Source of the DNA: a virus
Direction: 5' to 3' (one strand)
Virus record (IMG/VR): IMGVR_UViG_3300022699_000302
Location: 1 to 64,000 of that record
Length of the DNA stretch: 64,000 nucleotides
Shown here: piece by piece, positions 1-64,000 of the stretch
Numbering within the stretch: the first letter of the stretch is position 1
Layout: every line of letters begins with the position of its first letter
The notes under the pieces: generated by a model
The model's database searches: none
Told to the model about the DNA's origin: nothing
Seen by the model: only the letters and a program-made list of their open reading frames with translations
Made by a program: the position numbers and the translations under genes

Positions 1-1209
1 CGCTACCGAACCGGGGTTTTTCTGTCGGTCCTTTTTCGAGCGTGCTGTTTCCTCCAAACCCTCGTCCAGCAAGCAAACTGCTCCCGCAGCGTTGTAGAGA
101 ATCATCGACAACATCTTGCCGTCGTTGTACTTGAACGTGAAATTACGAGCCTCTTCCCGGGTCATCAGCCCAGCATCGACCAGGATCTTTCGGCCCATCT
201 CTATCAGCTCTTTCTCGAGCTTCTCTTCTTCGGGTCGAATCTTCTTCTCGTCGATGAGCTTCAGACGCTTACGGCTAAAGGCGAACCCACAGAGCTCAGC
301 ATCAGTAGCGGCATCGCCGCAGATCCTCTCGATATTCGCCCACTTAAGCATGCGCCGCTTCAGCAAACGCTTTCTGAAGTAGAAGAACAACCGAAGGCAG
401 ATCTCCGCGTCGATTCGGGCATACTTACGAAACAAGTATTCGCGACGCTTAATCAACTTATCGTACTCTTTCTTCATCCGATCGAGTCGCCGGTTCACTG
501 CTCGTATGATTTTGGGGGTGGGATCCTCGACGTTTTTGAAATTCTTGCCAAAGGGTTCTTTGAATTTGGCCTTGAGTTCCCGCCGCTCTTTAGGGGTCAG
601 ATCGGGATCAGCGTCCACCATGAGACGGTATTCTTTGTATGCTGCCCGTGCTTTTTTACGTCTATGGGTGGTCAACTTCCTCACCAAGACAGGAACCCGC
701 TTCTTCATCTTCTTAGCGGTTTTCTCCAGCTCTTTGAGGCGGTCGGGAATCTCGCCTTTCTTGAACAACTCCTTCAACGTCATCATCTTCCCGGTGCCCA
801 GGTACTTCTGCCCCAAGGCATCCAGACCAAGCGGCTTAGGCTCCTTATTGTTGCCACGATTGTCGTAGAGCCAGGCCAGGTTCATCGTGTCGATCACCGT
901 CGCCTTGACCTCTCGGATCGGACAGACATACCGATGGATGAACTTCATGTCGTAGGGCTTGTTATGCCATACGATCCGCATCTTGGGGTTGCGGAAGAAT
1001 GACTCGAGAATTCGGTAAGTGTTCTTGTTGTGCTCAACGATCGCGGACTTCAAGGCACTGCCTCGGCCGGCCGCAATCGAGTAGAAGTAGGGTTTAGCAG
1101 TGCGGGAATCCGCTGATGATGCTTCTGTGTCCAGAGCAAGGACCCCATCCTTCATGGCCTGCTCAAAGACCTCGTCGGGCTTGTTAGGCCCTAATTTCTT
1201 CGTAGACAT
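1..1209 (-). CDS. polA: Family A DNA polymerase, N-terminal 3'-5' exonuclease part (runs off window start)
   Basis: Not in ORF track (no stop in window). Manual translation from ATG 1209 (AAGGAG RBS) shows ExoI ALDTE, ExoII WHNKPYD, IDTMNLAWLYD and ExoIII YARID; open to base 1; next to SSB/primase/helicase. Confidence 0.85.
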   Translation of the reverse strand, partial: MSTKKLGPNKPDEVFEQAMKDGVLALDTEASSADSRTAKPYFYSIAAGRGSALKSAIVEHNKNTYRILESFFRNPKMRIVWHNKPYDMKFIHRYVCPIREVKATVIDTMNLAWLYDNRGNNKEPKPLGLDALGQKYLGTGKMMTLKELFKKGEIPDRLKELEKTAKKMKKRVPVLVRKLTTHRRKKARAAYKEYRLMVDADPDLTPKERRELKAKFKEPFGKNFKNVEDPTPKIIRAVNRRLDRMKKEYDKLIKRREYLFRKYARIDAEICLRLFFYFRKRLLKRRMLKWANIERICGDAATDAELCGFAFSRKRLKLIDEKKIRPEEEKLEKELIEMGRKILVDAGLMTREEARNFTFKYNDGKMLSMILYNAAGAVCLLDEGLEETARSKKDRQKNPGSVA

Positions 1210-1361
1210 TTCTACTCCTTGGCCTGTTCGCTCAGCAAGTCGCTGTCCGGTAGGCGATTCCGTGTCGTTTATGAGGTAGGAGGAGGACTGGCCGGGCACT
1301 ACCCCGGCCTTTGCAGCTGAACAGAGCAAAGCCGCGTCCTCTCTCCTCTATATGTCTAATT

Positions 1362-2852
1362 CTAGGCTTTAGCCTTCTTCTTTTTACCTCCTTTCTTCTT
1401 TTTGGAGCTCTTCTTCGAAGACTTGGCCTTAGTTGACTTCTTCTTGCCTGAGGTTGCCTTCTTCTTTTTCTTCTTGGGCTTCTCTTCTTCCTCAGGATTC
1501 TCGTCAACGTAATCGAAGGCTTCAGGATCGTCATCCTTGAGGGGCACTACGTCCTCAGTGTCATCCTCGGTCGGAAGTTCTGCGGCGTCGAGTTCGATAT
1601 CCTCTTCTGCTAGCTCGTCGGGCTCGTCCTCGTCGTCTTCGTCCTCTTCAGACTCTTCCTCATTTTCGTCGGAGTCATCGGAGTCTTCTTCCTCGCCTTC
1701 ATCTTCTTCATCCGACTCTTCTTCATCCGACTCTTCTTCACCGTCGTCGGATTCTTCTTCATATTCCTCCTCTTCTTCGTCCTCGCCAAAAAGGGCAGCT
1801 TCTTCCTCTTCTTCCTCTTCCTCGCCGTCGTCCATTTGATCAGCGATTTTGTCCTTCAAGCCCGACAGAGAAGCTTCACCGAATAGATCGATGTCCTCGT
1901 CGTCGTCATCATCGTCGATATCGGTCGAGATGATGTCGTCTTCTTTGACGAAGCGAAACTTGTTGTTGAGGGAAGTAGCGTTGGCGATCAGAAGCTTCTG
2001 CTCTTCAGGAGAGGCCACCGGGAATGCATCCTCAATACGAAGCCAAGAGATCTTCTTCTGCTTCGCCATTTTCTTCAGCTTCTTGAGAAACGCGACCGGA
2101 TCGGTCAGCTTCGGCTTGTCGTTCATGTCGCGGTCGATCTCCAGACGTTCTCCGATTGCTCGGGATTGCTGGTTGGTACCGCGACTGATGATGTAGTGCG
2201 CGCCGATCAGCGTGCCGTCTTCGAAGTGATCAGACTTACGCTTGAAGCCGTAGCGCCCGAAGTCCTTAGCCAGGGTGTCGAGGAGAGCAGTATCTCGTTC
2301 AGTAATCACGAGATAGACCAGACGCGGCCCGATTTTCTCTCCGTTCTTCTTGGTGTAGGTGTGATCGGTGTACGCAATGCAGACTGCGTAAGCCTTGGGC
2401 TCATTGCCGAAGAGCTCGTGCTCACAGTACTGGCACTTCGCCGAGTCTTCGCCGGCGACCATGTCAAACCCGTCTTCCCTCGGAATGAGATCGGTGACAC
2501 GGCTGCATCGCTGCAAGGTGTAATCCGCCTTACCCCAACGATCGTTCCAGCGCGTCGGCATCATGTGACCAGCGAACCAAACCAGGTCCGTGGCCAGGAT
2601 CAACCGGGCCTCTTCACCGCGCTGAAGACGGAACGTGTTCTCAAACTTCGGTCCTTCCCTCTTGGCTTTACCGGGGTACTGGAATCCCCTCATCGCTGCC
2701 TCTGAATTAGCCGCTTGGCCCTTCATACCTACCACGCCCTTATAAGGCGAGTTCTTGAGCCGCTTGGCTAAGAGGTCGTCCGCCGACGATCCGAAGACGT
2801 CAGCCGACTCAGAAGCCTTTCGAGACTTTTTCGACTTCCTTTTCTTTGCCAT
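1362..2852 (-). CDS. Putative gp32-like single-stranded DNA-binding protein with very long acidic tail and Lys-rich termini
   Basis: FRLQRGEEARLIL..H..C..CQYC pattern resembles phage gp32-type SSBs; D/E-rich C-terminal third; lies between primase and polymerase. Confidence 0.6.
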   Translation of the reverse strand: MAKKRKSKKSRKASESADVFGSSADDLLAKRLKNSPYKGVVGMKGQAANSEAAMRGFQYPGKAKREGPKFENTFRLQRGEEARLILATDLVWFAGHMMPTRWNDRWGKADYTLQRCSRVTDLIPREDGFDMVAGEDSAKCQYCEHELFGNEPKAYAVCIAYTDHTYTKKNGEKIGPRLVYLVITERDTALLDTLAKDFGRYGFKRKSDHFEDGTLIGAHYIISRGTNQQSRAIGERLEIDRDMNDKPKLTDPVAFLKKLKKMAKQKKISWLRIEDAFPVASPEEQKLLIANATSLNNKFRFVKEDDIISTDIDDDDDDEDIDLFGEASLSGLKDKIADQMDDGEEEEEEEEAALFGEDEEEEEYEEESDDGEEESDEEESDEEDEGEEEDSDDSDENEEESEEDEDDEDEPDELAEEDIELDAAELPTEDDTEDVVPLKDDDPEAFDYVDENPEEEEKPKKKKKKATSGKKKSTKAKSSKKSSKKKKGGKKKKAKA

Positions 2853-3814
2853 AGATCTTCCCCAATCGTGAGTGTGCTCTTGTACTGCTCGGCTGTCATT
2901 TCCTTGGGATCAGCCGGCAACTTTGGTGTGTAAATTACAGCTTCCGGATAATACTTCCTCATTACCTTTTTTGACTTCTTGATTCCCTCCTGTCCGGCTA
3001 CATCTGGATCGAGAAGCAGCCAAATCGTATCGATCTCCATGTGACGCAAAAGCTTTGCCTGGCCGGGTCGGATCGAAGATCCGAAGCAGGCAGCTGTGTT
3101 ATTCACTCCGACTTCATAAGCGTGTACCGCATCTAGCGGGCCCTCAAAGAGAGCCGCTTCACTGGGCTCGAGCAGTCCCTCGGTTCCGAGTAGATGCTCG
3201 CCGAACAAGTGGTCCCTGGCATTGAATTTCAGGGTCGTTAAATACTTGTTTTCGCTAGAGTTTTCAGCCACGGACCGAGATTGGGCGCCTACTATTCGGC
3301 CGTCTCGAGTCACGCAAGGCAGCATAATCGAGCCTGATTCAATGTCAACGCCGATCTTGAACGCTTTCGTTCCCCTGCCCGTAACCCCCTTCGATTTCAA
3401 CCACTTCCGAGGAAGCAACTTTTTGTGTTTCCTGTATTGCTTGTAGTAGAGTTTGGTGTAGTCGATATCGTCGGGATCGTAGGTCAGGTCAATCTCAGCC
3501 TTGAATCTGCGCCCTCCGCTCTTTTCAAGCTGTTCTGCTAACTTCAGAGCTGACTTGAATCGAGGGGATTTCTCGCAGGCTTTCCGTAGCAGCTGGACAA
3601 GCGGCATCTTCGTGTCGCAAACCCAGCATCCCGCCCAGCTCTCCCCGTCATCACAGATGCGAGCCCATCCATGGGTTTTACGGCTGATTTGGTATTTGTG
3701 CTCCCGAGAGTAGGGAGCCATGAAACAAGGAAAAGCGATGTGATCGTCGCCAGATCGCTTGATCGGTACAGCGTCGAGTTGTCGGAGTACGTCTACAAGC
3801 GAGTGATAGTCCAT
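2768..3814 (-). CDS. dnaG: DnaG-like DNA primase (Zn finger + TOPRIM)
   Basis: PC..H..CWVC zinc-binding region; TOPRIM motifs FEGPLD and LLLDPDVAG. Confidence 0.85.
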   Translation of the reverse strand: MDYHSLVDVLRQLDAVPIKRSGDDHIAFPCFMAPYSREHKYQISRKTHGWARICDDGESWAGCWVCDTKMPLVQLLRKACEKSPRFKSALKLAEQLEKSGGRRFKAEIDLTYDPDDIDYTKLYYKQYRKHKKLLPRKWLKSKGVTGRGTKAFKIGVDIESGSIMLPCVTRDGRIVGAQSRSVAENSSENKYLTTLKFNARDHLFGEHLLGTEGLLEPSEAALFEGPLDAVHAYEVGVNNTAACFGSSIRPGQAKLLRHMEIDTIWLLLDPDVAGQEGIKKSKKVMRKYYPEAVIYTPKLPADPKEMTAEQYKSTLTIGEDLWQRKGSRKSLERLLSRLTSSDRRRTTS

Positions 3815-3816
3815 AT

Positions 3817-4014
3817 CTACACCCAGCTTTCCAGGGCATCAACTAACCCAACAGGACCGAGACGATCGGTTAGATAGCGTACCATCTCCTCTTCTCCTGC
3901 AGCGGATAGCTCGTCGGATTCGTGATCTTTTTCGGCGCGAACCGCCATAGAGAGGACCCGTAGCAGCTCCTCTTCTCCGTGTTTTTCTCGGAAGTCTTCA
4001 ATCCTGTTTGTCAT
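3817..4014 (-). CDS. Hypothetical protein (65 aa)
   Basis: ORF fills gap in replication operon, overlaps upstream gene. Confidence 0.6.
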   Translation of the reverse strand: MTNRIEDFREKHGEEELLRVLSMAVRAEKDHESDELSAAGEEEMVRYLTDRLGPVGLVDALESWV

Positions 4015-4312
4015 CGAGGTCCTCCCAGTCTTCGACGCTCACCGGCATTTTGGTTTCGATCCAGACCCGAGCGCCGCAACTCAGCGGCTTCTCCGGCCTG
4101 TAGACCACAACAGCGAGGTCGTTTCCTTCTTCGTCGTAAATGATTAAGCGTCGTCCCTTGAGATTCTCCTTACCGGTTTTGCACGTTATCACCGGGTCCT
4201 GGGTCCCGTGCTTCTGGTTCTTTTTGATCGCATGCTGATTTATGTGAATCCGCTTGATTCGTTTCGAGAAGTCACCTGTTGACTTCTTCAGTGGTCCATC
4301 TAATAGGCCCAT
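3998..4312 (-). CDS. Conserved phage hypothetical protein
   Basis: IHINQH..PVITCK..YRPEKPLSCGARVWIET is a signature I recognise from many phage proteins of unknown function; GGGAGG RBS. Confidence 0.7.
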   Translation of the reverse strand: MGLLDGPLKKSTGDFSKRIKRIHINQHAIKKNQKHGTQDPVITCKTGKENLKGRRLIIYDEEGNDLAVVVYRPEKPLSCGARVWIETKMPVSVEDWEDLDDKQD

Positions 4313-4323
4313 CTTGGCCTCCC

Positions 4324-5637
4324 TTACATTATTTTCGCTTCCGCATCTTCGAGCTCTTCTGGGCTCTGTTTCTTCAGTGATTTAATGAAGTCCCAATTGC
4401 ATGCATTGAGGTCGGCTTTGTACCGAAACCCTACATCGGTTGCTCCCTCACGAGCCTTGAGACAGGTGATATCGATAAACTCCTGTTTAGCCCTAGCTTG
4501 CCAGATAAAGCTGGAGTATGCGTTGATAGCGTCTCCGTAAGCCGTCGCAGACATTCCGCTCTGACCACTGCGGTTTTGGTGCGAGGTGAACATGCAGGCA
4601 AATTTCCGTCGAACAACCATGTCTTTCAGACGGATAAAAAGATGGCGTACTTTGACGTGATCATCGTCCGAAGATTCATCGGTAACAAGCCCGATAATGT
4701 TGTCGAGGAACGCGACCGAGCATCCAAAGTCGTCCATCTGGGACTCGATCGACTCAACAGTGGTAATCGATGAGGGCCCTGCAACATGCAGGTTCTGTCG
4801 AAGGGGACGCCACTTTTTCAGCTTGAATGCTTTCTTCAATCTCTTTTCGTCTTCAGCATCAAGAGCACCGTGACAGAACTTGGTGTAGGGTAGATTGAAG
4901 AGAAGAGCAGCGACTCGCCATCGGGTCTCGAGTTGTGACATTTCAGTCGAGTGCAGCAGGGTCTTGTAGCCGGCTTGAGCAGAATGGCCGGCACAGAAGT
5001 CGAGCAGGAAGGTCTTCTTCATGCCCGGTCGTGCCAGTAATCCTACCAAGTGCCCGTATGGGAGACCTCGCATATGGAACGAGATCTGAGGAAAAGGCAA
5101 CGGAATGCCGTAAGCCTCACCGCTCTTTCGAGCCATGTACTCCTCGAGGACGTCCTCTCCTCGCCCATATTTCTCAGTCTTTTCGGTGTAGTCGGTTTGC
5201 AGGTCTTCGAGAGTCGAAACTCTTTTTCTAAGGGTATCGATGAGGTCCTTGAGCTCCTCCTCTTCCATGGGGGTAAAGAGGTCCTCTTCCTCCTCGATTT
5301 CCTCTGCTCCCTGGACTCTTTCTATGACCGGTCCGCACATCGCTTGAAGATCGGCATAGGTGGTTAACGCCTCCCGGGTAGCCACCTCCCGAATAGCAGC
5401 GTCCACGACATAACGAACCGGCTCATCGGTAGGTGTGAAGGTCAGTCCCTCGAATTTCTTCGATACGATGTCCGAAGATGGGGCCTTCTTGAACTTCGAG
5501 TGAAACTGGAATATCGAGTTGACTATTGCCCTTTCGCGTTCCTCGAACACTTCGGGATTAAGGCTGGTCTTCTTCACCGCCTTACAGCGCCGACCGTCGG
5601 TCAAGGTCCATAGGAGTTTATTGAACGCTGCACCCAT
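4324..5637 (-). CDS. dnaB: DnaB-like replicative helicase
   Basis: LLARPGMKKT (variant Walker A), STEM, FLDN (Walker B region), HQNR; adjacent to primase. Confidence 0.85.
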   Translation of the reverse strand: MGAAFNKLLWTLTDGRRCKAVKKTSLNPEVFEERERAIVNSIFQFHSKFKKAPSSDIVSKKFEGLTFTPTDEPVRYVVDAAIREVATREALTTYADLQAMCGPVIERVQGAEEIEEEEDLFTPMEEEELKDLIDTLRKRVSTLEDLQTDYTEKTEKYGRGEDVLEEYMARKSGEAYGIPLPFPQISFHMRGLPYGHLVGLLARPGMKKTFLLDFCAGHSAQAGYKTLLHSTEMSQLETRWRVAALLFNLPYTKFCHGALDAEDEKRLKKAFKLKKWRPLRQNLHVAGPSSITTVESIESQMDDFGCSVAFLDNIIGLVTDESSDDDHVKVRHLFIRLKDMVVRRKFACMFTSHQNRSGQSGMSATAYGDAINAYSSFIWQARAKQEFIDITCLKAREGATDVGFRYKADLNACNWDFIKSLKKQSPEELEDAEAKIM

Positions 5638-6182
5638 TAGAGCCTCCCTGTGTCCTTATAAAACTTCGGGTCCCAATACAGCACGGTTCGCCCGATTCGT
5701 GACGACAGCAAAGGGTAACCAGAATACCCGTCGATTGTTTCAGCTTCATGACGAGACCTGGCAGGGGGTATGTTGTAGCCACATACGATAGTTCGCTGGT
5801 CTTCGGCCCATCGCCGATAGATATACCCGTCAAGGATGGACGAGACGCTGGAAGGCACTAGGGACAACTCAGAGATCACCATTACCTCAGCGTCTTCCAG
5901 CATCTCTTCAGCACTGTCGAATCCGCAAATCGCCCCGTTTCGTTTGATCATTCCCATGTATCGGGTAGCACTGAAGTACCCCAAGGTCTGCCCGGTTTCT
6001 CGGCACAGAGTCATGGCCAGAGCTGCGGCTGAGATAAGAGATTCGGCATAGAGACCGGGAACATCCACGATATGGTCTAACTCGGCCGCGCATGCTGCAA
6101 CTTCAGCCAGGACGTCTTTGTGCTTCTTCCTGACAAGATTAGCTAACCGCTCTACTTTGGGCGGAAACACGTTTTCTATCAT
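5637..6182 (-). CDS. Degenerate DnaC/IstB-like AAA+ protein (possible helicase loader, no Walker A)
   Basis: Spacing of LGYFSA, VMVISEL, YIYRRW..TIVCGYN resembles DnaC/IstB family; coupled to the helicase gene. Confidence 0.45.
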   Translation of the reverse strand: MIENVFPPKVERLANLVRKKHKDVLAEVAACAAELDHIVDVPGLYAESLISAAALAMTLCRETGQTLGYFSATRYMGMIKRNGAICGFDSAEEMLEDAEVMVISELSLVPSSVSSILDGYIYRRWAEDQRTIVCGYNIPPARSRHEAETIDGYSGYPLLSSRIGRTVLYWDPKFYKDTGRL

Positions 6183-7015
6183 CTGCCCTCCTTTGCTTTC
6201 TCAATCACGTCTAAGACGTATTCGTTGGCAATGTGCTTTTTGTATTCCTCCAATCGATACCGATAGACTTCTATTTCGTCTCCAAATTCATCAAGGATCC
6301 TGATAAGGACGAGGGAGCCACGTACTGCGGCTTCGGCTGTATACTCGTCTTTGGCTGAATCACTGGCCAAAAACCAGTCCACAGTCCCAACAGGCAAGAG
6401 CCGGTCTCGACACTTATCCCCCAGTGTTGAGCGGTATGCGGCTAAGCGCCGCAGGCTCAGGGGGTGGGACGGAAGGCCCATGTCTTTGCAGATAGCTCGG
6501 ATGTTTTTAGCGATCCAATAAAGGCTTCTACATATCCCTCGAGGAGATGCTTCTAGGCGTCGGAACTCCTTAACTATTGAGCCAAAAATCTGGGTGACTT
6601 TGGCGTAAGAGTCTCCTTCTTCCATTCCTCGAATCTCGACAACTTCGATGTCTCGGGGAAGGAGTCGGAGGAACTCTTCAAGATAATCCCGGAAGGTCCA
6701 TCGCTTGAGGTCGGCATCCAAGCCTTCATTGTCATATCGGTACTTTGTGTTGAATCGAACAGAGATCGGTTGTTCCAGTTTTTTCTTTTCCCGTCTCTTA
6801 CGTTTCTTCCGGTATTTCTCCTGTCGTGCCCTCGTCTTTCCCGAGGTGTCCTCAAAGAAGTTCGACATCGACTTTTCATCGCCGTCGTCTTCAACTTCTT
6901 CGGGTCGTTCTCCTGTGAGCTTAGCTACAAAATCGGCCGCTCTTGTAGTTCTTCTTCGATTGCTTTTAGAAACATGGTTGGATCCAGAAGAGCCCGATTT
7001 ACGACGACGCGCCAT
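6179..7015 (-). CDS. Hypothetical protein with Arg/Lys-rich N-terminus
   Basis: 278 aa ORF, AAGGAG RBS, coupled to next gene. Confidence 0.7.
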   Translation of the reverse strand: MARRRKSGSSGSNHVSKSNRRRTTRAADFVAKLTGERPEEVEDDGDEKSMSNFFEDTSGKTRARQEKYRKKRKRREKKKLEQPISVRFNTKYRYDNEGLDADLKRWTFRDYLEEFLRLLPRDIEVVEIRGMEEGDSYAKVTQIFGSIVKEFRRLEASPRGICRSLYWIAKNIRAICKDMGLPSHPLSLRRLAAYRSTLGDKCRDRLLPVGTVDWFLASDSAKDEYTAEAAVRGSLVLIRILDEFGDEIEVYRYRLEEYKKHIANEYVLDVIEKAKEGR

Positions 7016-7572
7016 TGGTTCTCCTTCTCTTCGAGCAGCAGAGGGATTGTACGCATTACCGCCACCCGTGCTGCATGGGTCAATGCAGACAAGAGATACC
7101 GGATATACCGCTGCAGCAAGACAGCCTTATAGCCCTGGGCTGCTGAAATCAGACCTGTCCGTACATTACGGTCTTGTTTGTGTGCTGCCGATGATTTCTC
7201 GAATACCTCCCTTTGCCGACGATAATCTCCAATGCACCGGGTGAGATCAGTGCAAAAGCCACGGATATTTTTCGTCGTGTGGTCGATATTACCGTCCAGC
7301 TTTACGGCATTCAAGTAATGAGCGAGTTCGTCTTCGATATCCGACGGATACTCCTTCAGGTTCGTGGGTGGTGTGCTAGACGGATAAGAGGAGTAACTGG
7401 ATTGGGCCAGGGATCGGATGTGCTTGGGGTGTGCACCGAGCGTTGTTGCGGCCCCCAGGATTTCGTTGTCACGAAAGACTTTTTCTGTCGCCTCAGCTGC
7501 TTTTTCTTGGGGAAGATTGAAGACAGTGTGAATCACTACATCACCTTCAATCTGTACTCTTCCGTACAGCAT
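6925..7572 (-). CDS. Hypothetical protein (start moved to MLYGRV)
   Basis: CAGGAG RBS before ATG 7572; the longer track start lies inside a terminator. Confidence 0.65.
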   Translation of the reverse strand: MLYGRVQIEGDVVIHTVFNLPQEKAAEATEKVFRDNEILGAATTLGAHPKHIRSLAQSSYSSYPSSTPPTNLKEYPSDIEDELAHYLNAVKLDGNIDHTTKNIRGFCTDLTRCIGDYRRQREVFEKSSAAHKQDRNVRTGLISAAQGYKAVLLQRYIRYLLSALTHAARVAVMRTIPLLLEEKENQWRVVVNRALLDPTMFLKAIEEELQERPIL

Positions 7573-7596
7573 TGCATCTCCTGGTAAAAATGAATG

Positions 7597-7626
7597 AATA
7601 AAAGGGGGCACCTTGACGGTGCCCCC
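7597..7626 (-). terminator. Intrinsic terminator ending the E1/peptidase cluster
   Basis: GGGGGCACC/GGTGCCCCC stem followed by TTTTATT on minus strand. Confidence 0.8.
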
Positions 7627-7641
7627 AATTAGTGATCCAGG

Positions 7642-9705
7642 TTACGAAATGACCGTAGACCGCACCGCTAGCTCCTTCTGAAGGAGTGTAATGAGCAGTT
7701 TTCGATCATCGTCGCTATAGCTGGTATCAGCTTCCAGCTCCTGGATTCGTTTCATGATTTCATCGGGTGTTGAGCCTTCCATAATCGAGGCACGATTGAT
7801 CAGTTCTATCTCGCGCTTCGATACCTCTGTAATGAGGTCGGAAGGCACCGAATTATCCGGTATCTGGCTCTCGTACTTTTCATTGGGTGGACCCGCTACG
7901 AACATCCACTTGTCCTTCGGACAGTGCCACGCCCCGCCCTCGAATCCCTTCGGAAGCGTCAGCGGCTTCACGTTTGCCGGGATCTTATCGTAGTGGCGGT
8001 AGCTGTTGTCGTCGCACTTTGCGAATCCGTGGGGGCAGTCCGGAAAATCTTTTGGGTCCGGTATCATCTCGAGGTTATGGGGCTTGATCGTCAGAGGAAG
8101 ATCTGAGTCAGAAGTCGCAGAAGAGCTCCCCGAAGAGCCCCGGCCACCCCCCGAATTCGCCGAGGAACCGTGCTTCGTCCTCGTCGACCTCTGACTTTTG
8201 GGAGGGTTTTTGGAACCCTTCCCTCCTTTCTCCTTGGGAGGTTCGACATACGTGCCGTCCTTTTTCTGCTGGGCAACACGTTTGTCCCACTCCGTACTGG
8301 ATTCGTCCCACGACCGCATCTTGAAGCCTTTGTATTCGCAATTCCACGGATCGAGGATGTACTCGTACTCGGCTTCAGGAATGTCAGGCGGGTCCGTCTC
8401 GTATTCGACAGCATCTTTCCGAGCCAGGATAATCGAAAGCTGCCATTTCGCGGGAATCTTATCGCGAGGGGCTAAGAACTCAGCGTGTCCGCCACCGGCG
8501 GCGTAGCTGGGAGATTTCGATGATCCTTGGACTCGTGTCGAGTAGAAGACGATAGATCCGGGGAACGGGCGGTCGTGGAACTCAAACCGGAATTGTTTGT
8601 AGACCTCAGAGGCCAGCTCCGAGAACTGCTCGTCCGGCATCTCCTTCCCGTCGTTATCCTTGCGGTATTGATCGAGGAAAGCCTCGATGAAATCATCGTT
8701 GGAGATGCTGTGATCCTGGATTGCCATGGGGTTGATCCCGAGGACTTGCATCCAGGCCGGCGCGTCTTTGTGGGTCGACATTCCTTTGCGGACCCTGACA
8801 CCGGAGATTCGGAGATTGTATGGCCCAACCAGCTTGTTGATCACGGTGCAAGCAGTACTGAGAGGTAAGCCGGTGTGTTCGACCAGCGGACACTCCTTGT
8901 ACCACGACTCATCAGTATTGGCCAACGAGCCGCCGTGCATGCACTCGATGTACTTCTTGGTCGCACGATAGGCGCAGTCAAGGACACTGCCTCGATTGGC
9001 TGTCTTTTTCTCCTTTGTCCATCCAGCTTTATCGATGGTATAGAGTTCGTAGGACAGGCTACTGTCTTTCGGCGAGAAGGTTGTCGGTTTGATACCAGCA
9101 GCCTTCAGAGCTCCAAGCAGTTTCTTCTCTGTCGATGACCAAACATAGTCATCGTACTTCTCCTGGCCTCCCGAGTCGGTGTACCCGATATAGAACTTCG
9201 GTACCGTTGTCGAAGAGGAGGAGTAGAACCCTCCAGAATTCCAGTTTTTGTTTTTCCCCATATCGTTCTCATCGTCCCATCCCGAGCTGTAAGGATAACC
9301 GGAAGAACCTCCCCAGCTGGACCCGATCGGAACATCGACATCGGTGTCTTTGGGACCCAGCTTCAGGAGCGTGCCCGAGGGATACTTGAAATCAAACCCC
9401 ATGGCCGGATCGATTGAAGACTTGGCCTTTTTCAGGATTTCGAACACGTTCTGGGAGATCGAGACGATCTCGGAGACCTTAGATCCCCCGATGATCTTCT
9501 GCCTCTTCTCCTGTGCTTTCCTGCCTCGCACATTATGGTAGAGGCAGGTGACCATCGTCCCGTTGATCGTCAGCCACTTACCGTCACCCTTCTGATTGGG
9601 TGGCGGCTGGTTCTTCTTGTTCTTCTTGCTCTTCCCGGACTTCTTCTTGCTCGAGTTTTTCGGCTTGCCCGGTTTCTGATTCTTCTTCTTGGTCTGGTTC
9701 GCCAT
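7642..9705 (-). CDS. Putative papain-fold cysteine peptidase with low-complexity Lys/Gly/Ser regions
   Basis: N..DCAYRA (candidate catalytic Cys) and GGGHAEF (candidate His); directly downstream of ThiF/E1 gene. Confidence 0.5.
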   Translation of the reverse strand: MANQTKKKNQKPGKPKNSSKKKSGKSKKNKKNQPPPNQKGDGKWLTINGTMVTCLYHNVRGRKAQEKRQKIIGGSKVSEIVSISQNVFEILKKAKSSIDPAMGFDFKYPSGTLLKLGPKDTDVDVPIGSSWGGSSGYPYSSGWDDENDMGKNKNWNSGGFYSSSSTTVPKFYIGYTDSGGQEKYDDYVWSSTEKKLLGALKAAGIKPTTFSPKDSSLSYELYTIDKAGWTKEKKTANRGSVLDCAYRATKKYIECMHGGSLANTDESWYKECPLVEHTGLPLSTACTVINKLVGPYNLRISGVRVRKGMSTHKDAPAWMQVLGINPMAIQDHSISNDDFIEAFLDQYRKDNDGKEMPDEQFSELASEVYKQFRFEFHDRPFPGSIVFYSTRVQGSSKSPSYAAGGGHAEFLAPRDKIPAKWQLSIILARKDAVEYETDPPDIPEAEYEYILDPWNCEYKGFKMRSWDESSTEWDKRVAQQKKDGTYVEPPKEKGGKGSKNPPKSQRSTRTKHGSSANSGGGRGSSGSSSATSDSDLPLTIKPHNLEMIPDPKDFPDCPHGFAKCDDNSYRHYDKIPANVKPLTLPKGFEGGAWHCPKDKWMFVAGPPNEKYESQIPDNSVPSDLITEVSKREIELINRASIMEGSTPDEIMKRIQELEADTSYSDDDRKLLITLLQKELAVRSTVIS

Positions 9706-10411
9706 GGACGCGTACCTTCTTGCTCGAGTCTACTTGGTGAAATTCCGGGAGGCTCTTGAAGCACACCATAGTGCCTTCCGGCGGCTCCGAGCCGCCGAAT
9801 ACCTTATCCGGATCTTTGCCGAAGTAGAGCGACGTCGCCTTGGCACTGGCCATCGATGTCTGGAGACAGAGCATCCCAAACTCCAACATCTCGCAGGGAG
9901 GCAGCTTTTCATCAGCTGCTTTCTCCGCGCCCTGCTTGGTATTGCCTTGCAGGCGGCCTTTAAGGCCCATATTGAAGTAGTGATCCCAGCCCTTTGCAGT
10001 CCAGATCGACATACCATGGCCGGCCTTCGACACGCCGGCGTGCATGCATGCGATATCGTGTTTTGCGCTCATCAGCCACGCCAAAGTGCGGGCCTCTGCG
10101 TTATCGACCATGTCGAGCATGACTTTCGTCTTCTCGGGGTCGATCAATGATTCAACATTGTTTTCGTCAATTTTCTCGACAACCGGGATGGCGTCGAGAC
10201 CGTATCCGCGAATGCGCTCGGCAACGATCTCGGCCTTGGACTTGCCTTTGTGTTCAAGAGTGAAGAACTGATTGGCGTAATTCCGGTCATCGACCTCATC
10301 GAAATCGATGATACGAATCGGAATCACGATGCTCAGAGCCTTCAATCTCTTGGCCAAAAAGTCGAGAGTCCAAGAGCCGAGAGCGCCGGCGCCGATTGCT
10401 ACTATCTCCAC
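9584..10411 (-). CDS. ThiF/MoeB/E1-family adenylyltransferase (Ubl-activating enzyme)
   Basis: IGAGALGS, DFDEVDDRNYANQ, GKSKA, DMVDNAEAR motifs; candidate catalytic Cys in LPPCE. Confidence 0.88.
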   Translation of the reverse strand: MEIVAIGAGALGSWTLDFLAKRLKALSIVIPIRIIDFDEVDDRNYANQFFTLEHKGKSKAEIVAERIRGYGLDAIPVVEKIDENNVESLIDPEKTKVMLDMVDNAEARTLAWLMSAKHDIACMHAGVSKAGHGMSIWTAKGWDHYFNMGLKGRLQGNTKQGAEKAADEKLPPCEMLEFGMLCLQTSMASAKATSLYFGKDPDKVFGGSEPPEGTMVCFKSLPEFHQVDSSKKVRVHGEPDQEEESETGQAEKLEQEEVREEQEEQEEPAATQSEG

Positions 10412-10417
10412 GTTGAA

Positions 10418-11935
10418 TTAGCCTTTCTTCGTCGGCACCTTCAGCGGCGCTGCCGCCTCCATTGGCGGTTTGCTGCTGATCTTCTGGTTGTAATTCATCA
10501 GCGCTTCCAGGTCCTTGGAGGGAATTTTGTGCTTGAACACCTTCACGCCAGGGAACTCTTTGTGAGACTTCTGGAATTGCTGGCGGTATGCACCGATGAT
10601 CCATTGGTACATGGTCCGCTTGGGCTGCGAGTACAGGTCGATCTCGCCACTGGCGATAGTAGACCCGGTCCCGCGTTTCACGTTAGCATCGTTCCTCATG
10701 CACCAATCACAGCACATGAAGAAGAAATCGATCTCTTCGCCATGGAGGTTCGGGCGTTCCCATACCTCCTCAAGCACGTCGGGACGGTGCTCCTTGAGCA
10801 TCTCCTCGTACCAGTCGTGTTTGATCGCGAAGGACACGCAATTCTTGAATGACGTCGCGTGTTTGTTCTCTTCGAGTTCGAGAAAGAATCGCACTGCTAC
10901 GGCTTTTCCGACATAGATTGACGGATAGCCGTCATTGCCTCGTTCGGCTTTGCCGTACTCGAACTTCGAGTAATCCGGCGCTTTCTTCTGGATGATATCG
11001 CCGGTCTGGGCGAGCACCCACTTGGCCGGGAGCTTGGCGAACTTGATCGTGTCATTGTCGTCATTGATCTTTTTGTCGTACATGTTGCAGTTGACCGCTT
11101 CCGGTGTGACTTCCCCGCCGTCGCTCATGTATTGCAGCATGGTGAATCGGAGGAGGGAAAGTCGCAGAGGAATCTTGTCGTTCCTGCTGCACTCCTTCTG
11201 GAGTTGACGAAACAGTGCGGGTGTCGTCTCCCATTCGACCGGAGTCGGCGGGTTGTAGACGAAGGGGGAAAGAGTGTCGGTGTACTTTTTGTGGGCGTAC
11301 TTCAGCAGCTTGGTATGGTCGACCCCGATGGGAATCGGGAGACCACAGTAGAAGCTACCTTTGTAGAAGATACCACAGCAAAATCTGCTGTAGTCTTGGA
11401 TCTTGTAGTTACCGGTTGTTTTTCCACTTCCGATAATGTTGGTCCCACCCACTGACACGCTGACAGGAAAGCTCGGAAGCTTCAGCGAGCTGTCACTGTC
11501 CTCCTTGAGCGCTTTGAACGTCAAGGAACGCATAACGGGTTGGGCAGAACCAGCGCGGGAATTGTCCGCGATGGTGATCGCAGTACGCCACTTGGTGTTG
11601 CTTGCCGCCTTTGTCGCTGCCGTCGCAGTCGGAACAAATACGCCATTTTCCTGGAGCTCTTCCACTGAGTCGGCCGACATCGGTACGAAGAGAGGAGCGT
11701 TGTTGTCCTTGGTGCTCCAGACATTGCCTTGCGGATCGTACTTCTCTTTGACGATCTTTTCGATCGTGTCCATGTCGAAGTACCCCGCATCCTGGACCTC
11801 AATCTGCATATCGATCGGACGAATCGTGTCAGCGAATTCGCCTTTATCGACAATGCCGAGGTCCTTATTCGTGAATACTGACAGGGTCAGTAATACATGA
11901 CCCTGACTGTTCGGACTTAGGTGGACTACTCTCAT
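10418..11935 (-). CDS. Hypothetical 505-aa protein of E1 cluster (possible E2-like region; ends ...PTKKG)
   Basis: CAGGA RBS, co-oriented with E1; RPNLHG..CCDWC only weakly recalls E2 HPN..C. Confidence 0.45.
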   Translation of the reverse strand: MRVVHLSPNSQGHVLLTLSVFTNKDLGIVDKGEFADTIRPIDMQIEVQDAGYFDMDTIEKIVKEKYDPQGNVWSTKDNNAPLFVPMSADSVEELQENGVFVPTATAATKAASNTKWRTAITIADNSRAGSAQPVMRSLTFKALKEDSDSSLKLPSFPVSVSVGGTNIIGSGKTTGNYKIQDYSRFCCGIFYKGSFYCGLPIPIGVDHTKLLKYAHKKYTDTLSPFVYNPPTPVEWETTPALFRQLQKECSRNDKIPLRLSLLRFTMLQYMSDGGEVTPEAVNCNMYDKKINDDNDTIKFAKLPAKWVLAQTGDIIQKKAPDYSKFEYGKAERGNDGYPSIYVGKAVAVRFFLELEENKHATSFKNCVSFAIKHDWYEEMLKEHRPDVLEEVWERPNLHGEEIDFFFMCCDWCMRNDANVKRGTGSTIASGEIDLYSQPKRTMYQWIIGAYRQQFQKSHKEFPGVKVFKHKIPSKDLEALMNYNQKISSKPPMEAAAPLKVPTKKG

Positions 11936-11950
11936 GATTTCCTGTTAGAA

Positions 11951-11989
11951 ACAAAAGAAATACGGGGCGCCCCGAAGGACGCCCCGTAT
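11951..11989 (-). terminator. Intrinsic terminator after candidate Ubl gene
   Basis: ATACGGGGCG/CGCCCCGTAT stem + TTTCTTTTG on minus strand. Confidence 0.8.
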
Positions 11990-12011
11990 ACGTGATTCGA
12001 GCTGTTTCGGC

Positions 12012-12437
12012 TTAGCCGAAGACGGTCTGCAGCTCGAGGAGGTAGTCGCCATCGGGGTCCTGGGAGAGGACGATGTCCTCTTCCTTGATGACGAACTTGC
12101 CCGGGTTGTCCGAGGTGGAGATCTTGTCGCCGTGGTGCTCGACCAGCCACTTCACCGCGTAGGCCCGGATCTGGTCCTGCTTGCTCAGCCCACCGTGGGC
12201 CTGGGCCTGCGAGAAGGCCTTGTTCGCCTCGCTCTGCGCGCCCTCGAGATCCTTCAGGTCCTTGAGCTGATCAGCGATCGATTTGCCGCTGGTCAGGCTC
12301 GCGGTGGCCTGCTTGACGTCGAATTTGGGCGCTGACGTCAGGTCTTCAAATTCCGGGAGGTTGATCTGGTCGTTGATCGCCAGGAACTTCCCGTTCGGGC
12401 CTCGCCCGTGTACGTTGAATGTCAACTTGTTGCTCAT
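12012..12437 (-). CDS. Candidate ubiquitin-like (beta-grasp) modifier, 141 aa, ends DGDYLLELQTVFG
   Basis: C-terminal DGD-hydrophobic strand-Gly recalls ThiS/MoaD/Ub termini; strong C/G third-position bias; first gene of E1 cluster. Confidence 0.35.
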   Translation of the reverse strand: MSNKLTFNVHGRGPNGKFLAINDQINLPEFEDLTSAPKFDVKQATASLTSGKSIADQLKDLKDLEGAQSEANKAFSQAQAHGGLSKQDQIRAYAVKWLVEHHGDKISTSDNPGKFVIKEEDIVLSQDPDGDYLLELQTVFG

Positions 12438-12464
12438 CGCTTCCTCTTTCTCCGGAGAAAAACG

Positions 12465-12487
12465 TTGGTTGCGTCCGATGCAACCAA
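12465..12487 (-). promoter_or_regulatory. 23-bp dyad element, copy 1
   Basis: TTGGTTGCGTCCGATGCAACCAA, 28 bp upstream of the 12437 start. Confidence 0.75.
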
Positions 12488-12497
12488 TCTACTGAAT

Positions 12498-12884
12498 TCA
12501 GGTGTTCGCTTCATCGACCTTAGCTTCGCCGACAAATGCCTCAAGCATTCCCTGTTCTTCGAGAATTTCCTTCACTTGAGCCATCTGTTCTTCAGCAAAA
12601 CCAACGTCGGACATCCACTCCCAGATCGGGAGTATGAGCGGGTTTTCGGGGTTATGGCACACCCCCGGTCCGCGATCGCCGTTCTCGGCCCAGCCGGTCC
12701 CCGTGTACGGGTAAATCGACCCCTTCTTGCACTGGATGCCCTGGAAGTAGAACCCATGCTTCGGGTGCCTTCCAAGAATACAGCGCGCAGACAGATCCTC
12801 CGTGGTAAGTGTTACCTCGAAGATCTCTCCCAGGGACTTCTCCTGTACCGAAGCCGGCTGATCCTGGGTCTCGGTATTGCTCAT
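12498..12884 (-). CDS. Hypothetical protein
   Basis: 128 aa ORF, GGAGG RBS, ATGA-coupled to upstream gene. Confidence 0.7.
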   Translation of the reverse strand: MSNTETQDQPASVQEKSLGEIFEVTLTTEDLSARCILGRHPKHGFYFQGIQCKKGSIYPYTGTGWAENGDRGPGVCHNPENPLILPIWEWMSDVGFAEEQMAQVKEILEEQGMLEAFVGEAKVDEANT

Positions 12885-13630
12885 GCATCCTCCTGTCGAA
12901 ACAATTGAACTACGACCGCTCTCCCGTGACCGATGATTGTCCAGTGATGGTTGGTCATCACCGCCAGAACTCTGCTCTGACCGTGGAAGAAAGAGCCTAT
13001 ATCCGCCACGATTATTATTGGAGCAGAAGGCGACTCGGCTTGAACCGAATCTTGTCTGACAAACTTGCCCCCTTCAAAAGACAACCAAAGGAGCTGGCGC
13101 CTCGACTTCTTTCGAGGGACTTCTCGAGTAATCGCATCGAGCCTGAGCGGCTGCAGTTGCTCAGGATCGTACTCGATCATGTCCTCCGTAAGAAGCCTCA
13201 GAGCCTCTTGACACCTCTTGACGTAGTCGTGTTTCCGCTTAGCGCCCCTAACAGAAAACACGGCTGGTCGCCAAAAGTAAGTTGCTGTAACAGCACAGCT
13301 TTTAACCGACTGATACGCGTCGTCAGTCGATAATTGAACTGCAAATATGTCTTCGCTCTCGATAGCTTCTTCGATGATCACGGGTTTATCGAATAGCCGT
13401 CTCTGTTTCTTCGACACTTCCGCTGCGGTCGTAATTGTTTCGGAAGGTACAAGTTCAGAGAAGTAAAATGAGAGCGGGTTTTCTTGTCGTTTCTTGGCAG
13501 TAAAAAGAGACTTCAGGGCTCCCTGAAGCACTCGTCGGGCGTACTCGACTTCCGTGGAATCGGGGCGAAAATTGTAAAGCTCTTCCACATAGTCTTGGAT
13601 CACTTTATCGGGGATTTTTAGATCCGGCAT
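12881..13630 (-). CDS. Hypothetical protein
   Basis: 249 aa ORF in minus-strand operon. Confidence 0.7.
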   Translation of the reverse strand: MPDLKIPDKVIQDYVEELYNFRPDSTEVEYARRVLQGALKSLFTAKKRQENPLSFYFSELVPSETITTAAEVSKKQRRLFDKPVIIEEAIESEDIFAVQLSTDDAYQSVKSCAVTATYFWRPAVFSVRGAKRKHDYVKRCQEALRLLTEDMIEYDPEQLQPLRLDAITREVPRKKSRRQLLWLSFEGGKFVRQDSVQAESPSAPIIIVADIGSFFHGQSRVLAVMTNHHWTIIGHGRAVVVQLFRQEDA

Positions 13631-13808
13631 CTTTCAACAGCCTTTCTCGTATGACATGAGTGGCTTGCTCAGCCGTGGAGCTGGTTGCACTGATTCGGTC
13701 CAGAGATCTATCGATAGACTCTCGAATTTCACTACTGACCTCTCCTGCGGCTATAGCAACTGTCAGCAGCCACATCGATTGCTCGATCAGTTGTTCTCTG
13801 TCGGTCAT
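13605..13808 (-). CDS. Hypothetical protein (start MTDREQ)
   Basis: AAAGGT RBS before ATG 13808. Confidence 0.55.
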   Translation of the reverse strand: MTDREQLIEQSMWLLTVAIAAGEVSSEIRESIDRSLDRISATSSTAEQATHVIRERLLKDAGSKNPR

Positions 13809-13921
13809 TTCTACCTTTCGTAAAATAGCGGGGCGCATCTATCGCCCCGCTTCGTCCCGTTTACGTGCATGGTGCAGCTCAAGCAGCTACGGTGAGACTG
13901 TCCACCACGCTGCGAGCCGCG

Positions 13922-14614
13922 TCATGACGTAGACGAGGCGCGACACTTTGACGCTCCTTTCTTTTTCCTTCTGAAAGTCCCCGCGAAGTAGTGTCCCTTG
14001 ATCGGGAGCTGCCACTTCAACTCTTTCGGTGTATCGCTGAGCATTTGCTCACACACCAGCCGGCCGAACCCGCAGATGATATCTGCGTTGAATGGGTTGA
14101 TCACCTCGAGTCGGCGGCCATCCTTGTCATCGTTAATCTTTACCCGAATGAGATTGGGTATCACTTCTTCGGGGTTGCCAAGCGCGAGTCGACGTAGGTC
14201 TTCGAGGCGGACCAACCAGTTGTAGTCCCGCCTGAACGTCAGTTCGTCGTACTTGCAACGGAGCGTTTTCAGCATTTCCTGCAGGGTCATCGAAGCTGCC
14301 GACCAGGATCCGGTCGGTATCTTTTGTTGGGCCTTCAATGCCTGGTGCAGAGACCACACCCGCTTCGACGAATATTTCGCCGTTGCCAGTGCGATCAGTG
14401 CCGGAGCTGTGTCGAAATATCGCAGGAGCTTTTCCATCACTCCTACCGTACAGACACCGCTGCCCATCAACTCACATTGATGCACAGTGATGCTGGCTGC
14501 TACTTCTTCGATTGAATCGTGTTCCTTAGCGCGGATCTCTTCTTTGATCTCGTCGAGCTTGGCCAGATCAAAGGAAGAGAACCGCTCTGCGTCCCCATCA
14601 TCTTCGTCAGTCAT
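13922..14614 (-). CDS. Hypothetical protein
   Basis: 230 aa ORF, AGGGG RBS, promoter motif upstream. Confidence 0.7.
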   Translation of the reverse strand: MTDEDDGDAERFSSFDLAKLDEIKEEIRAKEHDSIEEVAASITVHQCELMGSGVCTVGVMEKLLRYFDTAPALIALATAKYSSKRVWSLHQALKAQQKIPTGSWSAASMTLQEMLKTLRCKYDELTFRRDYNWLVRLEDLRRLALGNPEEVIPNLIRVKINDDKDGRRLEVINPFNADIICGFGRLVCEQMLSDTPKELKWQLPIKGHYFAGTFRRKKKGASKCRASSTS

Positions 14615-14656
14615 TCATCCCCTTTCATGTATTGCTCGACATAAGAACTGCCACTT

Positions 14657-14665
14657 TCTTAGGCC
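14657..14665 (-). promoter_or_regulatory. GGCCTAAGA promoter-like motif
   Basis: One of 9 copies; first G 51 bp upstream of ATG 14614. Confidence 0.6.
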
Positions 14666-14687
14666 GCATGTTAGACGGTGTTTGGGT

Positions 14688-16721
14688 TTAGGTCTTGCTG
14701 TACCCTTCCATCAATCCTCCGCCCATGAGGACAGTGATCTGCTGGAACATGAACCGGGTGTTCTTTTTCGTCTCGTCACTGAGCTGGATCGGGTTATTCA
14801 CCATGTAATTGATGTTCTCCCGAAGTATCTCACGCCTCTTGAATAGCTCCGACACGGTGACATTGACCGGAACTCCTTTGAGATAGTATTGGACTGCTTT
14901 CGGCGGAACGAAGGTGACGAGAGCGAGATCAACCATGCCTTGCTCTTCTCCTCGCATGTTGAACAGCGGTGCTTGGCCGGACTCTTCAGAAGTACGCTGA
15001 ACCAACCCGGCATAGTTGTGCGGGTGCGTACTTTCCATCGGCCAGACCGGCGCCATCTCTACCAGCTCGTCCGACCCCGGCAACTTCATCAGAAACACCG
15101 GAGGCATGCCGTCTTCACGGAATTCTTCGTTGATCCACGGATCGTATGTGTTGGTGCGAGACTCGCTGGACCCCTTTCGGATCTCCTCTACCTCTGAGAG
15201 CGTAGCTTCCATCTCAGCCTGAGTTTCCGCAACCGTGGCGGCCAGGTCTTCGATGCGCGAAGAGGAGGCTTGGTTGAAGAAATGGCCGGCACCCCAGATG
15301 ATGGCGCTTTCCAGCTTGGAGAAAAAGTTGATGCCCGACCCCGACACGGTGCAGGCGAATTTCTCCTTGGTCCCGTCGTAGTACAGCGAGAATTCGCTTC
15401 CACCAGCGTCGAATGCATTTCGATTCGGATTGTCCCGAAGAACCATCGAGAGAACCTCTCGGCTGATGACTCCCTGAAGTGCGGGTGTCTTCGATGAGAA
15501 CTTCCCCTCTTCTGTCGGACAAAGATGGAGATTCCCGATCAGGGCTGTCACAGGGAATTCCAGTCCTTCGATATCGAGAGTCGCTCCTTCAAGGAGAATT
15601 TCACCGTTATCGCGGTCGTCGCTGTCATCGCTTCCTTTGATCTCGAGCTCGTCCTCCTCCGAGAGTTCAAGGTCCTCAGGAACTCCTGCCGTGACGTAGT
15701 CACCGATCAAAGAGTCGGCAACCTCAACACGGAATTCCTCGAATCGCTTGTAATACGCTTTGCACAGTTTCTCCCTGTGCTCCTCACACATATCGGACAA
15801 CTTGGGCGACACCCCGGTAACTCCGTGCACCAGCTCGCCAAGCCGACTGTAGACCGTTGCCGTACAGTGATGGTGGATCATCGCCGCGATCTGGTAGATC
15901 TGTTCCAGCATTTCATTGACGACCGTCTCGGAGGTCTCAAAGGCGGCGTCAGGATCATCTTGTAGATGCTGAAGCATACCGATAACGTCCAAGAGGATGT
16001 CGCAGCAATCCTCCCGTAAGTCAGGGGTGCCCTCGAAGTCCAGGCCGTAATCCGACAGCCCCTCGTAGTCCTTCAATGCAATGCGTACGACGTCGTCGAC
16101 AGTCCACCCCTGCTCGAAAATCGGCCCGTCGTAATCGATGTCGCTGGTAGTGGACTTGTAGTGCTTAAATATTGAGGTTGCCACGAATGCGACATCAGCC
16201 GATCTCTCCGGCCGGTTCTCGAGTTTCCCTGTGATGAGGTGTTCGATTTCCGTTTTGACCTTCTCGATGTCCGTGCTGTAGAGTCGGAAGTTTGCGGTGT
16301 CTCCTCCTTCTTCGAGGTCTCGGCCGTTATGCAGTTTGGCCGGGTCTACATCGTTCAGATCAGTGACGAACGGCGGGATCGGGTAGTCTTTATCCCTTTT
16401 CTTGTAGTGGGACTTCGAGACGAATCGGAAGGAGTTCAGAACGTCTCTCGGCGTCCCCAAGATTTCCGCTACCTTCTGGAAAGATTCGGACTGCGGCAGA
16501 TCCTGATCGATCCCCATGATCATCAGATCACCGTTGGTCATGTTGTCGATCTTAATTGGGTGTTCACTGCCTTCGGGAATGCGGTATACTCTGACACCGC
16601 CGCTGCGCTTGACAGCCTCTTCAATGGCCGAACGCGCATCGTATAAATGGTTCTGATTCTTTCCGAAGATCGGGAAGATGTCTTTGGCACAGGGGCCGTA
16701 TAGTTGAGCAGTTTGTGTCAT
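14688..16721 (-). CDS. Large acidic hypothetical protein (677 aa)
   Basis: Long uninterrupted ORF; no family recognised. Confidence 0.75.
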   Translation of the reverse strand: MTQTAQLYGPCAKDIFPIFGKNQNHLYDARSAIEEAVKRSGGVRVYRIPEGSEHPIKIDNMTNGDLMIMGIDQDLPQSESFQKVAEILGTPRDVLNSFRFVSKSHYKKRDKDYPIPPFVTDLNDVDPAKLHNGRDLEEGGDTANFRLYSTDIEKVKTEIEHLITGKLENRPERSADVAFVATSIFKHYKSTTSDIDYDGPIFEQGWTVDDVVRIALKDYEGLSDYGLDFEGTPDLREDCCDILLDVIGMLQHLQDDPDAAFETSETVVNEMLEQIYQIAAMIHHHCTATVYSRLGELVHGVTGVSPKLSDMCEEHREKLCKAYYKRFEEFRVEVADSLIGDYVTAGVPEDLELSEEDELEIKGSDDSDDRDNGEILLEGATLDIEGLEFPVTALIGNLHLCPTEEGKFSSKTPALQGVISREVLSMVLRDNPNRNAFDAGGSEFSLYYDGTKEKFACTVSGSGINFFSKLESAIIWGAGHFFNQASSSRIEDLAATVAETQAEMEATLSEVEEIRKGSSESRTNTYDPWINEEFREDGMPPVFLMKLPGSDELVEMAPVWPMESTHPHNYAGLVQRTSEESGQAPLFNMRGEEQGMVDLALVTFVPPKAVQYYLKGVPVNVTVSELFKRREILRENINYMVNNPIQLSDETKKNTRFMFQQITVLMGGGLMEGYSKT

Positions 16722-16741
16722 GCAGTTCTCCAGGAGAAACC

Positions 16742-17452
16742 ATGGAAAAAGGAAAAGCCTCCGCAGGCTCTTTTCAAAGCAAGGAAAAGATTGAAGAGCA
16801 GATTCGTCGAGACCGGACTGAGCAGGCTGCTAAGGCCGCGCAGAACGAGCGTCTCAAGGAGGAAGCTGAATCTGAAGGTGAAGAAAAGAAAGAGGACAGC
16901 CCTACGGCTATCCCGAAAAAGGTTCCGTGCGCAGTCCACGGAAAAGAAATTCCGTTTGAAAAATTCCGTAAGAGGTATGAGGACGTATTCGATCAAGTCA
17001 AAGACAAGGTTCATCTCAGCCGGGGATGTGTAGAGTTTTCAGCCTCTGTTGGGGGTGGGCAGAGAATCAAGGTTAAGACTCTGAGCTCAGGTGAACAAAA
17101 ATTCGTCTCTCATATGTCTAAGGCCACAAATTCAGGCTTTTCTAAGGCGGTAGACCAAGACGAGTTCTACCGATGGACGTTGATCTTCGCTTTGATTCAG
17201 TACGGGACGCAGAACGTGTCTGTGGCCGCTCCTCCTCGTGTGTTTTCTAGTGGACCGTTTCAGGAAAAATCAGAAGAGGACGTTGAAGCCTATCTCGGCC
17301 TGGGGGAAATAGAATCTGACTCTAAAGTGCGGGAGAAATTGGATTTGATCGACTCTCTCCCCCAGATGGTCTACAACGAGATCACTGGAATCGTCGTAGA
17401 TGTTATGCAGGCCACTAGCCTCGCTATCCAGGAGGATGTGGTAAACCCCTAA
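16742..17452 (+). CDS. Tail assembly chaperone, upstream ORF (gpG-like)
   Basis: CAGGAG RBS before ATG 16742; two genes before tape measure; ends at slippery A AAC CCC TAA. Confidence 0.6.
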   Translation: MEKGKASAGSFQSKEKIEEQIRRDRTEQAAKAAQNERLKEEAESEGEEKKEDSPTAIPKKVPCAVHGKEIPFEKFRKRYEDVFDQVKDKVHLSRGCVEFSASVGGGQRIKVKTLSSGEQKFVSHMSKATNSGFSKAVDQDEFYRWTLIFALIQYGTQNVSVAAPPRVFSSGPFQEKSEEDVEAYLGLGEIESDSKVREKLDLIDSLPQMVYNEITGIVVDVMQATSLAIQEDVVNP

Positions 17453-17466
17453 GAACCCCACAGGCC

Positions 17467-17841
17467 TTGTTCAGGGGTCAGCTCATCCTGCAGGGGTTCG
17501 ATTACCAGAGCTGGCCTAATGAGGACCCGTTTGATCACCACCGTGAGATTACAGCTCTGGCTGTTTTATCTCGTAATAATGCTCTTGAGTTAGCATCTCG
17601 TATTGCATCGGTATACACGAATGCGCGTTCTGAAGAGCACGCCACCAAGCTGGTTGAAGCGCTCAAGTCTTTGTACCTCATCGGTCACGACGAGCGTAAA
17701 AAGGTTCAACAAGCCGAAGAGCATAAGAAATTCATCAAACTGATGAGTGAGGGAATCCAGATCACACCGGTGGGTCGGGATGGCCCGGTTACTGGTCGCA
17801 TGGTCGAAATTGATCGTCAGACCGGCCAGCAAATCAGCTAA
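17467..17841 (+). CDS. Tail assembly chaperone downstream ORF (gpT-like; probably reached by -1 frameshift)
   Basis: -1 frame open from 17419; no RBS before the TTG; directly precedes tape measure. Confidence 0.6.
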   Translation: MFRGQLILQGFDYQSWPNEDPFDHHREITALAVLSRNNALELASRIASVYTNARSEEHATKLVEALKSLYLIGHDERKKVQQAEEHKKFIKLMSEGIQITPVGRDGPVTGRMVEIDRQTGQQIS

Positions 17842-17849
17842 GGATTTCT

Positions 17850-20627
17850 ATGGCAGGCGGATCGTTTATCGGGGAACAAGATTTCGGCCCGTACCAGCAG
17901 CAGGTCAACCCTGCCATGGCTCAGTATTTCCAGACCATGAGAAGTCTGGAAGCCTCTCGTTCTCGTTTGATGGAAGTCAGCCAAGGCGTGGTCGGAGCCA
18001 TGCCTGGTGCGGTCAATGTCGCACAACAAGGCTTAGCCCAGACCCAGCGCGCTTTCGGAATGCTAGGAGCTCAGGCCTCCGCGTTCCATGGCGGGTTTGT
18101 CAGCGGATACCAGACCTACCAGGGACCGTTGACTGCGCATCAGACTGCAGGACTGGGAACACAGCTGGCAACTTCTGCACCTCTGTCAACTCTGACTGCT
18201 CCTTTTACTGCCCCCTTTGCGCCCTTTGCCGGCGCTATCCCCGGCAGTCAAGGCATGTTTATTCAGGGACGATACGGCTACGAAGGTGGCGCAATCGCTC
18301 AAGACATGCTGATGCAGAACCTCAATATCGGGGCGCGTAACGCAGCACGTACTGCCGCAACCGATATTGCCCCGAATTTGATGATGATGGGTGGCGCGCT
18401 CTATGGTGGTCCTCTCGGAATGGCCGTTGCCGGGGTAGGCGCTATCGGCGCAATGGGTGGCGCAGATATTGCTCTTCGCGCTACCGGAGCCGATGCTTGG
18501 TTGAATAAGGAACATGCACGTCGGACTATTCAGAGAGCCCTGGGTTCGCGGTTAGGTGATCTTGGGGGTGCCGAGCGTTTCCGTGTGGGTCGAGGTACAG
18601 TGGATGAAGCTACTGAAGCCTACACCGAATTTGTTCAAGACGTGCAGTCTCAATACGGCTTATTTGCCCCTGGTGAAGAGGAGTTCCGTCCTCTGCTTGG
18701 CGCGGCTATTCAAACTACCAAGGACCAGGATCTCCCCAGATTAATCAAAAAGGGGGCAGATGGTCTTAAGGAACGTCTCCAGGATCTGCGTACTGCTGCT
18801 GCTGAGCTCAATATGCAATACAACGAGGTCGCAGAGCTTGCAGTGGAGTTTGGTGAAGAAGGGGGTGTGGGCGGAACCTTCGAACAGTTCATGGGGGATG
18901 TCTCCCGAGCGGCGACACGCGGTCGCGGCCTGAACCGTCGCATGTTAGCTAGTCTAGCTATTCAGCAGAGAAATCAGGCCATATCTCGAGGCTTCCAAGG
19001 CGAGTCGGCTCAACGAGGAGTCATGGAACTCGCTGCTGATATCCAGCAACAAGCCAACTTAGGACTAATCCCTCGGGATGAGCTTTTCATGTTTGGCGGA
19101 AGAACCCAAGCCGAAGCTGCCATGAACACAGCGGTGGCCCGACAAAATATGGAGTTCCAAATGGCCGAAGGACCTTTCGGTCAAATGGCTTTGGCTCGTC
19201 AGATCTCGGGGCGTCGAGTCGGCGGTGGTTTGATGCAGAACCTGGGCGGCCTTGGACAGACTTTCGCTCAAGACCCGTTCGGGTTCATGGCCCAGAACCT
19301 GCGGCCCGGTGCCCGTTCTGCAGCTGCGCGTGAGGCTCCTTGGCAGATGTTCCGTCAGTTCAAGGGACTCTTCGGCGGTGGTGATGCGGCTCGTGTTCTG
19401 TTCTCGCAATCTTTGGCCCAGCAGACCGGAATGTCTCCTCAGCAGGCCAGCGCCATGTTTAGTCAGTTCCAGAGAGATGAGCGCATTGCTGCTGAATTTG
19501 GAGAGTCTCTAGACCTGAAAGCAGACACAATCGTTCAGGCCGCGATCAATGCTCGCGCAGTAGACCCCGGGATGACTGTCCAAGGATTTACGCAGCTCGG
19601 TCTGAACAGAGGTCAGGTCGAGGAGATGGCGAGTGGCCGCGCCGGCGCACTATTTTTTGAGGGGATCGGCACTCGAGGAGGTGTTGGTCGTACAATTCTT
19701 TCTGATGAAGAAATTCGCCAACAAGCCGAGATCAATGCTCTGGCCGCAAACCCTGAATTTGGACGAAAAGGGTTCTTTGAAGAATTAGAGGAAAGAGCAG
19801 GTCCTATGCCCACTTCCGACAAGTGGACTTGGGAAGGATTCAAGGATCGTATGGCTAGAGGTGCCAGGGAGGCTGGAGCCCTTGGTGGTATGATTCTTGA
19901 GGGGTATGGAGCTGTATTCGATAAAGGGAAACAAGCAGAGTGGCAACGAGCGGTTGATCGTGAAGAAGCCCGAATTCGAAAAGAGCAGGATCTGCTCAGA
20001 GGTGCCGGTACGTCTACGCAGATGGTAACTGATTTCCTCTCTAGGAGTCGTGGTAATCTTCGTACCCTTGGATTGATCGATGCGGATACAGCTACCGGTG
20101 AGTTAGGTCAGGAACTGGTGCGGCATCTTACCGGATTCGAAGGAGACTTCGACCTGGATCGATTAGCTGCTATGGGTGTCGAAAAAGACGAGCTTCAATT
20201 CCTGCGTGCTATGCGAAAATCCTATAGGGATCCTGGTGGAGCAACAGAAGTCGCTCTCCGCCCCGAAGAAATGGCAGAAAGGTTTTTTGCGCTGAATCAG
20301 GGCGAAACTGCCAGGCTTGCGATAAATGAGCTCATGGCAGAGGGCGAGGACTTGCAGGATCGTCTCGAAGCGGCCGATTTCATTCGTGACGGGCTGACCA
20401 AAGAAGAAATGCGTAAGGCCGAGAACCAAGACGCTATCCAACGTCTCGGAGTCACGATGTTCGATAGAGGGTTGACTCGAAACCGAATATCTAAGCTGTT
20501 AGGTAGTGTTTCAACAGGCATTCTGCAGCCTGTGCTGGGGAATCAGGAAACGACGCAGCAAAATGCTTTCAGCAAGTTGAGTAATTTGAGTTTCGACGGT
20601 GACAAGCTGAGAGTCACTACAGACTAA
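17850..20627 (+). CDS. Tail tape measure protein
   Basis: 925 aa, Ala/Gly/Gln-rich helical composition, follows chaperone pair. Confidence 0.7.
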   Translation: MAGGSFIGEQDFGPYQQQVNPAMAQYFQTMRSLEASRSRLMEVSQGVVGAMPGAVNVAQQGLAQTQRAFGMLGAQASAFHGGFVSGYQTYQGPLTAHQTAGLGTQLATSAPLSTLTAPFTAPFAPFAGAIPGSQGMFIQGRYGYEGGAIAQDMLMQNLNIGARNAARTAATDIAPNLMMMGGALYGGPLGMAVAGVGAIGAMGGADIALRATGADAWLNKEHARRTIQRALGSRLGDLGGAERFRVGRGTVDEATEAYTEFVQDVQSQYGLFAPGEEEFRPLLGAAIQTTKDQDLPRLIKKGADGLKERLQDLRTAAAELNMQYNEVAELAVEFGEEGGVGGTFEQFMGDVSRAATRGRGLNRRMLASLAIQQRNQAISRGFQGESAQRGVMELAADIQQQANLGLIPRDELFMFGGRTQAEAAMNTAVARQNMEFQMAEGPFGQMALARQISGRRVGGGLMQNLGGLGQTFAQDPFGFMAQNLRPGARSAAAREAPWQMFRQFKGLFGGGDAARVLFSQSLAQQTGMSPQQASAMFSQFQRDERIAAEFGESLDLKADTIVQAAINARAVDPGMTVQGFTQLGLNRGQVEEMASGRAGALFFEGIGTRGGVGRTILSDEEIRQQAEINALAANPEFGRKGFFEELEERAGPMPTSDKWTWEGFKDRMARGAREAGALGGMILEGYGAVFDKGKQAEWQRAVDREEARIRKEQDLLRGAGTSTQMVTDFLSRSRGNLRTLGLIDADTATGELGQELVRHLTGFEGDFDLDRLAAMGVEKDELQFLRAMRKSYRDPGGATEVALRPEEMAERFFALNQGETARLAINELMAEGEDLQDRLEAADFIRDGLTKEEMRKAENQDAIQRLGVTMFDRGLTRNRISKLLGSVSTGILQPVLGNQETTQQNAFSKLSNLSFDGDKLRVTTD

Positions 20628-20636
20628 AGGTGAACA

Positions 20637-21020
20637 GTGTCATATCCGATCACAGGCGGTAGTCACCGAATAAAACTGGGGTCTGCCCAAAGGTCTGAGA
20701 AGCGAGCATTTAAGGGGCTGAGCGGTCTCAAGGCCATGGGCTTGCGAAAGCTAAAGCCTGGAGGGTTGGGCCGTAAGTTGCTGAAAAACCCCATGGCGCC
20801 AATGATGGCAGGCATGGGCATGCAGATGAGCGATAACCCCACGTTGCAGACCATTGGCACGGGCCTAACCTTCTTGCCTATGATGGGTGGCGGCCGTACC
20901 CCAGCGGCTCAGCGTAAAGGTAGTCCGGGCAAGAATCTCCCGAGCCAGACAGATGCACAGAGGTCTGCGGCTAGGCGCCGATACTGGTCCAAGCAGCAAG
21001 GCCAGAAAGAAATGTTCTAA
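20637..21020 (+). CDS. Small basic Gly/Met-rich protein, probably virion-associated
   Basis: 127 aa, AAAGGTG RBS, co-oriented with tape measure. Confidence 0.6.
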   Translation: MSYPITGGSHRIKLGSAQRSEKRAFKGLSGLKAMGLRKLKPGGLGRKLLKNPMAPMMAGMGMQMSDNPTLQTIGTGLTFLPMMGGGRTPAAQRKGSPGKNLPSQTDAQRSAARRRYWSKQQGQKEMF

Positions 21021-21053
21021 AAGAAAAAGGGGGAGCGAACTCCCCCTTCTTTC
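21018..21053. terminator. Bidirectional terminator
   Basis: TAAAAGAAA-AAGGGGGAG-CGAA-CTCCCCCTT-CTTTC between convergent genes. Confidence 0.85.
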
Positions 21054-22252
21054 TACTGTTCTGAGATACGAACGAACTCAGGGTCGTTCTCAGGGAGCGG
21101 CCCTTCTCGGCGAAGGGCCTTCCGCATTGCCTCGGGATCCACGTCTTTCGACTGAATCTTTTTGCGGGTCAACCAGTGTGCTTTCTTCAGAGCGCTGGAG
21201 AAGTTGGGGTCCGCACGAACTTTCGAGACCATCTCGTCGTACCTGTCCCGAAGATCCTCATCTTCGGTGAAGCAGATTGCGTGGCCGACGATTGCGGCGC
21301 TGAGTACTCGATCGAGATCGTGATGATCGAACACAGTGCCCTTCATTCGCTCCTGCAGGTCCTCGATCTGTTTGGCTCGTTTTTTGACGTCGTCGCGAAG
21401 ATCCTTGGTTTTCTCTTTGAGGTTTTTGAGCTCTTTTTGTTGCTCATTGATTGTCTTGTTGAGTCGGCGGTTCTTGTCTCTGAGCTTCTTAGTGGCCTTT
21501 TCTACCTCGTCCTCCAGCACAGTCTCGGCACGGGCTCGTGCACGCTCTTCTGTGTTCTTGGAGTCTGCTCGGAGTTTGCGGAGTTCGGCTTCCAGCTCGT
21601 CGGTTTGCTGTCTCAGGTTTTCAGCTTTTTCGGCTTGGCGTAGGGCTTCTTCGTCGGACTCTTCTCGTAACGCCTTTTCCTTTTCCAGCCGGGCCTCGTA
21701 GGCCTCACGCATTCCGGCAAGTGCTGCCTGGATCGGGTCGTCAGAGGGTGCGGGGACGTGCTCGGTTTCGCGTTCGCCTCCGTATGATTTCTTTTCCGGC
21801 TCAGGCTCTGGTTCGGGTTCGGGCTCTACAATCTCAAAGTTGTCTTGTAATGCTTGTAGTACTGCAGCTTTTCGTTCGTGAAAGAGCACGGGGATTTCGT
21901 GTTTCTTAGCCCACTCTATCCACATCTCTTTCAGCGGTTCGGTAACTGCTTTTGTTACAACCACCACGACCTGCACTTTGCGAAGATCTTCCTTTGGTGG
22001 ATCGTTCCGTTTACTGGCTACTGAATAGTGGTCAAAGGCGCCTCCCACTGTACGTGCCAGCAAGTCGATGTTGCTGACGACCAGGCCATGAATCGGCCGT
22101 TGTAAAACTCTATGCTTGCTCATATGGGTCTCCTTGGGAACCGAGGTACGCAGTGAGGGCTCCCGTGTCCAGGAGGTTAGCTCTGGGCCCTCGCATGTTT
22201 CCAAAACGAGGTAGTGTCGGGAGCCCTCACTGTATATCTCGGTTGGTTGCAT
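21053..22252 (-). CDS. Coiled-coil protein with (PE)n linker
   Basis: 399 aa; long E/K/R heptad region; PEPEPEPEPE; start may lie further in. Confidence 0.7.
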   Translation of the reverse strand: MQPTEIYSEGSRHYLVLETCEGPELTSWTREPSLRTSVPKETHMSKHRVLQRPIHGLVVSNIDLLARTVGGAFDHYSVASKRNDPPKEDLRKVQVVVVVTKAVTEPLKEMWIEWAKKHEIPVLFHERKAAVLQALQDNFEIVEPEPEPEPEPEKKSYGGERETEHVPAPSDDPIQAALAGMREAYEARLEKEKALREESDEEALRQAEKAENLRQQTDELEAELRKLRADSKNTEERARARAETVLEDEVEKATKKLRDKNRRLNKTINEQQKELKNLKEKTKDLRDDVKKRAKQIEDLQERMKGTVFDHHDLDRVLSAAIVGHAICFTEDEDLRDRYDEMVSKVRADPNFSSALKKAHWLTRKKIQSKDVDPEAMRKALRREGPLPENDPEFVRISEQ

Positions 22253-22265
22253 TCGATGCAGCCAA
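22243..22265 (-). promoter_or_regulatory. 23-bp dyad element, copy 2
   Basis: TTGGTTGCATTCGATGCAGCCAA overlapping the ATG at 22252. Confidence 0.75.
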
Positions 22266-22416
22266 GTAAAACGGGAAGCGGGAGCGAGGGAGAGGGCGCT
22301 CGTCGGGGGATGATCGAACGAGCACCCTCATCGGATGCAGTACTACTAGGACCTCAATAGGCCCGTCTCAGCCTCAACAGGCTCTAACCTCTGACATCCG
22401 TCCCTCTCGTCGACGG

Positions 22417-22902
22417 CTATGCGGAAGCGCCGGCGACTTCCGGCTCTTCCTTCTTGGCTTCCTTCTCCTTCTTGCCGTCCTCCTTCTTGCTTTCCTCGAA
22501 CGGGTCCTTCTCCTGCGCTTTGGCGACGTTCTCCGCCATGAGCAGGAGGGTTTCGTCGTCCTCGGCGATCTGCTTCTCGAACTCAATCGAGATGCCCATC
22601 TTTTCCGAGTAGGTTCCCTCCTTGCGGACGGCCTTGGCCTGCTTGAGCTGGGCCAGGGCATCGGCGAGCTCGGGGTCCTTCTCGGCCATCTTGATGGCCT
22701 TGTCGAGCTGTTCCTCCGACGGCCACATGTCGCAGATTACTGCGCGCGGGACGCCGTCCTTGTCGGCTTCCTTCTTGGCCTTCTCGAGGCGCTTCTTGTG
22801 CGCCTCGACCTCTTTGTCCTTGGTCATCTCCTGGACGGCCAAGGTGCCGCCCACACCAACGGCAGTGCCGCCGGCGAATGCTGCCATAAGTTGCCAGATC
22901 AT
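22417..22902 (-). CDS. Lys/Glu-rich protein with N-terminal hydrophobic Gly-rich segment
   Basis: 161 aa, AGGAGG RBS, strong codon bias. Confidence 0.75.
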   Translation of the reverse strand: MIWQLMAAFAGGTAVGVGGTLAVQEMTKDKEVEAHKKRLEKAKKEADKDGVPRAVICDMWPSEEQLDKAIKMAEKDPELADALAQLKQAKAVRKEGTYSEKMGISIEFEKQIAEDDETLLLMAENVAKAQEKDPFEESKKEDGKKEKEAKKEEPEVAGASA

Positions 22903-22950
22903 GCTAACCTCCTTCTGGTTGTTAGAGATAAGTAATTCTCTCCTGCATCT

Positions 22951-22959
22951 TCTTAGGCC
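22951..22959 (-). promoter_or_regulatory. GGCCTAAGA promoter-like motif
   Basis: First G 57 bp upstream of ATG 22902. Confidence 0.6.
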
Positions 22960-23105
22960 GAATTCGAGCCCTATATTTTGGGCTTTTTGAGACCTACCAC
23001 TACATCCGGCGTAGCCCCTATTTTTAGTTCTTCCAGCCCCATAGTTTTAGTTGAACCTGGGGTGGACTAGGACTAGATTGGTCGGACTTGATTCAGAAGG
23101 AGGTA

Positions 23106-23128
23106 GGGGGTCGGTTAGACCGACCCCC
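23106..23128. other. Perfect GC-rich hairpin in divergent intergenic region
   Basis: GGGGGTCGGT-TAG-ACCGACCCCC, no U-tract. Confidence 0.7.
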
Positions 23129-23197
23129 TGCTAGCAAAGGAAGGGCAATGTGATTACCCGTGGCTGCGGAGGCAACTATAGCGGTGGAAGGAAACCC

Positions 23198-23782
23198 ATG
23201 CAAGTCCAGAAAGAAGAAATTTTGGCTGAAGCCATTCGGGCTAAAGCTTTTGTTTTTCGCAATGATCCCGAGGCATCCGTGGAAATATTGGATGACCGAG
23301 AACCTCATCAGATCGCATCTCTGTTACTAGAATACGGTCACGGAGAGCTGGTCTATGCTTTTCGTCAGGCCAAACATGCCGGTGTTCCCGAGCATGAAGC
23401 GACCAAGTATGCGATGAAGGTTGTCCAGAATAGAAAGAAGGAGATGACGGATCCTGAGCTGATCAAACCCGGTACCTTCGCAGTCAAAGCGGAGAAGTGG
23501 ACATGGGCCCAGATCCCTAATGAACTGATCACCGACACCGAGATAACGCACCTTTCGATGCGGGTCTGGTGCCTGCTTCGGACCTATGCTAAGTCGGACG
23601 GATCTGAGGCGTACCCGAATCAGGAGAGGGCAGCTGATCAGCTCAACGTGTCTTCTCGATCGGTACAGCGAGCCATAGCGGAGTTGAAAGAAGCGGGGTG
23701 GTTGTCGGTGGATACCCGTCCGTGTCCTGGAGCAGGGGCTAGGCACTACAACGTGTATACCCTGCACTTAGAAAAGAGGTAA
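23198..23782 (+). CDS. Winged-HTH protein of phage replication-initiator type (HTH_36-like)
   Basis: WAQIPNELI..RVWCLL..AYPNQERAADQLNVSSRSVQRAIAELKEAGWL..NVYTL; GGAAGG RBS before ATG 23198. Confidence 0.75.
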   Translation: MQVQKEEILAEAIRAKAFVFRNDPEASVEILDDREPHQIASLLLEYGHGELVYAFRQAKHAGVPEHEATKYAMKVVQNRKKEMTDPELIKPGTFAVKAEKWTWAQIPNELITDTEITHLSMRVWCLLRTYAKSDGSEAYPNQERAADQLNVSSRSVQRAIAELKEAGWLSVDTRPCPGAGARHYNVYTLHLEKR

Positions 23783-23793
23783 ACCACAATATA

Positions 23794-23862
23794 CCCGCAC
23801 GACACATATGTCGTCCCCCGCACGACACATATGTCGTCCGCCGCACGACACAGGTGTCGTCC
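23794..23862. repeat. Three tandem 23-bp iteron-like repeats with internal dyad
   Basis: CCCGCACGACACATATGTCGTCC x2 then GCCGCACGACACAGGTGTCGTCC; each has ACGACA-N4-TGTCGT. Confidence 0.9.
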
Positions 23863-24533
23863 AAACTATACCCATATTAACTAGACCCGTATTAACGAGA
23901 CCCAATAAAAAACCATCTGCGCCAGGCGAGCTGGCGCGTGTTGATATACTGGATGTGATGACGGACTTCTTCGCACAAGAAATGGTAGATGCTTTCGTCC
24001 CTGTGTACCAAAACGGACTCAGGGATGTGCGGAACCGTTCGCTCGCACCGTACTGGACTCTTACGCCTCGATCTCTTCCTACCGATGAGGACTTCGAAGA
24101 ACGCTATGCCTCGATCCAGGAAGCTGCCTCTGAATCCGATAACACAACGCCGATGCCGGTATCGGAGTGGGCGTCCCTGTTCCCCCCAGCTGAGGGTCAG
24201 CGCATCTTCATCGAAATGTTGCTGAGGCACGGGCTCGAGAGGACTCTGGTCGACGACCTCGAGACTGAGGAGGTTGATCAGTTGGCTCTTCGTTCTGCTG
24301 AGTTGGTCGACCTATCGATTCAGCAGCAGGTACGAGGAGAGAGATTCAGTATTTCGTATATTCAGGATGTACTCGCTCGCTCTGAGGGACTCGAAGGTCT
24401 CGATGTCGTAGAGACTCTGCACTTCATTGAAGATGAACAGGAAAACGACGCATACGATGCGGATCGCAAAGCCCTCCAGCGTATTTCTCAGATGATGCAG
24501 TACATCACCGATCTTCTCGGGGAGTTGTCGTAA
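23808..24533 (+). CDS. Hypothetical protein (start uncertain: 23808, 23958, or fused to upstream HTH)
   Basis: 241 aa ORF; N-terminus resembles initiator linker (HDTGVVQTIPILTRP). Confidence 0.55.
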   Translation: MSSPARHICRPPHDTGVVQTIPILTRPVLTRPNKKPSAPGELARVDILDVMTDFFAQEMVDAFVPVYQNGLRDVRNRSLAPYWTLTPRSLPTDEDFEERYASIQEAASESDNTTPMPVSEWASLFPPAEGQRIFIEMLLRHGLERTLVDDLETEEVDQLALRSAELVDLSIQQQVRGERFSISYIQDVLARSEGLEGLDVVETLHFIEDEQENDAYDADRKALQRISQMMQYITDLLGELS

Positions 24534-24997
24534 TGTTGTCACTTGCTGTTGCGGATGCATGGGTAGACGAGGTGAAGCAGGCCGATTATCGAAAGGCCAT
24601 GGGTGAGAAGCTCCTCAGAAACCAGGACAAATACAAAGAGATGATCCGAGAGAGATTGGTTTCATCCCAAGCAACCAAGAAACCGTTCAAACCGGTTAAA
24701 CGTCGAGTGAAGTTCAAGTCTCGCCAGAAGGTCGGTGGGTATTTGGGCTCTGATGTCTACCTGATGGTTTCGGAGTTGCTGAAAGAAGGCATGACTCCGG
24801 CGATGCGTAAAGCGATGCCCTGGATGAAAGGAGGACCGGCCTCGAAGATGAAACCGCCGGCCTCGGGCATCCTCCCCAAAGCGCCGAAGGGAACGGCTGC
24901 TAGGGAAATGGCTGCACGTAAACGTCCCTTTGAAGCACCCGACCCCTCCATCCAGTCGAAGATGAGGCGGAAGAAACGACGAAAACCTGTAGCATAA
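24533..24997 (+). CDS. Basic hypothetical protein with KQA motif
   Basis: 154 aa, TAATG-coupled. Confidence 0.65.
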   Translation: MLSLAVADAWVDEVKQADYRKAMGEKLLRNQDKYKEMIRERLVSSQATKKPFKPVKRRVKFKSRQKVGGYLGSDVYLMVSELLKEGMTPAMRKAMPWMKGGPASKMKPPASGILPKAPKGTAAREMAARKRPFEAPDPSIQSKMRRKKRRKPVA

Positions 24998-25105
24998 AAA
25001 ATATAAAAATCGGCACAAAACAGCTTGACCGATATCTCGTTTGCCCGATCCTGTATGTAGGAGATAGGCACTACGTGTTGTAGTGTCAACCATATAGGAG
25101 GCAGG

Positions 25106-25429
25106 ATGATGACGGAAGTAACGAAGCTGATCGCTTCACTTCCGCGTGATCAGGTTCATGCCCTTGAGTTTGTTCTCTCTAATGAGTTGAGCAAGATGCT
25201 CCTGCGGCTGGCTCAGAACATGGCGGAAGTGGCACGGGGTGAATCGCCCTCATTCCCCCGCTCCCAAGCGATGACCTACGAAGTCGAGAAGATTCTCGGC
25301 AGCGTAGATACGCTTAGGGCTTTGATGACCAATCTGGGTCTGGAATCGAAAGAGGGACAGTACAGCGCAGAACTATTGAACACCGCACGGCACTGGCTGG
25401 CGGGTCGTCGCCCCGCACAGGTTGCGTAG
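25106..25429 (+). CDS. Hypothetical protein
   Basis: 107 aa, AGGAGG RBS, ends at terminator. Confidence 0.7.
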   Translation: MMTEVTKLIASLPRDQVHALEFVLSNELSKMLLRLAQNMAEVARGESPSFPRSQAMTYEVEKILGSVDTLRALMTNLGLESKEGQYSAELLNTARHWLAGRRPAQVA

Positions 25430-25464
25430 TAAAAAAGAAAGGGGCCGGTTATTCCGGCCCCTTT
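25430..25464. terminator. Bidirectional terminator
   Basis: TAAAAAAG-AAAGGGGCCGG-TTATT-CCGGCCCCTTT. Confidence 0.85.
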
Positions 25465-25784
25465 ACTGATATCACCTCAGCATCGATCACTTTAGAAGTC
25501 GCTCTCCGATAACGACTCCTCAAATGATCAAAGACCTTTTTGCGGTCTTCCCATTCCAACCGAATCTCGTACATCAAGAAGTTCGCCATCCCTGGGCCCA
25601 TCATCTGGTTTTCGTATGTTTCCGGGGTCGATCGACTGTGAAATCGAAACGACTGGACCGAGTAAGATTCCGGTCGATTCGATAGCATGATCAGGTAATG
25701 GATCGTAGTCTCTGCAGTTCCTCGACTGAAACACAAGACAACGGGTCCCCAGGGACAGCGAATGACGTCGTATCTACGTTTCAA
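25449..25784 (-). CDS. Hypothetical protein
   Basis: 111 aa, TTG start overlapping upstream stop; weak RBS. Confidence 0.45.
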   Translation of the reverse strand: MKRRYDVIRCPWGPVVLCFSRGTAETTIHYLIMLSNRPESYSVQSFRFHSRSTPETYENQMMGPGMANFLMYEIRLEWEDRKKVFDHLRSRYRRATSKVIDAEVISVKGPE

Positions 25785-26487
25785 CCGAGAAGAAGTCTTT
25801 CACGGCGTCGTCCATCTCGACGATCTCGCGATCGCTGGAGGCGACGTCGGGCTTTGCGGTGTCACCGATCTTTTCGGATCGAATGGCGTTATCCGCATTG
25901 ATCAGCAGCAGGTAAACCTCCTTCAGATTTACCTCAGCCTTTTCTCCCGGCTTCTTCGGGGGGTCCATCAATAAGGGATGGAGATCCCGTCGGTATGCGA
26001 TTTCGCACACGTCGTCTTTCTCGATGTCGGTGGATTCGTGGACACCCTTGACCTCGTAGTAGGCGTTGAGTCCGTTGGGTCGCGGGACCGGGAACACGGT
26101 ACCCTGCTTGACCGTCAGAGGGTCGATTTGGGCCATGGCCGTGTTGCGGATCTTTTCGTAGAGACCGCGAATCTTCTTGGCTTCTTTTTCGGAGACGGTC
26201 TTTTCTGAGAGGTCTGAGGTGCCGGCTTCGAAGACGTGGCCCCGGAGGTCGAGAGGTTGGGCCACTGCTACTCGTGCGGGTCCCTCTTCCTCATCGGACT
26301 CTAGCACCACGACAACTGTGCCTTTCGGTGTGTCGCCGACCTTCTTGGTTAATTTGTAATACTCGTTGGGCACGCCAACCTCCTTCTTTTTCTTGACCGC
26401 TGACTTAGTCTTCTTGACTGCTTTCTTTTTCACAGCCTTTTTCTTCGCCAACGGTTTCTTCTTTTTCTTTTTTGACTTGTCTGCCAT
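25774..26487 (-). CDS. Hypothetical protein with histone-H1-like Lys-rich N-terminus
   Basis: KKKKKK..KKKAVKKKAVKK; AAGGA RBS. Confidence 0.75.
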   Translation of the reverse strand: MADKSKKKKKKPLAKKKAVKKKAVKKTKSAVKKKKEVGVPNEYYKLTKKVGDTPKGTVVVVLESDEEEGPARVAVAQPLDLRGHVFEAGTSDLSEKTVSEKEAKKIRGLYEKIRNTAMAQIDPLTVKQGTVFPVPRPNGLNAYYEVKGVHESTDIEKDDVCEIAYRRDLHPLLMDPPKKPGEKAEVNLKEVYLLLINADNAIRSEKIGDTAKPDVASSDREIVEMDDAVKDFFSVET

Positions 26488-26488
26488 G

Positions 26489-26716
26489 TCAGTCCTTTTC
26501 GAACGGTTCTACCTGACTGATGCGAGAAAGAGTGAACACCTCGCGATAGTGTTCTCCACAACTGCAGCATCTGATTTGATTCCATGCTCGGATGCCTTCG
26601 CAATCCCACGAACCAGGCAGGACTTCAAGGTTGTTAGACCTACAGGAAGGGCACGCTGCGGCTTGCCCTTCCTCGATGTAACGCCGGATTACATCAGGGG
26701 TAAACTCCTGAGTCAT
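26489..26716 (-). CDS. Small zinc-ribbon protein
   Basis: CPSC...CCSC, 75 aa. Confidence 0.65.
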   Translation of the reverse strand: MTQEFTPDVIRRYIEEGQAAACPSCRSNNLEVLPGSWDCEGIRAWNQIRCCSCGEHYREVFTLSRISQVEPFEKD

Positions 26717-27162
26717 TTCCTTGGCTTTTTCTTCTTTCGGGATTTACCCGGGTATCGGCTCTTTTTGTATCTGCTCCACTTTCGTCTATTCGAGGCATTG
26801 AGGGTTTGTACGTCTCGAGCGGATAAAAAGATATTGTCGTCGGTTTCGACCAATTTCGGGCCACCCTTCTTGGTCTCAACCCAACAGTGTGCCGGCGTTG
26901 GCCGGGATCCCTCGATGAATCGGACCTGAAACCCCTTGCCGCTAGACCCACGGTGAGCGAACTCCTTGGAGAAATTGACTGAACGTACGATTTCACCAAG
27001 GAACATGTCTCGCTTTCCTGTGGGGGCGAAATTTGTGAGGCACAGAACCTGGGTGCCGGGGGTGCGGCCCGACGGCGGAGTATCATCGATCTCGATATCG
27101 AAATCGTCGTCCTCGTCCAGAATCAGGTCTTCAACAACATCGCCTTTTGCCTTCTTTGCCAT
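26713..27162 (-). CDS. Hypothetical protein (start MAKKAKG)
   Basis: GGAGAGGAGG RBS before ATG 27162; acidic N-terminal patch, basic C-terminus. Confidence 0.7.
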   Translation of the reverse strand: MAKKAKGDVVEDLILDEDDDFDIEIDDTPPSGRTPGTQVLCLTNFAPTGKRDMFLGEIVRSVNFSKEFAHRGSSGKGFQVRFIEGSRPTPAHCWVETKKGGPKLVETDDNIFLSARDVQTLNASNRRKWSRYKKSRYPGKSRKKKKPRK

Positions 27163-27178
27163 AAACCTCCTCTCCGTC

Positions 27179-27769
27179 TTAGTCCTTACTTGGGTTCGAA
27201 ATTGCGAGAGTTGCATAGTACTGGCCGGAAGTGGCGGCTACCTCGCCCACGGTTTGCTTAATCGAGTTCATCATTACGACTCCCTCGGTACCCAGCGTTT
27301 CATGGAGAAGAGTTCGCAACTTGTCTTCACCGACCTTATCGAACAGCCGGATCAAGAGACGGCTCGCTGCTCCTTCCGCATTCAATTTTTTGTTCAGAGC
27401 ATCTGCGATATGGAGGTAGTTGGAGTACTCGGCAAGCCCGGGAGTTGCCGGAGCCTCCCTTACTTCGGGCTTACCGTATAGGGTGGTGTAGTGCTCCATG
27501 AAGTAATCGGTTACCGGCTTAATCAATTCATGTTGTCTGAACCGTGCCTCTTCGACACGGTTCCACCCGTAGAGCACCGATGAGTGGTCGAGTCCTCCCA
27601 TCTCGCTCCCGATCTTGGTCACACCCAACGGAGTCCATGTTCGGGCCAACCACATGATGATGTGCTTAGCCATCGACACGGGTTTTGTCTTTCTGTTGAG
27701 TTGCGACTTGGGGACCTTCAGGTAGGAAGTCACGTCATTGGTGATCTTATGTACTGTCAGATGTTCCAT
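27179..27769 (-). CDS. Stand-alone DnaA C-terminal (domain IV) HTH protein
   Basis: KHIIMWLARTWTPLGVTKIGSEMGGLDHSSVLYG matches the DnaA domain IV pattern (RDHSTV). Confidence 0.8.
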   Translation of the reverse strand: MEHLTVHKITNDVTSYLKVPKSQLNRKTKPVSMAKHIIMWLARTWTPLGVTKIGSEMGGLDHSSVLYGWNRVEEARFRQHELIKPVTDYFMEHYTTLYGKPEVREAPATPGLAEYSNYLHIADALNKKLNAEGAASRLLIRLFDKVGEDKLRTLLHETLGTEGVVMMNSIKQTVGEVAATSGQYYATLAISNPSKD

Positions 27770-27793
27770 GGTTCATAGATCCGTGGTCAGGGT

Positions 27794-28390
27794 TTAGAAC
27801 GGTGTGCTGTAGAAGTCCTCGTCGTAATCTTCCGGACCGTCCCCCATCACGAACTCGCGGAGCTCGTCATCATTCACTTTGAGACTTTCCGGCAGATTGT
27901 ATGCAGTCGTTCCCTGGTCTTCGTCTCCGAAGAACATGCTGAGGAATTTCAGGTTCTTCTCCCTCCAGACTGCTTCAAGTTGGCCGCGAGTGACGTACTC
28001 AATTCGGGGACCTGTGTTACTGGAGTACAGCGGCATATCGACCTTGGCGGCTCCGATCCAGTTGTAATGGAGCGCGGTATCGAACAGGTTTTGATCACGC
28101 GATTCTCGCGTGGCGAAAGGCCCCACCATCTCTTTCGCTTCGATCGAGTCGGGCATCTTGATGAAGTAATAGAGTGTGGGGAGAACTCGGCGGAGTTTGG
28201 CCACCACCCGACCGATATACCAGTCCGCTTTTACTTCGTCACAATCGGCTGTTTCGGGCTCTTCATGTGCGTGGAATGTTGATTCGGCATCCTCCAGGGA
28301 GTAGTCGGAGGCCCCCTCGATCCATGCAAGAAGGGCACCAGCCTCGGCTTGGTTAAGTCCGACTACAAAGTCGTCTTTGTCGTTTTTCAT
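27794..28390 (-). CDS. Hypothetical protein
   Basis: 198 aa ORF, ATGA-coupled. Confidence 0.7.
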   Translation of the reverse strand: MKNDKDDFVVGLNQAEAGALLAWIEGASDYSLEDAESTFHAHEEPETADCDEVKADWYIGRVVAKLRRVLPTLYYFIKMPDSIEAKEMVGPFATRESRDQNLFDTALHYNWIGAAKVDMPLYSSNTGPRIEYVTRGQLEAVWREKNLKFLSMFFGDEDQGTTAYNLPESLKVNDDELREFVMGDGPEDYDEDFYSTPF

Positions 28391-29181
28391 GAAGTTTTCA
28401 CCACCGGTGATTTAGAGGGAATGAGCTGAACACCGTCGCAGCCACCCGCTGCAACGACTTTCGACTCAAGGATTCTGACCCGAGCGAACAGTTCCTCGGG
28501 TAGTGATTCGAACGGGAGTTCGACCACGATCTTTCCGTTTTTCTGGATCTTGAAGCTGAAGAGGGAGTTGTCGACCATACCCAACTGTTTGCTCAACCAG
28601 GCATTGACCCGTTCTTCGTCGGGCTGAAAATCGATGAACTGATCCGGTACGGCTTTGAGATCGGTAACTTCGGCACGTTGGACATCTTTGAAGTAGAGCT
28701 TCGCGCCGTCAGCCTCGATGATCTGCGTGGCCGGCTCTACCAAAGCGGCCTCAGCTGCACTGAGCTCGCCATATTCTTCTTCGAGAGCAAAGATGCGATT
28801 TTCAGCGTACTCGGTGACAGCTTCTCGTGCCTCACCGTCGATGCGCTTGAGCTGGCTCTCGACATCTTTGAATGGTTGGAGGGCCTCGTCCCGGTCCGAT
28901 TTAACAGCCGTCAGCTTCTCGGCTTGCTTGTCGACCTTCTCTTTCCACTTCTTCGACAGCCCTTGTCGGCTCGGCGTCAGTTTCTTCAGCGTGTTCTTGA
29001 TGGCAGCGGCAACCACTAAGAACGACTCGATATCTTTCTCGGTCTTGAGTTCGTGGACCTCAATGCCTGACAACTTCTTGGCCAGCTTCTCTAAAACGGA
29101 AGTGTCGGCAGATTGAGCAGTCGGCGTGGACTCTACCACAGCCAGGATCTTTCCAGCAGGACTTGATTTTGCAACGGGCAT
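28387..29181 (-). CDS. Coiled-coil phage protein (start MPVAKS)
   Basis: AGGAG RBS before ATG 29181; EVTDLKAVPDQF..DEERV pattern is common in phage coiled-coil proteins. Confidence 0.65.
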   Translation of the reverse strand: MPVAKSSPAGKILAVVESTPTAQSADTSVLEKLAKKLSGIEVHELKTEKDIESFLVVAAAIKNTLKKLTPSRQGLSKKWKEKVDKQAEKLTAVKSDRDEALQPFKDVESQLKRIDGEAREAVTEYAENRIFALEEEYGELSAAEAALVEPATQIIEADGAKLYFKDVQRAEVTDLKAVPDQFIDFQPDEERVNAWLSKQLGMVDNSLFSFKIQKNGKIVVELPFESLPEELFARVRILESKVVAAGGCDGVQLIPSKSPVVKTS

Positions 29182-29216
29182 AGCGTCTCCTATGTCGTAA
29201 ATGGGTGACCTCAACT

Positions 29217-29225
29217 TCTTAGGCC
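29217..29225 (-). promoter_or_regulatory. GGCCTAAGA promoter-like motif
   Basis: First G 44 bp upstream of ATG 29181. Confidence 0.6.
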
Positions 29226-29241
29226 ACACGAGTGAGAGATA

Positions 29242-29583
29242 ATGGCTGAGAACTATTACCGGACCGGAGAGTATTACCTGGTTCCCGGGCACAACACCGA
29301 CGAGAAGTTTCCTCAGAAGCTGATCGAGTTTCGAGGCAGTTGCGGGGATCGTAGGTGCGCGCGGATGTGTCCGGGTATGCTTGTGTTTGAGTCAGGCCAG
29401 ACTTTGTGTCCTCTTTTGCAGGAGGGCTATACCGGAGTGAAGTTCAAGAAGGCGCCTCCGACGCCGGCATGGCGCGCTCTCGAAAAATTTGTAGAGGCGG
29501 TCAATGGTCGTAAGAAGCGGTTTATCATTGAGTTATGGGACGGCCGAGAAGTTCTGATTACGGTTCGAGAGAAAAAGGGTTGA
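29242..29583 (+). CDS. Hypothetical Cys-containing protein
   Basis: 113 aa, first gene of nucleotide-metabolism block. Confidence 0.6.
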   Translation: MAENYYRTGEYYLVPGHNTDEKFPQKLIEFRGSCGDRRCARMCPGMLVFESGQTLCPLLQEGYTGVKFKKAPPTPAWRALEKFVEAVNGRKKRFIIELWDGREVLITVREKKG

Positions 29584-29636
29584 TCCTCTCAGTCAGCCTC
29601 GATATAACCGGGGCGGCTGCTACACAAAGGAAAACC

Positions 29637-30242
29637 ATGACCCTCACCGGACCCGCAATCCGCGCGGCATGTGATCGCGGCGATATCGAGATTCGCCCTT
29701 TCAAAGACAAACAACTCAGCGTCAACAGCTATGACATGACGCTGTTCCCTCAGCTTCTGACCTATAACAAGAAAGTCAACGCTGGAGAGAATGCGGCTTA
29801 CTTCAACCCAGCTGGGCACCGGATCGACTACGAGCCCCTCGACCCCAAGATCGACAACCCCTGGAGGCGCTACGACATTCCCGAAGACGGTTTTGTGGTC
29901 GTGCCGGGGGAGCTCTACCTTGCTCGGACTAATGAGGTCGCAGGATCGAAGATCTATCTTTCTGAGGCTGATGGCAAGTCTTCGGTCGGACGCCTTGGTA
30001 TTGGCGTGCACGTTACCGCAGGACGTGGTGACGTCGGATTCGTCGGTACCTGGACCCTTGAGATTTGGTGTGTCCGGCCCGTGATCCTTTACCCCAACAT
30101 GCCTATTGCGCAGGTCTATTTTGAGCGCATAGAAGGCGACGTCGAACAGTACTCTGGTAAGTACCAGAATCAGTACGAAATCACCCCGTCACGGCTCTAC
30201 CGCCATTGGCAGGGACAACGTCACTTTCAGCCCAAGGAGTAG
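29637..30242 (+). CDS. dcd: dCTP deaminase
   Basis: NSYDMTL, DGKSSVGRLGI, TAGRGDVGFVGTWTLEI, PIAQ, Y.GKYQNQ; AAAGGA RBS before ATG 29637. Confidence 0.92.
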   Translation: MTLTGPAIRAACDRGDIEIRPFKDKQLSVNSYDMTLFPQLLTYNKKVNAGENAAYFNPAGHRIDYEPLDPKIDNPWRRYDIPEDGFVVVPGELYLARTNEVAGSKIYLSEADGKSSVGRLGIGVHVTAGRGDVGFVGTWTLEIWCVRPVILYPNMPIAQVYFERIEGDVEQYSGKYQNQYEITPSRLYRHWQGQRHFQPKE

Positions 30243-30244
30243 GC

Positions 30245-30655
30245 ATGGGTAAGTATGCTCGCCCCCCAGTACGTGAATGCAGAACGGTGGGGTTCCGCGT
30301 CGGCGCACACCATATCCACATCGGGATGTCGCATCGACCCGATGACGACGAGGAACAACCCGGGAAAGTATTCGAGGTGTTCTACCACAACCACAAAGAA
30401 GGCTCGCCTTACGGGTCGTCGCTGCAGGTACTCTGCGCTTTGATCAGTCGTAATCTGCAGAGAGGTGATACCCCGGAACAGATGTTAGACGGAACCGTGG
30501 GTATGCTTCCTTACGAGCCGGCAGGGAGGGCTTTTCTGCTCGGTGACGACGGAGAATCCTATGTCGGTGATGTGGTTTCGGTGCCGAACCTTATTTTACG
30601 AACTATTATCTGGGCTAATGATGGTTACGGGGAGCTGGCTTTCGATGCTGATTAG
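30245..30655 (+). CDS. Stand-alone TSCPD-like domain (class II RNR C-terminal-like)
   Basis: EVF..KEGS..LCALISRNLQRG..SVPNLI pattern resembles TSCPD domain. Confidence 0.65.
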   Translation: MGKYARPPVRECRTVGFRVGAHHIHIGMSHRPDDDEEQPGKVFEVFYHNHKEGSPYGSSLQVLCALISRNLQRGDTPEQMLDGTVGMLPYEPAGRAFLLGDDGESYVGDVVSVPNLILRTIIWANDGYGELAFDAD

Positions 30656-30677
30656 AGACACATCGAGAGGTGGAATT

Positions 30678-30932
30678 ATGTCTGACCCTGTTCAATGGCC
30701 GGAAGATCGCCGGCGCCTTATCAACGAATTTCTTAACGATGTTGGAATCCTGGAAGCAGACTCGTTTCGTCGCTGTGAAGAAATTGAAGATCTGTTCATC
30801 TCCCACACGATTACCCGTAAGGAGCGGGTGAAGCGGTTGGACGCAGAAAAAGATCTGCGTCGGGACATCATCTACGCGATGCGGGATTTCATGGGGCTTA
30901 AGGAAAAAGAAGTCCCTAAGGATGTGGTCTAA
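30678..30932 (+). CDS. Hypothetical protein
   Basis: GAGGTGG RBS before ATG 30678, 84 aa. Confidence 0.65.
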   Translation: MSDPVQWPEDRRRLINEFLNDVGILEADSFRRCEEIEDLFISHTITRKERVKRLDAEKDLRRDIIYAMRDFMGLKEKEVPKDVV

Positions 30933-31531
30933 TGTCATACCTTTTCGTAGAAGGATGTGACGGATCAGGCAAGACCTACGCCTGTGACTTCATCCGGGAC
31001 CATCTCGAAAAGAAAGATTACACTGTCGTTCCTTTGCAGTTTCCGACAGACCTGTGGGTAGGAAATACCACAGATGATAGATCGGCACATGGCTTTCTTG
31101 TCGATATTGCGAGTGAGCTGATCAGGAACGTTCCTGTGAATCCCCGTACAGTTGTGCTGTGCGATCGAAGTTTCGTATCCACCATGGTGTATCAGAACGT
31201 CAAGTGGATCGAGGTTGCTCAGTACCTGCCACCTATGGTCCTGCAGGAGAAGTTCACAGTTCTTCGCCTCCAGTGGCCGGTTCAGCGGCTGGTCCAGCAC
31301 ATGAAGGGACGAGGTGATAGTCGGGTCGGAGCGGATACTGAGTATACCGACGAAGAGCTAGAGCAAAAACTCAATGCGATGAACGCCCGATACGATCGTG
31401 CCATGAATCAACTGTTTCAGGCTTGGCTGACTAACCCAAAACGCGTGCTCTATTCGATTCGTCCCGGTGATCACGATACGTGGGGAGACATGAATGCAAG
31501 TATCGACCGCATGCTGAACTCTTACTTCTAA
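30932..31531 (+). CDS. tmk: Thymidylate (dNMP) kinase
   Basis: FVEGCDGSGKT P-loop, LCDRSFVSTMVYQ. Confidence 0.85.
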   Translation: MSYLFVEGCDGSGKTYACDFIRDHLEKKDYTVVPLQFPTDLWVGNTTDDRSAHGFLVDIASELIRNVPVNPRTVVLCDRSFVSTMVYQNVKWIEVAQYLPPMVLQEKFTVLRLQWPVQRLVQHMKGRGDSRVGADTEYTDEELEQKLNAMNARYDRAMNQLFQAWLTNPKRVLYSIRPGDHDTWGDMNASIDRMLNSYF

Positions 31532-31533
31532 AC

Positions 31534-31556
31534 TTGGTTCCATCGGATGCAACCAT
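31534..31556 (+). promoter_or_regulatory. 23-bp dyad element, copy 3
   Basis: TTGGTTCCATCGGATGCAACCAT between tmk stop and thyX ATG; TAAACT overlaps its left edge. Confidence 0.75.
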
Positions 31557-32556
31557 GGCTTTTTTGAGTCATCACGACTTTCAGAAAATAGTAGCGTATT
31601 GGCGTCGTACCGAGATCGAGACACTGAAGAGCGGTGCTGAAGGTGCGACCCCCGGGTATGTCCGATTGGTAGATGTCATGGGGTCCGACGAGGCTATCGT
31701 CCGGTCTGCTCGAATGTCGACCCGTCGAGGGGATCGGGATTTCATCGGAGATACCAAAGAGGAAGCTAAGGCTGAGGGGCTTCTTCGTTACCTGATTCGG
31801 CATCATCATACCACTCCTGTCGAGACTGGTGCCCGAGCCTGCTTCGAGTTGAAAATGCCTGTGTTCGTCTACCGACAGAACTTCCGGCATCGCAGTGCGA
31901 GCCAAAATCTGCTGGCTGAAGAAGGGTACGTAGCAGAGACCAATGACACCTCGTTCATGAGGTATTCGGTCAACAACGAGATGTCGGCGCGATACTCTGA
32001 ACTTCCGAAGGAGTGGTGGCTTCCCTCCAGAGAGGATTGGCGGGCTCAGTCGAAGTCGAACCATCAAGGCAGTAGCGATGACGTAGTCGGGATCGATACC
32101 ATAGCTGACTCGATCTATGAACTCCCCGAGAAAGCCTTTCACACCTATCATCAATTACTCGAGAAGGGTACGGCTAAAGAGCTGGCTCGGTGTCTCCTAC
32201 CGAACTGCTTTCACACCAAGCTCGTCTGGAACATCGATCTTCACAACCTGTTCCACTATCTCGGGCTGAGGATGCACGGACACGCTCAGAAAGAGATCCG
32301 AGATTATGCCGAGGCTATTGCTCGGATTGTCGCGGACATTTTCCCGGTATCCTGGAAAGCCTTTACTGATTTCAGGCTGGGCGGAATGACGTGGACTAAG
32401 CCAGAAACGGAAGTGATGCAGCAGGCGTTCTCCTACGAGTGGGCTCTTCAGGCCCTGAGGATGTTGAAGAATAAGGGTGTGACTAAGCGAGAGCTCAAGG
32501 AGTTTTGGGCCAAGGTCCGGCCGGGTCACGCCATGCCAAAAGACTCTGAATACTAA
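31555..32556 (+). CDS. thyX: Flavin-dependent thymidylate synthase ThyX
   Basis: IVRSARMS, HHHTTPVE, RQNFRHRSAS..NEMSARY, ELARCLLP, NLFHYLGLR..HAQKEIRDYA. Confidence 0.93.
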   Translation: MAFLSHHDFQKIVAYWRRTEIETLKSGAEGATPGYVRLVDVMGSDEAIVRSARMSTRRGDRDFIGDTKEEAKAEGLLRYLIRHHHTTPVETGARACFELKMPVFVYRQNFRHRSASQNLLAEEGYVAETNDTSFMRYSVNNEMSARYSELPKEWWLPSREDWRAQSKSNHQGSSDDVVGIDTIADSIYELPEKAFHTYHQLLEKGTAKELARCLLPNCFHTKLVWNIDLHNLFHYLGLRMHGHAQKEIRDYAEAIARIVADIFPVSWKAFTDFRLGGMTWTKPETEVMQQAFSYEWALQALRMLKNKGVTKRELKEFWAKVRPGHAMPKDSEY

Positions 32557-32557
32557 G

Positions 32558-32594
32558 TAAAAAGAAAAGACCCGGTTATTTCACCGGGTCTTCT
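32558..32594. terminator. Bidirectional terminator
   Basis: TAAAAAGAA-AAGACCCGGT-TATTTC-ACCGGGTCTT. Confidence 0.85.
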
Positions 32595-33145
32595 CCATCG
32601 TCACGAATCTGTCTTCGAAGTCTTTTATTCACAGACTTCAGATGACTGATTCGACGGCGTACCCGCCAGAGCATGCAGACAGCAAAGGTCTCCCCTCTAG
32701 GATCTGTCTTTCCGGGAACGAAGGATTTCTCGGTGATACCAAACTTCTCTATCTCTTTGATGAGTCGACGCAGAGAAGCGGTGTCGTCAGGAGAAGCATT
32801 GGGAGAGCTGAAGCGGGCGTCTTCCTTCAGTCTCTCCCTCATGGAATCGGTGAAGGTCCCGAGGTATTCATCGAGCTCCACTACGAGTGCCATGATAGTG
32901 GTAAGGCCGGTTTTGGCCTTTTCGAGGTCTGCGCTCGTTTCGAGCGAGTGCATGGTGTCATCCAATCGGGTGTAGACAGCCTCGACAAGTGACCGCGCTA
33001 GATCTGCTTCTGCAATTAGGTCCTCTTTCGAGGTAGCTTGTTGAGCTATGACGCCCCCCTTTCTTTTTAGATGCGAGTCAGAGCCAGCTCGACGCAACGC
33101 GAGGGAGTGAACCCCGGCCAGAAGAAGAACGAAGAGAGTCGGCAT
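32576..33145 (-). CDS. Hypothetical helical protein (true start uncertain, probably near 33050 or later)
   Basis: Protein-like from QQATSKEDL onward; no canonical start near the GGGGGG RBS-like run. Confidence 0.55.
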   Translation of the reverse strand: MPTLFVLLLAGVHSLALRRAGSDSHLKRKGGVIAQQATSKEDLIAEADLARSLVEAVYTRLDDTMHSLETSADLEKAKTGLTTIMALVVELDEYLGTFTDSMRERLKEDARFSSPNASPDDTASLRRLIKEIEKFGITEKSFVPGKTDPRGETFAVCMLWRVRRRISHLKSVNKRLRRQIRDDGEDPVK

Positions 33146-34122
33146 TCACCCGCAGATTCGTGCTTCCGGATCCAGTCGTGCGGTTCGTACGCCGCCGAAG
33201 AGATCGACTCCTTGATCGCGTTGTCTACTCCTTGGAGAAGTTTTTCCACTTTACCGAAGCTTTTGGCGAGACGAGTCCACGACGAAGAGTTGATAAACCA
33301 GTGGTTCTTGAGCAACTTGTCCACCGTCACCGACGCGGGATAGGTGGTGATGCCGCTCTTCTTCCAGAATTGATTGGTTCTAAGCATCATCGAGAGCTCG
33401 CCCCGCCTGGAGCCCCAGTAGATGCCGGGCAGACTGTGGTTTTCGATTTTCCCGGTAGAGCTGGCTTCGAGGATGACGGCTTCAATAGTTTTGCAGATGT
33501 CAGTGACAAGCTTAGCGGTTTTGTCCCCAGCATCCCTGTTGTTTGCCAGTGCAACAGCCCATTCAGGTACGGTCTCGACGTAGATTTCCTTATTGAGCTC
33601 GAAAGGCGGGCACGTATTCAGCCAGCTCCTACGGACCTCCGCGCCGACTGTACCGCCGGGTCGAGTGATCTGGAGAATCACGTCTTTCGGGACTCCTTTG
33701 TGGATGAGGTCCTTAATGGGCACCACATCCGCGAGGGGCACGACATCCGCATTGTCCTTGGCCGCCTTGCTCTTAGCCGCGCGCAGCTGATCCTCTAACG
33801 ACTGGCCTTCCAACAACAGCGTTTTGTTGCTTTGGATCGCCTCCTCTCGTTGTTTTGCGAGTGCGGCGTAGTTATTGGACAAGTCGTGGAGCCGGCTGTT
33901 GAGCTTTTGTGTATCCCCCTTCTTTCTCTCAAGGAGTGTTTGGATCTCTTCGATCTGATTGTCTTTCTCTTGGCACTCGGCATGAAGGTCAGAGACCTTC
34001 TCCCTCAACCGAGTGATTTCTTCATCCTTGGACGTAGGCAGGCCCAGTTGCTGGTTGACCATGTCCAAGATCCCAGGTTTCCCGGGAGGGCAGGGTTTCA
34101 TCTCAGAATCCTGTTCGTGCAT
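33067..34122 (-). CDS. Hypothetical protein with N-terminal coiled coil
   Basis: 351 aa, AGGAG RBS. Confidence 0.72.
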   Translation of the reverse strand: MHEQDSEMKPCPPGKPGILDMVNQQLGLPTSKDEEITRLREKVSDLHAECQEKDNQIEEIQTLLERKKGDTQKLNSRLHDLSNNYAALAKQREEAIQSNKTLLLEGQSLEDQLRAAKSKAAKDNADVVPLADVVPIKDLIHKGVPKDVILQITRPGGTVGAEVRRSWLNTCPPFELNKEIYVETVPEWAVALANNRDAGDKTAKLVTDICKTIEAVILEASSTGKIENHSLPGIYWGSRRGELSMMLRTNQFWKKSGITTYPASVTVDKLLKNHWFINSSSWTRLAKSFGKVEKLLQGVDNAIKESISSAAYEPHDWIRKHESAGECRLSSFFFWPGFTPSRCVELALTRI

Positions 34123-34131
34123 GAAAATCTC

Positions 34132-34965
34132 CTAAATCTGTGACGGAAGAGGAGCGAGATAGAAGTCTTCGCTCATGTCTTGTTCGATTTCGTATATTTC
34201 AGTGGGATACGATGCCCACTCGATCGGCTCGGACGGAGGATCGATAGGTTGGCGGGACCAGGTCTGAGGATCCCAGTTTTGGGCGACGACGTGTTCGGTT
34301 CCGATCTCCACATCTTGGAAGCGGATGAAGAGGCTGCACTCCACATCGCTCCAACTCTGCTTGTGGTTCACCTCTCGCCATGAGTCGAGGTTTACCCTGC
34401 CGGTCCACATCTGATAGGTGCTCGGTGAGACGATTCGCTGGTGATTGTTCCACTCGTGATCGTCATTGATCAGCTTACGGGCGAGACGAAAAGAGCCTTC
34501 CGGGAACTCGATAGTCAGCGGATTGATCACGCAGTTCTGGATCATGTCTTTCACATAATCATCTTTTTCGGGGACCTTGATATTTTTCCAACTGGACTGG
34601 GTTACTTGTTCATTGCCGTGGAACACCGAGAATTTCACTTTGCTGGGGAGACCTCCTGATTTCAGTCGATACGACCCAATTACGAACCGATTGGTTGTCG
34701 GGTAAGCGACTACAAAACTGAGATTGTTGAACGCTTCTGATGACCAATAGACAGGGATGAAAATCCCTGAGCTCATAAGGCCATCTTCGAGACAGTCGGC
34801 AAAGCTGTTACACCACTCCAGGGCCTTGTCCCCGCAGCCTCCCTCGGCGGCTTGGCGTAAGCAGCCCTTCAGGTCTGTTTTTCCAGTGTGGACTCGGAAA
34901 ACTTTGTCCGGCGGGACGGCATCGGCTTTCCGGCTGCCGATAGCGAGATCCAATGCATTTGTCAC
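34132..34965 (-). CDS. Hypothetical protein
   Basis: 277 aa, GGAGG RBS, GTG start. Confidence 0.72.
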   Translation of the reverse strand: MTNALDLAIGSRKADAVPPDKVFRVHTGKTDLKGCLRQAAEGGCGDKALEWCNSFADCLEDGLMSSGIFIPVYWSSEAFNNLSFVVAYPTTNRFVIGSYRLKSGGLPSKVKFSVFHGNEQVTQSSWKNIKVPEKDDYVKDMIQNCVINPLTIEFPEGSFRLARKLINDDHEWNNHQRIVSPSTYQMWTGRVNLDSWREVNHKQSWSDVECSLFIRFQDVEIGTEHVVAQNWDPQTWSRQPIDPPSEPIEWASYPTEIYEIEQDMSEDFYLAPLPSQI

Positions 34966-34977
34966 GAAATCCTCCTA

Positions 34978-35009
34978 TAAAAGAAAGGCCCCCGCACAGG
35001 TCGGGGGCC
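34978..35009 (-). terminator. Intrinsic terminator
   Basis: GGCCCCCG/CGGGGGCC stem + TTTCTTTTA on minus strand. Confidence 0.75.
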
Positions 35010-35033
35010 AGTGACCATCTTCTTCTGTGCTTG

Positions 35034-35357
35034 TTACATGACCTGATCGATGAAGAGCACTTCACCGGGTCGGGTGAACTCCTTGGTCCATTCAACAAAG
35101 AACGGTTCGCAAGGACGGCTCTCATGCAGACGAGCCTCAACAGCCGCGATCGCGTCAACCTTGGTTTTACTAAAACCTGTGCTGACGGTGATCACGTCGT
35201 TGTGGGAAACCAGAACACGCCAGAAGAATCTCTGTGTGTCCTGGGGGATGATATCGATGATGACGGCACGGCCGTCCTCTTCGATGGTGGAGCTGTGCTC
35301 GGCCATGTTATCCAGGAACTCCTGGATATCGTGCATTGACTCAAGTTCTTCTGACAT
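35034..35357 (-). CDS. Hypothetical protein
   Basis: 107 aa, GGAGGT RBS. Confidence 0.7.
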   Translation of the reverse strand: MSEELESMHDIQEFLDNMAEHSSTIEEDGRAVIIDIIPQDTQRFFWRVLVSHNDVITVSTGFSKTKVDAIAAVEARLHESRPCEPFFVEWTKEFTRPGEVLFIDQVM

Positions 35358-35387
35358 GGCTAACCTCCATGAAAATCCTGCTCAACT

Positions 35388-35396
35388 CCTTAGGCC
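35388..35396 (-). promoter_or_regulatory. GGCCTAAG(G) promoter-like motif
   Basis: First G 39 bp upstream of ATG 35357. Confidence 0.55.
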
Positions 35397-35499
35397 ATAA
35401 AAATTCTGGTTCTATGACAGATTCAGATTAGGTTGTTACAAATGGTTGCACACCGTTTGGTTACACCATACAGTAGCACTAACTCTCAGGAGACATAGT

Positions 35500-36126
35500 A
35501 TGGCCCGAATCATAATCAATCTATCCGATTCGTTGTTGGAGCGTCTCGGTGTCGAGGATGATAATAAAGATGTCGTCATGGAAGTCGACGAACTTTTCAT
35601 GCGGAGGTCTCGGTCCGATGAAGGTGTGGTACTTACCGGCATTGTAGGCTACACCGTAGCTCCTGATGAGCTCTCCGAATCTATTCGGGACAAGATCGGG
35701 GATTTTGACACTACTGCTGGATCGTTGGCAGTGGAACTCCGCGAGCAGATTTTCAACTGGTCGTCCCCTAAACCCAACACTGAGCTCCATCCTCCTGAAC
35801 CAGAAACTCCTGAGAAGAAAGAAGGAACTGGCCTCTATAAACCAGATCCCTCGAATTTCGAAGTTCATATTCCCCGAGCTGACGGTAGTACCGAAATCAA
35901 GAAAGTCAAAGAACTCGATTACTACGACGGGGGGACTGCTCAGAAGAAGTTGGCGCCCGATACCGTATTCGGGGAAGATGATCCTCGTCTCTACGAAGAA
36001 ACATTCATCGATCCCGAAACAAAAGAGAAGGAAGTATGCACGGCTCTTACCCTCGAAGTGGATCCGATCCGCAACGAAGGTAAGCGTCAGCGCGTAATTA
36101 AATTGACGCCTGTGAAGCCCAAATAG
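35500..36126 (+). CDS. Hypothetical acidic protein (start MARIII)
   Basis: CAGGAG RBS before ATG 35500. Confidence 0.7.
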   Translation: MARIIINLSDSLLERLGVEDDNKDVVMEVDELFMRRSRSDEGVVLTGIVGYTVAPDELSESIRDKIGDFDTTAGSLAVELREQIFNWSSPKPNTELHPPEPETPEKKEGTGLYKPDPSNFEVHIPRADGSTEIKKVKELDYYDGGTAQKKLAPDTVFGEDDPRLYEETFIDPETKEKEVCTALTLEVDPIRNEGKRQRVIKLTPVKPK

Positions 36127-36134
36127 GAGATGAT

Positions 36135-36449
36135 GTGGCGGACGAGCCGACGAAGAAAGAACCGCCGATTACGGCGCAGATGATGGTGGATCTTTTGGGG
36201 GAGAACGATCAGTTCTCAGAGATGGTGAAGGGTAAGCAATTCGCGGAAGTCATGCAGGCCTTGGTGAACTGGGTGGCCAACACGTTCGATTCGGAATGGG
36301 ACAAAGAGCTGGTCCAGATCATGGTCAGCTCTAGCTCCGGTACCGCGATCGCTCGGTGCGCTATGCAGAAGCAGAGCCTGGTCCAACATGTTCCCGAATC
36401 TGAACTTCAGCATCTCGTGAATATGAAACCGGAAAAGCGTGAGCCGTAA
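36135..36449 (+). CDS. Hypothetical protein
   Basis: AGGAG RBS, GTG start. Confidence 0.65.
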   Translation: MADEPTKKEPPITAQMMVDLLGENDQFSEMVKGKQFAEVMQALVNWVANTFDSEWDKELVQIMVSSSSGTAIARCAMQKQSLVQHVPESELQHLVNMKPEKREP

Positions 36450-36678
36450 AGGACAGAACAACGAGAAGAGGCTGGCTGAGGCTGCAGCCGTAGAGGCATT
36501 GAAAAACCGAGGAGTAGATCTCTCGGTTATCCGCTTAGTCGTGGTTCGGCTCAGCGCCGGCCGACCCGATGTTAGTTTTGTCTGTGCCTCGGGTACTGCC
36601 ACCCATGGCGGGTATCTCTTTTTCGTTTCGGAGCTAGAAGACAAGTTGGATGACGACGGATCCGGCGGTTTCATCTAA
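36439..36678 (+). CDS. Hypothetical protein
   Basis: 79 aa, overlaps previous stop. Confidence 0.5.
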   Translation: MSRKGQNNEKRLAEAAAVEALKNRGVDLSVIRLVVVRLSAGRPDVSFVCASGTATHGGYLFFVSELEDKLDDDGSGGFI

Positions 36679-36687
36679 ACTGTCGGT

Positions 36688-37353
36688 ATGGCGTTGAATG
36701 CTCCAAACAAAGAGGTTCTTCAAAGAACTGACCTACTTTTCGGACCGCTCCCTCGAGAAGCCGTCATCCCTCCTGAGAGATTTAGGGAGGATGACGCTAT
36801 CCGCCGTGCCGAAGAAAAAGAGGGGGCGAACTACCTCGTTTATTTCGAGGGGGCTAAGCGTGTTATCTTCGATCAGTTTCTGATCAGCTCCTGGCAAAAG
36901 AACGTGAACGACATTGCAGTTCCGCAGTATACTCGCGGTCAGCCGGTCATCGAAGTCTTCGGGTCCGGTCAGGTACTCGTACAGGTAGAGCTGAAGTTGT
37001 TCGACAGCCGGACCACTGTCGAGTTCTTGGACGCTAATAGAGGAACGGGGTACGTCGGGTCCTCCATCAAGGAATTCGTGAAGAACTACGATCGCTATTT
37101 CAGAGGATCCGCCGGAGCTAAGAAAGACGCATTTGCGGCCCTGAACGTGAAGGGGCGAAGGGACTACGGGTACCTGACACAGTTCGCGTTCGATCGTGTG
37201 TCGCCTAATGATTATGAGATCACATGTTCGTTTAGTTTTTGGTCTTTTTTCTCTGAGATTGATGACGTAGGCAAGACCCTGGCAGAAGCCTTGATCGCCC
37301 GTACTGCTTCTCCTGGGGCTATCCAAGTCGACATTCCTGAGGATCAATTCTAA
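36688..37353 (+). CDS. Tail tube-like/baseplate protein
   Basis: Beta-rich; QFLISSWQ..VFG..Y.RYFRG..GYL pattern shared with next gene; precedes hub-like gene. Confidence 0.5.
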   Translation: MALNAPNKEVLQRTDLLFGPLPREAVIPPERFREDDAIRRAEEKEGANYLVYFEGAKRVIFDQFLISSWQKNVNDIAVPQYTRGQPVIEVFGSGQVLVQVELKLFDSRTTVEFLDANRGTGYVGSSIKEFVKNYDRYFRGSAGAKKDAFAALNVKGRRDYGYLTQFAFDRVSPNDYEITCSFSFWSFFSEIDDVGKTLAEALIARTASPGAIQVDIPEDQF

Positions 37354-38060
37354 TGGCGGGACAACAGCGTCTCAGTACTCAGGCTCTCCCCGAGCGATCC
37401 AGCTTTTTGTTCGGGTTCACCGATGGGCCGTCAGACAAAGAACGTCTTCGTCTGGAGCTCTACCTTCAAAACGGAGAGCGACTCTTCCGGTATGACCAGA
37501 TGATCGTCCAGCAAGTCAGTGACATGGACGTTGAAAAAGTCCAGTTCGAGATCTCATCGCACGGTCTGATCAAAGGCCTGTTCTTCAACCGTAACGTTAA
37601 AGCTGTTTCGATCTCGGCTGTTCTCACAGACCTGGTTCAGGACGAAGTCGATCAAGAAAGCTTAGTGGTTCACGACCAGTTGTCGCTTTTCGAGTACCTC
37701 TATCGCCGCTACTTTCGAGCTTCACAGGTGGCACGACACAAATATCAACTCGAAATGACGGTTCGTGGGCATACCTATATCGGGTTGATGGCAAACGCGA
37801 TTTTTGGGCTTGCTTCGGATGATGACACAATCGGCGCTGTGTCGTTCACTTATTTGGTCTTGGATGAACAGCTGGAAATACCCGAAACTCCCGAAGTATT
37901 TGCTGGTGACACCTCGGCTGGTCCTGCTACCTTTAGTCGTGAGACTGCTGAAGAACTAGAACATGAAGGCGACATCCCCCAGGGGGAAGTCCCCAGCTCG
38001 CGGAGAAGTGCGCGCGGAAGTCTAGGCCAGATTATCGATAGTCGTTCCGAGTCGTTTTAA
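37353..38060 (+). CDS. Tail tube-like/baseplate protein (paralog of previous)
   Basis: EKVQF..FFNR..ISAVL..YRRYFRA..YIGL aligns by eye with 36688..37353. Confidence 0.5.
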   Translation: MAGQQRLSTQALPERSSFLFGFTDGPSDKERLRLELYLQNGERLFRYDQMIVQQVSDMDVEKVQFEISSHGLIKGLFFNRNVKAVSISAVLTDLVQDEVDQESLVVHDQLSLFEYLYRRYFRASQVARHKYQLEMTVRGHTYIGLMANAIFGLASDDDTIGAVSFTYLVLDEQLEIPETPEVFAGDTSAGPATFSRETAEELEHEGDIPQGEVPSSRRSARGSLGQIIDSRSESF

Positions 38061-41000
38061 TGCCGAACAAGACCAAGTACTCGATGCGGCACCACGACTT
38101 CATCGTCTTTATCGATGGAGTCGAGATCCCCTGGCTCACCCTGCAGATGACTGCGGCTATGGGGCAGCCCTCGACTGTTGATATCTACATCGAGCCGGAT
38201 GACTTGATGGAACGGGTCAGGCCTAAAGCTCTTGTCCACGTCTTCATGTCTGATCCCTTCAGGAAGGCGGACGACGCAGATCCAGTCCCTGAAAACGAAG
38301 GGGATAGGCCTCAAAAATATTACCGCAAAAACTACTTCTTAGCTTTTGAGGGCGAGCTCCAGACCATTACGGAGACATGGACCGATAACAGCGCAGCTTT
38401 GGTTCTGGGTTGTTCGGACCTGACCAACATCATCCACAACACATCGCTCGATCTGGTTCAGTTGACTTCTGGCATCCGTATTCCCTTGATCAACGGTTCA
38501 ACGTTCTACGGGGACTTCCTGTCATTGTCCGGCACGAACTCAGCGATGAATGCTGTCATTTACGCTGCCATGGGATTTGACCCCGAAGAGGTCGCTAGTC
38601 AACAAGGCAAGACTGCTGAGGCAAAACTGGCGGCATCCCAGGCCATTCCCGTACTCAAAGACAAAATCTCCACAGACCCGGATGAGTACTACTACCACGA
38701 AGCGGTGCGCATTGCCCTGAAGTACTTTACTCAGTTCAATGCCTCGTACCGCTTGCAGGCGCTCCGTACTCGTTTGTTTGATAAGATCAGTGGGATCCCC
38801 GACCAGACTTTTCGTCGGCTTATGTCGGCTCGAGTAGCTCAAACGCTTATTACGAGTGGTTTCCAGAATGTGCCTAATCGATCATTGGGGCAGTTGTTGA
38901 ACTTCATGCTAAACATGGGGCTCCACCAGCCGACCTCTGTGTTCTTCCCGGTCAAGACAGGAGGAGAACGTAATGCTTGGTCGCAGTATCTGTTCCTTCC
39001 GAACTTGTACTATGCGATTCCGCCTTCTTGTAATTGGCTCTTCAAAGAGAATCTGACGACTATCAACTCTTCACGAGCATTCCTTCGGGAACCCACTCGT
39101 TTGATGGTTCGAGATCCCATGGTGGGCAACCTGGGACTTGTTCATATGGCCCCGCGCAGTTTGACCTCATTTCTGCAGTCAACTGGCAGTGGGGCTCCGG
39201 TGCCCCACACAGTTGATGGTGTACGTAGCCCGCTGACGTTTAATGCTGCGCGTACTGAAGAAGATTTCACTACAGACCCCAATATTAGGGGCGAAGCGGC
39301 CCTGGATCGGGCACCTTTCACGCTGAATCCTGATAGCGATGAGAGCGAATCTAACCCTAACCTTCTCAAGTACCTCACTCCCCTCGAGGTCGAGAAGGGC
39401 ATCCTTTTCCGTACATCAGATATGTCGATCGAGTACTTTGCCGGCAAAAGCACAGTACGCTCCGCATTTGGGGCCAGCGTGGACGCTGATGATGACGAGG
39501 AGCGACGTCAAGACCTGAATGCACAGGTCGAACGAGCCATTCAGAACGATGACTCGTATATCCGATACATGCAGAGTCTCGCGAATTACCGACTGAGCCT
39601 TGAGCAGCTGAATCGAGACATTAACGCTAACGGCCCCTTCAATCCGTGGGCGACCCCCGGCTTCCCCGCTATGATCTGTCGACCAGATCGCAGCTATCGA
39701 GGTTTGTTGACCAAGGTTACCCACACGATCTCGTCTACAGGAACAGCCCAAACCCTGTACGATTTTGCAGTTACTACCCTTTTCCGGCCTAAAACAGGCA
39801 CGCGTAACGAGATTGCTGATCAAAGACGTCTCGAGAATCAGCTTGACGAGGCCGAGGTAGAGCTGAACAGGGCTATTGAGGAATTCAATGAGTCCCTGGA
39901 TTTAGAGGTTGATGAAAGAGATATTTCTGATCTAGAAGAGATTGTCCGTAAGAGCGTCGAACCAACAGACCGAACGCCTTATATCGAAGAGATCAGTACT
40001 TTTCGGGATTGGCGAGGAGTCGAGATCAATCGTGGTTTATTGATGGCGTGGTATGCCATCAGGAAAGCTCGTGATGACCTTCGTGGAGAAGTGAATCTCA
40101 ACCCCCCTCTCGAGCGTCTTCGGCATATCGTGAACTTCGACATCGATCGGAGTCGAGACTATTTCAAACTGAGATCCGCTCCCGTACCGGAGTTGCAGAT
40201 CGTAGAGGGAGAGTCTACTACTGTCTATCGCGACGTTGATTTCACGCCTTTCTTGGACGATAAGTTGGAGGCTGGTCAAATAGCCTTGAATTACTCCCCC
40301 GAGGTATTCATTGGACCGGCAGGAGAGCGCGAGATCCAGCGAAACAACCAGAGACTGGAGTTAACGTATTGGAGTGGAGACTCTAAGGATGGTGATCCCG
40401 GTTCTGTGTCACTTCTGTTTGGCGAGGCGGTGCTTGACCCTAGCGGGTTAGCTAGCGATCTCAAACAGTTCCTCCAGGATATCCAAGCCAACTACGGTCG
40501 GGCTGTAGTCCGAGGAGAGTTTACTGACCTCCAAGTTTCTGGGTCTGATATTACGGTAGAGACTGAATCTGGGGGGACTCAAGTCATCTCGGATCTCGGC
40601 GGTGTTGTCGACTTTCTTCTTGACGATGCGTTAGCACGGCTTCAAGCCGGTCAGCAAGCTGCTAGGATCGCGAATATTAGAGAGCGCAAGCAGGCCCGCG
40701 ATACCGCTCAACTCAACCTGAGGGAGTCCCTGGGTCTTTTCGAAGAAGCTGTAGAGCAGCCCCCAGTGCCTGACTTTCTCAACACTAATTTGCTTGATCC
40801 CCTGAGCGTGGAGAAAGTGTATGAGCCTGTTCTCGGATCTAGCACTGCTCTGTCCCAGACTTTTGACTACTCCGGAGACAGTCCGCCCCCGCTTCTTCGC
40901 CGAAGCGACGGCTCTCTATCAGCTGCTACTCTTCAAGCCAGAGACGCGATCATCACCCTCGCTCTCCGAATTTATGATTTCAGCGAGGACATTAATCCCT

Positions 41001-41440
41001 CACTGGATCAAGCCGAAGAAGAGGGAGACCCGTTTAGAGCCACACCTCTCTATTCTCAGTGGGAAAATGAGGGCGATATCCCGCAACGCATCAATGAGTT
41101 TGCCCGACGAAGCTATGACGACATGGTAACGCTGGACGACTTTTTGAGGATCAACGGCTTGCAGTTGAAGACTGAGGCAGCTTCGTTTGGACCGGTCCAG
41201 CGGTCTTTCTTCCGTATGACCAATAATACCGGACGACAGTCCTACTTCGACAAGCTTCACGACGGCAACACAGGTCAGGAAGGAAGCGACTCTTCGAATT
41301 CGGCTCTGGATGGCATTAACGACGTCAGACAGGTATACCCGCCATCGCTCTACAAATTTCTCTATGAGGCTGGCCGGCAGGAGTTCTTGTTGGAATACGC
41401 GCGCCGCCACTTCGTGCCTCGAGGACTCTCTGGCAAGTAA
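38060..41440 (+). CDS. Large baseplate hub-like structural protein
   Basis: 1126 aa; N-terminal FIDGVEIP..STVDIYI..VHVF..FEGEL resembles gp27/VgrG-type hub N-terminus. Confidence 0.55.
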   Translation: MPNKTKYSMRHHDFIVFIDGVEIPWLTLQMTAAMGQPSTVDIYIEPDDLMERVRPKALVHVFMSDPFRKADDADPVPENEGDRPQKYYRKNYFLAFEGELQTITETWTDNSAALVLGCSDLTNIIHNTSLDLVQLTSGIRIPLINGSTFYGDFLSLSGTNSAMNAVIYAAMGFDPEEVASQQGKTAEAKLAASQAIPVLKDKISTDPDEYYYHEAVRIALKYFTQFNASYRLQALRTRLFDKISGIPDQTFRRLMSARVAQTLITSGFQNVPNRSLGQLLNFMLNMGLHQPTSVFFPVKTGGERNAWSQYLFLPNLYYAIPPSCNWLFKENLTTINSSRAFLREPTRLMVRDPMVGNLGLVHMAPRSLTSFLQSTGSGAPVPHTVDGVRSPLTFNAARTEEDFTTDPNIRGEAALDRAPFTLNPDSDESESNPNLLKYLTPLEVEKGILFRTSDMSIEYFAGKSTVRSAFGASVDADDDEERRQDLNAQVERAIQNDDSYIRYMQSLANYRLSLEQLNRDINANGPFNPWATPGFPAMICRPDRSYRGLLTKVTHTISSTGTAQTLYDFAVTTLFRPKTGTRNEIADQRRLENQLDEAEVELNRAIEEFNESLDLEVDERDISDLEEIVRKSVEPTDRTPYIEEISTFRDWRGVEINRGLLMAWYAIRKARDDLRGEVNLNPPLERLRHIVNFDIDRSRDYFKLRSAPVPELQIVEGESTTVYRDVDFTPFLDDKLEAGQIALNYSPEVFIGPAGEREIQRNNQRLELTYWSGDSKDGDPGSVSLLFGEAVLDPSGLASDLKQFLQDIQANYGRAVVRGEFTDLQVSGSDITVETESGGTQVISDLGGVVDFLLDDALARLQAGQQAARIANIRERKQARDTAQLNLRESLGLFEEAVEQPPVPDFLNTNLLDPLSVEKVYEPVLGSSTALSQTFDYSGDSPPPLLRRSDGSLSAATLQARDAIITLALRIYDFSEDINPSLDQAEEEGDPFRATPLYSQWENEGDIPQRINEFARRSYDDMVTLDDFLRINGLQLKTEAASFGPVQRSFFRMTNNTGRQSYFDKLHDGNTGQEGSDSSNSALDGINDVRQVYPPSLYKFLYEAGRQEFLLEYARRHFVPRGLSGK

Positions 41441-41466
41441 AAAAGAAAGACCCCCTAGAGGGTCTT
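41438..41466. terminator. Bidirectional terminator
   Basis: TAAAAAAGA-AAGACCC...GGGTCTT between convergent genes. Confidence 0.75.
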
Positions 41467-41904
41467 CCCAAGATAGACAGCGCCACTGAACAATGCGATG
41501 ACCAGGCTGCCGCCGACCAGGTAGCCAAGTGTTTCTTCGACCATTTCTTCCTCTTTCCGGGCTTCGGCCATAGATCGCCGAAGCCTCTGGATCGAGTTGC
41601 CGTACTTCTTGTTGGAGGCATCCCGTTCGACCTTGCTGTGGATGTCTTCGGTCATCAGCTCCTCTTGGAGTTGAGACCTTCGGCGGAATCTCCTGGTAAT
41701 ATTTTGAAGCTTCTCATGGCGCCTTGCGCCAATCAGGACAGTGTTCTCGTGCTTGTCCCACTCTTCTTGGGACATCTCTCCAAGCCCTTGGAAATCAGCG
41801 ACTTTGGGCTTACTTTTTGGGTTGGCCTTCTTGGTTCCTTTCTTTTTAGGCGGGCTGTCTCCTTTATCTGGCTCGATCTCACGCCACCCCGGATCTTTCG
41901 ACAT
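41455..41904 (-). CDS. Membrane protein with C-terminal TM helix
   Basis: 149 aa, GGAGGT RBS, LVGGSLVIALFSGAVYLG. Confidence 0.7.
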   Translation of the reverse strand: MSKDPGWREIEPDKGDSPPKKKGTKKANPKSKPKVADFQGLGEMSQEEWDKHENTVLIGARRHEKLQNITRRFRRRSQLQEELMTEDIHSKVERDASNKKYGNSIQRLRRSMAEARKEEEMVEETLGYLVGGSLVIALFSGAVYLGKTL

Positions 41905-41949
41905 GCTAACCTCCTCTCTTGCTCTCTTGGGTGAAAAGGGTCTCTATAG

Positions 41950-41958
41950 TCTTAGGCC
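41950..41958 (-). promoter_or_regulatory. GGCCTAAGA promoter-like motif (GGCCTAAGACTATAGAG)
   Basis: First G 54 bp upstream of ATG 41904; back-to-back with dyad copy 4. Confidence 0.65.
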
Positions 41959-41962
41959 ATAC

Positions 41963-41985
41963 TTGGCTGCGTCGGATGCAGCCAA
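41963..41985 (+). promoter_or_regulatory. 23-bp dyad element, copy 4
   Basis: TTGGCTGCGTCGGATGCAGCCAA upstream of tail-fibre gene; followed by TATACTGG. Confidence 0.8.
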
Positions 41986-42012
41986 CATATACTGGTCGAG
42001 AGAGGACCAGAA

Positions 42013-42963
42013 ATGGCGAAAATCAAAATCTCACAAGACAACGCGTTTGTCTACGGGTACGACGACGGCACCAATATGCCGGAGTACTCAACTGACCATG
42101 GAGCTACGTGGAATGCCATCGGCGGGAGCGGAGGCGCTTTTCAGATTACTGCAGGTGGTGGCGCTGTCGCCGAGAACATCCACGATACTCGATCCACTCC
42201 TGGTGCCAATACTGTTGACGGCACAGCTGACGGTCAGTTCAACGCAGGTGTAGAGCCTGGCCTATTAGGTGGCGCACCCTATGGCACTGACGACGATTAC
42301 GCGACTGTGGGAGGCGGGTCCGACAACTATGCCGGCGCTCCTGGGTCCACCGTGGCAGGCGGTCAAGGAAACAGGATTGCCATAGCGGCTGACGACGCGT
42401 TTTCATGGGGTCGTGAGAATGATGTCGATCTTCCTGCAGGTTCTGCTACAGGCTATGAATCACAGGCTCGTAATACCAACGAGCGAGCTCATGCCTACCA
42501 GGAATACGCCGAAGGTAAGCAGCAGGAGCGGGTTGTTCTTTTGACCCGCGAATTTGATATCGGGGAAGGCGACAATCTTCCTCTTTACACTAACTTCATT
42601 GCCGGCGGTACCGAAGAATTCATCACTCTTTCTGACCACAGCTACCACGTTTCTGTGATGGTTCAGGGTAACCGTCTCGATGCTATCGCCGGGATGGCTA
42701 TGGCAGCCTGGCGTCTTGAAGCAGGGTTCTATCATTGGTCGGGAACCGGACTTGTTCTGGCAACTCCTGGTGTTTCGACGACATTCATCTGTAATACTAA
42801 TTCTTCGGTGTTCGACGTTGTTCCAACTCTTGCGGTAAGCGGCACAAACATTCGAGTGACCGGGTCTGATGATGGCTTGTCTCAGGGACCGATTCGATGG
42901 ATCGCCCGGATGGTTGTGACTGAGCTGGCACCGCTTCCGTTCTTCGGCGGCGGAGGAGCATAA
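42013..42963 (+). CDS. Tail fibre/spike-like protein
   Basis: Gly-rich; YATVGGGSDN..STVAGGQGN beta-helix/YadA-like repeats. Confidence 0.6.
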   Translation: MAKIKISQDNAFVYGYDDGTNMPEYSTDHGATWNAIGGSGGAFQITAGGGAVAENIHDTRSTPGANTVDGTADGQFNAGVEPGLLGGAPYGTDDDYATVGGGSDNYAGAPGSTVAGGQGNRIAIAADDAFSWGRENDVDLPAGSATGYESQARNTNERAHAYQEYAEGKQQERVVLLTREFDIGEGDNLPLYTNFIAGGTEEFITLSDHSYHVSVMVQGNRLDAIAGMAMAAWRLEAGFYHWSGTGLVLATPGVSTTFICNTNSSVFDVVPTLAVSGTNIRVTGSDDGLSQGPIRWIARMVVTELAPLPFFGGGGA

Positions 42964-42972
42964 GGATCTGAT

Positions 42973-43704
42973 ATGGCGAATGTACGGTTTCCCAGAGACA
43001 ATTTTGATGCTACTTCCGATCCCGGAGTTGGTGACGACATCAATGACGGATACGGTCCGGGGTCTCGGTGGTACAACACCTCGTCAGGCGAGCTGTTCAT
43101 GTGCGATGATGCTTCGGTAGGCGCCGCTTCCTGGATCAACTTGAGCACGGCCGGAGGAGGCCTCTCCAAAGCCTCGCAGTTCATCTACGGTCACCTGGCA
43201 GAAGAGTTTGCTTTCGGAACGGCCTTCGGATCAGGGAAAGTTGTTATTCCGAACACCGATTTTACGGTCACGGATACCAACTTTCCTTCCAACTCGATCA
43301 TGACCATCGATGCCGGTTTCGTATTTAGGGTCAATTCTGGAGGAGGCCCGACGGGTGTCGCGGCCGATGTTCACCTTTCTTTGGATGGCGCCACACAATC
43401 TGTGGGTCGATCCTACGACACCAGTGGCATAGCTGAATTCGATATGGGGGTACGGTTCCAGGTGATCCGTGATAGTACGGACAAGTACCGTCGCGTAGGT
43501 CAAGTTATTGGCAACGACGAGAATGCGGTGGCGATCTTCAACGTCTTTGATGATCTAGGGTCTCCTCTTCCGACGCTCCCTGCTCGTCCCTTCACTGCAG
43601 AGCTGGAGTGGTTTGTCGGCTACAACTCTGCTGACGTAAGCATCGGAATGTACACGTACTCCGTTCAGATCTCTCAGCTGACCAGCGGCAGTATCGCATC
43701 CTAG
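42973..43704 (+). CDS. Tail fibre-like protein
   Basis: ATSDPGVGDD..GYGPGSRWYNTSSGELFMC..GAASW is a typical fibre junction motif. Confidence 0.65.
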   Translation: MANVRFPRDNFDATSDPGVGDDINDGYGPGSRWYNTSSGELFMCDDASVGAASWINLSTAGGGLSKASQFIYGHLAEEFAFGTAFGSGKVVIPNTDFTVTDTNFPSNSIMTIDAGFVFRVNSGGGPTGVAADVHLSLDGATQSVGRSYDTSGIAEFDMGVRFQVIRDSTDKYRRVGQVIGNDENAVAIFNVFDDLGSPLPTLPARPFTAELEWFVGYNSADVSIGMYTYSVQISQLTSGSIAS

Positions 43705-43760
43705 TCCTATACTGGTTACCGTTCGGTGGGTTTGCCACCGAGATTTGAAATGGAGAAAGT

Positions 43761-45125
43761 ATGTCTACGAACCCTCTCGGCTCCCAACTGAAGTTGGCTT
43801 CCCGGGAAGATCGTCTGGCTCAGGAAATTGTCCAGATGCTGTCGACTATTCGTCGTGCTAGCGAAGGCAAGTTCCTCGAAGCTACGGCGCTTCTGTCTCG
43901 TGCGCGTGTTCCGGTTCGCGAGAGCCGCCTGCGTGTGGCCGACCTTCCGACTCTGCAGGCTGGCCACCTGCTCTTGACCGGCTTTGTCGATGAAGCCCTG
44001 CGTACCCGAAGCCTCACTGTTCCGTCTCGTGTCCGAGGCCCGCTCGATGTGGCTGGTATGGACGGTGGTCTGACGGCTGCTTCGACCGAACTCTTCACCC
44101 TCGAGGGTGCGGATGGCGCGGTTTACGATGCATTCGTATCTCACGGTACCACCAGCGATAGTCTTTTCGGTGCCTTTGGCTCCGGCGATCTCGGCGGTAC
44201 GACCACGAACTTCGCTCAGATCCAGGCTGGTGACGCGGTGCAACCGATCGTGTCCCTGCAGACCAACCGTACGGCTCTGGCCCGTTGCACCCAGGCAGCG
44301 GCGTTTAATGTGTTCCCCTGCACTATCGACTCGACCGGGTCGGTGGCTGTGGGCGCCGCGATTGGTGGTCTGACCGGTGTGGGTACCGATCGCCCGGTGA
44401 CTCGGGACTACACCGACGGGCGTTACCTCTGGTGCATCACGCAGGATACAGTCGGCACGCAGATTCGTCTGCACAAGCTCAATCTGAGTGACGGCACCGA
44501 GGAAGGTTACGAAACGATTACGGCTACTGCCGCTGGTGTGGGCCCTGTTGCGGTCTTCGCCTTTGGTGATGATGCTGTGGTTGTGGTCGAAGACTCTGGC
44601 GGTGTTCTGCGTGCCAACTACATCACGATTGCTGACGGCGCGGGTGCTGGTGCGGGTGTTGCCGCAACTGCGGGAACTGCGCTTCAGACGCCTGGCGGTG
44701 ACGAGCTGGAGAACCCTCTGGTCTCTGCTCCGTTCGATGATGTCGGCGGTTTGCCTAGCGGTCTTCGTCTGTTCTTGGATCCCGAAACGATTCCGAGCTC
44801 GGAGCCGCAGCAACGCATCGACATCTATCCCGCTGAAGGTGCGGCCGGTAACGTCCAGACCAGTATCCTGGGTCTCAACGGTTTCCGTACTGGAGGTGAT
44901 GTAGGAGTCTCTGGATCGGGTCGTAACATCGTTGCGATTGATGATGCGGCTGATGACATCGCGGTGCTCTACGATGTGGTCAATGGCGAACAGCTCGCGG
45001 TCCAAGATCTCGGCAAGTTTGTTGCCGCGATCGACCGAGTCGCTCCTGTGTCGGTCAACGATCAGATCTTGCTGAATGCAACCTACGCCACGGTCGAACA
45101 GATCCTGGAAGTTTCGATTGAGTAA
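43761..45125 (+). CDS. Abundant virion structural protein (unassigned)
   Basis: 454 aa, Ala/Gly/Thr/Val-rich, strong codon bias, own TATACTGG box and strong terminator. Confidence 0.55.
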   Translation: MSTNPLGSQLKLASREDRLAQEIVQMLSTIRRASEGKFLEATALLSRARVPVRESRLRVADLPTLQAGHLLLTGFVDEALRTRSLTVPSRVRGPLDVAGMDGGLTAASTELFTLEGADGAVYDAFVSHGTTSDSLFGAFGSGDLGGTTTNFAQIQAGDAVQPIVSLQTNRTALARCTQAAAFNVFPCTIDSTGSVAVGAAIGGLTGVGTDRPVTRDYTDGRYLWCITQDTVGTQIRLHKLNLSDGTEEGYETITATAAGVGPVAVFAFGDDAVVVVEDSGGVLRANYITIADGAGAGAGVAATAGTALQTPGGDELENPLVSAPFDDVGGLPSGLRLFLDPETIPSSEPQQRIDIYPAEGAAGNVQTSILGLNGFRTGGDVGVSGSGRNIVAIDDAADDIAVLYDVVNGEQLAVQDLGKFVAAIDRVAPVSVNDQILLNATYATVEQILEVSIE

Positions 45126-45157
45126 GGTACCCTATCCCAGTCAAGGGTGGTGCTCGG

Positions 45158-45191
45158 GAAGAGGTCGGTTCGCCGGCCTCTTCTCTTTTTT
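45158..45191 (+). terminator. Intrinsic terminator with UUCG loop
   Basis: GAAGAGGTCGG-TTCG-CCGGCCTCTTC-TCTTTTTT. Confidence 0.9.
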
Positions 45192-45425
45192 ATCTATCAA
45201 CTTGACTTGTCTTCATGTTCGAAGTGAAATGCAGGTGGTCACGCCCTATTCCTCCATTACCAAAATTCGCAGGTATTGTGGTCTAAGGGATTGAGTAGGA
45301 CGTTTAGCTGGTGAAACGGCGACACACAAGTTCAAGCGCTTAGCTTTTGTTTTAGAGTGTTGTCGGCGTGGCCCACGAGCATTCGTTCTTTTGTTTTTTC
45401 TTCCAGGAAGATTGGAGATTTTCTG

Positions 45426-45839
45426 ATGGACAAGACTGACAAGTTGATCAATGTCGTCGAGAACATGAACGAGCGTCAGGACCGAGTCAACTCGGACATC
45501 GACGGTCGTCTCACGCGTCTCGAGAAGGGCAAGGTCAAGGCCGTGCGCCCGTCCAAGCCCTTCGGTCAGCGTGTTTCCGGTGCCGCCAAGGTCGCGGCCT
45601 ACGCTGGCCCCCGCTTCGGCCTGTTCGTCATCGTGACGCTCGCCTCGATCGCCGGCGCAATGCTGGGCTACGAGGCCGTGTTCACCGATGCCGGACTCTC
45701 GCAGCCGGCCTGGATCGGCCTCTTCGGCTGCTCTGCCATGGTGCTGCCTCTGAGCATCGCCACGTTCGTCACCCGCAAGAAGAACGCCTACAAGGCCGTC
45801 AAGGTGAACGACGTCGGGAGCCGCTACGCCAACTTTTAG
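45426..45839 (+). CDS. Two-TM membrane protein with N-terminal coiled coil
   Basis: TGGAG RBS before ATG 45426; two hydrophobic helices. Confidence 0.7.
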   Translation: MDKTDKLINVVENMNERQDRVNSDIDGRLTRLEKGKVKAVRPSKPFGQRVSGAAKVAAYAGPRFGLFVIVTLASIAGAMLGYEAVFTDAGLSQPAWIGLFGCSAMVLPLSIATFVTRKKNAYKAVKVNDVGSRYANF

Positions 45840-45876
45840 TCCAAGGCTTTAGAGCCAAAGACTGAAGGAGGGTCTT

Positions 45877-46509
45877 ATGAGGTTCTTCCGAAAGAAGAGG
45901 CGGTACAAGGAAGCCGACATGTCTTCCGAGTTGAAGCAGATCCGACAGACTGCGCAGGCAACTGAGCAGCCCAGTTGGGACGATCGACTCGAGGAAATGG
46001 CGGTGGAAGTGTCCCACCTCGCATCCCTTCTGGAACACCAGAAGGACACGGCTCCTCAGTCGAAGGTGGAGGGACCCAATGCTGGTTCGGATCTTGAGCG
46101 TCGTCTCAATGCGTTGATCGACATCGTCGATCAGCTCAACGAGAAGGATGTCAAGATGCAGGACAGCATCGCAGACCTCCGACGGAGAGTGAGTCGTAAC
46201 GAAGCCGAGACCGAGGAAATCGCATCCACGGTTCAAAAGCTTCGTGACGAGTACGAGCCGAAAGACTTTCGAGGGTTGCTGCAGAACTCTCCGAAGTGGG
46301 TACAAAAGATGTACTTCCCGGCACGCACGGCCCTGGCCGTATCGATTGCAGGCATCATTCTGAGCGTCAGCGGAGGCCACGCTGCCGGCGCCTTGGAATG
46401 GTCTTCCCTGCAAGAGGTAGGTCATGCCGCCGGCGCGATGTTCCTGGGAACCGCTATCGCGATGGCTCTGCTGTCGTGGGTGACCAGGCCCAGGAAGTTC
46501 AAGTTCTAG
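45877..46509 (+). CDS. Coiled-coil protein with two C-terminal TM helices
   Basis: AGGAGG RBS; heptads then hydrophobic helices. Confidence 0.72.
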   Translation: MRFFRKKRRYKEADMSSELKQIRQTAQATEQPSWDDRLEEMAVEVSHLASLLEHQKDTAPQSKVEGPNAGSDLERRLNALIDIVDQLNEKDVKMQDSIADLRRRVSRNEAETEEIASTVQKLRDEYEPKDFRGLLQNSPKWVQKMYFPARTALAVSIAGIILSVSGGHAAGALEWSSLQEVGHAAGAMFLGTAIAMALLSWVTRPRKFKF

Positions 46510-46514
46510 AGTTG

Positions 46515-46566
46515 GGGGAGGACAGCCGCGTCCGCTGTCCTCCCCTCTCTCACTCCTTTCTTTTTT
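46515..46566 (+). terminator. Hairpin/terminator
   Basis: GGGGAGGACAGC/GCTGTCCTCCCC stem; T-rich tract further downstream. Confidence 0.6.
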
Positions 46567-46645
46567 GATCAAGTATCAGGCCCTAGCTACCCCCGTGGCT
46601 GAGGGCCGTTTTTATCCGTCAAGTGAACGGGGATTCTACGAAAAT

Positions 46646-46668
46646 ATGGCTGCGTCGGATGCAGCCAA
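46646..46668 (+). promoter_or_regulatory. 23-bp dyad element, copy 5
   Basis: ATGGCTGCGTCGGATGCAGCCAA immediately before GAGGAGG RBS of first WW-motif gene. Confidence 0.8.
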
Positions 46669-46679
46669 GAGGAGGTGCA

Positions 46680-47531
46680 ATGTTCAACCCAGACCATTGG
46701 CTGTGTCCTGGATGTGGGTCGGGACTAGAAAATATCGTAGTCGTGAATGAAGAGTACTCGTCTCAGGTTAATCTGTATGGTCCCGTATTTTCATCGAAGT
46801 CCCCGGGTACACCGCTCACTGATGAGTACATAAAAACTGTTCATGACAATGTTCATGATGAGGGCTGCATAGGCTATGAGTGTCAGGCCTGCACCCTGGA
46901 GTTCTCCAGTCTTGTTCCGGCTGAAGACTCCATCGATAAGGCTTTGTTTGAAGCTCAGAATGACCCTGCATTCGCCGAGCTCATCTCAGTGGTACCCGAA
47001 GGGTTCCGTATGCTTTTCCTCCAACCCAACGGATCTATTTTTGCTGGTGTAAATGCACCCCTACCATCGCCAGGTGGTTGGATACACGGTGGTCCTCTGT
47101 CCTACCAAGGAACCATTGCTCCGATCGTCGAGCATGTGCCCGAGCACATGGATCAGATCACCAAGCTTTACCGTAACCACACCGAACACACCATGCTTGG
47201 AGAACGATTTCTCCACGACGACTTAGACCGGTATCTCTGGACGACGACCTACAACGAAATCGTCATCCATCAAGCGGCCAAAACGGCTGCCCTCTTCCCT
47301 CAGTCGGTGGTTAATGGCGCGCTCTACGATAGCGTGGTGGAAGCTCGCCAGAAGGTCTTGAAGTCGTTTACGTGTTACAAAGACGAGAAAACAGGGGTCA
47401 CCAAGATTGACTTCGCCGCCCCCGTAAAAGCCAAGATGCCGGAGAGCGATCATCCTCTCTCGGGATCTAAAGGGAATGAACCTTGGTGGAAGGTTCGTAG
47501 CTTAATTGAAATGAGTATGGTGACACCATGA
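46680..47531 (+). CDS. WW-motif family protein 1 (N-terminal Zn ribbon)
   Basis: CPGC..CQAC; ends EPWWKVRSLIEMSMVTP; ATG 46680 after GAGGAGG. Confidence 0.75.
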   Translation: MFNPDHWLCPGCGSGLENIVVVNEEYSSQVNLYGPVFSSKSPGTPLTDEYIKTVHDNVHDEGCIGYECQACTLEFSSLVPAEDSIDKALFEAQNDPAFAELISVVPEGFRMLFLQPNGSIFAGVNAPLPSPGGWIHGGPLSYQGTIAPIVEHVPEHMDQITKLYRNHTEHTMLGERFLHDDLDRYLWTTTYNEIVIHQAAKTAALFPQSVVNGALYDSVVEARQKVLKSFTCYKDEKTGVTKIDFAAPVKAKMPESDHPLSGSKGNEPWWKVRSLIEMSMVTP

Positions 47532-48220
47532 AGAAACTGAACAGGCTGATCTATAAAGCGCTAACACCTTTGATGTGGGTTGTTGGAGTGATTGTCGGCG
47601 GCATGTCTTGGATCCATGCAAGGCTTTGGAGGCGCGTAGCTCAGCCCGAACTTCCCAAATCTTTTGAGCCCAAACAGTTGAAGGCTTCTTATGGGCCGAC
47701 TGCGTACTTCCAGTCGACATACACACAGTCGACATATACGCCGTTGGCGTACAAAGGAGGAGGCTTTGGCTTGGGTGCGGGCATCTTCAATGCTGCTCTC
47801 CCCCATCAAGGACTCACTGCTGCACAGATCCAGATCTCAAGATACTTTCAACTGCATCAGTCGATCTTATCGGTCCAACAATGGCTTCAGGGACTGAGTA
47901 GGCAGGGGGAGATACGGGATATTAGCTTTGGATGCGCAAAGGCTGAAGTCCTGGATGATCCGGCTTTTTCTGTCAGCACAAAGACCGAAATAAAGATTCC
48001 GATTTTTGCATCGGTAGAATCCAATAAGCAGGTCCTGGAGAGATCCCGAGTATTCTCTCTGTCCTCTCTTGTCCCGCTCAGTCAGTTCTTGACCAAAGCA
48101 CAGGCCCTCGCCGACCGTTATGTCACGATTTCACCAAAACCAGAAATTCAGCTGATCGAACGATTGTGGTGGAACAGACCACGGTTCGATGAGCTTCATC
48201 TCCAAAAGAAGGGCGCTTAG
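47528..48220 (+). CDS. WW-motif family protein 2 (N-terminal TM helix)
   Basis: ends RLWWNRPRFDELHLQKKGA. Confidence 0.75.
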   Translation: MKKLNRLIYKALTPLMWVVGVIVGGMSWIHARLWRRVAQPELPKSFEPKQLKASYGPTAYFQSTYTQSTYTPLAYKGGGFGLGAGIFNAALPHQGLTAAQIQISRYFQLHQSILSVQQWLQGLSRQGEIRDISFGCAKAEVLDDPAFSVSTKTEIKIPIFASVESNKQVLERSRVFSLSSLVPLSQFLTKAQALADRYVTISPKPEIQLIERLWWNRPRFDELHLQKKGA

Positions 48221-48236
48221 GCGCCCTTTTCTTTTA
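48204..48236 (+). terminator. Intrinsic terminator inside WW array
   Basis: AAGGGCGC-TTAG-GCGCCCTT-TTCTTTTA. Confidence 0.8.
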
Positions 48237-48243
48237 GTTCTAT

Positions 48244-48252
48244 GGCCTAAGA
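48244..48252 (+). promoter_or_regulatory. GGCCTAAGA promoter-like motif
   Basis: Directly after terminator, first G 34 bp upstream of ATG 48278. Confidence 0.65.
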
Positions 48253-48277
48253 AGATGAGTCCTTTTTGGAGAGTCTT

Positions 48278-48727
48278 ATGCCAACATACGCTAAATCCCT
48301 AAGGCCCGTCCTTCCGATGCGAAAAGCGCTGCCTGAGTCTCGTGGGGAGCTAAGGTCTGCAGCTTGTCGGGCCTACAGGGCGTCCGATGGGTGGCTTTAT
48401 GTTTTACCGGCAGCAGATTATTTGCCTCCTGAAGTAGTTTCTCAGGCTATCGACCACGGGTTCAAGACCATCACGCTGGGAAAAGACTGTTTCAACTACT
48501 TCGACAAGGATCCGTCTGCTAGCTGGTGTTCCGGTCACGGAGGGGATTGGCCGGGATATCATGGGAAATCGGATACGTATTTTCACCGAATCTTAATTTC
48601 AAAGATCTCCGCTGTCACAGTTTTCCGTGTCGATGAATTCGGTCGTGAGTGGTGGAAATCGCCGGCTCTGCATGAGCTGAACATGGGAGCGCAGTCAGGA
48701 GGGTCTAATAGTGAAAGAGTCGAGTGA
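48278..48727 (+). CDS. WW-motif family protein 3
   Basis: REWWKSPALHELNMG near C-terminus. Confidence 0.75.
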   Translation: MPTYAKSLRPVLPMRKALPESRGELRSAACRAYRASDGWLYVLPAADYLPPEVVSQAIDHGFKTITLGKDCFNYFDKDPSASWCSGHGGDWPGYHGKSDTYFHRILISKISAVTVFRVDEFGREWWKSPALHELNMGAQSGGSNSERVE

Positions 48728-49211
48728 CGTCAATACAGAGAGACAGATCAACCTAGCCCTCACCCGCATGACTTACGAATTGACAGACCTTTTGCCTCGC
48801 ACCACCTTACAGGAGTATGTGGGAGAGTTGTTTGATCGTGCGGCGTACATCTCAGTCGACGGTTCTGGAAGTGTATGGGCATGGACTGTCAAACCTCGTC
48901 TTCACACGCCTTACAATGGAGCCGTTATTTGGGATGCTCCTTTTGAAGAGGAGCCTGATGATGTCGGCTGTCACCTCGTAGGGCTTAGTACTGTCCTGGC
49001 GGGTGTCATGGCCTCGTGTCATCTTACCCCTTTTGTTTGGTTCGACGAGGGTGAGAATGCCTGGTGGATGAACGCCGACGAGGCATGCCTGGAGCTTACC
49101 CCCAATCTCACCTTCCAGGACATATTCCTGAGTCTGCTGGGTGGTCGGAAAAAGATTGAAAGAGACTGGTGGAACCACACCAGTTTCAGGGAGCTTATTC
49201 TTCATGAATAG
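48711..49211 (+). CDS. WW-motif family protein 4
   Basis: YISVDGSGSVWAWTVKP; ends RDWWNHTSFRELILHE. Confidence 0.78.
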   Translation: MKESSDVNTERQINLALTRMTYELTDLLPRTTLQEYVGELFDRAAYISVDGSGSVWAWTVKPRLHTPYNGAVIWDAPFEEEPDDVGCHLVGLSTVLAGVMASCHLTPFVWFDEGENAWWMNADEACLELTPNLTFQDIFLSLLGGRKKIERDWWNHTSFRELILHE

Positions 49212-49728
49212 CAATAACGAATTTCGTGACAAACAGGTGTTGCGACGTGCTATTATCAGGTCTTACTTCTCGAATTACTTGAGAGGTGTAGGCTCCTCAG
49301 AGTCTTTATGGCGTTCCGCTACCACTTACATCCAAGAGCGGGCGTTATCGCTGACTTCGGAGTCTGCTGCATTCATGGCGATTGATCCTTATTTCCAGTT
49401 CTACGCGTACTCAGCCAAGCCGATTTGGAGAGGGGGTGTGTTTACTCGGCCGGAGTGGCACCCGAATGGCTCTCGATGGTCGAAGATGACTTGTTTGAGT
49501 TTGAGAGGATTGTCGGCGCGTGACGCCCTTTCGGAAATGCTACTGATCGACACCCAGACCGAGGGGTGGGGCGACGGTTTCTACTGGGATCGCGCCATCA
49601 TCAGTAGAGACGAGTCTATCTCAATATTGCTCGATAGGTTGCTGGGTTTTTGCCCCGGAATTGAGTTGTCGAAGAAGGAGTGGTGGAAATTTCCCGTGAT
49701 GTCGGAACTGGTAATGCATAGGGCCTAA
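49204..49728 (+). CDS. WW-motif family protein 5
   Basis: FMAIDPYFQFYAYSAKP; ends KEWWKFPVMSELVMHRA. Confidence 0.78.
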   Translation: MNSNNEFRDKQVLRRAIIRSYFSNYLRGVGSSESLWRSATTYIQERALSLTSESAAFMAIDPYFQFYAYSAKPIWRGGVFTRPEWHPNGSRWSKMTCLSLRGLSARDALSEMLLIDTQTEGWGDGFYWDRAIISRDESISILLDRLLGFCPGIELSKKEWWKFPVMSELVMHRA

Positions 49729-49730
49729 GA
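49722..49730 (+). promoter_or_regulatory. GGCCTAAGA promoter-like motif
   Basis: Overlaps stop of previous gene; first G 38 bp upstream of ATG 49760. Confidence 0.6.
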
Positions 49731-49759
49731 CAACAGAGAAACTTCAACCAGGAGAGGGT

Positions 49760-50020
49760 ATGACTGAGTTTAGTAAGACCTCAGAAGAGGCAGAGTACTT
49801 TGTGATCGCAAACAACAAGGATGAATTCTTGTTGGACAAGAACAACAAGGAATTTCCTTCAATTGTTTTCGTACGACAATTGCGTCGAGCTCATCGGTAC
49901 ACCAAACTAGAGGTGGCTGAAGCCGACGCAATCCATTTCAAGAAGGCGTTGAACCTTGCCGACATCTATGTCGTGGAGGTCAAAGAAACGATCGATTACG
50001 CGATGAGATCATGTCTATAA
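49760..50020 (+). CDS. Hypothetical protein (no WW motif) inside the array
   Basis: 86 aa, AGGAG RBS. Confidence 0.7.
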   Translation: MTEFSKTSEEAEYFVIANNKDEFLLDKNNKEFPSIVFVRQLRRAHRYTKLEVAEADAIHFKKALNLADIYVVEVKETIDYAMRSCL

Positions 50021-50101
50021 ACAAAAAAGGGCCAACCCCCTAAGTCCTTTGCCGAACAGCTCAAGCAGGCCGAGAAGCAAAAGGTCAAATGGCTGGAGTC
50101 G

Positions 50102-50545
50102 GTGATCAAGAAAATGAAAGCGAAATATATAACAATGAGTAGTGGCTATCCCTTCGAAAAGTATGAACAACACAACTACCGTGTTCTCCAGGAAGATGAG
50201 GAAAAACGGGAAGACTTCTTTCAGAAGCTGTCGCACCGAACCGGATTCGAGGTTCGCGCGATCTCCTGGGTCCGAGATCGTGGGTGGGTAGCTTGGAGTT
50301 ATGACATCGAGTACGACCGATTGCCTTTTGTCGGCATCGCGTCGAATTGGAGGAAGGCAGGGGGCCGGCCGCTCTTACCTCAGGACCACAGTTCCCGTAT
50401 CTTGGATTGCCAAATCACGATGGTCCCTCCGGTCGGGGTAAACCAGGAAGAAGCGACCCTAGTTTTGCGGTATCCCCGTGACCCCAGCAGGTGGTGGATC
50501 TACCCCAGATTCGAAGAGCTGAGGACTTGCCGGCAATCGGCATAG
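50102..50545 (+). CDS. WW-motif family protein 6 (5' end anomalous)
   Basis: ends SRWWIYPRFEELRTCRQSA; frame open and protein-like from 50021. Confidence 0.7.
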   Translation: MIKKMKAKYITMSSGYPFEKYEQHNYRVLQEDEEKREDFFQKLSHRTGFEVRAISWVRDRGWVAWSYDIEYDRLPFVGIASNWRKAGGRPLLPQDHSSRILDCQITMVPPVGVNQEEATLVLRYPRDPSRWWIYPRFEELRTCRQSA

Positions 50546-50609
50546 ACTTATTCATTCATTTCTATTTCGAAGCGCGGACGAACCGCGCTTCTTTCATTGG
50601 GGAGGAGTT

Positions 50610-51110
50610 ATGGAAGAAGACGCTGAAGCATCGAATGAGAATCTTCCTGATATTCTAGAAGAACTAGAGCTGCTCGATGCCACAGAGGACGCCCAGGAGG
50701 CTCACGGAATCCCTCCGACGGTCGAATACCCTTTCAGGTTACTGAAGAGGTCCGCTGAAGCACGAGCCGAGCTCTTCGCTATGATCGAGGAAAGATCCTC
50801 GCTAAAAGGTCCGTTCAAGTGTGTGGTCTATCAGCCCACCCTCAGGTCATGGATTACAACCACTGGGATGGTTGAGTTTGAGGGTAAAGCGTGGTTTTGG
50901 GCACGGGGTAAAAACGGAAACCGGTTATACGGCAATACCAAGGACCTGGTGAGTCTTCGGTTGGATGTGGTTCTTCTGTCAGATCTGGACAAAAAGCTCA
51001 GCTTCCAGAATCGAATCATTATCAACGACCGATTCAATCGGTTTTCCCGGCGGGAGTGGTGGAAGGAGGCCCGCATGGCTGAGATGAGGATGGTGAACCA
51101 TGGCGACTAA
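50610..51110 (+). CDS. WW-motif family protein 7
   Basis: GGAGGAG RBS; ends REWWKEARMAEMRMVNHGD. Confidence 0.78.
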   Translation: MEEDAEASNENLPDILEELELLDATEDAQEAHGIPPTVEYPFRLLKRSAEARAELFAMIEERSSLKGPFKCVVYQPTLRSWITTTGMVEFEGKAWFWARGKNGNRLYGNTKDLVSLRLDVVLLSDLDKKLSFQNRIIINDRFNRFSRREWWKEARMAEMRMVNHGD

Positions 51111-51588
51111 TGATTCAACCCAGACCTATCAGGCCTGGTACATCGGATACAAACCCGACGGAACCAATTCGCCTCCTGCATATGCAGGGATAAATAACTC
51201 TTGGACTATGGTGCTGAACTACGAAAGGGTGAAATCGGATCCCGAGTATCGGAATAGGGTGCTTAAGACTATTCTCAACGATAAGGGGTGGGAAAACAGT
51301 CAATGCATATTTCTTGGGCGGAAACGCAGCGGCGTCTGGATGGTTTATTCTTATCCGACCCGGTGGAGCTCTTATTTCCAGAACTGGCTTCTGGACGAGG
51401 ATCGTGGAGCTTCTATCCCTCTAAGCGATCATAGATCTCGTCCTCTGGCTGAATTTGGTATCGACCTAATTACTGACAAAGATCTTAGCGAGCCCGTAGG
51501 TATGTACCTCCTGGGCGAGGATCTGCCTATTCAGCGGGACTGGTGGAAGCACAGTAGATTCAAGGAGATCACATGCAGGAAGGCTTAA
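51100..51588 (+). CDS. WW-motif family protein 8
   Basis: ends RDWWKHSRFKEITCRKA. Confidence 0.78.
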   Translation: MATNDSTQTYQAWYIGYKPDGTNSPPAYAGINNSWTMVLNYERVKSDPEYRNRVLKTILNDKGWENSQCIFLGRKRSGVWMVYSYPTRWSSYFQNWLLDEDRGASIPLSDHRSRPLAEFGIDLITDKDLSEPVGMYLLGEDLPIQRDWWKHSRFKEITCRKA

Positions 51589-52103
51589 CGCCTCAGACGA
51601 TCCAGGATCGTCTTTCCATAATTGCGAACTCTATTTTTGAGCTAACTAAGGACGTAGCGGTCTGGGAGATCGACCAGATCTACCACGTCGTTTATTTTCC
51701 GAATTCATGGGCTCGTTTTCTGGTCTTTCCTCTCAATACCGAATTTACTTTTCTTGACGACAAATACCTGGTCATGTGGCCGACTAGTGTGACTCCGATT
51801 CCGACATGTCGAACCGACGGTCTTAGTTTAGAAAGCTCCCTCAAGAAAGCAGGTCTTTGTCCTGATCAGGAGCGTGGGTTGATCTTCAACATGGTGCTCT
51901 CAGATCCTGAGGGTTCATGGGAGCATGAGGCCCGAGCCACAAGGTCTTCCTATGTCATTGATCATATCGGCGGCGGTGTGCTGATCCCTTTGTCTCGATG
52001 GCTTGCGCGCCCCGCCCTCATGAAAACATGGTGGAACCACTCCCACCTGAAGGAGCTTGTGTTGGTCGCATCGGATGCAGCCAAGGAGGAGATCAGTGAC
52101 TGA
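51573..52103 (+). CDS. WW-motif family protein 9
   Basis: KTWWNHSHLKELVL near C-terminus. Confidence 0.78.
   Translation: MQEGLTPQTIQDRLSIIANSIFELTKDVAVWEIDQIYHVVYFPNSWARFLVFPLNTEFTFLDDKYLVMWPTSVTPIPTCRTDGLSLESSLKKAGLCPDQERGLIFNMVLSDPEGSWEHEARATRSSYVIDHIGGGVLIPLSRWLARPALMKTWWNHSHLKELVLVASDAAKEEISD
52062..52084 (+). promoter_or_regulatory. 23-bp dyad element, copy 6
   Basis: TTGGTCGCATCGGATGCAGCCAA then GGAGGAG RBS of the next gene. Confidence 0.75.
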
Positions 52104-52539
52104 ATTCTACATGAAGCAAATCATTGTTGCTGAGGACTGGAACGAGCTCCTCAACTCAGCAATGAGGCAAATCATCGCTAAGGCAGTTCGCAAGGCAGTT
52201 CGCAAGGCGAGGCCTCCTCACATAGATACATCCCAGCTGTGGCTGTATTGGTCTGCTCTTTTGAATGAGTGGTGTGTGGCGACACAAAAACTGGAGTTCG
52301 ACTCATATACAGCGGTCTGGAACTGGCCCAAGGACATGCCACCGTACGACCGGAGGCACCGGAGGCAATGGAGAGCTTTCCTGCTGAAGACCTTCAATAT
52401 TCATTTGAAGCTCGAAAACATAGATCTCCCTGATAACCAAGAGGAGCGGATCATCCCGTTGACCAGCACCCCCGATCTTCGGGATTGGTGGAATCACTCC
52501 CACCTGAAAGAGCTGCAATGTGTAAGGAGCAGATCATGA
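52096..52539 (+). CDS. WW-motif family protein 10
   Basis: GTG 52096 after GGAGGAG; ends RDWWNHSHLKELQCVRSRS. Confidence 0.78.
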   Translation: MTEFYMKQIIVAEDWNELLNSAMRQIIAKAVRKAVRKARPPHIDTSQLWLYWSALLNEWCVATQKLEFDSYTAVWNWPKDMPPYDRRHRRQWRAFLLKTFNIHLKLENIDLPDNQEERIIPLTSTPDLRDWWNHSHLKELQCVRSRS

Positions 52540-53057
52540 CACCAGAACAACAATTGAAATCTATCAGAAAGCAGTTATTCGCTCTCATCAAGGGTTGGTT
52601 CGACGATTACGGTATACCTCTTTCCACGGTATTGATCTGGGAAGAAGCGGTCGAGGCTGCGTATCAGAGGAAACTCGACGGAAATAAGATACAAGCGGTA
52701 ACCATTGAAAAGTACGAAATCGAGGATACCTGGTCGGTCTATGCACACCTGGTCGATCCGATCTACTCGAAGGAGGGGGAGGAGTGGCTCCCCTTCCACG
52801 AAAGTGACTTCCCTTCGATGATCGCCAAGTGTGTGGAGATCACCGCAGTCAACAAGACTCTTTCCGAATGCTTTCTTGACCTTCAGATCGACCCCAACGC
52901 ACATGCCACGCCGGAAAAGGCAGTGATCTATCGCGGTAGGAGCGAGAGTACTTTTGAGCTTCTGGTCGAAAGGATGCTGGGTCTTGCTGCCTCCGGAACC
53001 TTGGTCGAGCCGGATTGGTGGAACCACCGCAGGTTTAAGGAGTTGATCCATGGATAA
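52536..53057 (+). CDS. WW-motif family protein 11
   Basis: AAGGAG RBS, ATGA coupling; ends PDWWNHRRFKELIHG. Confidence 0.78.
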   Translation: MTPEQQLKSIRKQLFALIKGWFDDYGIPLSTVLIWEEAVEAAYQRKLDGNKIQAVTIEKYEIEDTWSVYAHLVDPIYSKEGEEWLPFHESDFPSMIAKCVEITAVNKTLSECFLDLQIDPNAHATPEKAVIYRGRSESTFELLVERMLGLAASGTLVEPDWWNHRRFKELIHG

Positions 53058-53562
53058 AGTCCCTCAACCCAGTGCGTACTGGGTGTTGTACGATCAATTG
53101 AAGCGAAATGTAGATAGTCTCAACGAGCTCGATATCTGGGACCATGCCAAGAAGGACTCCGAAGCTGGTTACGTCTCGGGGTTCAACCCTTTAGCAATAG
53201 CCATGGATCGTGATTTTTCGTGCTATGCCTACGCAGACACGCCGAGATTCACGGACTACGTAGGCATATGGTACCCCCTGGCACTTGCGAAGCCTCCAGC
53301 GCTCGGACGGTATATCAAGTTGGCTGAGCTCACCAATCAGCTTTTGAGAGCAGTAGCGGATCTCGGCTGGAGTGGTGATCTCCGCATACCCTTTCCGCAA
53401 AACGCGGTTGTTCTCTGTGGGGAGCAATCTCCAACACTTGATCTGCTGTTGAAGCGTGCGTTCGGCATAAGAAGCGGTCCTGCTGAAGCAACTCCGGGAC
53501 CCAGTGTTCCGAGGAAATGGTGGACCCACCACCGATTCCGATTGGAGGTCGGTCATGCATGA
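53050..53562 (+). CDS. WW-motif family protein 12
   Basis: IAMDRDFSCYAYADTP; ends RKWWTHHRFRLEVGHA. Confidence 0.78.
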   Translation: MDKVPQPSAYWVLYDQLKRNVDSLNELDIWDHAKKDSEAGYVSGFNPLAIAMDRDFSCYAYADTPRFTDYVGIWYPLALAKPPALGRYIKLAELTNQLLRAVADLGWSGDLRIPFPQNAVVLCGEQSPTLDLLLKRAFGIRSGPAEATPGPSVPRKWWTHHRFRLEVGHA

Positions 53563-54016
53563 TGTTTCCCTAGCCAGCCGGAGAGCCCGTCTCGAACAGA
53601 TTTCATCAATGTTGGAGCGGATATCTCCCTGGAAGTTGGCTGATGAGAGTTTGGGAGTTTACTGCCCCTCTGGTGAAGGTGTTGCGCAGTATCTAGCCAT
53701 AGACTACGACGGGAGCGTATATACATACGAGGGAAAGCCTGTCTTCGACACAAGGGCAGGGGTTTGGATGCCCTCACAGAAACACCCAGACTGCTACACT
53801 CGGGTATCTCCCCTCTCTGACTTGGTTTGCAGCCTTCCGAAGGAGTGTCGTCTCAGCCATACATCGCCGAATCATGAGACGGTGAAACGAGCCTTTGTCA
53901 AACGGGAATCACCGTTCATCATCGCTGTACAGAATTTCCTCGGTCTTGGCGGATACGCCGAACGCGATTGGTGGAATCACTTACGGTTCGAAGAAATGAT
54001 GTTGTCTACGGCCTAA
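53555..54016 (+). CDS. WW-motif family protein 13
   Basis: YLAIDYDGSVYTYEGKP; ends RDWWNHLRFEEMMLSTA. Confidence 0.78.
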   Translation: MHDVSLASRRARLEQISSMLERISPWKLADESLGVYCPSGEGVAQYLAIDYDGSVYTYEGKPVFDTRAGVWMPSQKHPDCYTRVSPLSDLVCSLPKECRLSHTSPNHETVKRAFVKRESPFIIAVQNFLGLGGYAERDWWNHLRFEEMMLSTA

Positions 54017-54018
54017 GA
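54010..54018 (+). promoter_or_regulatory. GGCCTAAGA promoter-like motif
   Basis: Overlaps stop of last WW gene; first G 51 bp upstream of ATG 54061. Confidence 0.6.
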
Positions 54019-54060
54019 CAATAGAGCTGATTAGCCGTTCCTAATGGAACAGGAGTTTTT

Positions 54061-54633
54061 ATGTATCCAAAACCCGACTTAGAGGGAGAAGAGGAGGAAT
54101 TGCCGCCTAAGCCCAAACCTAAGAAGCCCAGGCCCAAGCCCGGGCCCAAGTCCAAGCATAAGGCGGTGCCTCCCGGTTTCCCCGAACCACTGGATGAATC
54201 CCAGGAAAGAAAGGAGTTGCTGGAACAGAAGCATCTGGTCAATTACGACAGCTTGGCCAAGTCTGAGCGGAACATGCTCAAGACTACTGCGGAGACCTCA
54301 GTTGAGCTGGAAAAGGCTCGAGAGGTCACAGCGGACCGGTACAACAAACTGTGTGAGGCCGAGTACGAAGTAGAGGATGTCGAGTACGGTTTAGCCAAAG
54401 CAGAACAGAAGCTGGAGGATTACCAGCAATCAACGGTTGGCCGGCTCAAGGCACGCCTGATCAAGCTGATAAGCGGTTACCCCATTATCGATAAGCTTGA
54501 GGAGGAGATCGCAGCCCTACACATCAAGCAGGAGACTGCCATGAATGAGTATGAGGCTGCAACGAAAGCATGGCAGGACGCTCTGGAGAAGGAGCGCCGA
54601 ATCGCGGAGATCAACCGCAAAGACAACCCGTAG
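54061..54633 (+). CDS. Coiled-coil protein with Pro/Lys-rich N-terminus
   Basis: 190 aa, CAGGAG RBS. Confidence 0.72.
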   Translation: MYPKPDLEGEEEELPPKPKPKKPRPKPGPKSKHKAVPPGFPEPLDESQERKELLEQKHLVNYDSLAKSERNMLKTTAETSVELEKAREVTADRYNKLCEAEYEVEDVEYGLAKAEQKLEDYQQSTVGRLKARLIKLISGYPIIDKLEEEIAALHIKQETAMNEYEAATKAWQDALEKERRIAEINRKDNP

Positions 54634-54651
54634 CTAAGGGGGATAGAGTAC

Positions 54652-55245
54652 ATGGGTAAGACCAAGGACAAGGACAAGGCCGAGGAGACCGAGGAACGAG
54701 AGTTCCCGACGATCAAGCCGACGTTCCTGCCCGGCCAGATAGTCTGGCTGATCGATGACGACGACGTCGACGAAGAGTACGACTGTCCGGCCTGCAAGGC
54801 ACACGGACAGATCAAGCTCTACGACGAAGAAGCGTATGACTGCCCGAAGTGTCACGGCAAGGGTCAGCTCAAGCGCAAGGTCGTCGAGTTCTTCGTGAAG
54901 TCACCGGCACTGGTCTACGAGTTCGACTTCACCTGCACGCTCAAAGATCAGGCGGTCCGCGAGACCTACGATCTCAAGCTGCCGGAGAAACTCGCAGAGA
55001 ACGATGCCCGGTTCAAGACCGGCAAGGATCTCGACTGGGAGAACGCCACGGCATACCGCCGGGTCAACCGGATCGTGCCGCTCCTGATCGCACCGACCTA
55101 TGAAGAGGCGATCGAACGTGCTGAGACCCTGACGAAAACGGATCGAGAGGCCAAAGAACGAGAAGAGGCCGAGAAGCGGAAGAAGCAGCAGGAAGAGGCC
55201 AAGGAAAAGGCCCGCAAGAATGAGCTGATGTCCGCAATGAAGTAA
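54652..55245 (+). CDS. Hypothetical protein with two CxxC motifs (DnaJ-type Zn-finger-like)
   Basis: CPACKAHG..CPKCHGKG; charged C-terminus. Confidence 0.7.
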   Translation: MGKTKDKDKAEETEEREFPTIKPTFLPGQIVWLIDDDDVDEEYDCPACKAHGQIKLYDEEAYDCPKCHGKGQLKRKVVEFFVKSPALVYEFDFTCTLKDQAVRETYDLKLPEKLAENDARFKTGKDLDWENATAYRRVNRIVPLLIAPTYEEAIERAETLTKTDREAKEREEAEKRKKQQEEAKEKARKNELMSAMK

Positions 55246-55273
55246 CTGACTTGGTGATGTCGACACCACCAAG

Positions 55274-55308
55274 AGAAGGACCCTCATATCGGGGGTCCTT
55301 CTTTTTTA
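55274..55308 (+). terminator. Intrinsic terminator
   Basis: AGAAGGACCC/GGGTCCTTCT stem + TTTTTA. Confidence 0.8.
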
Positions 55309-55313
55309 CTTCG

Positions 55314-55328
55314 TATACTGGTTGCATG
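55314..55328 (+). promoter_or_regulatory. -10-like TATACT box 6 nt before ATG (candidate leaderless late promoter)
   Basis: TATACT-GGTTGC-ATG, no Shine-Dalgarno. Confidence 0.5.
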
Positions 55329-56699
55329 AACAGCGTCACCCAGCAGATGAAGCTCAAAAAGGACCCGAACCGGAAGTCTACGGATAGTGATAAACTCCGT
55401 GACCCCGCCGAGGAGAACATGGGCGTGGAAGAAGCCAAGACCGGCAAAGAGAAGGTTCGTGAGAGCCTGAAAGAGCTGCATCAGATAATGTCGGATAAAG
55501 AGAAGCCGGAGCGATTCACATCCGCTACCCGTACCGCCTTGAAAGAACAAGGCAAGAAGCTGGATACCCGAGGGATCGAGAACATGTCGGGAGTATCTCC
55601 TACCGCTAAGGAAAAGCTGGCTCAAACCCAGAACACCTTAGCCCCTGTTCTTCGTGATGTCGGTCGGTATGCTCCTCTTGGTGCTGCCGGGGGTGCTGCC
55701 CTTGGTGCGATGAGTGCTGGTGAGGGTGAGAACAAAGGACAGAAGGCCCTACAGTTCGGAGCGATGGGCGCTCTTGGCGCCGGAGCCCTGGGTGGTTTGA
55801 CCGGCGAGGGGATTAAGCCCTTGCTCCAGAAAGGCAAGGATGTTGTCGAAGCTCCGGCGGCTAGGGCTCAGGCTCAGCAGGCCCAGGAAAAAGCTGTAGG
55901 ACAGGTAGCCAAGAAGAAAGACTTTAGTCGTGTTAAACCCAAGACTGTGCCGGGTAAGCCGCTGACTCAAAAAGGCGTCCAGTCGGCTCAGACCTTGAAG
56001 AAGAAACAGAAGACCCAGTCGGCCCTCAATGCTCGCCGACGTGTGAAAGGATTGCCCGTGAAAGCCGCTGAGAAACTTGCTGATGCGATGCAAGCGATTC
56101 GCTCTGCGATGAGGAACCCGGCTGCTGCAGGAGCGGCCGGCGGTTTAGCTGGTGCCGGTATTGGCGCTGGTGTTGGAGCCCTAACTGCAGGTAAAGATGA
56201 AGAAGGGAAGAAAAGACGAGGTCGAGGCGCTCTGCGTGGTGCTCTTGCTGGTGCTGGCCTGGGCACTGCTGCTGGTGCTGGAGGGGGGCTCTTAGCCCGC
56301 CGCATGGGCAAGTCTCGCCTGGGACGTGAAAACTTGAGAGCGGTGGCGCGAGGAGCGGATACCGGTAAAGCCAAGGCCACGGAAACTGCGGGCAAGGCTA
56401 AGACCAAGCTGAAGGAGCAGAAGGAAAAAATCCAGCAGGCTATCAAGCGGAGACAGGCTGAGGGTCAGGTCAAATCAACTCAGCACGACTACGCTCGTCG
56501 TAAACAAGATCCTGTTACCGGTTCTGGTCCTTCGATAGATAAGGCCAGGGCAGAGGCTGCACGCAAGGGCGAGGCCGAGAAGATCACAGAGAGCGTGACC
56601 GGCCAGAAGTCGAAGCCCGAACCCAAGCCCAAGAAGAAAAAGCGGTGGGGTAAGCGTCGGCCCAAACTCAAACTTCGTGGTGAGCGCAAGGGCAGGTAA
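55326..56699 (+). CDS. Basic glycine-zipper virion-type protein
   Basis: Two GxxxG-rich helical hairpins; KAAEKLA motif. Confidence 0.7.
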   Translation: MNSVTQQMKLKKDPNRKSTDSDKLRDPAEENMGVEEAKTGKEKVRESLKELHQIMSDKEKPERFTSATRTALKEQGKKLDTRGIENMSGVSPTAKEKLAQTQNTLAPVLRDVGRYAPLGAAGGAALGAMSAGEGENKGQKALQFGAMGALGAGALGGLTGEGIKPLLQKGKDVVEAPAARAQAQQAQEKAVGQVAKKKDFSRVKPKTVPGKPLTQKGVQSAQTLKKKQKTQSALNARRRVKGLPVKAAEKLADAMQAIRSAMRNPAAAGAAGGLAGAGIGAGVGALTAGKDEEGKKRRGRGALRGALAGAGLGTAAGAGGGLLARRMGKSRLGRENLRAVARGADTGKAKATETAGKAKTKLKEQKEKIQQAIKRRQAEGQVKSTQHDYARRKQDPVTGSGPSIDKARAEAARKGEAEKITESVTGQKSKPEPKPKKKKRWGKRRPKLKLRGERKGR

Positions 56700-57229
56700 T
56701 GCCTCAACAACATCAAGCCATAGACCCGAATCTTTTAGCTGATATGCCGCCGGAGCGGGCACGTCAGCTCGTTGTCGCTATCCTGAAGATGCAGGCGGTG
56801 ATGAAAGCCCGCATGGAACAGGAAGCGATGCGCCAGCAGGCCATGCAGGGTCAGCTCGAGCGCGCCATGATCAAGGAACGAATGATGAACAAAACATCAG
56901 CACAGAACTGGCTCAAACTCACTAGTGAAGCCCTGGAAGAAGGCATCAAAGAAGCTGCCGGCGATCCTATCGGAGGCGCTATCGGTGCTGGCCTGCTCAA
57001 CGCATTGCGTGGCGGACTCGGTGGGGCCGGCACAGGTGCTACTATTGGCGGGGCTGCTGGGCTTCTGGGTAAGCCTCAGGGCGATGAATCTCAGCTCGAT
57101 CTGATCTTGCGTCGTATGAAGAAAGGTTTGCTGCTTGGTGGCGGCATCGGTGCCGGCGTCGGCGGTCTTAGTGGTGCGGCTGGTGGTGCCGCGACAGGTA
57201 ACCCGTTTTTCCCCGTGAACGTGGAATAG
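56699..57229 (+). CDS. Glycine-zipper protein
   Basis: KTSA..KEAAG then Gly-zipper hairpin. Confidence 0.72.
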   Translation: MPQQHQAIDPNLLADMPPERARQLVVAILKMQAVMKARMEQEAMRQQAMQGQLERAMIKERMMNKTSAQNWLKLTSEALEEGIKEAAGDPIGGAIGAGLLNALRGGLGGAGTGATIGGAAGLLGKPQGDESQLDLILRRMKKGLLLGGGIGAGVGGLSGAAGGAATGNPFFPVNVE

Positions 57230-57234
57230 CCTTA

Positions 57235-57612
57235 ATGGACAAGTCAGCAGCTGAGATGTGGTTCGATCTCGCCAGTTCTGCCTTTGAGGAAGCGGTGAAA
57301 GAAGCCGGCCCTCTCGGGGCAGGGCTCGGTGCGTATGAAGGTGCTGCTCATCTCGGTCTTGGTAGTGCTTTGGGTGGGGGTGCTCTCGGCGGGTTAGCCG
57401 GGGTCATGGGTGTGCCGGATCGCGAGAAAGGCGAGACCCGCTGGGACCTGATCAAGAAGCGTCTGGGTAAAGGCTTGTTGTACGGAGGAGCTGCCGGTGC
57501 CGGGGTCGGTGCTGGCGCCGGCGGATACGCCGGTCATACCATGGAAGAAGGCGCGAATAAGCTTCTCAGCGGTTTGAGGAACAAGATTCAGATCACACCC
57601 GGTAATGTCTAA
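57235..57612 (+). CDS. Glycine-zipper protein (paralog of previous)
   Basis: KSAAEMW..EEAVKEAG..DLIKKRLGKGLLYGG aligns with 56699..57229. Confidence 0.72.
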   Translation: MDKSAAEMWFDLASSAFEEAVKEAGPLGAGLGAYEGAAHLGLGSALGGGALGGLAGVMGVPDREKGETRWDLIKKRLGKGLLYGGAAGAGVGAGAGGYAGHTMEEGANKLLSGLRNKIQITPGNV

Positions 57613-58982
57613 TGAAGAAGCTCGGACTCACATCTGATGCGGCTATTGCTCTAGGGTCCCCTGTCGGAGGAGCTCTCCTTGGCGGGGGTGCTGGTGTGGG
57701 CCTGACCCATCTCTACAACAAGCTGTTGAAGCCGCAGGACCCCGAAGCCGAACCTGAGGACATGACAGAACAGGCCAACAAGGCACGCCTGTTACGGGGT
57801 GCGGGCCTTGGTGCAACCGCCGGCGGATTAGCGGGCTTACTCCCTGCTGTTGGTCTGATGGCTAAAGGTGGGGCTGCCGGGTCCACCATGATGGACGACC
57901 GTAATGATCATCACGATCAAATTCCCGGCGGTCTCGCCGATAAGAAGAAACCCGGCGACTTCAGTAAGGAACAGATCCGCAAGGGCATCAAGGTCGAGAT
58001 GGAACACACCGACGATCGGTCTAAAGCTCGTGAGATCGCCATGGACCACCTGACCGAGGACCCGAAGTACTACGACAAGCTCGAGACTATTGAGCCACAC
58101 CACAAAGAAGATGGAGATAAGAAGGCGGGAGATCCCAATATTAGGTCCGGCGATCCCTACCGAGCTCATGGCCAGCATACCCATCGCCGTAACGGCGGTC
58201 GTCCCCCCAAGGACAAGAAGAATTATATTCAAGAGCGGATCAAAGGTGCCGCCAAAGAAGATGCCCCGAATTACCGTAAGTCTGAGTCAGCGGCGATCTG
58301 TGGTAACTGTGCATTCAGCAAAAAAGCATTTTGCACCCGTTACTACTTCAAAGTCAAAGAAGACTGGACTTGTGATGCTTGGGCTGAGGAGAGCGACAAC
58401 AAAACAGCCGCTCAATACGGAGTAAACCCGATCCATGACGCTGTGGATGCCGTTGGGCAGAAAGGTGGGGTGATCCCTGCTGCGCTTTCAGCCCTGGTTC
58501 GAGGCCTGCAGGGTACCGGGAGAGTTGCCGGCAAAGGGATTAAAGCTGTGGGACGAGGAGCTCGACGTATGTTCCCCGAAGTTGAGGAAGCTAAGATGCA
58601 AAGAGGCAAGTACGGACATCGAGTCAAACAGGCCTACTCGGGCCAGAAGATGCTGCAGATGATGGACTCGGAGTATGCTCACGAGCCCTACACTCATTCA
58701 TTCGATGTGTTGAGCACGCCGGAGAAAGCGAACCACTTGCCGATGACTCTGGGTGGTGGTGTGCTGGGTGGTTTAGGAGGACTGGCCGCTACGATGAACC
58801 GTGGTGGTGCAGGCGCAGGACGCTGGGCAACGCCCCTTCTCGGAGGAGGCTTAGGGGCGTTGCTCGGCGGCGGTCTCGGCTACCTGACCAGCCGGTCGAC
58901 CCACGGAGCGGATCTCGAGCGTAAGAAGGATTTCCAGAACGCGGTAAGAGAGGCGATGGGCAGTGGAGAGCAAGGCGTATAA
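57612..58982 (+). CDS. Mosaic glycine-zipper protein with DUF5661-like and 4-Cys modules
   Basis: GIKVEMEHT..IAMDHL.EDPKYY (DUF5661-like); CGNC..C..WTCDAW; Gly zippers at both ends. Confidence 0.65.
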   Translation: MKKLGLTSDAAIALGSPVGGALLGGGAGVGLTHLYNKLLKPQDPEAEPEDMTEQANKARLLRGAGLGATAGGLAGLLPAVGLMAKGGAAGSTMMDDRNDHHDQIPGGLADKKKPGDFSKEQIRKGIKVEMEHTDDRSKAREIAMDHLTEDPKYYDKLETIEPHHKEDGDKKAGDPNIRSGDPYRAHGQHTHRRNGGRPPKDKKNYIQERIKGAAKEDAPNYRKSESAAICGNCAFSKKAFCTRYYFKVKEDWTCDAWAEESDNKTAAQYGVNPIHDAVDAVGQKGGVIPAALSALVRGLQGTGRVAGKGIKAVGRGARRMFPEVEEAKMQRGKYGHRVKQAYSGQKMLQMMDSEYAHEPYTHSFDVLSTPEKANHLPMTLGGGVLGGLGGLAATMNRGGAGAGRWATPLLGGGLGALLGGGLGYLTSRSTHGADLERKKDFQNAVREAMGSGEQGV

Positions 58983-58984
58983 AC

Positions 58985-59007
58985 TTGGTTTCGTCGGATG
59001 CAACCAA
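58985..59007 (+). promoter_or_regulatory. 23-bp dyad element, copy 7
   Basis: TTGGTTTCGTCGGATGCAACCAA after stop at 58982; TAAACT overlaps left edge. Confidence 0.75.
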
Positions 59008-59025
59008 GATCCCAGGGAGATAGGA

Positions 59026-59277
59026 ATGACCAAAGAGACAGAGAAGGTCAAAAAGCCTGAAATCGAGCCCAAAGACATTTCACATGAGCTGTGGCGAGAA
59101 TACGAATTCGAGGGCAGGGTATACCGCATCGACGCGCCCAAGGAGCTCTATGTCGGTAAAACCACTCATCGTGTTGTCGATTCCGAGGGAGTTGCACATT
59201 GTTGCCCCGCACCCGGGCAGAGTGGTTGTGTGGTCCGCTGGAAGAACCCCGATGGGGAGCCCCCTGTTAATTTTTAG
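59026..59277 (+). CDS. Small conserved-looking phage protein (start MTKETE)
   Basis: GGGAGATAGGA RBS; REYEF..YRI..P..THRVVD.EG..H..P..RW. Confidence 0.65.
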   Translation: MTKETEKVKKPEIEPKDISHELWREYEFEGRVYRIDAPKELYVGKTTHRVVDSEGVAHCCPAPGQSGCVVRWKNPDGEPPVNF

Positions 59278-59344
59278 TTGACTCGCAGTGGTTGACGCGG
59301 AACAATGCCGGTAGGGGCGAGAGTCCTTGTCCGGCATTGTGCTG

Positions 59345-59373
59345 TTCAAGCCTTTACGCTCCCCGCGTATACT
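59345..59373 (+). promoter_or_regulatory. Sigma70-like promoter
   Basis: TTCAAG-N17-TATACT upstream of ATG 59405. Confidence 0.5.
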
Positions 59374-59404
59374 CTCGCCCCTCTACTCTTTTAGTTGAGA
59401 TATT

Positions 59405-59593
59405 ATGCCGAAGCGGAAGCCCGAAACCATGATCAAGGCTCTGTTGAAGAATCCGCAGAAGCCGGCAACCCGTAAGCAATTGGCAGAAGCTCTGCAGCAC
59501 ATGCTCGATATCCGCGAACAGATGACCCAGTTGTCAGTCGGCGGAAGTTCTGATCGTGTTGCTTTGGACGTGATCAACGGCTACTACAAGTAA
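59405..59593 (+). CDS. Hypothetical protein
   Basis: 62 aa after promoter. Confidence 0.6.
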   Translation: MPKRKPETMIKALLKNPQKPATRKQLAEALQHMLDIREQMTQLSVGGSSDRVALDVINGYYK

Positions 59594-59606
59594 CCCAGGA
59601 GATGCT

Positions 59607-60149
59607 ATGTATTTGAATTTGCTGTCGATTTTTAATGGATCGAGTCCCGGTAATGTTTCCACCGGAGGAATCCCCTGGGGAACCGATTGCGGCGGATATA
59701 CCTCTTGTGAGGTTACAAGTACCCCTCCTGTCCAAATCGAAGTGACTTCGTCGTCTGACTCGGCTGAATGGACCCCTACCTTGGGAGAGTCGTTTAAGCA
59801 CTCGAGTCGAGGATCCGCAACTATTCTTGATGCGATCATAGATGCAATGAATCTGGAATATGAGCCCAATACGGTGATGGACGGCGGGGACATCAGCGAG
59901 TACGTCAACATCTACGGGAGTACGACCATTGATATCTGGGAGTACACGCTTCCCCGAGGACAGATCGTTCCTGATCTCTACACGCTTCGTAAGAAGGTCC
60001 GTGAGTCAGTACGGGAGTATCTCGAGGATGTCCCGGCTATTCGTAACTCCACGTTTTGCTGGACCGCATCAGTCAAAGACATTCCTCACCCCACCGGGGA
60101 AGGGTATGGCTACAAGATCTATATCGGATTCTCGCATTTGCCGAGGTAG
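59607..60149 (+). CDS. Hypothetical protein
   Basis: 180 aa, CAGGAG RBS. Confidence 0.68.
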   Translation: MYLNLLSIFNGSSPGNVSTGGIPWGTDCGGYTSCEVTSTPPVQIEVTSSSDSAEWTPTLGESFKHSSRGSATILDAIIDAMNLEYEPNTVMDGGDISEYVNIYGSTTIDIWEYTLPRGQIVPDLYTLRKKVRESVREYLEDVPAIRNSTFCWTASVKDIPHPTGEGYGYKIYIGFSHLPR

Positions 60150-60151
60150 GT

Positions 60152-60544
60152 ATGACCCGACTGAATCGATTCCTTCCGCCGTTCTTAGTCTTGTTGTTCA
60201 TCGGCGGGGTTGTGGCGAGTTATTTCACCGGTCCGAATCTTCTCCAGGATAGCCCAGGATCGACGTCAGAGCCCTTAGGGGCCCCTGGTATAGAGAAGGG
60301 GGTAGAGATCGTCGATATTGACGTTTCTGGTAGCTTGTTCCACCTCAAGTCGGACACTATGGGAGACATGTACGTCGACGAGATTCGATGGCCCTGGGTC
60401 AAACTCCGAAGAGAACACAAGCATATTCCCGGCACCTATTGGGTCAATTGGAACGAGGTCTCGCACTACCGCACAGCCGGTATGAAAGGTCACGACCGAG
60501 AGGTCGAGCGGAAAGACAGCCGGCACAGCCATACAGAAGAATGA
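60152..60544 (+). CDS. Membrane-anchored protein (N-terminal TM)
   Basis: GAGGTAGG RBS before ATG 60152; FLVLLFIGGVVASYF. Confidence 0.65.
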   Translation: MTRLNRFLPPFLVLLFIGGVVASYFTGPNLLQDSPGSTSEPLGAPGIEKGVEIVDIDVSGSLFHLKSDTMGDMYVDEIRWPWVKLRREHKHIPGTYWVNWNEVSHYRTAGMKGHDREVERKDSRHSHTEE

Positions 60545-61107
60545 CACAGACCAAACTCGAGTGGAAATTGATCTACTCCGTTGTCGTCGCCGGCAAGAAT
60601 GCCAGGTTTGCCGAAGCGGTGATGGCTAAGCTCTTTGAGAAAAACGGGGCGGCGCCGCTGGATCAAGTCAGGTCCTGGGCCGATATCGATAAGCATCTTC
60701 GCAAAGCACGAAGCGGCAACTACAACAAGATCGCTAGATGTCTGGCACAGCTCATCAAGGACTGCCCCGACCTCGCCACCTGCGAACCACATGAGCTGGA
60801 GAAGTTTTACGGCATCGGACCCAAGACATCCCGCTTCTTCATTTTGTGGACCCGGCCACAGGCCAGATATGCCGCGTTAGATGTCCACATCTTGCGCTGG
60901 ATGTCAAACCAGGGCTACAACGTCCCCAAAGCAACACCTCAATCCATGAAGCGTTACAGGGCCATTGAGGAGCTTTTTCTGAAAGAGGCGGATGCCCGAG
61001 GCGTGCCGCCGGCAAAACTGGACTGGGCTATCTGGGTCGAGGGATCGGGATGGCCTGAGCGGAACGAAGAGACGGCGCTGTTGGTGCAGCCGTTGAATCT
61101 GAAGTAA
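60541..61107 (+). CDS. HhH-GPD superfamily DNA glycosylase-like protein
   Basis: LEKFYGIGPKTSRFFIL helix-hairpin-helix and AALDVHILRW catalytic-Asp motif; ATGA-coupled start 60541. Confidence 0.8.
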   Translation: MTQTKLEWKLIYSVVVAGKNARFAEAVMAKLFEKNGAAPLDQVRSWADIDKHLRKARSGNYNKIARCLAQLIKDCPDLATCEPHELEKFYGIGPKTSRFFILWTRPQARYAALDVHILRWMSNQGYNVPKATPQSMKRYRAIEELFLKEADARGVPPAKLDWAIWVEGSGWPERNEETALLVQPLNLK

Positions 61108-61129
61108 AAGAAAAGCCCCCGGAGGGGCT
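61105..61129. terminator. Terminator between convergent genes
   Basis: TAAAAGAAA-AGCCCC-CGGA-GGGGCT. Confidence 0.75.
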
Positions 61130-61475
61130 AGTCTTTGTACTCCAAGTTGATCCGGTATTCGGCTACTTTTATCGCCTTCCATCCCACTAGGAGAATAGCC
61201 ACTGTACCAATCGAGAATATAGCGAGCACGATGGCTGTTGCTACGGTCTCGGGGATTCTGGGAAACCCTACGGTCATCACTACGAGGGACCCAAGGGGCC
61301 ACACACCGATGCCGCAGACCAGGGTACTCATCATGATCCTGTCCCACTTAACTTCTTTTCGCTTTGCCTCCTTTAGGAGTTTTTTCTCCTCCTCAGTTCT
61401 CTCTTTCTCTTTTCTCGGTAAATCAGCTGTCGTCGACAAACCAGCTGCCGCGAGCAATAGCAATAGAGTTTCCAT
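61128..61475 (-). CDS. Small membrane protein
   Basis: AGGAGGT RBS; 2-3 hydrophobic helices. Confidence 0.7.
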   Translation of the reverse strand: METLLLLLAAAGLSTTADLPRKEKERTEEEKKLLKEAKRKEVKWDRIMMSTLVCGIGVWPLGSLVVMTVGFPRIPETVATAIVLAIFSIGTVAILLVGWKAIKVAEYRINLEYKD

Positions 61476-61512
61476 ACCAACCTCCTGAGTATTTGTAAGT
61501 TCTGCTCTATAG

Positions 61513-61521
61513 TCTTAGGCC
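61513..61521 (-). promoter_or_regulatory. GGCCTAAGA promoter-like motif (GGCCTAAGACTATAGAG)
   Basis: Right after a terminator; first G 46 bp upstream of ATG 61475; same 17-mer as at 41942..41958. Confidence 0.65.
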
Positions 61522-61531
61522 GTATCTGGAG

Positions 61532-61557
61532 TAAAAAGAAAAGCCCCCGAAGGGGCT
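61532..61557 (-). terminator. Intrinsic terminator
   Basis: AGCCCC-TTCG-GGGGCT-TTTCTTTTTA on minus strand. Confidence 0.85.
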
Positions 61558-61837
61558 AATCTTTCGTTGCGTTCAGCCACCGGCCGAGCTTCTCGTGCAG
61601 GAGTTGCAACTCGTCGGGATCAAGCACACTGAACTCGAGGAACTTCTTGCCGGTGTCAGGATCGACCTGCAGCTCCTTCTCGAAATCAGTGCTATTGTCA
61701 AAGTAGATCTTCGCCTGAACACCAACAGTTCCGTCGAGCGGACTTCCAGAGCCCCGCTCATAGCTCTCGAATCCGACCTCATTGCCGAATTCATCACCGA
61801 TGTTCACGGTTTCGTTGATTACTTCTGATACCTTCAC
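61556..61837 (-). CDS. Hypothetical protein
   Basis: GGGAGGT RBS before GTG 61837. Confidence 0.65.
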   Translation of the reverse strand: MKVSEVINETVNIGDEFGNEVGFESYERGSGSPLDGTVGVQAKIYFDNSTDFEKELQVDPDTGKKFLEFSVLDPDELQLLHEKLGRWLNATKD

Positions 61838-61839
61838 GA

Positions 61840-62022
61840 CTAACCTCCCTTTGCTTTGCCCGTGGCGATCATGATGCCGTAGCATCCCTCTTCCTGGCAG
61901 GTGGGCATGTCGCCGGGCTCTACCTCACCTGCCCTGATCCACCGCTTTGCACCGCATTCGATGCACTTGGCTTCAGCTTTCGTCCTGTTTGCCCCCTTGG
62001 GCTTCTTCGGTTTTGCCATCAC
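61840..62022 (-). CDS. Small zinc-ribbon protein
   Basis: CIEC..CQEEGC. Confidence 0.6.
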   Translation of the reverse strand: MMAKPKKPKGANRTKAEAKCIECGAKRWIRAGEVEPGDMPTCQEEGCYGIMIATGKAKGG

Positions 62023-62204
62023 TCTTCCTTTTTGCAGTTGGTGATCTCAGCGTAGTAGGCCTCCAGTTGGCCGTTCTGCTTCTCCAGGGCATCGGGGCCC
62101 ATGTTCTCGGCGATGATTTTAGCCGCTGTCTCGTTGTCGGCCTCGACCTCAACATCGCCGGCGTACACGGTGGTGACCGCGAAGCTGACTCGGTATTTCG
62201 GCAT
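62019..62204 (-). CDS. Hypothetical protein
   Basis: GAGGAGG RBS, TAATG coupling. Confidence 0.65.
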   Translation of the reverse strand: MPKYRVSFAVTTVYAGDVEVEADNETAAKIIAENMGPDALEKQNGQLEAYYAEITNCKKEE

Positions 62205-62515
62205 TATTCCTCCTCGTGAAGTTTCTTGGTTGCATCTAATAGCTCCTCAGGAGCTATATGGACGCCTTTCTCGCCGAGTTTGAAAACTGTCTCGTTCACC
62301 AGTCGGGCCGCGTTGTCTATGATCCGATTCCTTTCCGTTTCGATGCCCAGCTCCAGCATCTCAATCAGGAACGCGGCCTTTTGCTGTCGTTGTTCGCGGC
62401 TTCCATAAGAGCAGCAACGGGCGCACCCCATGCTGGAAGTGGGAACTACACAGGTGCAGTTCTCTCGACACGGGTTGCCGTAGGTACAGGGGCACGATCG
62501 GTTAAGCTCCGCCAT
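62204..62515 (-). CDS. Cys-rich small protein
   Basis: CPC..PC..CTC..GCARCCSYG. Confidence 0.65.
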   Translation of the reverse strand: MAELNRSCPCTYGNPCRENCTCVVPTSSMGCARCCSYGSREQRQQKAAFLIEMLELGIETERNRIIDNAARLVNETVFKLGEKGVHIAPEELLDATKKLHEEE

Positions 62516-62684
62516 AGGTTCTCCTCGCCATTTCGATCAAGATCTCGAGCTGGTCCTCTGTGACCTCCCGAACCGTCATGTCGGGGGTAGGCGCCACCAG
62601 CCATGATTCAGACGGGAAGCGGTGGGCGAGGTCAGAGTCAGCGCCCATGGCGGCCTGCAGGAGCACACATCCCGGCCGCTTCAA
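62502..62684 (-). CDS. Hypothetical protein (5' end anomalous)
   Basis: 60 aa TTG-start ORF preceded by an 8-codon ORF that has the strong RBS. Confidence 0.5.
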   Translation of the reverse strand: MKRPGCVLLQAAMGADSDLAHRFPSESWLVAPTPDMTVREVTEDQLEILIEMARRTYGGA

Positions 62685-62703
62685 CGTAGTTCGTATGCAA
62701 TCT

Positions 62704-63105
62704 TCATTGCCCTCCTTCTCTCAAGTATTTTCTGATCGGTTCCCAGAGCAAATCCTCTTCGTAGAGGATACCAGTAGAGTGTTTGAGACAAAATTTGAGG
62801 CAGTCGAGCCAGTAGAGGGTCTGCAGGGCGCTGCAGCGCTCTGTCTCTGCCCGGATCGAGCCGATAGAGGCTCCTTTTTCCAAGTCTTTCAATGTGAATC
62901 CGAGAGGGCTCCACGATGTAATTCTCAGCATCTTGTCGTTCAAGCGGGTATAAATCGTCTCGGTATCCTTCTTCATGAAGGGAAACCAGATATTGAGGTG
63001 ATAGCCCTTCCCTATATGACGTAGGTAGGCGGCAGCCTCGGTTATATCTGGCTCGTTGATGTCCCGGAGGATTTGCCATCCCCGGTAGTCTCGTAGGCCT
63101 TCCAT
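62704..63105 (-). CDS. Hypothetical protein
   Basis: 133 aa, GGAGGA RBS. Confidence 0.68.
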   Translation of the reverse strand: MEGLRDYRGWQILRDINEPDITEAAAYLRHIGKGYHLNIWFPFMKKDTETIYTRLNDKMLRITSWSPLGFTLKDLEKGASIGSIRAETERCSALQTLYWLDCLKFCLKHSTGILYEEDLLWEPIRKYLREGGQ

Positions 63106-63113
63106 GTGTCCTC

Positions 63114-63638
63114 CTATCGGGGTCTGGGTATTTGTTGGAATAGCTTTTCGATCTTCAGAAGAGCCTCTCGAGCTTGGTCGGCTCGATCTAGTGATGTCAC
63201 GGGCCGGCGGATGTTCTCGAGAGTCGTGATTGCGGTTTCCAGAATGTCGTAGATCTTCGCCATAACCTTTGGGTTGTGGGCTTCAATGAATAGCCCGTCT
63301 TCTTCCGCCATGACGACATAAGGCCCTTCGGTGTGAATTACATCAGTCCCGTAATCTTCAGGATCAAGCCGGATCTCGAAGTGTCCGACTCTGCGGTGGT
63401 ACCCCGGCATCTGGGTCACTACGCCTCCGCCATAACGCATCAACCAAGCTCCCGGGGACGCCGAGGAGACTCTCGCCCGCTGCAGGTCAATCCACTCGTG
63501 AAGAGTCACCTCTACTTTGTAATCGAGAGAGGCTTCAGCGGCGGCAGTACACTCGACGCACCAATGCCGTTCTCCATCCCAACCCCCGATAGTATGTCCT
63601 TCGATACCACAATCCGGTACTGGTTTCATTGAGTCCAT
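63114..63638 (-). CDS. Hypothetical protein
   Basis: 174 aa, AAGGAG RBS. Confidence 0.68.
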   Translation of the reverse strand: MDSMKPVPDCGIEGHTIGGWDGERHWCVECTAAAEASLDYKVEVTLHEWIDLQRARVSSASPGAWLMRYGGGVVTQMPGYHRRVGHFEIRLDPEDYGTDVIHTEGPYVVMAEEDGLFIEAHNPKVMAKIYDILETAITTLENIRRPVTSLDRADQAREALLKIEKLFQQIPRPR

Positions 63639-63763
63639 GGTTTATCTACTCCTTGGGATTGGTATCTCCTCTGGTTTCTTGTCTGAACTTGCCCTCCATC
63701 TCTCGGGTCACTAGGTCTTCTTCGTCGATGGAGCAGTGTCGTATGCACTTTTCATGGGGTCCT

Positions 63764-64000
63764 TTAGTTTAGTGAAGAGGAATCGAACGGATCGGCGTTG
63801 AAGTGCTCTACCTCGATTGGTGAAGCGGAATGCATCTCGACGATGTCGATGACGTCCTGATCACGAAACCCGTAATCGATCTTGAGCTTCTCGAAGCAAC
63901 CGCGTACCGTATCCCCCTCTTCTAGCCCTACGGTGAGCATGATCGGGCCAGTAGTTGACTTCTCGAAGTTGATGATCAGAACCCTCTTGAACGCGGAGTC
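63764..64000 (-). CDS. Hypothetical protein, 3' part only (starts beyond window)
   Basis: Open frame DSAFKRVLIINFEK..SSSLN* from window end. Confidence 0.6.
   Translation of the reverse strand, partial: DSAFKRVLIINFEKSTTGPIMLTVGLEEGDTVRGCFEKLKIDYGFRDQDVIDIVEMHSASPIEVEHFNADPFDSSSLN

Follow-up and report, generated by a model that had tools for sequence, protein, structure and literature searches.

We found that 17 small, fast-diverging genes of a complete 194-kb uncultivated phage genome, amounting to 4.4% of it, encode proteins that share a 14-residue C-terminal Trp-Trp peptide (the WW tail), the only constant part across the family. Thirteen of these genes lie in a single + strand array at 46680-54016 of the window, by which we mean the whole 64,000-nucleotide stretch analysed here, and four further copies form a second cluster on the minus strand at 83.8-87.2 kb (three matching the motif and one Glu-to-Asp variant). 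The observation is thus confirmed and extends beyond the array in which it was first noted. Tentatively, we interpret the WW-tail proteins as variable accessory proteins that a short linear motif tethers to a single conserved partner.

The WW tail

The original prediction described the motif in 13 of 14 consecutive genes, near the C-terminus and nowhere else in the window. All 13 quoted motifs were recovered in + strand ORFs at the expected places, the sole non-member of the 14 being g06x (Table 1); WW lies 11-23 residues from the C-terminal end in the array genes, and Glu follows the second Trp by seven residues in all but one of them, g13 (RFRLE), which is off by one. A six-frame regular-expression search of the whole genome confined the motif to the 17 family genes and one chance match containing a stop, so that the claim holds for the window. 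The pattern WW-x6-[ED]-[LMIV] within the last 32 residues is present in 16 of 585 ORFs of at least 100 aa, against a mean of 0.07 and a maximum of 2 in 300 residue shuffles.

The consensus of 38 members, drawn from the window's phage and from three other contig sets, reads P-R-[DE]-W-W-[KN]-[HY]-x-x-[LF]-x-E-[LM]-x-[LMC], located 10-24 residues from the C-terminal end. WW is invariant, as is [LFM] at +6 (38/38), Glu is found in 36 members and Arg at -2 in 26; the motif is longer than first described, since R at -2 and [LMC] at +11 also belong to it. The residues past the motif number 1-15 and are mostly polar. In the h-type copies a second conserved Trp (P-x-h-h-LW) stands 8-14 residues ahead of WW.

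Layout of the array

The features of the array are listed in Table 1, where likely gene starts, chosen by Shine-Dalgarno context, correct the first-listed ones. Judging from its sequence, the array appears to open a new transcription unit after the predicted terminator that closes the upstream one, and AGAGGAGGT precedes the g01 ATG. A relative of g06x also sits within each of the three other contigs with several WW genes, and of the two genes closing the operon d1 is coiled-coil-like and d2 has a DnaJ/Anti-TRAP-type CxxC zinc finger. Compared with its 334-aa ortholog, g07 has one extra base that cuts off the upstream coding sequence 50012-50113. The added modules noticed originally are present: g01 gives weak Rubredoxin and Zn_ribbon matches over its two CxxC pairs, and the hydrophobic helix of g02 (residues 11-29, Kyte-Doolittle 1.73) is the only membrane-type helix in the family. 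The WW-tail proteins are thus mostly soluble, with pI values from 4.6 to 10.

The array adjoins replication and nucleotide-metabolism genes, the recognisable window genes being an initiator-like protein, dCTP deaminase, thymidylate synthase and DnaB. The second cluster neighbours an aminoacyl-tRNA synthetase, an AAA+ ATPase, which is flanked by two family members, and Ro60. An E1/ubiquitin-like module lies in the window at 7.6-12.4 kb.

Table 1. Genes and terminator-like elements of the WW-tail array
Feature	Coordinates	Strand	Length (aa)	Description
Terminator-like hairpin + T-run	46514..46566	+		12-bp GC-rich stem, then TTTCTTTTTT; closes upstream unit
g01	46680..47531	+	283	Family member (EPWWKVRSLIEM); two CxxC pairs in body; recovered as P0002
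g02	47528..48220	+	230	Family member (RLWWNRPRFDEL); N-terminal hydrophobic helix
Terminator-like hairpin	48207..48230	+		10 pairs, 6 GC, T-rich tail; overlaps g02 stop codon, splits array
g03	48278..48727	+	149	Family member (REWWKSPALHEL); long tail, 23 residues past WW
g04	48711..49211	+	166	Family member, subfamily A (RDWWNHTSFREL)
g05	49204..49728	+	174	Family member, subfamily A (KEWWKFPVMSEL)
g06x	49760..50020	+	86	Non-family gene within array; single copy in genome
g07	50114..50545	+	143	Family member (SRWWIYPRFEEL); start is ATG at 50114
Terminator-like hairpin	50569..50591	+		9 pairs, 7 GC; after g07; second split of array
g08	50610..51110	+	166	Family member (REWWKEARMAEM)
g09	51100..51588	+	162	Family member (RDWWKHSRFKEI)
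g10	51573..52103	+	176	Family member (KTWWNHSHLKEL)
g11	52096..52539	+	147	Family member (RDWWNHSHLKEL)
g12	52536..53057	+	173	Family member, subfamily A (PDWWNHRRFKEL)
g13	53050..53562	+	170	Family member, subfamily A; variant tail (RKWWTHHRFRLE)
g14	53555..54016	+	153	Family member, subfamily A (RDWWNHLRFEEM); protein that was modelled
d1 + d2	54061..55245	+	190 + 197	Conserved non-family genes closing operon
Terminator-like hairpin + T-run	55274..55307	+		Predicted operon end (sequence reading)

Divergence and distribution of the family

The array is syntenic in the nearest relative (contigs L013 and L014), in the same gene order, which means that rapid turnover is not seen there. The WW genes of the window are only 23-42% identical to their counterparts in L013/L014 (59% for g07), with dN of 0.32-1.13, whereas the non-family genes of the same operon, g06x, d1 and d2, retain 78-80% identity with dN of 0.11-0.15 (g06x 80% and 0.11 with L013; d1 79% and 0.12, d2 78% and 0.15 with L014). 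The identity of g06x falls to 42% in L015 and 25% in L016. For individual WW genes, the g03 ortholog is L013:2-457 (34% identity) and g04 pairs with L013:468-977 with a support of 100/100. Inside WW genes, orthologs are 43-67% identical in the tail and for the most part 19-39% in the body (59% for the g07 body): the bodies evolve fast and the tail slowly. As dS is saturated in this comparison, the fast evolution of the bodies may reflect relaxed constraint rather than an arms race. The comparison of array content called for by the original prediction is divided, as the closest relative keeps the gene order and more distant relatives hold different arrays.

A relative of the family was not found in Pfam, PHROGs, the PDB or cultured phages. 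No Pfam family matched g01-g10 and 15 members of A2 below an E of 0.01, none was common to more than one member, and ten members searched against PHROGs gave one match only (E 0.029). Among 1.84 billion proteins there were only 8 foreign members, all from short array-holding metagenome contigs. The WW-tail family is clade-restricted and occurs as arrays in related phages, and its absence from Pfam, PHROGs and the PDB is consistent, as far as could be searched, with the earlier statement that no described system has this signature.

Bodies, linker and predicted structure

When tails were removed, hhalign detected no similarity between most subgroups (best pair 59% probability; subfamily A against any other subgroup, less than 2%), apart from a weak body similarity that joins g07, g08 and g11. 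Subfamily A consists of five window genes and ten genes in relatives, which align end to end and conserve W26, an AID..YAY..P hairpin, W71, an LL.R.LG helix and WW; the motif (Y/F/I)-x-(A/S)-x-D...(Y/W)-x-(Y/W)-x3-P noted earlier in four genes is indeed present in g04, g05, g13 and g14, while g12 has a variant of it. An AlphaFold2 model built from the 15 subfamily A sequences has a pLDDT of 82 and a pTM of 0.76, with most of the body at 81-95, the N-terminal block at 71 and one loop block at 62. The last 23 residues combine the lowest pLDDT (56-60, a range that in a 15-sequence alignment can reflect modelling failure rather than disorder) with more column information than any other segment (2.3 bits, compared with 1.0-1.9), and 7-27 residues of non-conserved sequence stand between the last body helix and WW. 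The predicted architecture is thus a folded body, a variable-length linker and a conserved C-terminal tail. The dissimilar bodies, the conserved tail, the variable linker and the low model confidence of the tail all agree with the variable body and constant C-terminal tag of the original prediction.

The modelled body has no recognised fold and matches no known family. In a Foldseek search of BFVD, about 41 residues of its beta-meander core superpose at 1.4-2.2 A, with 22-39% identity, on small proteins of unassigned function from T4-like phages and others, for example I3WVR0 (Acinetobacter phage ZZ1), D9I5X7 (phage 133) and K4F6B6 (Cronobacter phage GAP32); the probabilities are near 1, but the E-values are a modest 0.006-0.1 and the superposition spans just a quarter of the protein. 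One match carries the DUF4314 name, a resemblance of 41 residues that is structural only, and the DUF4314 model (PF14192) gave zero matches across the whole genome at E values up to 10.

Tethering tag or structural element

We propose that each protein is built of three parts, namely a folded body that varies across the family, a flexible linker that varies in length and a C-terminal peptide that is conserved, and that this peptide is a putative short linear motif tethering all members to one conserved partner, perhaps a phage protein or else a conserved machine of the host. Different specificities or activities would come from the diverging bodies, so that the members may serve as interchangeable adaptors or effectors, probably in accessory, non-structural roles, for instance in host takeover or counter-defence. 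A less probable alternative is that the WW segment is an ordinary structural element, i.e. the most constrained piece of one small domain in extremely diverged full-length paralogs with no separate common partner, for example a fold-capping C-terminal strand or helix, or a homo- or hetero-oligomerisation handle. The original prediction had named as its counter-case ordinary paralogs of a known domain; at least five window genes are in fact full-length paralogs of one domain of about 130 residues, but this domain matches no known family or fold. Because the subfamily A members are full-length paralogs with conserved residues in the body as well as at WW, the tail could be merely the best conserved structural piece; the weak similarity of the g07, g08 and g11 bodies points the same way, the second Trp of h-type copies could pair with WW in a hairpin, and tandem duplication with divergence accounts for the array without any tag. 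However, the model is otherwise confident but least so in the tail, the tail stands behind a linker of changing length, and it is conserved across subgroups whose bodies are undetectably related, whereas core pieces usually co-vary with their own body and are not identical across paralogs.

Other readings of the tail differ in the kind of partner or signal that they invoke. An anchor at the cytoplasmic membrane surface, with lipid as the common partner, would fit the Trp/Arg/Lys-rich, positively charged tail (R-D-W-W-K-H-P-R-F-K-E-L), which resembles Trp/Arg-rich interfacial peptides in composition, and the transmembrane-type helix of g02; it is nevertheless improbable, as invariance at fixed positions (WW, and Glu at +8) is unexpected for a composition-based signal, Pro at +4 (14/38 members) interrupts a continuous amphipathic helix and no hydrophobic stretch follows the motif. 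We consider quite improbable a virion-targeting signal with a maturation-protease site after [LFM]-x-E, by which cargo would be packaged in the procapsid and ejected. Large phages do package paralogous internal proteins, and [LFM]-x-E, found in 36/38 members, resembles the L/I-x-E pattern that the T4 prohead protease (gp21) cleaves, but the tail is C-terminal while T4 capsid-targeting sequences are N-terminal, and neither the replication and nucleotide-metabolism genes beside the array nor the neighbours of the second cluster speak for packaging, so that the packaging/ejection version of the original prediction is disfavoured. Prohead protease models PF03420 (S77, gp21-like) and PF04586 (S78, HK97-like) had 0 matches in the 194-kb genome; even the standard capsid model PF05065 had none, which suggests that the structural proteins of this phage are too divergent for such models. 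Finally, the tail might be a nucleic-acid-level signal, its K-E codons (AAGGAG) acting as the ribosome-binding site of the next gene, or a product of gene conversion between neighbours. The motif codons do place a GGAG-type Shine-Dalgarno sequence ahead of the starts of g10, g13, g14 and g05, at a distance of 6-11 nt (the K-E codons of g09, AAGGAG, serve g10 and those of g12 serve g13), and the 10-residue tail cores of g10 and g11 are identical and share 27/30 bases while their orthologs differ, so that some tail similarity may be gene conversion. As a general explanation this is extremely improbable and largely refuted by codon usage: among the 17 genes the conserved Glu is GAG in 11 and GAA in 5, the 17th having Asp (GAC), and other tail codons vary synonymously throughout (several Leu codons, TTC/TTT, AAC/AAT), showing that it is the protein sequence of the tail that is under selection. 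Moreover, Glu is equally conserved before terminators or gaps (g02, g07, g14, h1), and WW, which precedes the stop by 33-69 nt, is too distant to aid initiation.

Significance and comparison with known systems

Large phages spend much of their genome on expanded families of unknown function, for which study handles are rare. The WW tail is an explicit one, a peptide with invariant Trp-Trp that was kept while body similarity was erased. Identifying a tail partner could serve 17 proteins at once and lead through it to the cellular process that the phage targets; if this partner were a phage remodelling enzyme or a hub conserved in hosts, the family would show phages diversifying effectors around one docking module, and the motif would also be a search key for similar metagenome families. 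Should the tail prove structural, what remains is a new, narrowly distributed domain family and no more.

Several known motifs were compared with the tail and rejected. C-terminal sorting signals of the LPXTG, PEP-CTERM and GlyGly-CTERM types have a hydrophobic helix and a basic cluster after their motif, in proteins with an N-terminal signal peptide; here the 1-15 post-motif residues are mostly polar and only g02 has a hydrophobic N-terminal helix. The bacterial sliding-clamp binding motif (QL[SD]LF or QLxLxL) calls for Gln at position 1 and for hydrophobic residues at 2, 4 and 5 or 6; the tail, E-[LM]-x-[LMC]-x-x, starts this stretch with Glu in 36/38 members and keeps no fifth or sixth hydrophobic residue, and the clamp-binding motif has no counterpart of the invariant WW. 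The WxxxE effector family needs three residues between an invariant Trp and Glu in a helical fold, where the tail has six after the second Trp. Nor does the tail fit the short N-terminal signal of T4-type capsid-targeting cargo, with its terminal L/I-x-E cleavage site, since N-termini are not conserved in the family and the element that is conserved stands 10-24 residues from the C-terminus.

T4 internal proteins carry an N-terminal capsid-targeting sequence that is cleaved, and phiKZ-like phages have paralogous inner-body proteins. The WW-tail family resembles both in that several phage proteins, paralogous or unrelated, have a common short terminal signal with a hydrophobic-x-Glu pattern, but unlike the T4 internal proteins its signal is C-terminal and its recognisable neighbours are replication and RNA-metabolism genes. 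SspB-type protease adaptors have a folded substrate-binding body, a flexible linker and a C-terminal ClpX-binding peptide. The predicted folded body (pLDDT 81-95 over most of it), variable linker (7-27 residues) and conserved extreme C-terminal peptide outside the fold (pLDDT 56-60) give the WW-tail proteins the architecture of a tethering adaptor, by functional analogy with SspB and not by homology: there is no sequence or fold similarity and the motif is different, SspB is one adaptor whereas the WW-tail family has 17 paralogs with unrelated bodies, and unfoldase binding is hypothetical here. Poxvirus PRANC, a folded domain about 50-60 residues long, binds eukaryotic Skp1. Like the poxvirus ankyrin/PRANC and viral F-box-like receptors, the WW-tail proteins form a virus-encoded, tandemly expanded and fast-diverging family in which a variable part changes from copy to copy beside a constant C-terminal element; this element docks on one machine in the PRANC and F-box-like families, as is only proposed for the WW tail, and unlike PRANC it is a 14-residue peptide in a bacteriophage. 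The WW peptide might even deliver body-bound targets to a phage-encoded protein-remodelling or conjugation machine, with the second-cluster AAA+ ATPase and the E1/ubiquitin-like module as candidates; this is very improbable, and if true it would make the family a bacteriophage counterpart of the F-box or PRANC substrate-receptor families.

Results

The ORF listing for 46.6–54.0 kb gives 14 tightly packed genes in one orientation, of which 13 end in the Trp-Trp motif, as the original prediction had claimed; the exception is a gene of 86 amino acids (g06x). Most of the likely starts overlap the preceding gene by 4–17 bases, and the four terminator-like hairpins (Table) probably delimit three transcription units, at 46.6–48.2, 48.3–50.5 and 50.6–55.3 kb; d1 and d2, which are not family members, also fall in the last of these. 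The IMG/VR virus record, complete at 194,114 bp and with direct repeats at its termini, has the window as its first third, and the recognisable genes of the window are those of replication and nucleotide metabolism (DnaB, an initiator-like protein, dCTP deaminase and thymidylate synthase); the genes immediately upstream of the array had no matches. The final operon gene, d2, encodes a CxxCxGxG zinc finger of the DnaJ/Anti-TRAP type, a match that falls short of the Pfam cut-off (E = 4e-5), and is 78% identical to a relative's copy.

In a six-frame regular-expression search of the whole genome, the motif was restricted to the array genes and to a second, minus-strand cluster; the sole remaining match is interrupted by a stop codon. 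WW-x6-[ED]-[LMIV] within the last 32 residues was found in 16 of 585 ORFs of at least 100 amino acids, compared with 0.07 on average, and never more than 2, after residue shuffling. An HMM of the tail, one of the checks proposed with the original prediction, gave E values of 1e-8 to 4e-16 for members and above 0.02 for everything else in this genome, and so set the two apart. The 17 family genes make up 8.6 kb, or 4.4% of the genome. Among 38 members compared, WW is invariant and is followed by [LFM] at +6 (38/38), Glu at +8 (36/38) and [LMI] at +9 (37/38), with R at -2 in 26; 10–24 residues follow WW.

Features of the WW-tail genes and their surroundings
Feature	Position	Strand	Basis or remark
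Likely array gene starts 1–7	46680, 47528, 48278, 48711, 49204, 50114, 50610	+	Shine-Dalgarno context
Likely array gene starts 8–13	51100, 51573, 52096, 52536, 53050, 53555	+	Shine-Dalgarno context
g06x, lone non-member	49760–50020		86 aa
g07 upstream region	49990–50125		compared with L013:1746–1880
d2	54652–55245		final operon gene
Terminator-like hairpins	46514–46566, 48207–48230, 50569–50591, 55274–55307		probable bounds of three transcription units
AAGGAG Shine-Dalgarno junctions	51553–51575 (g09 to g10), 53030–53052 (g12 to g13)		plus weaker cases
g10 and g11 tails	52029–52058, 52486–52515		27/30 bases identical
Second cluster, h1–h4	genome 83762–87165 (L001:3762–7165)	minus	four members, one with Asp for Glu
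Order around second cluster		minus	Glu/Gln-tRNA-synthetase-like, two unknown genes, h4, h3, h2, AAA ATPase (PF00004), h1, Ro60
Class I Glu/Gln-tRNA-synthetase-like protein	genome 88763–90454 (L001:8763–10454)	minus	full length; PF00749, E = 4e-90; both anticodon-binding domains
~103-aa gene of related-AAA phages	L017:11764–12075, L106:2532–2855		downstream of the ATPase

The four members of the second cluster are tightly packed with a gene for an AAA ATPase of 461–470 amino acids, and the end of h1 is the start of the Ro60 gene. This ATPase was considered as a partner of the tail and set aside as a low-probability candidate, because the h2–AAA–h1 adjacency is absent from relatives with ATPases 48–62% identical, and because no WW gene occurs in 80 IMG/VR loci that encode distant homologs, together 1.37 Mb. 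Phages with a related ATPase carry a conserved gene of about 103 amino acids downstream of it, encoding W-P-W-D-x-x-W-W-K-P and then an A-E-L-E-R helix; this is a distinct Trp-rich element, and the HMM ruled the gene out as a family member.

WW-tail proteins matched no Pfam or PHROG family, PDB sequence searches with the A2 and A3 alignments gave no match, and the ESM Atlas gave none that was usable. Neither g14 (tblastn) nor the whole array (blastn) matched any of 50,697 phage records, no match to the family was found in cultured phages, and word-indexed searches of 5.8 billion proteins, one using g14 and another a 17-sequence profile, returned proteins of this genome only. Of the 23 matches from a profile search of 1.84 billion cluster representatives, eight are foreign; all eight have the C-terminal motif, and they are spread over four Logan contigs, all short. 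One of these, L013 (5.7 kb), shows gene-by-gene synteny with g03 to g13, the 86-aa non-member included; on L014, d1 and d2 come after the last WW gene; L015 has six WW genes, after which comes a g06x-like gene; and L016 has five WW genes around another g06x-like gene. Relatives are contained in the runs SRR17165164, SRR17165179 and SRR26387399 and in JGI 3300025861 / ENA ERZ27257434. A more distant phage (AAA ATPase 61% identical; contigs up to 195 kb) has one member, ending GDWWKYPHMTELRF. A scan of IMG/VR for D-W-W-N-H...E-[LIM] gave 11 loci, about the chance expectation, with no credible member. Probing IMG/VR with d2, with the AAA ATPase and with the upstream gene of 454 amino acids revealed no close relative, and scanning JGI metagenomes, once with g06x and once with an alignment of d2, revealed nothing. 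Since these IMG/VR and JGI scans gave no further relatives, the family appears to be restricted to a small clade.

Between the window and L013/L014, WW genes are 23–42% identical (g07, 59%) with dN of 0.32–1.13, where saturation of dS in most pairs means that positive selection is not separable from weak constraint; the operon's three genes from outside the family reach 78–80% identity (dN 0.11–0.15). In WW genes, identity is 43–67% over the 16-residue tail, compared with 19–39% over most bodies (59% for that of g07). The tree of subfamily A (g04, g05, g12, g13, g14 and relatives' genes) recovers window–L013 ortholog pairs with support of 100, 99 and 89, together with one L015-specific pair, on branches of 1–4 substitutions per site. 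The adjacent g10 and g11 tails share the ten residues WWNHSHLKEL and are nearly identical in bases, whereas those of their L013 orthologs differ from each other, which suggests occasional short gene conversion between these neighbours.

g06x lacks the motif and is present in a single copy. Each of the other three contig sets has a relative of it inside its array (80%, 42% and 25% identity), and g06x is far more strongly constrained than the genes around it (dN 0.11). It matched nothing in Pfam or PDB, and one complex prediction run with g14 scored 0.01. The L013 ortholog of g07 is a 334-aa gene whose ATG overlaps the end of the g06x ortholog. The same ATG (MSINKK...) is present upstream of g07, where an extra base in the AAAAAAGGGCCAACCCCC stretch leads to a stop after 10 codons; past that stop, homologous coding sequence runs on in the +1 frame as far as g07, and the region lacks an insert of about 190 amino acids relative to L013. 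The extra base may reflect a genuine frameshift, an error in sequencing a homopolymer, or recoding.

Discussion

The five window members of subfamily A align end to end with ten relatives' genes. N-terminal helices with a conserved Trp are followed by a hairpin (h-h-A-I-D-x-x-G-x-V-Y-A-Y-x-x-x-P), a Trp about nine residues on, an A-h-I strand and an LL-x-R-x-LG helix, and 7–27 unconserved residues separate this helix from the tail. A first model had a pLDDT of 62 and its fold searches gave nothing meaningful; AlphaFold2 on the subfamily alignment reached 82 (pTM 0.76), with 81–95 over most of the body, 71 in the N-terminal block and 62 in one loop block. A fold search with this second model gave no convincing PDB match (best Z 3.2, best Foldseek E 0.6), and its likeness to small uncharacterised T4-like phage proteins in BFVD is limited to a 41-residue beta-meander. 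With tails removed, profile–profile comparison weakly linked g07, g08, g11 and one L016 gene (44–59%) and gave nothing between subfamily A and the remaining members.

We tentatively infer, with slightly less than even confidence, that these are variable accessory proteins sharing a tethered C-terminal linear motif, which would bind one conserved partner. The last 23 residues are predicted at a pLDDT of only 56–60 yet hold the highest column information. We consider a purely structural or oligomerisation role for the tail rather unlikely. Anchoring of the tail at a membrane interface is improbable. The g02 body adds a membrane-type helix, that of g01 adds CxxC pairs, and the remaining members look soluble, with pI from 4.6 to 10. 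It is quite improbable that the tail is a virion-targeting and protease signal.

A signal at the nucleic-acid level is extremely improbable. The conserved Glu is encoded by GAG in 11 of the 17 copies and GAA in five, the last having Asp (GAC), and at other conserved positions five Leu codons and both codons each for Phe, Asn and Lys are in use; because codons vary in this way, the tail is conserved by selection on the protein. At some junctions the motif's Lys-Glu codons (AAGGAG) do stand 6 nt ahead of the ATG at which the overlapping next gene begins, and so double as its Shine-Dalgarno sequence. This is a by-product of gene packing and not the cause of conservation, since Glu is equally conserved in copies before a terminator or gap and WW lies too far upstream to affect ribosome binding at the next gene.

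A literature search found nothing relevant to the family, and for the WW-tail family, for its motif and for the fold of its body the databases and literature searched gave no match. Viral families that have expanded while keeping a constant docking element at one terminus are, as a general theme, already familiar from other systems.
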